From IMG/VR virus record IMGVR_UViG_3300048848_000056, positions 1-26,046 of that record: DNA of 26,046 nucleotides; one strand, 5' to 3'. The first letter of the stretch is position 1, and the number at the start of each line of letters is the position of its first letter. The stretch comes from a virus. Lineage: Duplodnaviria; Caudoviricetes. Below, piece after piece: positions 1 through 26,046 of this stretch. The position numbers were made by a program, and so were the translations under genes. The notes beneath the pieces were generated by a model. The model did no database searches. It saw only the letters and a list, made by a program, of their open reading frames with translations, and had not been told where the DNA came from.

Positions 1-1
1 A

Positions 2-202
2 CCGGCTTTCCAGACCATCAGCCGCTTCAACCCGTTCTTCTACATCATCTCGGGTTTCCGCTTCGGCTTCCTAGGCGCGAGCGACATCGGCGACACCAAC
101 ATGGCCGTGCTGCACACGGCAATCGGCCTGGGTGTGCTCAATCTAGTGTTGAGCGTCGTCACCTATCTAGTCCTGCGGTCAGGCTGGAAGCTCAAGAGCT
201 AG
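2..202 (+). CDS. 3' end of ABC-2 type transporter permease (YadH-like), truncated by window start
   Basis: Frame from base 2 reads PAFQTISRFNPFFYIISGFRFGFLG...LVLRSGWKLKS* (TAG 200-202). The NPxxY..GFR.GFLG motif and hydrophobic C-terminal helix are typical of ABC-2 permeases. Confidence 0.8.
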   Translation, partial: PAFQTISRFNPFFYIISGFRFGFLGASDIGDTNMAVLHTAIGLGVLNLVLSVVTYLVLRSGWKLKS

Positions 203-296
203 CACGGTGTGTTCAGCGCTTAAGGCGCGTAGAACAACTGAAGCATACTCGTGTCCGCGGCCACGGAGCCACGGAGGCGCACAAGGCCAACGATGA

Positions 297-677
297 TCAG
301 TGCGTCATGCCATGACGCATCCGATACCGCCCGTCCGCGAAATCCTCGAATATCTGAGCGATCGAAGGATGGTCAACAGGACCTCCTTCGCCGTCGCCAA
401 GCAGGTTCTGCTGGCTCACGTAAGCGACATAACTGGACTCCTCGTTCTCGGCGAGGAGATGGTAGAACGGCTGCTCGCGCGTGGGCCGAAACTCGAGTGG
501 GATGGACTCGTACCATTCCTCGCTGTTGGCAAAGACCGGGTCGATATCGAACACCACCCCGCGAAAGTCATGCGAGCGGTGGCGTACGATGTCACCGATC
601 GCAAAACGCGCACGAGCGCTGCGCGGCGCCTCGATCATGCGTCCAGCCTGGGGTGAGAAGAAGGATGCTCGGTTCAT
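297..677 (-). CDS. hspQ: Heat shock protein HspQ (YccV-like)
   Basis: 126 aa with F.IG.IVRH..FRGVVFDIDP.F.NSEEWY.SIP...QPFYHLLAEN...AYVSQQNL, the alphaproteobacterial HspQ signature. Confidence 0.92.
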   Translation of the reverse strand: MNRASFFSPQAGRMIEAPRSARARFAIGDIVRHRSHDFRGVVFDIDPVFANSEEWYESIPLEFRPTREQPFYHLLAENEESSYVAYVSQQNLLGDGEGGPVDHPSIAQIFEDFADGRYRMRHGMTH

Positions 678-684
678 GACGACG

Positions 685-712
685 ATATAGGCCGCGAGCC
701 GTTACGAGACAA
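685..712 (-). promoter_or_regulatory. Probable RpoH (sigma32) promoter of hspQ
   Basis: Minus strand TTG(712-710)-N18-CCTATAT(691-685) matches the alphaproteobacterial RpoH consensus and lies directly upstream of a heat-shock gene. Confidence 0.6.
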
Positions 713-754
713 CCAAGCCTCAGGGCACGCCGACTTATTCGCCGACATTTGGGC

Positions 755-783
755 TTGGCAAGTCCTCTCAACTTCGCTAACCG
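755..783 (+). promoter_or_regulatory. Probable housekeeping promoter of tRNA-Ser
   Basis: TTGGCA(755-760)-17 nt-TAACCG, in the GCTAAC context typical of alphaproteobacterial sigma70 promoters, about 50 nt upstream of the tRNA. Confidence 0.45.
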
Positions 784-830
784 CGCCCTTCGCTCGACCG
801 GCGGGACATCCCGTTACAGCGACGCTTCGC

Positions 831-921
<91 letters not shown>

Positions 922-923
922 GT

Positions 924-1075
924 ACTGTTCCAGACTAGTCCGAACCGTACCGAAAACCCTTTACAATCCGCAGTTTTCGGCCATTTCAGGACGGTAACTG
1001 TTCCAGACTGTTCCGACGTATGCCAGCCAAGCCCGGGGGCATTGTTGGGGCACCGGAACCCGGACGTGGGGGCAT
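924..1075 (+). repeat. att-arm region: directionality-factor-like direct repeats and integrase arm-type sites
   Basis: ACTGTTCCAGACT exact at 924-936 and 997-1009, each in a run of 10-bp units. GGGGGCAT at 1035-1042 and 1068-1075, TGGGGCAC at 1046-1053. All lie between the tRNA and int. Confidence 0.6.
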
Positions 1076-1078
1076 CGA

Positions 1079-2350
1079 GTGCTAACCGATCAGCAGTGCA
1101 AAGCGGCCAAGGCCGAGAGCAAGGCTGTGAAGCTATCCGATGCGCAGGGGCTCTACCTCTATGTGACGCCGTCTGGCTACAAGAGCTGGCGCCTCAAGTA
1201 TCGTTTCGGGGGCAAGGAGCGCAGGATCGTGTTCGGTCCATACCCGGACATCTCGCTTCGTCAGGCTCGGGAGTTGAGGGACGATGCTCGCCGCGAGTTG
1301 CGAGACGGCCGAGATCCGGGCGACGAGCACAAGCGGAAGGCGGCCAGGCGCACGATCGGCGTGGACGAGGCGCGCACCTTCAAGTCAGTCGCGTTGCGCT
1401 GGCTCGAGCTACAGAAACCGCAGTGGAAGCCAATCCACGCGAACGACGTCCTTCGCAGCCTCGAGCGGGAAGTCTTTCCCGTATTAGGCTCGGTGCCGAT
1501 CGACGAGGTGAGGGCGCCCAAGATCCGAGAGATGCTGCAGGCGGTGCAGGCGCAGGGAGCCATCGAAACTGCGCACAGGATCAGGCAGCGGATCTCGGCA
1601 GTGTTCCGATATGCGATCGCGTCGGACCTAGCCGAGACGGATCCCGCAGCCGCGATCGGCGATGCGCTTCAGGCCGTCGTGAAGGGCAAGCAGCCCGCCT
1701 TGCTGAAGCTGAAAGACTGCCAGTCGTTCCTGCGCGCCTTCGAGGCCGAGCCGGGCCATCCAACGACGAAGCTTGCATCTCGCCTTCTGGCCCTAACGGC
1801 TGCTCGCCCCGGCGTCGTACAGATGGCCGAAGTGGACGAGTTCGAGGATCTGGACGGTCCGGAGCCAATCTGGCGCATTCCGGCCGCGAAGATGAAGCTT
1901 TCCCGAGCCAAGTCAGAACGCGAGGAATTCGAGTTCATCATTCCGCTATCGGCTCAGGCGGTAGAGACGGTGAAAGCTGCCGCGGAGTTCGCCGGCCGGC
2001 GCGAGCATCTGTTTCCTTCGGCTCGACACTCGCATCGGCCGATCACCGAGAATGCGTTGAACACGGCTTACCGACGGTTGCCGGCTTTCGCAGGCCGGCA
2101 TGTGCCACACGGATGGCGATCGAGCTTCTCGACGATAATGAACGAGCGGGCGATCCACCAAGAGCGACCCGGCGATCGCGCGATCATCGATCTCATGCTT
2201 GCTCACCAGCCCGACGGCGTCGAAGCATCTTACAATCGAGCGGCATACATGCCGCGCCGGCGCGAGCTGGCGCAGGAGTGGGCGGACATGCTCATGCAAG
2301 GCTTCCAGCCGGCGCTCGCCCTGATCGAGATCAAGCGCCGCGTGCGCTGA
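1079..2350 (+). CDS. Tyrosine integrase 1, P4-like family with N-terminal arm-binding domain
   Basis: N-terminal K.SD..GLYL.V.PSG.KSWRLKYRF.GKE...G.YP.ISL..AR; catalytic residues ALTAAR, HGWR, LAH, ASYNR all present. Confidence 0.95.
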   Translation: MLTDQQCKAAKAESKAVKLSDAQGLYLYVTPSGYKSWRLKYRFGGKERRIVFGPYPDISLRQARELRDDARRELRDGRDPGDEHKRKAARRTIGVDEARTFKSVALRWLELQKPQWKPIHANDVLRSLEREVFPVLGSVPIDEVRAPKIREMLQAVQAQGAIETAHRIRQRISAVFRYAIASDLAETDPAAAIGDALQAVVKGKQPALLKLKDCQSFLRAFEAEPGHPTTKLASRLLALTAARPGVVQMAEVDEFEDLDGPEPIWRIPAAKMKLSRAKSEREEFEFIIPLSAQAVETVKAAAEFAGRREHLFPSARHSHRPITENALNTAYRRLPAFAGRHVPHGWRSSFSTIMNERAIHQERPGDRAIIDLMLAHQPDGVEASYNRAAYMPRRRELAQEWADMLMQGFQPALALIEIKRRVR

Positions 2351-2366
2351 CAATCGGTGGCCGCTC

Positions 2367-3194
2367 ATGACGGCTGCCACTCCAAGGGAAGCAACCCCGT
2401 TCGGTCTCCTCGCCGCCAAGATCACGCAGTCGAAGCTCGGCCGCAAGACGCGCGCCCTACTCGAGCGTGGCGACAGTCCGCGAAGCGGCGAGAAGGTTTG
2501 GCGCAACTCGTACACGGAAGGAACGATCGAGGATCGGGTGTGGAAGCCGATTCACGATGGCAGCACTCGCGGCGGGAAACGATGGACCGGCGCCCTGATG
2601 AAAGCGGCCCGGGATCTTGAGTATCGCACTCGTTTGGCGCGGCGAGAGAAGGAACCGGGAGCGCGCAACGGCGCTCTGGGCGAGGTCGGCCTTGAGGTCC
2701 TCGGCTTCATGTTCGAGACCGTCGATTTCATATCCGGTCGACTGGATCCGGCCATCGCCACGATCGCGGAGGCGATCGGGCGGTCGTACTCGGCTGTACA
2801 CGAGGCGCTATGTCGTCTGCGCACTCAGGGCTTCCTGCACTGGATGCGACGATCGCGCCCCATTGTGGATGCACAGCCGGATGGCCCTCAAGTCGAACAG
2901 ATCACGAACGCTTACGCGCTCCTCGTACCGGTCGAGATGAAGGGCTGGCTCGCGCTACTCCTCCGCAAGTGGAAGGCGCGTACGCCGCACTGCGAGGAGG
3001 ATCGCCGCAAGCACGAGCGAGAAGCCTACGACGCCATGCTGAGCACCCTTACGGTGGTGGAGCGGCACAACACGACGTGGAATGGCGATCGCCTGCTCGG
3101 CGAGACCCTGAAGAGCCTCGCTGCTTCGCTCGACAAGCGCGATGTCCTGGACCGCGAATCCGGCAGACATGGAGAAACCGGGGGATCATACTGA
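2367..3194 (+). CDS. HTH-domain plasmid-type replication initiator-like protein
   Basis: GALG.V.LEVL....VDF.SGRLDPAIATIAEAIGRSYSAVHEAL.RL...GFL.W.RR...Q..NAY resembles the winged-helix RepA-like proteins of small alphaproteobacterial plasmids; starts 16 bp after the int1 stop. Confidence 0.65.
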   Translation: MTAATPREATPFGLLAAKITQSKLGRKTRALLERGDSPRSGEKVWRNSYTEGTIEDRVWKPIHDGSTRGGKRWTGALMKAARDLEYRTRLARREKEPGARNGALGEVGLEVLGFMFETVDFISGRLDPAIATIAEAIGRSYSAVHEALCRLRTQGFLHWMRRSRPIVDAQPDGPQVEQITNAYALLVPVEMKGWLALLLRKWKARTPHCEEDRRKHEREAYDAMLSTLTVVERHNTTWNGDRLLGETLKSLAASLDKRDVLDRESGRHGETGGSY

Positions 3195-3345
3195 TCCTAT
3201 GACGACAGAAGACGCCTAGGGCGTCTTCAGGCACCAACTTCGCCTTCGGCTCAGCCCCGGTCGTACCGACCCCAGGCCGCAAGCACTGCTTTTTCAGCAA
3301 CGACGCTCCAGTCGGAGATGGCGCGCGCGGGCGGCTGCGCCGCCC
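3183..3345. repeat. Inverted-repeat cluster downstream of the rep-like gene (terminator and/or origin candidate)
   Basis: GGATCA-tac-TGATCC (3183-3197), GAAGACGCC-tag-GGCGTCTTC (3208-3228) and GGGCGGC-tgc-GCCGCCC (3329-3345), between convergent genes. Confidence 0.5.
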
Positions 3346-3418
3346 AGGGGCTGCCGAGGGGCCGGGAGCAAGGTCAGTGCCATTCTGCAGCCTTGCCCCG
3401 GCACCTTCGGTCGCGCTG

Positions 3419-4234
3419 TCAATCGAGCGCGAAGTTACTGATGAGCAGCTCGTTCACCCGCTTGCCGCTCCCGGCGGCCGCGGTGCCCATTGTCCAGGTC
3501 GTCTCGATGTCTTGGATCGAGAACGCGGCGAAGATCTCCCGCACCGCCGGCGCGTCGTTGATCGATAGGATGAACTTGCCGCGCGCGCCGGCGAGCACCG
3601 CGGCGAGCCGTTCGAAGTCCGCGCGGCCGAATGTATCCTTGCCGTAATCATCCTCGCAGCCGAAATAAGGCGGATCGAGGTAGAACAGCATGCCCGGCCG
3701 ATCGTACCGCGCGATGAATGTGTCGTAATGCAGCTGCTCGATCGTCACGCCGACAAGACGCTCGTGAATCTCGGCGAGCATCGGCTCGAGCTTCGAGACG
3801 TTGAAGCGCGCGCCCTGGCGGGCATCCACGCCAAAGGTACGGCCGATGACCTTGCCGCCAAAGGCGAGCTTCTGCAGATAGAGGAAACGCGCAGCGCGCT
3901 GGAGATCTGTGAGGCGAGCAGGGTCCATACCGCAGAGACGATCGAACTCGGCGCGGCTCGCTACGCGCCAGCGCAGCATGTCGATGAAGTAGGGATAGTG
4001 CTCCTGGAGCACGCGGAAGAAAGTGGCGACGTCGCCGGACAAGTCGTTGATGACTTCGACCTTTGGCCGCGCCGATCGGCGTAGGAAGATGCCGCCCATT
4101 CCGACAAACGGCTCGGCGTAGCCATCATGAGGTACGCGCTCGATGAGCGCGCAAATGCGACGGGCAAGGTTCCGCTTGCCGCCCTGATAACCAGCGGCGG
4201 GCGAGATGGGGCGAACGGTTTCAATTGACTCCAT
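3419..4234 (-). CDS. D12-class N6-adenine DNA methyltransferase (phage Dam-like, orphan)
   Basis: Y.GGK, EPFVGMGG (SAM motif), EVIND and FYLDPPY (catalytic). Start set at ATG 4234 (MESIETVRP) because the upstream in-frame extension to 4387 runs through a hairpin-rich region. Confidence 0.92.
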   Translation of the reverse strand: MESIETVRPISPAAGYQGGKRNLARRICALIERVPHDGYAEPFVGMGGIFLRRSARPKVEVINDLSGDVATFFRVLQEHYPYFIDMLRWRVASRAEFDRLCGMDPARLTDLQRAARFLYLQKLAFGGKVIGRTFGVDARQGARFNVSKLEPMLAEIHERLVGVTIEQLHYDTFIARYDRPGMLFYLDPPYFGCEDDYGKDTFGRADFERLAAVLAGARGKFILSINDAPAVREIFAAFSIQDIETTWTMGTAAAGSGKRVNELLISNFALD

Positions 4235-4256
4235 GAGAAGGGAGATGCTCCAAGAT

Positions 4257-4373
4257 CCCCGCCCGTATGCGCGGGTGCGGGGCGGCCAGTCGGCCAGCTG
4301 TGTCGTGGCGAGCTCAATCCTCGTCGGTGACCGGGTTACAGCCCGGAAACCCCCGCTCCCGACGCACGTCGGG
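4257..4373 (+). ncRNA. Candidate structured cloverleaf/tRNA-like RNA between the methyltransferase start and the integrase 2 stop
   Basis: Closing stem GCGGGG(4277-82)/CCCCGC(4351-56) encloses three hairpins (GGCC/GGCC, CGAG/CTCG, CCGGG/CCCGG), with flanking hairpins at 4262-4275 and 4358-4373. Strand is inferred from G-U extensions only. Confidence 0.45.
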
Positions 4374-4390
4374 GCAGAGAAACACATGAT

Positions 4391-5590
4391 TTAATGTGCG
4401 AGCAGTTCGCCCCAGTGGTCGAACAGCATGCGCCGGCGATCGAGCAGCTCGGCGCGGTTGTACGCGGCCTCGACCTTGTCCTTGGGAGTGTGGGCGAGCG
4501 CGCGATCGATGTCCGCTTGAGCGTCGGGCCCGAGCGTCTCGTTCAAGATCGTCGAGAAGCTCGAGCGCCAGCCATGCGGCACGTGGCGCCCAGCGAAGCC
4601 GGCGCGATCATACAGCGCGCCGATCGCGCCCTCGCCGATGGGCCGAAGACGATCACGCCCCGGGAAGACGAGGGCTTCACCCCCGATCAACATGCGGTCA
4701 ACCCCGTGTTCGGCCGCCGCGTCGCTCAGGACTGCGACGGCCGCGGCCGAGAGCGGCACCAAGTGTGAGAAGCGCGCGTCTTGCTTCTTCGCCTTCTTCA
4801 GCTTCATGCGCGCCGCCGGCACGCGCCATAGCGGTGCTTCGCCGTCCAGGTCCTCGATCTCGCTCCAGCGCATGCCCCGAACCGCCTCAAGGCGCACGGC
4901 GGTCAGCGCCAGGAAGCGCGACGCCAATCTGATCGACGCGCGGGCGGGCTCGCGATCGGCGCGCTCAAGCAGCTCGCGGCATTGCTCGAGCTTGACCAGG
5001 GCGGGCTGTTGGCGCGGCGCGCGCACTGAGATCATCGCTCGACCGAGGTGCTGCGCGGGATCACCGTTGACCAAGCCTTCGGCAATGCCGAAGCCGAAGA
5101 TGGCGGAGAGGCGCTGCCGCAATCGACGTGCGGTCTCGGCGCAACCCCGCGCTTCGACATCGCGCAAGACCTGCAGCAGCTCGCGCGGCTCGATCTCGCC
5201 GGCGGACTTCGCGCCGATCGCCGGGAACACGTCGCGCTCCAGGCTGGCCAGGACGTCGCAGGCGTGGGTCGGGGACCAGGTGCTCTCGGCATGCCGGTAC
5301 CAAGCGCGCGCGAGCTGCTCGAATGTCTCGAGTACTTCCCGCACGGCCGACGGATCCACGCCGGCGCGCAGCTGGGCCTTCGCGTTCTCGCGCCGGCTGC
5401 GCGCCTCGCCCAGGGAGATCTCGGGGAAGCGGCCGAGCACGAGCAGCTTCTCTTTGCCCTGCCATCGGTACTTCAGCCGCCACGACTTGCAGCCAGCGGG
5501 CGTCACGAAAAGGTAGAGGCCGCCGGCGTCGCTCATCTTATAGGCGCGCGTCTGCGCGGCCGCGGCTTTCACCGCACCGTTGGTCAGCAT
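4391..5590 (-). CDS. Tyrosine integrase 2, P4-like family, paralogous to integrase 1
   Basis: Start ATG 5590 (MLTNGAVKAA) behind AGAGGA RBS. Arm domain SDAGGLYL.V.PAG.KSWRLKYR; catalytic ALTAVR, HGWR, LAH, AAYNR intact. Confidence 0.93.
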   Translation of the reverse strand: MLTNGAVKAAAAQTRAYKMSDAGGLYLFVTPAGCKSWRLKYRWQGKEKLLVLGRFPEISLGEARSRRENAKAQLRAGVDPSAVREVLETFEQLARAWYRHAESTWSPTHACDVLASLERDVFPAIGAKSAGEIEPRELLQVLRDVEARGCAETARRLRQRLSAIFGFGIAEGLVNGDPAQHLGRAMISVRAPRQQPALVKLEQCRELLERADREPARASIRLASRFLALTAVRLEAVRGMRWSEIEDLDGEAPLWRVPAARMKLKKAKKQDARFSHLVPLSAAAVAVLSDAAAEHGVDRMLIGGEALVFPGRDRLRPIGEGAIGALYDRAGFAGRHVPHGWRSSFSTILNETLGPDAQADIDRALAHTPKDKVEAAYNRAELLDRRRMLFDHWGELLAH

Positions 5591-5601
5591 ATGTTCCTCT
5601 G

Positions 5602-5769
5602 ATGTCGAAAGAGCTCGAGCTGCCGCCGTGTCCACTATGCAGAAGCCGTGTGGTGTTTCGCTATCGCTCGAGTGAGTTCAGCCAGGTTGGCGTCACGTGT
5701 ATGGACTGCAGCTGCCGAGCGCCGCTCACGTCCTGGATGAAGCGACCGCCGGTTGATCGCGGCGGATGA
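5602..5769 (+). CDS. Possible 55-aa zinc-ribbon protein (Lar restriction-alleviation-like)
   Basis: MSKELELPPCPLC...VGVTCMDCSCRAP has a CxxC...CxxC pair in a Lar-like arrangement. No RBS is visible and it starts only 11 bp from the divergent int2 start. Confidence 0.3.
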   Translation: MSKELELPPCPLCRSRVVFRYRSSEFSQVGVTCMDCSCRAPLTSWMKRPPVDRGG

Positions 5770-5934
5770 CCCTCACGGCGTAGTATGCATTCTTGGCGTG
5801 CAAATATGCATTCGTACGATGCAAAATTGCATGATCGAGGCGGATAATCCCTCCGCCCCGATCTATGGAAACTAAGGGTAATCCGCCAAGAGTGAAGCCG
5901 TCGCTTGTACGCGATACCCCGTCCGATACCCCCC
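5761..5934. repeat. att-like / regulatory repeat cluster upstream of integrase 2
   Basis: Core-like palindrome GGCGGA-taatccc-TCCGCC (5839-5857); tandem GATACCCC (5913-5920, 5925-5932); 13-bp inverted pair 5761-5773/5875-5887; 21-bp tandem repeat 5784-5825. Confidence 0.55.
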
Positions 5935-5963
5935 AAGTGGAGCGATGGTCTTGCGGTGCAGCC

Positions 5964-6677
5964 CTAGTAAAGCTCTCGAAACGGCACGGTCGCCGTTGCG
6001 GAGCACACGCCATAGAGCGCCGCAGCCGTGGGCCAGTTGTCGGCGGCATAGGCCGTAGCGGCAAGTGGCCAGCCTGTTGCGAGCGTCACTCCCGGTCCGC
6101 CAAACGCGCATTGCACGGCCGTGGTGACGGTGACATCAATCCTTTGGCGCCCGGGCCGTGCTGCAGCGACCAACGTTGCCGTAGTGCCCACGGTGGCCTG
6201 GCCGGTAACGATGTTGGCGCCGCCCTTGTTGATGACGTAAGCGCCGCCGGTGTCGCCGCGACAGCGGTCCCAAGTCGACCCATTAAACAGGTAGCAACGA
6301 CTGATCGACTGAAGGCCCATGAAGGAGCTACCGCCTGAGAGGCCATCAGAACTGGACGACACGATCGCGGCGGTGCTGGCGCCGCTGGTGATTGCGAAGC
6401 CTGTGTTGCCGATCAGGCCTCCCGCCTGCAGCGGATTGCCGAGCGCGGCGATGATGGTGTCCTGCTTGGCCGAAGTCGCGGCGCCGGCCGGGACAGTGCC
6501 GCTGTCGGTCGCGCATGGCGCCCATGTCGTGCCATTGTCGCTCGAGCAGAATGTCGCTTGGCCCGGCAGGAACCCTGCCGGCGCCTTCGCTGGCGTCCCG
6601 GGTGCAATCTGCGCCAGAGCGACGCAAGGCAGGAGGGCGAGCGCCAGCGCACCCGCGGTGCGAGATAGAAGCTTCAT
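5964..6677 (-). CDS. Hypothetical exported protein with signal peptide, 237 aa
   Basis: MKLLSRTAGALALALLPCVALA|Q Sec-type signal; GAAAGGA RBS; Gly/Ala/Thr-rich beta-type body with several Cys. Confidence 0.75.
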   Translation of the reverse strand: MKLLSRTAGALALALLPCVALAQIAPGTPAKAPAGFLPGQATFCSSDNGTTWAPCATDSGTVPAGAATSAKQDTIIAALGNPLQAGGLIGNTGFAITSGASTAAIVSSSSDGLSGGSSFMGLQSISRCYLFNGSTWDRCRGDTGGAYVINKGGANIVTGQATVGTTATLVAAARPGRQRIDVTVTTAVQCAFGGPGVTLATGWPLAATAYAADNWPTAAALYGVCSATATVPFRELY

Positions 6678-6713
6678 GATGATCCTTTCAGGAAAGCAGT
6701 TAGGCTGCCAGGA

Positions 6714-7289
6714 TCAACCGGGCTCGCCGCAGATGATCCTGGTGAGCAGCGGCAGCACGTCGACGCGCTTGGCGTTGACTGGCCGATACGAGGGCTTAGC
6801 GACGGAATAGACCGGTGCGCACAGATCCTCGGGCCACACGCCATCGAAGAACATGCCTTGCTCGATATCGGCGCGCTCCGCTGCGTTGCCGCGATCGGTC
6901 CAGTTCATGAAGCTGTCGCGAGCCTCGGCGCGCTTGCCGGCGCACCAGTCCGCTACCCACTCGGCGCGACGGATCGCACCATAGTGCCACTCGAACGACA
7001 ACGCTGCGGCAAGCTGGATCTCGCTCAGATCGTGGCCCGCAAAAGCGCGAAGCACAGTGGGGTAGTATTGACCCCGCATCAGGTCGACAGTTGCGCGCAG
7101 GCACACTTCCAGCGGCTGCGGCTTGTCCTTGTACTGCAGCACGTCGAAGCCCGACTTGGTCGAGATGCCTCCCGCCCAGGTCCAAACCGGAGGCTTCGCG
7201 TTGTCCTTGTACGCCTCGAGCACAATGCCTTCGACGCTGCAGCAGTACGCGGCGATGCGCGGCGTCAACGCCGTAACGGTGATGTCCAT
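6714..7289 (-). CDS. Endolysin, GH24 lysozyme-like
   Basis: EGIVLEAYKD-NAKPPVW-T gives an E-x8-D...T triad; Q..AA.SF..H.G and F..W motifs; located after small membrane-protein genes. Confidence 0.8.
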   Translation of the reverse strand: MDITVTALTPRIAAYCCSVEGIVLEAYKDNAKPPVWTWAGGISTKSGFDVLQYKDKPQPLEVCLRATVDLMRGQYYPTVLRAFAGHDLSEIQLAAALSFEWHYGAIRRAEWVADWCAGKRAEARDSFMNWTDRGNAAERADIEQGMFFDGVWPEDLCAPVYSVAKPSYRPVNAKRVDVLPLLTRIICGEPG

Positions 7290-7354
7290 CGGTGATCCTT
7301 TGATGACGAGTGCAGGACGGCCAGCGCGCCGTGACGATCGCGTGGTTCGAAGTG

Positions 7355-7612
7355 TTACCGCGGCGACTCCGACGCGTTGTCAGGCGCTGGCGTAGGAGTT
7401 GTCGGGACTGGCTCGCTCGGCGGATTGTCTACGGTCACCTTGCCGATCGACGGGATGCGCAAGACGCCGATCAGGCCACCCGTGATCGTCCCCATGCCGA
7501 ACGCTTCATTGACGGTCACACTGTGCCCGGCCGCGAACAGCGCAGCGCCGAAGATGAAGGCAAGCGTACCTAGCGTTGCAAGGTAGGCGATCAGCTGCTC
7601 ACGTGCGGTCAT
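7355..7612 (-). CDS. Holin-like membrane protein (2 TM), 85 aa
   Basis: Two hydrophobic segments and a Pro-rich tail; directly upstream of the endolysin; 4-bp overlap with the preceding gene. Confidence 0.55.
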   Translation of the reverse strand: MTAREQLIAYLATLGTLAFIFGAALFAAGHSVTVNEAFGMGTITGGLIGVLRIPSIGKVTVDNPPSEPVPTTPTPAPDNASESPR

Positions 7613-8151
7613 GTCGTTTTCCCCGACGGTAGCGGTTCAGCTAGTGCGCTTGCCGCGATGATCTTCGCGCCCGAAACGGCGCCTTTCTCTGCGGCCTCAG
7701 ACCGGGCCTGGTCCGCTTCCATCGCCTCGATGTCGTCAAGGATCTGCGTCAGGCCGTCAGGCGGGTTCGGCAGGCGCTTGAGCAGCATGATCAGCGCACG
7801 GAAGCGCATCTTCGCGTTGGCAAGTTCGTGGCGCGAGATGCGGGCGGCGGCTTCGTAATCGGCCTGCAGGCGATCGACCTTGGCTTCGTAGGCTGCGCTC
7901 AGCTTTTCGAGCTTGTCCTCGTAGTATGTGCGCTGCTCTTTCAGGTCAGCCTCAAGCTTACTCACTCGGGCAACGGTATCGGCCCTGAACTTCTCTTCCG
8001 CTTGAGCGGCAATCTCATGCATCTTCGGGCGGCTCTTGATCCAAGCGACCAAGCCACCACCAACTAGTAGGTTCAGCAGGACCATGAGATATGAGCCGTA
8101 TGACCAGCCCTCGACGGCAACTTTGCCCACTGCGGCCTGATCAGGCGTCAC
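7609..8151 (-). CDS. Membrane-anchored coiled-coil protein in the lysis cassette
   Basis: One N-terminal TM (YLMVLLNLLVGGGLVAWI) followed by heptad-rich helix. Start placed at GTG 8151, which overlaps the upstream gene end by 11 bp; start is uncertain. Confidence 0.65.
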   Translation of the reverse strand: MTPDQAAVGKVAVEGWSYGSYLMVLLNLLVGGGLVAWIKSRPKMHEIAAQAEEKFRADTVARVSKLEADLKEQRTYYEDKLEKLSAAYEAKVDRLQADYEAAARISRHELANAKMRFRALIMLLKRLPNPPDGLTQILDDIEAMEADQARSEAAEKGAVSGAKIIAASALAEPLPSGKTT

Positions 8152-8422
8152 GGCGCTGATACCAATGCGAGAAGTGCGCCATGGCGAGTGCAAGGATTAG
8201 GGCCATGAGGTGCGACAGCGGGCGCGACACGTCGAACAAGAACGTGAGCCGATTGACGGCGAGGAGGAACACCAACGCCCATATTGGATCGAGGTAACGC
8301 CCCTTGCCTCGCATCAGCCGTAAGACTGCCGGCAACAGCGCCAGCAAGCATATGATCCACCCAACGATACCCGGCCACGGCCACAGCTTGTCTATGTCAG
8401 AAGGTAGGCTCTTCACGGTCAT
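8141..8422 (-). CDS. Small 3-TM membrane protein, holin candidate, 93 aa
   Basis: Three hydrophobic helices; AGGAG RBS; first gene of the lysis cluster. Confidence 0.6.
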   Translation of the reverse strand: MTVKSLPSDIDKLWPWPGIVGWIICLLALLPAVLRLMRGKGRYLDPIWALVFLLAVNRLTFLFDVSRPLSHLMALILALAMAHFSHWYQRRDA

Positions 8423-8462
8423 CGGGCACTCCTGATCATACGGTACAAGCGAGCGGTCGATT

Positions 8463-10391
8463 TCACGGCGTAATGTCCTCGATCATGAAGTCGTCGAGAT
8501 CCATGTTGCCGGGATCGTTGCCGCGATCGGCGAGGCCGACGAAGCAGTCGACAGCCGGCGTGATCGTGGTCACGAGGGTTCCCGGCGTCGTCAGGATGTT
8601 CGCCCCGTTGACTTTGCCGCCGCTCAGCAGCGTGACCGCTGGGTCGATGACGAAGCTGGTCGTGCCGCTGCCGGGTGTGCCGTCCGCCGGCGCGGTGCGC
8701 GTGACGGTGAGGCGATAGGTCCGGCCAGCCTTCAGCTGCTTGGTTTCGATCCCCGTGTTGATCTCCTCCTGACCCTTGATACGTGCAGTCCAGACTGTCT
8801 TGGCGTTCTGGCGCACGCGAACCTTTCCGCCGCCCAGCGACACCTGGGTGGGCTGGCGAAGATCGAATCCGTTACCAGTCGCGACGATCGGGTCGGCGAC
8901 GTAGATGCTCGGAGCGGGGCCTGGCTGCGGTGGCGCCGCGTTGGTGACCGTGGCAACCACCTCGGCGAAGCGACATGGCAGCGGCACGGCCTGATTGTCG
9001 CGCAGGATCTTGGTGTAGTCGGTGATGTCGGGCATCGAACCACGTGCGTAAGCGCCTGTCTCAACCACACCCTGGATCTGGTTCTGCGACAGCGTCCACT
9101 GCACGTGTGTGGCGTCGATCCGGGTACCCGCGCCCATCACCTGCGGCACGCCGTCGATCAGATAAACGAAGCCCTGGATACCTGCAGCGGGCGTGATGTC
9201 GGTTCCGCCATCGTGCGTGATCGTCGCGGTGATCGTCGCGCCGTCGCGAGCGACAGCCGTGATGCGAGGCCCGTCGACGCCACCGGCGACGACCGCGCCG
9301 CGCGTCTTGGCGATCTTGCGATACATGCGCGGGGCGAGGGCCTTGTAACCAGTCGCCAGCGTGTGCGGACCGCCATCGTCAACCTGGTCGAACATCTCAG
9401 GCATGAGAGTGATGAACGTCGGGTTCTCGGCGGCGAGCTGGACGATTTTGCGGCGTAGGTAGGTGTACCCGACCTGCCGCGCGTTCGAGCCAACGCCGTC
9501 GCCGCGCCGGTTCATTGGCACCATGAAGATCCGAGGGTTGCCGCCGGCCGCGCCGCGCACGCTGGCGAAGACGCGCAGCCATGCCGCACCCCAGGCGTCG
9601 GACGCCGCCTGCGATGCGCTCACCGCGCCGCTGTCACCTTCGCCCTGGTTGAAGTAAAAGGCGGTGACCGTTGCCCCGCTGGCCTTCGCGGCCGCGACCG
9701 CAGCAAGCGCCTCCTGCCAGCGCGGACCCATGGTGTCGTCGTCGTTGATCCACCAGTTGCTGTCGGTCGCTCCACGCTGGAACACCGAACTGCCGTCCGC
9801 CGCAGCGTCGAGGAACACCCATTCGTCGCCGAGGAAGCTTGCAAGGCCCGTCTGCATTTCCGCTTGAGCGTTGATCTGCATGCGTTCAGCGTTGGATTGC
9901 CCAAGCGTGAGCATCGCCATCACGTTTACCGTTGCGCCGCCACCGTCGGCCGCCACCTTGACGATCGGCGTGTTGATCTCGATCGTCGGCGCAACGATGA
10001 CCATCGCATCCGCGTTTCCGATGGTCTCAGGGAAGCCGAACGCCCGTGCTTGAAAGAAGCGCTTGGCTCCATCGGGGTAGGTCACGCGGAACGCGTAGAG
10101 GGCTGCGTTCGCCGGGTCGGCGGCGGCGCGAAGCAGGGCCTGGCCCGCGTCCCCGCTATCAACAGCGATGTTCGGCTGCAACGAACCGTAGTCGGTTGAG
10201 CCCTTATGCTTCTGCTTGGGGCCGGCAAGAGGCTGGAAGTCGGTCTTGGCTGTGTTGGCACCTATTGCACCGATGCTCTCGACGCCGCCGATGTTGACAT
10301 ACGCCAGGCTCGAATAGCCGTAGGTCGACTGCATCGAGGGATAGCCGGCCGAGATGTCGATCGTCGTACCTGCGGCGGTGGTGGAGCTCAT
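8463..10391 (-). CDS. Tail-tube-protein paralog fused to SGNH (CE6/SASA-like) esterase and C-terminal beta domains, 642 aa
   Basis: aa 1-148 align without gaps to the 19548-20000 protein. Then LGQSN, DGSS, FNQGEGD and DDGGPH esterase blocks, a Pro-rich linker and a CBM-like end (GRTYRLTVT...LDDFMIEDIT). Confidence 0.85.
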   Translation of the reverse strand: MSSTTAAGTTIDISAGYPSMQSTYGYSSLAYVNIGGVESIGAIGANTAKTDFQPLAGPKQKHKGSTDYGSLQPNIAVDSGDAGQALLRAAADPANAALYAFRVTYPDGAKRFFQARAFGFPETIGNADAMVIVAPTIEINTPIVKVAADGGGATVNVMAMLTLGQSNAERMQINAQAEMQTGLASFLGDEWVFLDAAADGSSVFQRGATDSNWWINDDDTMGPRWQEALAAVAAAKASGATVTAFYFNQGEGDSGAVSASQAASDAWGAAWLRVFASVRGAAGGNPRIFMVPMNRRGDGVGSNARQVGYTYLRRKIVQLAAENPTFITLMPEMFDQVDDGGPHTLATGYKALAPRMYRKIAKTRGAVVAGGVDGPRITAVARDGATITATITHDGGTDITPAAGIQGFVYLIDGVPQVMGAGTRIDATHVQWTLSQNQIQGVVETGAYARGSMPDITDYTKILRDNQAVPLPCRFAEVVATVTNAAPPQPGPAPSIYVADPIVATGNGFDLRQPTQVSLGGGKVRVRQNAKTVWTARIKGQEEINTGIETKQLKAGRTYRLTVTRTAPADGTPGSGTTSFVIDPAVTLLSGGKVNGANILTTPGTLVTTITPAVDCFVGLADRGNDPGNMDLDDFMIEDITP

Positions 10392-10497
10392 GTCAGCTTG
10401 CCTTTTCGTGGGAGGAAGTACGGCGGACAGCGTCTCTCGCTCCGGGCTCTTACCCAGAGGCGCATTTGCTCTGTCGAAGGGTGTTGCGGCTAGTTGC

Positions 10498-10755
10498 TCA
10501 GGTTGAGGCGCTTGGAGGCGTGGTGCCGAGAAAGACGATCTGGCTGCCTGGGATGTCGATGCCGACTTCTTCCCCCTGCGCCGTGCGCTTGAGAGTCATG
10601 CTCGGCAGATCCAGTTCGAAAAGAGAGAGATCATACCCTCCGAGCATCGCGCCGACCTGGCCGCTGGCGAGGTGGGCTTGCAGCTCCTCCGGCTCGGTGA
10701 TCTTGACCGAAGCCACCAGGTTGCCGGTCGTCTTATTGTAAAGCGTTGCGAGCAC
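10498..10755 (-). CDS. Hypothetical 85-aa tail-associated protein
   Basis: GTG start 5 bp after the tail-tip gene stop with GAGG upstream; co-oriented; no recognisable motif. Confidence 0.55.
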   Translation of the reverse strand: MLATLYNKTTGNLVASVKITEPEELQAHLASGQVGAMLGGYDLSLFELDLPSMTLKRTAQGEEVGIDIPGSQIVFLGTTPPSAST

Positions 10756-10760
10756 CGAGC

Positions 10761-13097
10761 TTACCTCTTTCTCAAGTCCGCTGTCAGCAGCGCGTTGTAC
10801 ATGATGATGTCCGAGGCTTGGCCGCCGGTGTAGAAGCCCTTGGCCGTCTGCATGAAGTACGTGTTGACGACATTCGCGATCGGCGCCTCATCAATGACGC
10901 GCAGCGCGCCTTGTCCTCCCAGTTCTTGCGCCGGCACAAAGACCTTGCCGTCATGCCGGACGATGCGCACCGCAGCGGTCCATCCGATTGAGCCTTCCGA
11001 CGTTCCGCTCGAGTAGAAGGCATCGAGCAACGCAATACCGCCCGTCGCGGGAACGAAGGATGCGACCTGCACCCTGGCTCCGCCCATGTAGAGATCGGTC
11101 CAGTTCGTTGTCTCGCTGGTCGAGGAAGGCGTAGACGAGAAGAAGTAGTTGATCGACGATGCAGCGTTCGGGGCGAGTTTGCCCGTCGTGACGGACTCGC
11201 TCACCAGCAGATTGCCGATGATCTCAACGTCCCCGGTCAGTCGGATGCCCGAGATCACCACCCCGTCGGCGGTGTAGGCGAAGATGGCGACCTCAGCGCG
11301 CCCATCTCCCGCGATCGCAGTTTGCGTCAGGCTCGCGCCGGCGACGCGGCCATAGGCATCAGCGGCAACCGTTTCGACCGTGCTGGTACGCGCCATGAGC
11401 CCGCCAGGTCCACCGACCGCCGCCTCAAGGTTCGTGGCACGTTGTGCCACCGACTGATTGTCGGCAGCAGCCGCTTGGGCAACCTCCTCGATGCGGGCAA
11501 CCGCAGTCGGCACTACGCCACCCGGGGTGAACTTTGCCTCGACCGTCTCAACCCGTTCCGCGACAGCGTTGGTGTCAGAGGCCGCAACCCTCCGCGCTTC
11601 CTGGATAGCTGCCGACGCCTCGCCGACCGCTACATCGAGACGATCCAGTTCACTCTCAACTGTCGCACCGTCCGGGATCTCGCCGATTGTGACCAGCAGG
11701 CGGTCGGCAAGTTCTCTTGCGGCCGCCAGGCCGTCGACCACAGCGTTACCAGTCGAGTTGCCGACCGGGCTGTTGCCAGGGGCACCGTTCGTCGCGTTGT
11801 CTTCAGGCTTCGTACCATCCGGATCGGCGATGTCGGGCCAGTTCACGATTGCGCCAAGCGGCTCAACCTTGCCGGCCGTGCTCAGCCCCTCGATCAACAG
11901 CGATAGCTTGCTGACAGCACTGCCCGCCTCGATCGAGAAGTCCTTGAAGAAGCCGTAGATCGTTAGGCTGTCGAGATCGCTGTCGCCTATCCACAACGAT
12001 GGCAGCGCGCGAACAGCAGCAATGCGCCCAGCGACTATATCGATGGCGTCGGTCGCGATAAGCGCTTTGGCACTCATGCGTTTGGCATAGGCGCGCTGGA
12101 CGATCGTCACTTCGCCGAAGTCGTCGACTTCCTTCCGGCTGTAATCGGTCAACGCGGCGGTTGGCGATGCCTCGGTGATCCCCAATCCGACCACTGAGCC
12201 GATCAGCATGGTGCCGACCGAGACCGTGCCGGAGCCGACGATCGTCACCGTGACCGAACCGGCCACGCCCGGCAAATCCAGGAAGGTCACCACGCCACCG
12301 GGGCTCGGTGCCGCCGTGCGGGCATATCCTGGCGCTTCGACGTGTACGGTCGTGCCAACGGTGACATCGAGGAGCGCAAGCGCGGTGGCAGGGCCAACGT
12401 CGACCGTTACCTCTACCAGGCCGTTTGCAGCCGTTATCGATCCCAGCGCCTGGTCGAACATGGCCCAGCGGTTCGTTGGCCCGATGTCGGTCCACTTGCC
12501 CGATATGCCGATCGGATCGTTGCCGAGGTTGGCGTCGGCCGCGCTCTCGTAGATCCGGTGCGACGCTGCCTTGATGACACGCGCGCCGAGTGGGTAAGCG
12601 ATATCGCCGGCCCATTCGGAGTAGTCGTTCTCGTCGACACTACTGGCGAGCAACGCGGCCGGCGTTACAACGATCGGCTGCAGGAGGCGCAGCGTCGAAT
12701 CGGATCCATCCGGCGCCGGGTCGCCACCAGGATCAACGAATGGCTCGTTTCCGGCCAGACCTTCTATGGTGAGGGTGCAATAGCTCACCGGCGGCGTTGC
12801 CAGGTCTAGCGTGAAATCCTTGTAGAAGCCCCGGAAGCTTAGCCAGCTGAACCGTTCGTCGGCGATCCACATCGCCGCCGTCGCACGAAGGTCTGCTAGA
12901 CGGCGCTGTACCGCGTCAGCCTGCTCGAACGGTACCTCCATCCGCACCGACATGCGCCGAGAGAAGTTACGCGGCACGACTGTTGTCACGCCGAAGTCGT
13001 CGGTCACTCGGCGGCTATAGTCGACGATACTGATCGTCGGCGTCTCTTCCGCCGCGCCGAGATCAATGACCTCGCCGCCATCCAACTGGACCTTCAT
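10761..13097 (-). CDS. Tail tip/baseplate protein with internally duplicated domain, coiled coil and C-terminal receptor-binding-like region, 778 aa
   Basis: Directly follows the tape measure (4-bp overlap); two copies of a DYSR...DDFG...GF(Y/F)KDF...IEGL domain; coiled coil and gpJ-C-terminus-like G.LLV..SVT.GKL segment. Confidence 0.75.
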   Translation of the reverse strand: MKVQLDGGEVIDLGAAEETPTISIVDYSRRVTDDFGVTTVVPRNFSRRMSVRMEVPFEQADAVQRRLADLRATAAMWIADERFSWLSFRGFYKDFTLDLATPPVSYCTLTIEGLAGNEPFVDPGGDPAPDGSDSTLRLLQPIVVTPAALLASSVDENDYSEWAGDIAYPLGARVIKAASHRIYESAADANLGNDPIGISGKWTDIGPTNRWAMFDQALGSITAANGLVEVTVDVGPATALALLDVTVGTTVHVEAPGYARTAAPSPGGVVTFLDLPGVAGSVTVTIVGSGTVSVGTMLIGSVVGLGITEASPTAALTDYSRKEVDDFGEVTIVQRAYAKRMSAKALIATDAIDIVAGRIAAVRALPSLWIGDSDLDSLTIYGFFKDFSIEAGSAVSKLSLLIEGLSTAGKVEPLGAIVNWPDIADPDGTKPEDNATNGAPGNSPVGNSTGNAVVDGLAAARELADRLLVTIGEIPDGATVESELDRLDVAVGEASAAIQEARRVAASDTNAVAERVETVEAKFTPGGVVPTAVARIEEVAQAAAADNQSVAQRATNLEAAVGGPGGLMARTSTVETVAADAYGRVAGASLTQTAIAGDGRAEVAIFAYTADGVVISGIRLTGDVEIIGNLLVSESVTTGKLAPNAASSINYFFSSTPSSTSETTNWTDLYMGGARVQVASFVPATGGIALLDAFYSSGTSEGSIGWTAAVRIVRHDGKVFVPAQELGGQGALRVIDEAPIANVVNTYFMQTAKGFYTGGQASDIIMYNALLTADLRKR

Positions 13098-16000
13098 GCG
13101 GCTGCGCCGAACACCGTAATGGCATTCCCGCCGCTTGCCTCGGTCACATCATCAAGCTTGTCGGCCGTGCGGGTGTTCGCGCTGGCGTTCACCGCGTGAC
13201 CCGCGTTGTTTTCGGTCCGGGCCTGAGCAAGTTCGGCGCGCAGCGCCTTCAGCTCCGTGACTACGTCGTCGTAGGGCGTGGCGGGCGAACCGACCGCCTG
13301 CACCGCTGTAGCAGCCGTGTCGAGCGCGGCCGTCGGCGAGGTGGTGTTCGCCCCGGTGATCGCAGCGATCAGCGCGTTGGTTCCTTCCAGACTCGCCGCG
13401 ATCTGCGCCTTGACGCGATCGAGTTCCTGCTTGCTGGTCGCCGTATCGCCGGCGACGGTGAGCAGCGCCTGACTAAGACCAACGAGCTTACCAGCTGCGT
13501 CCTGATCGCCAGCGCGCGCCGCCGCCGTCGCTGCATTGAACTGTCCCATGAGCAGCGCGAAGCTGCCAGTGCCGGTACCATCGGTGATCCCGCGAATACG
13601 GTTCACTTCGTCCATGATGCTAACACCCACGGACTTCCAGGCGTTACGCAGCTGCTCCGCGGCGGCGGCGGCTTCCTTGGCGTCCTGAAGTGCCCAGATC
13701 TGCTCCTGCAGCGCGCGGTTGCTGGGGTCGATTTTCGCCAGGTCGAGCGCACGGATTGCGGCGGTGTCACCCTGAAGCTCAAGCAATTGGCGCTGCAGGT
13801 CCTGCTGCTCGGACAGGATGTCGGCCGCGCTCTTCGCGCCCGTCATCGCCGACTGCAGGTCCGCGAACGCCGGCGCCAGCTGCAGCAGCGTGGAATAGGT
13901 CGCCTGCCCGGCGGCGGTGGTGAGATCTTGTGCTTCGACAAGCGAGCGGAACGCGGCAAGCGAACCGGGCATTGCCATCCCGAGGTCGGCGAACACCTGC
14001 GTGAACTGGCCAGTGCGCGCGGCAACCTGCTCTTCCTTGGAGTAGTACGCCTCGAAGTACGCACCAGCAGCGCTGGTGAAGTCGCTGACGCTCTGGAACT
14101 GATCGGCCAGCGCCATCTTCACATCGATGCTCATCGACGCCGCCGACGAGCCCAGCAGGCCCATGGTGGCGGTCACGCTCTCGACGGTAGACGATACGCG
14201 CACCAGCGTCTCGAACAGACCTTCGCCCACCTTCTGGAACTTCTCGATGCCGGGGAACGCTGCCTTGGCCATGTTGTCGGCTGCGGCGCCGAACACGGCG
14301 TTGAGCTTCTCCTCGATCTCCTCGCCGGTCAGATCCTTCAAGTCGATCTTGCCGATGTCGATGACGAAGCCGGCCAGTTTGTTCTTGATCGCGTCAGTCG
14401 ACTCTCCGAGCGGCTTGGCGGCCGAGACGATCGCATCGTTGAAGCCGCGCAGGATGAGCGTGAACTGATTTTCCAAGCCCGGATCGGCATCGGTGTACTG
14501 AGTCTTGTACTTGGTCGAGGTGGTCAGGCCGAAGAACTTCTTCTTCTTCTCCACGTCCGAGTAGTAATCGGCATCGAACCCGCCTGACAGCACGCTGCCC
14601 AAGGTCTGGCTGCCGCCATACAGGCCGCCGCCGATGATCTTGGTCTTGGTACCGAACAGGGAGCTTACGACACCGCCGATGCCCTTGAGAATGCCGCCGA
14701 GGATGGGGATCTTGCTGGCGAACGCGCCGATTGCCGCGCCAATAGGGCCGCCAAGGGCGAAACCGACCATGGTGGTGTACGCCTTGCCCATGCCGCCGCT
14801 CAGCGACGAGTTGAAACCCTCGTTCACGCCGGCCGATGCGTCGACGTTGCCGGCGCGCAGCACTAGCCGAGTGAAGCCGCCGATTTGGCTGTCGATCGAC
14901 TGCAGCGAAGCAGCCATCTGGCGCGAGTAGGTGAGCATAACGGTGTCCACCTCCTTCAGCGCGTCGATCGAGCGCTTAATGCTCTCGGACTTCGCGGTGC
15001 TGTCACCCAGCACGGTACCGGTGCCGTCGTTCGCCTTCGTCAGGTTGTTCTTGCCGCCTCCGCCGAACGATCCCGCGATCGCAACGCCGATCGAGGCGAG
15101 CGCGCCGATCGTCGCTGCGCCGGCCGCGATGTTGAGCGGGAACGGCAACGACGAGATCGCCGAGACGACCGCTTCTACGGCCTTGACCGCCGTTCGCGCG
15201 CCGCTCTTCGCAATCGACGAGGCGGTCTCGGCCGCATCCTGTGCCATGGCGCGAACCGACAGGGCGAACTCGACGGTCCGGAAGGCCTTCTCCGCACCGG
15301 CGAGTACCTGGTACCCGGTCGAGCCATCCTTGAAGAACCCTTTGGCCGCAGCCGACATGTCGCCGAAGGCTTGGATCTGCGCGCCCGACGAGCGCAGCGC
15401 GAATCTGGCGTTCTCCTGAGCCAGCAGCTTCTCATTCTTGCCGGCACGCCTGATCTGCTCATCGTGCTCAACCGCGGCACGCTCGCGGCTTGCATGATAG
15501 TCGGCATAGACTGACGCGAGATCGCCGATCGCCCGGCCTGCATCGCCGAAGGCATCGGCCATGCCCCGCCCTGCGAACTGAACCTTGCCGGCGATGATGT
15601 CCCACTTGTCGGCGGTGAGCGTTAGAGCATCGTTGTACGCCTGGGTGGCATCGTTCACCTCCAGCTGAGCCTTCGCCCTGTCGACGAAGGAGGCGACCAG
15701 TTCTTTGGCCTTTTCCGGGCTCATGCCTGGGTTCTGGTCGACCACGGCCATGGCCTCGAACTGTGCGATGGTGACGGCTCGAGCTTCGTTGCTCTTCCCG
15801 ATCAACTGCAGTTCCATGCCGAGGCGCGCGAGATCATCGTCAGCGCTGCGGATCGCTGCTATCGCCTGTGCGTTCGCGAGCTGCTTCGCCTCATTCACGA
15901 CGATCTCGCGTACCTTCTTGGCGCGATCGGATGTAAGCGGGCCGAGCCGCTCTTCGGTCTGCCAGATCGCCTGCAGGACAGAGGCCTCTGTGCCCAGACC

Positions 16001-18547
16001 TTCAGCGGTGAGTTGCGCGATCTGACCACGACGTTGCGAGGCCTCCTCCATTTCCTGGAAGGGGCGGAGGAGCGATTGCTCGATCACAGTCTTGGCTGCT
16101 TGCGCGTCCGCGATGGTCTTTTCGAACCCGGGCGGCTTGAGCTTCTGCAGGTCTGCAATGGTGGCGTCGAGCTCACGGGTTTTGCGGGCGGCCAGGTCCA
16201 GCAACCGCGGCTGCTCGTTGAACTGCTCGGTCACGCGCGCAACCGACTCCACCGAACGATCGCCAAACTGCTGAAGCGCTTCCCGCGCCTTGTTTGCCTG
16301 CTCGGCCACATAGGTCGCATCGATCGGGAACTGGCCCTTGCTCGGGTCGACCTTCTTGCCGTTCACCAGCACCTCGTAATGCAAATGCACGCCGGTGGCG
16401 GTGCCCGTCTTGCCGGCATAGCCGATCACGTCACCCTTATTGACTGCCTGACCATCGCGCACGTTGAAGCCGCTCAGGTGGCTATAGGTGGACTTGGTGC
16501 TGCCGCCGTGCGCGATTTCGATGCGGTTGCCATAGCCTTTGACCGCGTCGGCAAACTTCACGATGCCGTCGGCTGCAGCAAGTATGGGTTCGCCCAGGCG
16601 CGCAGCATAGTCGATCGCCAGGTGGTTGCTTGATGCGCCGGCGGTGGGACGCTCACGGTGGCCGAAGCCGCTCGTGATGTGCGCGCCGGGTATGGGACTG
16701 CCGAACTGAGTAAGGTCTCTACCAGATCCGACCGCCTTTGCAGCACGCTCGGTGTCCTGATAGGCCCTCAATGCAGCTGCGCGGTTACGTTCAATCGCGG
16801 CAAGCTGCCCGGTCAGCGCAGTGGTTACTGTTCCTCCTGCAGCGATCTGTGCGCGAGCGGCGGCCTTTGCTGCACCTACCTGATCGTCATAACTCTTTTT
16901 GATCTGCTCCAACGGATCGGCCATTCGCTTGGCTTCTTCTTCCGCGAGACCGATCCGTGTCTCCTGGACCCGCTTCTGCGCGGCGATAATCGCCTTTTCG
17001 TTCTCGGAGAGTTGGCCGTTGATCTTGTCGAGCTGCGCCTGCAGACGCATAACAGCACCAGCAGCCAAGTCGCCCTGCTGTCCGCCGCTCCGAGCCCGGA
17101 TCAGCTGGGCTTCGATACGCTCCTTCGTAGCTTGTAGGTCATCTTTGATGCCAGTGCGGATATCCATCGCACGTTGCAGATTGATCTTCGCGGTGATGTT
17201 GGCCTGCTCAGCCGCGCTCCGCTCCGCTTCGATCGCACTTTTGGTCGCCTCGGTGCCCTCACGGATAGCTTGATTCACGCCTTCCTGCGAGATCTTGAAC
17301 CGATCCTTGGCTCTCGCGAGAGCTTCCGTTTCAATGGCATCCTTCTTGAGCTTGTCGGTCGAGTCCTTCAGCGCATTGCTGCTGTCGTACAGCTTGTACG
17401 CAAACGACGCAGCAAGGCCGATTGCCACGGTGGCCGCGATGCCCCAGGGCCCGGCAAGGAAGGTGGCGAACTTGCCTGCGCTCGCCTGGTTGGCGTTCAT
17501 GCCTGCGGCAATGTCTGGCAGCTGAATCGCCAAGGCCTGGATCACGCTGGTACCAGCCATGACCTGTTGACCCACCTGGCTCATCTGCAACGAGAACTGA
17601 CGCGCATTACCGGAGGCGCTTACCAATGGACGCGAAAGGTCACTGACTGCGGCGCCGGTACCAGCGACAGCTTGCGCATGTTGTTGCAGTGCGTCGCGAG
17701 CATGCTTCTGCGCGGCCGCGTACTCGTTTGTCGTAATGAGACCGGCACGATACAGATCGTCGGCTTGGTCGAGTGCCTGGTTGAAGCGCTGCTGTGCCGC
17801 GAACATCGGATCGAGTTGCGCACGCAGGGTGCTGGCCTGAGCCGCGTACGTGGCCTGTTGTTTCGCGGCCTCCTGCGCAGCCAGCGCGGCTTTCTGGAAG
17901 GCGCGCTCCTCCTGCTGCACCATCTCGGCGAGAGCGGAGAACGTGGCGCCCCCATCAGTCGCTCGGGTGCGGCCGGCGCCCGTCTTTTGAGCTATGGTCG
18001 CCTGGAGGCGAGCTTGTTCGGCAAGCATTGCGTTGGCGCGTGTCACTGCCGCAGCTTCAGCGTCTGCGACCCGCTGAGCGGCCATAACACGCGCTTCAGC
18101 AGCGGCTTCAGCTGCGGCGGCAGCTTTGGCCTGGATCGCGATCTCTTCGGTCACAAGCCGGTTCGCGAGTTCGGACAGACCCTGGCGTTCGGCAGCGGTG
18201 GCCGCCGTCATCACCTTCATCTCTCGCATCTCGGCCGTCGTTTTCCCGAACGCGGCATTCTGGCGGCCAAGCTGACGCACCAGGGCCTCGCCGGCTTTCT
18301 CGGCTTGCGCCGTCGCCCGAACAGTTGAGGCCATCTCTCGTGTGGCCGCATTGCCGAACGTCTTCATCTCGGCCGAGGCGCTGCCGAGCTTCAGGGTGCC
18401 CCTGCTAGCCGCCTCCAGCTTCTGAAACTGGCGTACTGCGTCGGCCGCGGTAGCACCGATGAGATCGTCCAGAGAGCGCAACTGGCCGAAGCTGTCATGA
18501 AAGTCGATGGCGAAGCCAACGCCAAGCATTGCTCCTTCCTCATCCAT
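13094..18547 (-). CDS. Tail tape measure protein with embedded M23 peptidase domain, 1817 aa
   Basis: Longest gene, Ala-rich helical, follows G/GT; lambda-type QMSQV.QQ..AG...ALAIQLP motif; HLAID and HLH zinc motifs at about 16340-16690. Confidence 0.92.
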   Translation of the reverse strand: MDEEGAMLGVGFAIDFHDSFGQLRSLDDLIGATAADAVRQFQKLEAASRGTLKLGSASAEMKTFGNAATREMASTVRATAQAEKAGEALVRQLGRQNAAFGKTTAEMREMKVMTAATAAERQGLSELANRLVTEEIAIQAKAAAAAEAAAEARVMAAQRVADAEAAAVTRANAMLAEQARLQATIAQKTGAGRTRATDGGATFSALAEMVQQEERAFQKAALAAQEAAKQQATYAAQASTLRAQLDPMFAAQQRFNQALDQADDLYRAGLITTNEYAAAQKHARDALQQHAQAVAGTGAAVSDLSRPLVSASGNARQFSLQMSQVGQQVMAGTSVIQALAIQLPDIAAGMNANQASAGKFATFLAGPWGIAATVAIGLAASFAYKLYDSSNALKDSTDKLKKDAIETEALARAKDRFKISQEGVNQAIREGTEATKSAIEAERSAAEQANITAKINLQRAMDIRTGIKDDLQATKERIEAQLIRARSGGQQGDLAAGAVMRLQAQLDKINGQLSENEKAIIAAQKRVQETRIGLAEEEAKRMADPLEQIKKSYDDQVGAAKAAARAQIAAGGTVTTALTGQLAAIERNRAAALRAYQDTERAAKAVGSGRDLTQFGSPIPGAHITSGFGHRERPTAGASSNHLAIDYAARLGEPILAAADGIVKFADAVKGYGNRIEIAHGGSTKSTYSHLSGFNVRDGQAVNKGDVIGYAGKTGTATGVHLHYEVLVNGKKVDPSKGQFPIDATYVAEQANKAREALQQFGDRSVESVARVTEQFNEQPRLLDLAARKTRELDATIADLQKLKPPGFEKTIADAQAAKTVIEQSLLRPFQEMEEASQRRGQIAQLTAEGLGTEASVLQAIWQTEERLGPLTSDRAKKVREIVVNEAKQLANAQAIAAIRSADDDLARLGMELQLIGKSNEARAVTIAQFEAMAVVDQNPGMSPEKAKELVASFVDRAKAQLEVNDATQAYNDALTLTADKWDIIAGKVQFAGRGMADAFGDAGRAIGDLASVYADYHASRERAAVEHDEQIRRAGKNEKLLAQENARFALRSSGAQIQAFGDMSAAAKGFFKDGSTGYQVLAGAEKAFRTVEFALSVRAMAQDAAETASSIAKSGARTAVKAVEAVVSAISSLPFPLNIAAGAATIGALASIGVAIAGSFGGGGKNNLTKANDGTGTVLGDSTAKSESIKRSIDALKEVDTVMLTYSRQMAASLQSIDSQIGGFTRLVLRAGNVDASAGVNEGFNSSLSGGMGKAYTTMVGFALGGPIGAAIGAFASKIPILGGILKGIGGVVSSLFGTKTKIIGGGLYGGSQTLGSVLSGGFDADYYSDVEKKKKFFGLTTSTKYKTQYTDADPGLENQFTLILRGFNDAIVSAAKPLGESTDAIKNKLAGFVIDIGKIDLKDLTGEEIEEKLNAVFGAAADNMAKAAFPGIEKFQKVGEGLFETLVRVSSTVESVTATMGLLGSSAASMSIDVKMALADQFQSVSDFTSAAGAYFEAYYSKEEQVAARTGQFTQVFADLGMAMPGSLAAFRSLVEAQDLTTAAGQATYSTLLQLAPAFADLQSAMTGAKSAADILSEQQDLQRQLLELQGDTAAIRALDLAKIDPSNRALQEQIWALQDAKEAAAAAEQLRNAWKSVGVSIMDEVNRIRGITDGTGTGSFALLMGQFNAATAAARAGDQDAAGKLVGLSQALLTVAGDTATSKQELDRVKAQIAASLEGTNALIAAITGANTTSPTAALDTAATAVQAVGSPATPYDDVVTELKALRAELAQARTENNAGHAVNASANTRTADKLDDVTEASGGNAITVFGAAA

Positions 18548-18589
18548 CCGACGAACTCCTCGACTGGGCGGCGCGAGCAGAGGTTCCGG

Positions 18590-19012
18590 TCACCCCAGAA
18601 CCATCTGCAAGCGCTGGACCTCGACCTCTTTTTCGCGCTGACTCACCTGCGCGCGCCACGGGGGAGGGCAGTTCTCGCTTTCGGCCCGGCGGCTTTCGGC
18701 GAGGTACTCGATGGAGAGCTTGCGCAGCAGCCTGATCTCCCACCTGCTTAGTGAGGTGCCGAAGCAATCCTGCCATGCCCTGATGGACTGCCAGCTGATC
18801 GGCCCGGCGCCCATCCCAGCAGCCTCGGTCAAGCCGATCTCCAGAAGGCGTGCTAGGACATGGGGGGCTGGGTTGGACGGCATCGATGGCGTGATCCCAT
18901 CGCGCTTCATTTGATCTGCCCGACTGAGCGGAGCCTGCTCATTGTCGGTGTTCGTCCGCTTGCTGCCTTCCGGCGGCTTTGGCGTGGCATTGAGCCACGC
19001 CATTTGTCGCAC
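18590..19012 (-). CDS. Tail assembly chaperone, T part (probably expressed as a G-T frameshift fusion)
   Basis: GMG.GPISWQ.I.AW......L..WE.RLLR.LS..Y motif; the frame stays open upstream to the slippery site in gene G. Confidence 0.8.
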   Translation of the reverse strand: MRQMAWLNATPKPPEGSKRTNTDNEQAPLSRADQMKRDGITPSMPSNPAPHVLARLLEIGLTEAAGMGAGPISWQSIRAWQDCFGTSLSRWEIRLLRKLSIEYLAESRRAESENCPPPWRAQVSQREKEVEVQRLQMVLG

Positions 19013-19020
19013 GTAGAGCG

Positions 19021-19440
19021 TCAGGCCTCGGTCGACGCGGCCTTGAAGTTTCCCCAGTCGCGCAGGGCCTTCTGCACCTGCGTGACGATGAAGCCGAGCT
19101 TCTTGTCCGCGTACAGCGCGCGATAAAGTTCCTTGCCCTGCTTCTCGCCGGCGGGCGGGTAGCCAAGGTTTTCGAAACCAGCGGTCAGGGTTGCGAGATC
19201 TTCGGCCTGCTCAGCATCGCGGACTTCCAGGGGAGGTACGGAAACCTTGCCGTCGTTGTCCTGCATCCGCTTGACGGCGCGAGCGGTCTGACGGTCCTCG
19301 ACTTCAGCAAATGTTGACGACCCGGGGCTGTATAGAATGATGCGAACGGGCTTGCCGTCCAGGTAGAGGTGGCTGCCGTCGGCACCCTTGATGTGGATCG
19401 GAGCGGTATCTGCGACCGCCTGCGTGGTGATATCGAACAT
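19021..19440 (-). CDS. Tail assembly chaperone gpG-like, 139 aa
   Basis: Lies between tail tube and tape measure; ends in ...DWGNF; GAAAGGA RBS. Confidence 0.8.
   Translation of the reverse strand: MFDITTQAVADTAPIHIKGADGSHLYLDGKPVRIILYSPGSSTFAEVEDRQTARAVKRMQDNDGKVSVPPLEVRDAEQAEDLATLTAGFENLGYPPAGEKQGKELYRALYADKKLGFIVTQVQKALRDWGNFKAASTEA
19048..19054 (-). other. -1 programmed ribosomal frameshift site G GGA AAC
   Basis: Gene G codons TGG GGA AAC form X XXY YYZ; the -1 frame reads LQGRVDRGLTLYVRQMAWL into the T ORF without a stop. Confidence 0.8.
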
Positions 19441-19464
19441 CGGGGTTTCCTTTCGCGGGAAGGT

Positions 19465-19510
19465 GCACCAGCTCGACTCACAGCCCGCGATGAGCGAGCC
19501 GAGCTGGTGC
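19465..19510 (-). promoter_or_regulatory. Long hairpin between the tail tube and chaperone genes
   Basis: GCACCAGCTCG(19465-75)/CGAGCTGGTGC(19500-10), extendable to 15 bp with one mismatch; no U tract. Confidence 0.55.
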
Positions 19511-19547
19511 GCGTGTACCGGCGCGGGCGACCGGGAAGGCTGGATGA

Positions 19548-20000
19548 TCAGGCGGGTGCCGCGACCTTCACGATGATCGTGTTGATCTCGATCGTGGGGT
19601 TGGCCATGATGATGGCGTCGGCATTTCCGACGTTCTCCGGGTAACCGAACACGCGACCCTGGAAGTAGCGCTTCTCGCCGTTCGGATAGGTCACACCGAA
19701 CGAATACTGCGCATTGTTGGTCGGACCGGACGCGACGCGAACCAGGTTCTGACCCGCGTCATTGTCATCGTGGGCGATGGCAGGCTGTAGCGAGCCGTAG
19801 TCCGTCGAACCCTTATGCTTCTGCTTCGGTCCCTTGAGGGGCTGGAAGTCAGTCTTGGCGGTGTTCGCGCCGATCGCGCCGATGGACTCGACGCCACCGA
19901 TCTCGGTGAGCACAAGCGCGCCATAGCCCGCGGCATCTTGAGTTGCGGGGGCGGCGGCCGAAATGCCGATCGTCGTGCCCGCGGCAGTGCTGGATCCCAT
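19548..20000 (-). CDS. Major tail tube protein, 150 aa
   Basis: Position after the terminator gene and before G/GT; K.KGS.D.G.....A.D..DAGQ and F.VTYP.G..RYF motifs of siphophage tube proteins; AGGAG RBS. Confidence 0.88.
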   Translation of the reverse strand: MGSSTAAGTTIGISAAAPATQDAAGYGALVLTEIGGVESIGAIGANTAKTDFQPLKGPKQKHKGSTDYGSLQPAIAHDDNDAGQNLVRVASGPTNNAQYSFGVTYPNGEKRYFQGRVFGYPENVGNADAIIMANPTIEINTIIVKVAAPA

Positions 20001-20065
20001 AATCTTACTCCTGGTGGGGTTGCCGGATCATCCGGCGAGAACCGTCCGCGCGGGCGGACGAAACG

Positions 20066-20272
20066 TCACTTGCCCGAGGTGGACTTGTCCTTGGCGGCGC
20101 TTTTGGCGGCCTTGGCTTCGGGTGCCGTCGGCTCGGACACGAGCCCAGCGGCCTTGTAGTTGATGAACGCGCCCTCGCTTAGCGGCACGGTCGTGCCGCC
20201 GGTGAAGCTCTGCTCGGTGCCAGCATCCTTGAAGTCGCGGATGATGAAAGCGCTCTTGGTCTTCTCGGTCAT
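20066..20272 (-). CDS. Small hypothetical virion-associated protein, 68 aa
   Basis: MTEKTKSAFIIRDFKDAGT...AAGLV; start at ATG 20272 behind CAGGAGAG RBS (3' part of the listed 210-aa ORF). Confidence 0.7.
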   Translation of the reverse strand: MTEKTKSAFIIRDFKDAGTEQSFTGGTTVPLSEGAFINYKAAGLVSEPTAPEAKAAKSAAKDKSTSGK

Positions 20273-20286
20273 GATACTCTCCTGTC

Positions 20287-20688
20287 TCAAACGGGCGCGT
20301 CGAAGCTGACGCGGAAGTCCTGGGTTTGCTCGAAGGTGTCGCCTGGGCCGTTCACGTCCGGTCCGAGACCTGCGGTGAGGATCGACACGCGGGTGCCACC
20401 CCCGATGTTGCCGGTCCGGCCGGCGCAGCACCTGCGCACCAGCTTGATGACCTGCTCCTGCTGGAGATAGTTCACGGTGCGCACTGCAACCGAGATCCGG
20501 GCAGTCGTTCGTTCCCACCCGGATCGCTTGAGCAGGTGCCGTTCGACGACGCTGACAGTCCGCACCAACAGCGCTGGCAGCGGCGTATCGTCCGGCAGGC
20601 GGCCGGCCTTGATGCTTTTGGGCAGCACGACCGCCGTCAGATCTGCATCGGCCTGCAGCAGCGCGCCGATGATGTCGTTGCCGCTCAC
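20287..20688 (-). CDS. Tail terminator/completion protein (DUF3168/gp17-like)
   Basis: L.ADA.LTAVV...I..G.LP....LPA pattern; position before the tail tube; 4-bp overlap with the upstream gene. Confidence 0.75.
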   Translation of the reverse strand: MSGNDIIGALLQADADLTAVVLPKSIKAGRLPDDTPLPALLVRTVSVVERHLLKRSGWERTTARISVAVRTVNYLQQEQVIKLVRRCCAGRTGNIGGGTRVSILTAGLGPDVNGPGDTFEQTQDFRVSFDAPV

Positions 20689-21221
20689 GCGTCGTCATCC
20701 TGGTCGATGTTGCTGATGCCCCCGCGCAAAACGCGAGCGTTAATGTACGTCTGCGCCGTCTTGATCGCCTCGGTTTCTTTGGTGTCGAGTGCGGGACGGA
20801 GGAACGGGTGCGCCTGCGCGCCTGGGTGGAATACGGTCTTACCGACGAACTTGCCGCCGATGACGAGCGAACCGTTTCCGCCGGCTTCGCTCACCTTCGT
20901 GTTGATCCGCCGGATGCCCAAGCCTTGACGCTGCTCGTCGGTCACGCTGATGAAGTGCGGCGAGGTACCGTACTCCTGCCAAAGTGCCAGCGAGTACGTC
21001 CAGCCTGGCTTGACCGTGACCCGCACGACGATGCGGTCATCCTTCGTCTTCGAGCGCATGACGATGGCGTCGGCGACTTCCTCGGACTGTGACCGGTTCT
21101 TCGCCTCGTCGGCGATGACACGACCACCCGCGCGTCCTGCCCCTTTGAGCAACCGCGTGATCTGATCCGGCAGCGCCGCCATGTAGGAAGACGTGGCGCT
21201 GCGCCCGGTCATGGTAGCCAT
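20685..21221 (-). CDS. HK97 gp10-like tail completion protein
   Basis: RAG..VI.DEAK, EYGTSPH and HPG..AHPFLRPALD motifs. Confidence 0.85.
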   Translation of the reverse strand: MATMTGRSATSSYMAALPDQITRLLKGAGRAGGRVIADEAKNRSQSEEVADAIVMRSKTKDDRIVVRVTVKPGWTYSLALWQEYGTSPHFISVTDEQRQGLGIRRINTKVSEAGGNGSLVIGGKFVGKTVFHPGAQAHPFLRPALDTKETEAIKTAQTYINARVLRGGISNIDQDDDA

Positions 21222-21601
21222 CAGGCGCCGTTCCCTGCTGGCCGGTACTCTTCGACCATGAACTCGAGCCCATCTCGAAAGCCAAGCTCGGCAGGTTCGG
21301 TGATGAGTTGCACGGTTCGATCAGTGAACCAGGTGCGCTCGCCGTCAACGTCCTCGTAGTGGCCGATCAGCACACGCATCGAACTGCTGATGCCGCGACG
21401 GTATTGCATGCGTACGCGCGCTGGTCGCGAGGCAACGTTGATGCCTTCGGCTAGACGTTCGCCTCGACTTGGAGGCACGTCCTGTACGTTCGCCCAGACC
21501 TCGACAACTGGCTGCCAAGTGCCGGAGCCAGCACCTTTGAAGCTGGCGTCAGCCTGCGGCCGCTCGATGCGGATCCGGCGATCGAGCACGCCCTTCTTCA
21601 T
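21221..21601 (-). CDS. Head closure / head-tail adaptor (SPP1 gp16-like)
   Basis: G.LDRRI.IE, W..V.EVWANV and R.R.GI.SSMRV motifs; start at the ATGA overlap 21601-21598. Confidence 0.85.
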   Translation of the reverse strand: MKKGVLDRRIRIERPQADASFKGAGSGTWQPVVEVWANVQDVPPSRGERLAEGINVASRPARVRMQYRRGISSSMRVLIGHYEDVDGERTWFTDRTVQLITEPAELGFRDGLEFMVEEYRPAGNGA

Positions 21602-22125
21602 ACCCGATGGACTTTGAAGCCGCGGCAAAGCCGAGTTGCTGCGGTTTCCGCATTGGCAAAAACAGCGCCACCTTCGCGGTCTTCGTCATAAGCAGCGATC
21701 AGCACGAGCATGGCGCGGCGAAAGTTGCGCGGGATCTCGGCAACCTCTTCGTACCCGGCGCGGATCGTCACCGTGAACAGTTGATCCGCACGATAGAATG
21801 GCCAGAATGCCCCCGCCGATGGCAGCACACGGGCGGGGCGGCGACTGACGTCCAGGCGGGCTCCGGATAGGGCCATTGGGTTGCCGACATCATCGGCGTA
21901 AGCCACTACCGGCACCGCGGTCGCTTGGATCGGCCATGCACGAAGGGAAACCGGTCCAAAGCCGCGAAATTGCTCAGTCACCTCGCGTGCCTGCAGGATA
22001 TGGCCGGTATACTGCTCGACCCATCCGGCAGCGTCCAAGATGAAGTCGGTGATCTCGTCATCCCGCTCGCCAAGCTCTGCCTTCAGCTGAGTGCGGGCAT
22101 CTTCAAGGGACACAGGAAGGGTCAT
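21598..22125 (-). CDS. Head-tail connector (HK97 gp6-like)
   Basis: PVSLEDAR.QL, I..A...VEQYTG and AGY....P....AML.LI...E.RE motifs; ATG 22125 behind AGGAGG. Confidence 0.88.
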   Translation of the reverse strand: MTLPVSLEDARTQLKAELGERDDEITDFILDAAGWVEQYTGHILQAREVTEQFRGFGPVSLRAWPIQATAVPVVAYADDVGNPMALSGARLDVSRRPARVLPSAGAFWPFYRADQLFTVTIRAGYEEVAEIPRNFRRAMLVLIAAYDEDREGGAVFANAETAATRLCRGFKVHRV

Positions 22126-22193
22126 CTCAGCCTCCTGATCCAGATCGAAGCTGCGGCAGCGGCAACGCAAAAGGCGCTACCGCTGCCAGCGGG

Positions 22194-22490
22194 TTAGTTC
22201 TGTGCCTGGTCCGCCAGGTTCTTCTCGACCGACTGCTGGGTGTCGAGCACCGGATCGTTGAAGTCGATCTGGTTGGCGATCATGGGCTGACCCTTGCGCG
22301 GGTTGTTATCGACGGCGGGATGATCGACGTCGATGCGATCGACGATCTCCGGCTCGATAAACGCGCCGCTCGCAGCGACCGCAGTGGCAGGCGTCAGCTT
22401 GTCTTCGGTCAGACCGGCCGTGTCGGACACGCCCGGAATACCCGAGGGCTTGATGTCGGTCGTGTCGACCGTGTTTTTCGTGCTGCTCAT
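22194..22490 (-). CDS. Hypothetical acidic 98-aa protein after the capsid gene
   Basis: GGAG RBS; co-oriented; HPAVD.NPR...NQIDFNDP segment; function not recognised. Confidence 0.7.
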   Translation of the reverse strand: MSSTKNTVDTTDIKPSGIPGVSDTAGLTEDKLTPATAVAASGAFIEPEIVDRIDVDHPAVDNNPRKGQPMIANQIDFNDPVLDTQQSVEKNLADQAQN

Positions 22491-22517
22491 GTTCTTTACT
22501 CCGAGAGCGAGGGGGCA

Positions 22518-22538
22518 GGGCGGGCATCACGCCCGCCC
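22518..22538 (-). terminator. GC-rich hairpin after the capsid stop (terminator or stabiliser)
   Basis: GGGCGGGC-atcac-GCCCGCCC within 10 bp of the stop codon; poor U tract. Confidence 0.45.
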
Positions 22539-22546
22539 CGCGAAGG

Positions 22547-23800
22547 TCACGCGCCGATCTTGAGCGCGCGCATAGCCGTCGGGTTCTTCACGCCGCCGCC
22601 GACACGCTTGGTGGTGTAGAAGAGCACGAAGGGCTTGGCGGTGTACGGGTCACGAAGCACGCGGATACCGATGCGATCGATCACCTGGTAGGTTTCGACC
22701 ATGTCGCCATACAGTGCCGCGATGTTGCCGGCAGCGACGCTCGGCATGCCGGGCATGTCAACGACAGGCTCGCCAGCGAGCGTCGGCGGGACGCCCAGTG
22801 CGAGGCTGGGCTGCCACAGATAGGCGCCATCGGTGGTCTTCAGCTTGCGGAAGGCAGCCTGCGAACCGCGATTCATGAAGAACTTCGCGTTCGGCAGGAA
22901 CTCGGCCGGCAGATCCGCCTGCAGGTCGAACAACGCATCCGAGGTCACCTTGGCCGCGTCACCCGACGTAAGCGCGAGGATGGCGCCGTAGGGGTGCTTG
23001 GCCGCGTTAGCCGCGCCGGTGATGTACGTCAGCACACCGTCAGGCTTGTTCGATCCGTCGCCCGACAGGAAGGCGATACCCTCCTGCTTGTCGAACTCGA
23101 CGGAAACTTCGTCACCGAGCCAAGCCTCGATGTCGATCTCGGCATCGTCGATCAGGCCCTGCGATGCGGCCGGGTTAGCATAAAGCTCACCCATGGTGAA
23201 AGCGAGCGAGGACAGGCCAGGCGTGGTCGTCTGCGGGCGCGCTGCGGTTTCACCGACCCAGCCGCTGCCCACCACGCCATCGGAGTAGACCTTCTTGAAC
23301 CCGGCACCGCTGATCGAAATCACCGTGCTGTTCTGACGCATCGGCGAGATGACCTTGGTCTTCTTGCTGATGGTGCGATCCCACTCGATCGGCGCGAGGT
23401 AGCCACCTTCGCCATCGGTCTTGGTGGCGGCGGCGCGCACTTCCTCAAGCTTCGCCGTGGGAGCGCCGCCCTTGAAGTAAGCCTGGAACTCGGCCGTGTA
23501 CTCCGGGTCTCGCGGCTTGGCGCTGTCATGGCCGTCGCCCAGCGCTGCGCTGAGATTGACCTTCTCGACGGCATCCTGGAGCTTGTCCAGTTCAGCCTCG
23601 ATCTTGGTCAGCTTCTCGGTCGTGACGACGTCGGTCTTGCCGGCCTTGATCTCGTCGAGCGAGTCGGTGTGGGTCTTCTTGAACGCCTCGAATGCGGTGG
23701 CGAGCGCTTCGATGCTCTTGGGCTGAGCGTCGGCGCGGACGGCGAGCAGGCCGCCGGAGGCCGTTGCAACCGCAAGGCCGATCAGTGCGATGTTCTTCAT
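22547..23800 (-). CDS. Major capsid protein, HK97 family
   Basis: Coiled-coil delta domain; GGYLAP.EWD, WVGE...RP.T, F.SGDG.NKP.G, YLWQP, LRDPYT.KP.V.FY..KRVGG motifs. Confidence 0.96.
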   Translation of the reverse strand: MKNIALIGLAVATASGGLLAVRADAQPKSIEALATAFEAFKKTHTDSLDEIKAGKTDVVTTEKLTKIEAELDKLQDAVEKVNLSAALGDGHDSAKPRDPEYTAEFQAYFKGGAPTAKLEEVRAAATKTDGEGGYLAPIEWDRTISKKTKVISPMRQNSTVISISGAGFKKVYSDGVVGSGWVGETAARPQTTTPGLSSLAFTMGELYANPAASQGLIDDAEIDIEAWLGDEVSVEFDKQEGIAFLSGDGSNKPDGVLTYITGAANAAKHPYGAILALTSGDAAKVTSDALFDLQADLPAEFLPNAKFFMNRGSQAAFRKLKTTDGAYLWQPSLALGVPPTLAGEPVVDMPGMPSVAAGNIAALYGDMVETYQVIDRIGIRVLRDPYTAKPFVLFYTTKRVGGGVKNPTAMRALKIGA

Positions 23801-23814
23801 GGAGGATCCTTGTC

Positions 23815-24684
23815 TCAGGACATTGCGCGAAGGAGCAGGTCTTCCTGTTCCTTGGTGATGCCGGCCTGCTGGTCGGCGTGTCCCTCGGCTCGACGCGCTT
23901 CGGGGGTGATCTCGCGAAACAGATCTTTCCGCTCGGCACGCGGCATTCCCTGCTTCTCGAGAAACTTGTCGAGCGACGCCTTGTCGCTCGGAAAATGGTC
24001 ATCGGCGGACGCGTAGACGGGCATCTGCGCCTCGCGCTCGATCAGAGCATCGGCGAGACCGGCGTCGATTGCCTCCTGGCCCCGGAAGAACACGTCCTTG
24101 CCGGCGATCAACGCTTCGAACTCGGATGCGGGCCGACCTGATCGGGCCGCGTAGGTCTCGCACATGGCGCTATCCAGATGCGCCAGAGTCTCCCAAGCGT
24201 CCTTCATCTCTGACTTGGTACCAAGGAAGAACCCGCGCGCCTCGTGGATCATGATCTCGGCGTTCGCTGCGATCTCGATCCGATCGCCAGCCATGGCGAT
24301 GACCGATGCGGCCGACGCCGCAACGCCCAGGACCTGGACGGTCACCTCGCGCGAGTGCCGGCGCAGCTGGTTGTAGATCGCCACACCTTCGAAGTAGTTG
24401 CCTCCCGGCGAGTTGATTTCCACGCGGATGGGCTTGTCGCCGATCGATCGTAGGGCAGCGCTGATGCGCTTTGCGGAGACGCCGCCGCCTTCGCCATCAT
24501 CGCCGATGTAGTCGAAGATGGAGATGGTCGGCTGCTCCGATGCGGCCGCCTCGACCGTGAAGTGCTTGAAGTCGTCCGCGAGGGCGCGGGTCTCGAACTT
24601 CCAATCGGAGCCCGAACCAAGGTTCGGCATCTCAGGCGGGCGGGCGGCGGCGATTACAGCTAACAGGCTAAAGCGGGTCATCAT
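23815..24684 (-). CDS. Head maturation protease, ClpP/S14 type
   Basis: INSPGG..FEG.AIYN.L, AASAAS (Ser), IMIH (His) and EA.D.GLAD motifs. Confidence 0.93.
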   Translation of the reverse strand: MMTRFSLLAVIAAARPPEMPNLGSGSDWKFETRALADDFKHFTVEAAASEQPTISIFDYIGDDGEGGGVSAKRISAALRSIGDKPIRVEINSPGGNYFEGVAIYNQLRRHSREVTVQVLGVAASAASVIAMAGDRIEIAANAEIMIHEARGFFLGTKSEMKDAWETLAHLDSAMCETYAARSGRPASEFEALIAGKDVFFRGQEAIDAGLADALIEREAQMPVYASADDHFPSDKASLDKFLEKQGMPRAERKDLFREITPEARRAEGHADQQAGITKEQEDLLLRAMS

Positions 24685-26000
24685 TGGTCCTCGACAATCG
24701 CGGCTGCTGCGGTGCCCGGGCGCGGCAGCGCAGAGCCGTCAGCGTGCGGGTTCATGTCCTGCGTCTCGCGGGCTTCGTTTTGCGTGATCCACGCCATGCC
24801 GCCACCAGAGCCCAGAGCGCGCGCCAGGAACTCCGCCTGGTCTTTCATGGAGCCGCGAAGCAGCGCGCGCTCATTGAACTTGGCGTAGAGAACGTCGCCG
24901 TTGCGGGCCTTCTTCTCCTGCCGGCTGAGGAGACGCCAGATGGCCTCCTCCCAGGTGACGAACCAAGGCAGGAGGCAGTAGACGACCATGTAGAGGCCGA
25001 GCTGCTCGATGCCGCTGCCCCAGGCGGTCTCGTCGAACATCAGCAACGGCCGGGGCACGCCGGTAAAGCGCGAGCCTTGTTCGGCCTCGAACTTGCGCAG
25101 TTCGACCAGCTGCGTGTCCTTTGCCGAACCCGAGAACGGCTTTGCGCTCATCTCCTCTTCAAGGATCATCCAGTCGCCTGCGCCTTCAGCGCCGCCGTAT
25201 TCCTCTCGAAGGCTGTCCTTCAGCCGATCGTACGCCGTATCGCTAAGCGATCCCTTGGCTTCCAGCGCGCCTCCGGCCATCACGCCTTTGCGCAGCAGGT
25301 TCGACATGGCGCGCTCGGCGAGGTGCGCGAGGCCGATCGTGTCAGCGGCAACGTCGAGCAGTCCGAGGCCATGCAAGCCGTCGAGCGACACCGGCGCCCG
25401 GAAGTGGAAGACGTCGGCAGCGGCCAGGTATTCGACCCGTCCATCTTTCGGCGAGTGCTTGAACCGGAGCGCGCCGCCGGTCAGTTCCTTGGTGACCGTT
25501 TTGCGAGCGAAAGGAACGAGTGCCTGGATATCGCCGCCAAGCCGCACCACACGAGCATAGGCGCCGCCGTCCAGAAGTGCGGCCAGTTGCATGAAGCTTT
25601 TGAACTCGCTCGGGGTCATCGCCCCGTTGCCGAGCGGGTCGAGCTTGAGCACCGAATGAAGCGGATGATCTACCGCCTTGGCCGTCGTGCCGTCTGCTTT
25701 GCGGCGGTACATGTCCAGCGGCAGCATGCCGATAGATCCTGCAATCAGCGACGAGGCCCGGAAGAACACCGAGTTGCGCATTGCCATCTTGTCGCTGACG
25801 GCGACGCCTGACAGTCCTTCCCGGCCGCCTCGCAAGAAGGAGGCCAGCATGGGATCGTCACCGCCGGTCAGATCGTGAGTCGAGTACGCGTACACCTTGC
25901 GCCGATCGAGCGCCTGAGCAGGAACGCGATCCTGAACAACTCCATTCGGTGTTGAGCGGCGGTACCCTGCGGCGCGCCGATAATCATCAGCAGACGCCAC
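24681..26000 (-). CDS. Portal protein, HK97 family
   Basis: HPL..VL...P, VFHFR....DG..G, ILEE.M, WGSGIEQ, LLRG and T.NE.R motifs; start at GTG 26000 behind AGGAGG. Confidence 0.95.
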   Translation of the reverse strand: MASADDYRRAAGYRRSTPNGVVQDRVPAQALDRRKVYAYSTHDLTGGDDPMLASFLRGGREGLSGVAVSDKMAMRNSVFFRASSLIAGSIGMLPLDMYRRKADGTTAKAVDHPLHSVLKLDPLGNGAMTPSEFKSFMQLAALLDGGAYARVVRLGGDIQALVPFARKTVTKELTGGALRFKHSPKDGRVEYLAAADVFHFRAPVSLDGLHGLGLLDVAADTIGLAHLAERAMSNLLRKGVMAGGALEAKGSLSDTAYDRLKDSLREEYGGAEGAGDWMILEEEMSAKPFSGSAKDTQLVELRKFEAEQGSRFTGVPRPLLMFDETAWGSGIEQLGLYMVVYCLLPWFVTWEEAIWRLLSRQEKKARNGDVLYAKFNERALLRGSMKDQAEFLARALGSGGGMAWITQNEARETQDMNPHADGSALPRPGTAAAAIVEDQ

Positions 26001-26011
26001 GCACCCTCCTG

Positions 26012-26046
26012 TCAAACACGGCGGATGCCGCGGCTTTCGTAGACCG
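26012..26046 (-). CDS. 3' end of probable terminase large subunit (truncated by window)
   Basis: ...VYESRGIRRV* directly upstream of the portal RBS; VYE.RG is a common TerL C-terminus. Only 10 codons are visible. Confidence 0.65.
   Translation of the reverse strand, partial: VYESRGIRRV

Follow-up and report, generated by a model that had tools for sequence, protein, structure and literature searches.

The tube-esterase locus at the late end of a prophage

The analyzed stretch of DNA (26,046 nt; hereafter, the window) represents the late end of a prophage and adjoins a tRNA-Ser gene. The gene for the major tail-tube protein occupies its canonical place, between the tail completion gene and the chaperone and tape-measure genes. 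In addition, 9.2 kb downstream, a separate ORF with its own start encodes a second copy of the tube domain (70% DNA identity) that continues into a large C-terminal extension (Table 1). A sequence-only reading of the window had aligned this domain, without gaps, to the whole tube protein with 103 of 148 residues identical, and had noted a 39/40 identical stretch encoded by synonymously diverged codons. Both observations were reproduced: the alignment scores E 1e-65, and 20 of the 40 codons in the conserved stretch differ. The identity of the partner gene product as the tube protein, on which that reading depended, is borne out by gene order and by the PHROG major tail protein family phrog_158, which is matched by both copies (E ~1e-14; 5e-14 in the family test). 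In Pfam (E<=0.01), PF16461 and PF08813 are matched by 18 and 16 of the 45 aligned members, respectively, and the window copy falls under the cut-off.

Table 1. Features of the window, and tube copies with their cargos in related prophages (positions refer to the window unless a locus is named).
Feature	Position	Strand	Basis
Second tail-tube gene fused to cargo, 642 aa	8463..10391	-	ORF call, ATG start
Tube domain, aa 1-148, 70% identical to major tail protein	9948..10391	-	alignment, PHROG match
aa 34-73, 39/40 identical to major tube	10173..10292	-	codon comparison
Short Gly-rich linker, aa 149-156	9924..9947	-	sequence; first cargo strand of the model begins at aa 157
Predicted SGNH esterase domain, ~aa 157-365	9297..9923	-	structure model, motifs
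Beta-sandwich, ~aa 374-485	8937..9272	-	model; aligned jointly with the SGNH core to CE20 and sialate esterases and Pan3 tailspike
Pro-rich linker, aa 487-494	8910..8933	-	PPQPGPAP at aa 487
C-terminal beta domain, CBM4/galactose-binding-like (lead only)	8466..8906	-	structural comparison
Major tail-tube protein, 150 aa, cognate partner of tube copy	19548..20000	-	PHROG, gene order
Tail tip protein, directly upstream	10761..13097	-	phrog_6278; weak tail fiber match
ORF of 85 aa between tip gene and tube copy	10498..10755	-	no family found
Tape measure protein, M23 peptidase at aa 641-735	13094..18547	-	
Gene of 237 aa after endolysin	5964..6677	-	signal-peptide-like start; no family found
Likely second small element	831..5635		
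tRNA-Ser	831..920		
Integrase	1079..2350	+	
Related integrase	4391..5635	-	
L039, copy with fused GDSL-like cargo			motif only, no Pfam match
L066, copy with fused GDSL cargo			
L068, copy with fused Ig-like repeats and FAD-dependent oxidoreductase	L068:1054-4551		PF12831, E 1e-40
L070, copy with fused Ig-like repeats and FAD-dependent oxidoreductase	L070:8917-12648		PF12831, E 1e-40
L022, L034, L037, L042, L072, short-tailed copy, next gene GDSL/SGNH			
L064/L065, short-tailed copy, next gene GH30			
L078, short-tailed copy, next gene M14 peptidase			
L052, short-tailed copy, next large gene without family			
L041, short-tailed copy, next gene is major tube gene			

The fusion is genuine. A collapsed repeat or assembly artefact is ruled out, because the two tube copies share only 311 of 444 nucleotides, with the longest exact run being 18 nt, and because a contig from a different study spans positions 9255-11200, including the tube-esterase junction, without a break (84 differences, no gaps). 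Among the differences listed for this independent contig (40 of 122 difference rows), 17 of the 21 changed codons are synonymous. By alignment and model, the extension follows an intact tube domain, and the gene does not show the programmed frameshift from the major tube gene that is characteristic of gp17.1* and TpeX. A scan for promoters and terminators returned chance levels only.

Several neighboring features are of interest in their own right. Within the tip protein, aa 8-115 recur near aa 300-405 with 41% identity. A distal tail gene in its own right was not recognized, and our guess is that, through this internal duplication, a trimer may build a pseudo-hexameric ring of the distal-tail type. 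Next to the prophage end, the tRNA-Ser gene precedes a pair of related integrases encoded on opposite strands, together with a helix-turn-helix gene and a gene for a D12 adenine methyltransferase; this region is likely a second small element. The signal-peptide-like start of the gene after the endolysin has parallels in accessory genes of related prophages.

The tube copy is maintained by purifying selection

Across the full domain, 35 positions are shared by >=90% of 48 major tubes, and the window copy retains all but one of them (34). By simple Nei-Gojobori counts, with dS near saturation, the window pair yields a dS of 1.01 and a dN of 0.25 (dN/dS ~0.25), and the ratio is 0.10-0.41 in 10/10 cognate pairs and 0.10-0.20 between orthologous copies. 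Selection on the tube fold, as the sequence-only reading had suggested from codon usage, is thus upheld, and these sequence comparisons place the tube domain of the copy under purifying selection. Conservation is strongest at residues 34-73 (pS 0.66, pN 0.05), which, judging from the known fold, probably span the beta2-beta3 loop responsible for ring stacking; in solved tubes, this loop makes ring-to-ring contacts (PMC8718954). Residues 11-30 behave differently, with values of 0.57-0.58 between cognate pairs versus 0.62-0.66 between unrelated major tubes, the cognate pairs differing more.

Within the window, the ribosome-binding site of the copy is weaker than that of the major tube gene (-2.6 versus -6.9 kcal/mol). 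The same is clear in one further pair, but 5 of 10 copies have a site that is as strong or stronger, and a weak ribosome-binding site was therefore dropped as a general mark of a minor subunit.

The cargo is a predicted SASA-type esterase

The extension carries the motifs GQSN (aa 164), DGSS (aa 199), QGEGD (aa 249), and DDGGPH (aa 338), of which GQSN (aa 164-167) and QGEGD (aa 249-253, a QGExD block) are signatures of SASA/CE6 enzymes. The predicted catalytic residues are Ser166, the QGEGD block at 249-253, Asp339, and His343; Ser166, the QGE block, Asp339, and His343 are invariant in 9/9 close sequences, down to 39% identity, so that the Ser of SGNH block I and the His of block V are both conserved. 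The spacing between Asp339 and His343 departs from the usual DxxH.

A structure model of the cargo, built from 12 sequences (pLDDT 77.5), adopts an SGNH alpha/beta fold, with Z scores of 13-22 to many SGNH structures. The best match is the tailspike of cyanopodophage Pan3 (PDB 9vyh; Z 22.1, rmsd 3.3, 295 aligned residues), followed by the CE20 acetylesterase 7kmm (Z 21.5) and a sialate esterase (Z 20.5). Overall, CE20/SIAE structures (7kmm, 9ega, and 8f9o) reach Z 19.5-21.5, and the two CE6-type entries, 1zmb and 2apj, reach Z 16.6-17.1, the acetylxylan esterase 1zmb scoring 17.1. Both CE20/sialate and CE6 enzymes share the combination of an SGNH core and a beta-sandwich with the window model, at sequence identities to the cargo of 12-18%. 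The Atlas structure entry for the cargo names SASA. Pfam finds no cargo match in the window protein, SASA (PF03629) included, and PDB sequence searches with the protein and profiles gave no match; two distant homologues, P0013 and L092:6650-9421, score above the Pfam cut-off for SASA. Collectively, the cargo is well predicted as an SGNH esterase fold of SASA type, as had been proposed from the motifs. The accompanying CE6 assignment needs refinement, as CE20 and sialate esterases are better matches.

The same esterase module occurs, at 56-65% identity, behind unrelated N-termini, and, at 39% identity, in a 1190-aa phage protein. A closely related module is part of the 1183-1190 aa gene that lies directly 3' of a portal-like gene in three further phage contigs, L049-L051.

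The C-terminal domain, initially described as CBM-like, does resemble CBM4/galactose-binding modules (Atlas features 0.91; TM 0.61-0.67, under the naming bar), with weak matches to CBM4/CBM29 and no Pfam match; we regard this modeled resemblance as a lead only.

Second tube genes recur in related prophages and carry different cargos

Counting the window, genome searches and fetched regions revealed 14 distinct loci with a second tube gene in Sphingomonadaceae-type prophages, and a search for longer tube-bearing proteins added 6 fusions of 272-908 aa among 7 matches. Relatives with tube paralogs and different C-terminal cargos, anticipated in the sequence-only reading as a sign of a swappable module, are thus present. 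The database fusions carry GH16, Ig, and Calx-beta domains; P0002, P0003, and P0007 have nothing beyond Ig-like or Calx-beta extensions. Five of the 14 copies, including that of the window, are fused to a large cargo (Table 1). A FAD-dependent oxidoreductase is not what one would expect a virion protein to carry. The remaining 9 copies have a short tail at the C-terminus, in some cases preceded by an Ig-like domain, and in 8 of the 9 a large gene follows directly. In L070/L071, the tube copy has outlived the major tube gene, which is missing from this prophage remnant.

An SGNH protein is linked to the tube copy in 8/14 loci (6/14 by Pfam). By Pfam, 5 of the 20 regions from single-tube prophages contain SGNH genes as well, and per prophage the link to a second tube is not significant (6/14 versus 5/20, p 0.46). 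Counted per gene, SGNH proteins are enriched (6/14 versus 5/69, p 0.002) relative to a control of 69 ORFs of >=200 aa from the 20 single-tube regions, from which tape measure, tip, integrase, and lysis-like ORFs had been removed; control counts rely on Pfam, and an SGNH regular expression recovered just 2 of 7 positives. The SGNH gene following the copy of L022 begins with a signal-peptide-like stretch.

The second copy is optional, being found in 5 of 33 tube-matching genomes of the genus Sphingomonas and in 4 of 20 matching genomes sampled from the family (G006 is in both samples, and G284 is closely related to G124). Five near-complete virus records contain a single tube match each, with no second copy, and 20 control regions contain no extra match. 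No further second copies were detected among 401 order-level and 351 class-level genomes (9 and 3 matching genomes, one match each) or in INPHARED, where 32 records match the tube at 27-41% identity, each at a single place. Of the 11 genome loci with this tube, 10 are named as sphingomonads.

The position of the copy varies. It follows the tip gene in the window and L022, precedes the major tube gene in G284 and, twice, in G124, and otherwise lies further on, after the lysis genes where these were recognized. The argument that the window gene occupies the usual place of tail fibers, brought forward in the sequence-only reading, is accordingly weak.

The copies do not stem from one event: a single clade of all 20 copies is rejected (delta logL 352, AU p 2e-35; fast tree search, 2000 replicates). 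Among 48 major tubes, the own tube ranks first for the copy in 7 of 10 testable pairs and within the top 3 in all 10. Furthermore, the window copy groups with those of L022, L052, and P0004, whose C-termini differ, so the copy was already in place when its cargo was exchanged. At the level of sequence, duplication has been repeated independently and is accompanied by selection and cargo exchange. The closeness to the own tube fits a need for compatibility with that tube but does not prove it, and is also expected from recent duplication alone.

Short tails may dock the product of the next gene

The short-tail types of the copies go with N-terminus types of the next gene. An Ala-Leu-rich tail accompanies a short helical head that, among all fetched loci, is confined to those 4 genes; a Trp-Asp-Asp repeat tail accompanies a second (type-B) head; and in L037 a Thr-Ala-Asp repeat tail accompanies a T4 gp9/10 N-terminal domain (PF07880, at cut-off). 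A strict pairing of tails and heads is unsupported, since the motifs were derived from these same sequences and since, in the regions fetched, two single-tube prophages have the type-B head but lack a tail that would match it. Docking of the enzyme encoded by the next gene through the short tail peptide is therefore hypothetical. Docking of receptor-binding proteins by short peptides is established in branched receptor-binding proteins (PMC13352976), and in the head spike base and fiber of RcGTA a short peptide likewise links the cargo protein to its anchor on the virion (PMC7296036). In these systems the peptide is described at the N-terminus of the cargo, whereas in the second-tube relatives it ends the tube copy.

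Two further loci deserve mention. At L095:6519-8383, a small Ig-like protein with a type-B head and a short tail is followed by an SGNH protein with a gp10-like head, possibly a daisy chain of docking peptides. In L101:9267-11289, a single-tube prophage, a gene for an RcGTA-type head spike base (NF048002) precedes a 622-aa gene, so the head, too, may serve as an anchor for accessory proteins of this sort.

Probable display of the esterase on the tail tube and competing explanations

We consider it probable that the copy is a minor subunit co-assembled into the tail tube and that its outward-facing esterase strips acyl groups from the host surface polysaccharide. The prophage has duplicated its own tail-tube gene and joined it to the predicted O-acetylesterase; the copy would enter the tube through intact ring and stacking surfaces, and, with the C-terminus outside the tube, the enzyme would point outward and remove acyl groups during adsorption, as SGNH receptor-binding proteins do (PMC13123978). 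In relatives, the copy would either bear the cargo itself or dock the enzyme of the next gene through its terminal peptide. Tube incorporation, outward display, substrate, and role in adsorption are all inferred. Sphingans are acylated, and acylated sphingomonad exopolysaccharide may be the substrate. Much of the sequence-only reading, which had arrived at the same minor subunit, stands: a tube paralog under purifying selection, a SASA-type fold, and a swappable cargo; its positional argument is weak. Several observations count against display. Some cargos fit an attack on polysaccharide poorly (the oxidoreductase twice, the M14 peptidase once), the linker measures only ~8 residues, SGNH genes are common in single-tube prophages, and the weakness of the ribosome-binding site is not general; the lack of a Pfam SASA match, the non-DxxH spacing, and the signal-peptide-like start of the SGNH protein of L022 also weigh on this side.

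Instead of mixing into the tube, the copy could form a dedicated single ring at its end, either the first on the tip or the last under the terminator, making the esterase a tip or neck appendage of fixed number. Tube-fold rings are common at tail ends (PMC13455828), the window and L022 copies come after the tip gene and one small gene, and the divergence of residues 11-30 in cognate pairs could set the position. We nevertheless consider this unlikely, as the gene is optional, arises repeatedly, and occupies three different places. Dedicated tail end rings are also usually far diverged from the tube protein.

Two other explanations are distinctly improbable. In the first, the SGNH domain, though borne on the tail, mainly binds acylated sugar, with no need for the catalytic step. 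The atypical Asp-His spacing, the missing SASA match, and the fusions with Ig-like or Calx-beta extensions only would suit such a binder, which is at odds with the invariance of the catalytic residues. In the second, to which we give equally little credence, the product acts outside the virion, as self-polymerized free enzyme-bearing tubes released at lysis or inside the lysogen. Several copies do follow the lysis genes, some cargos are odd, and the L070/L071 copy persists without its major tube gene; yet the copies track their own major tube in 10/10 pairs, the putative stacking loop is nearly identical, and three copies belong to the tail operon, immediately ahead of the major tube gene. Finally, a neutral duplication or chance fusion in decay, which the optional presence might suggest, is highly improbable and already largely refuted by the selection data, namely the low dN/dS, the excess of synonymous changes in the independent sample, and recurrence in 14 loci.

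Relation to known tail decorations and implications

A minor tube subunit with an outward extension has precedents. In SPP1, extended subunits (gp17.1*) mix into the tube at 3:1 with C-terminal domains facing outward (PMC8718954), and TpeX of the lactococcal 936 group, which includes a host-binding CBM, binds host cells (PMC6669499). Both resemble the proposed copy in being sub-stoichiometric, but are described as frameshift products of the major tube gene with non-enzymatic Ig/FN3/CBM domains, whereas the window has a separate, diverged gene with a predicted enzyme. The tube proteins of lambda (gpV), T5 (pb6), and YSD1 likewise have an outward C-terminus with extra Ig domains, but encoded by a single tube gene and thus present on every subunit (PMC8718954). 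The sequence-only reading had likewise noted that Ig/FN3 extensions, as in gpV and gp17.1*, come from the same gene. Two separate tube genes per genome also occur in actinophage clusters EL, DJ, AM, AU, AW, BI, and CC (PMC11080557, PMC10652937), compared here by description rather than sequence; there, they are a cluster-wide feature, and the accessible parts of these papers mention no cargo. Conversely, the same enzyme class is found on virions in SGNH deacetylase receptor-binding proteins (G7C gp63.1 and those of Klebsiella prophages), which are active esterases (PMC13123978), and in the Pan3 tailspike, but the anchors are tail fibers or spikes, as opposed to a copy of a tube subunit.

A separate tube paralog with enzyme cargo was not found in the open literature searched, and the available portions of PMC5648845 and PMC13455828 describe no such copy. 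The enzyme-bearing tube paralog would represent a new form of tail-tube decoration, with the family-level pattern being the main addition. More tentatively, and with prospects slightly short of even, sphingomonad prophages might run a general tail-tube display, in which copies of the own tube serve as plug-in adaptors that mount interchangeable enzymes along the tail, by fusion or by docking peptide. The cargo range of the proposed system comprises esterases, glycosidases, a peptidase, and an oxidoreductase.

Polysaccharide-opening enzymes are normally sought in spikes and fibers, and a tube-paralog anchor, if true, would be a second way to arm the tail. Such tube-anchored enzymes would be missed when their genes are labeled "major tail protein" or "hypothetical". 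The cargo described here adds a predicted SASA/CE20-like esterase, the short-tailed variants suggest new peptide docking pairs, and the repeated origins of the copies make the compatibility of two subunits in a mixed tube testable.
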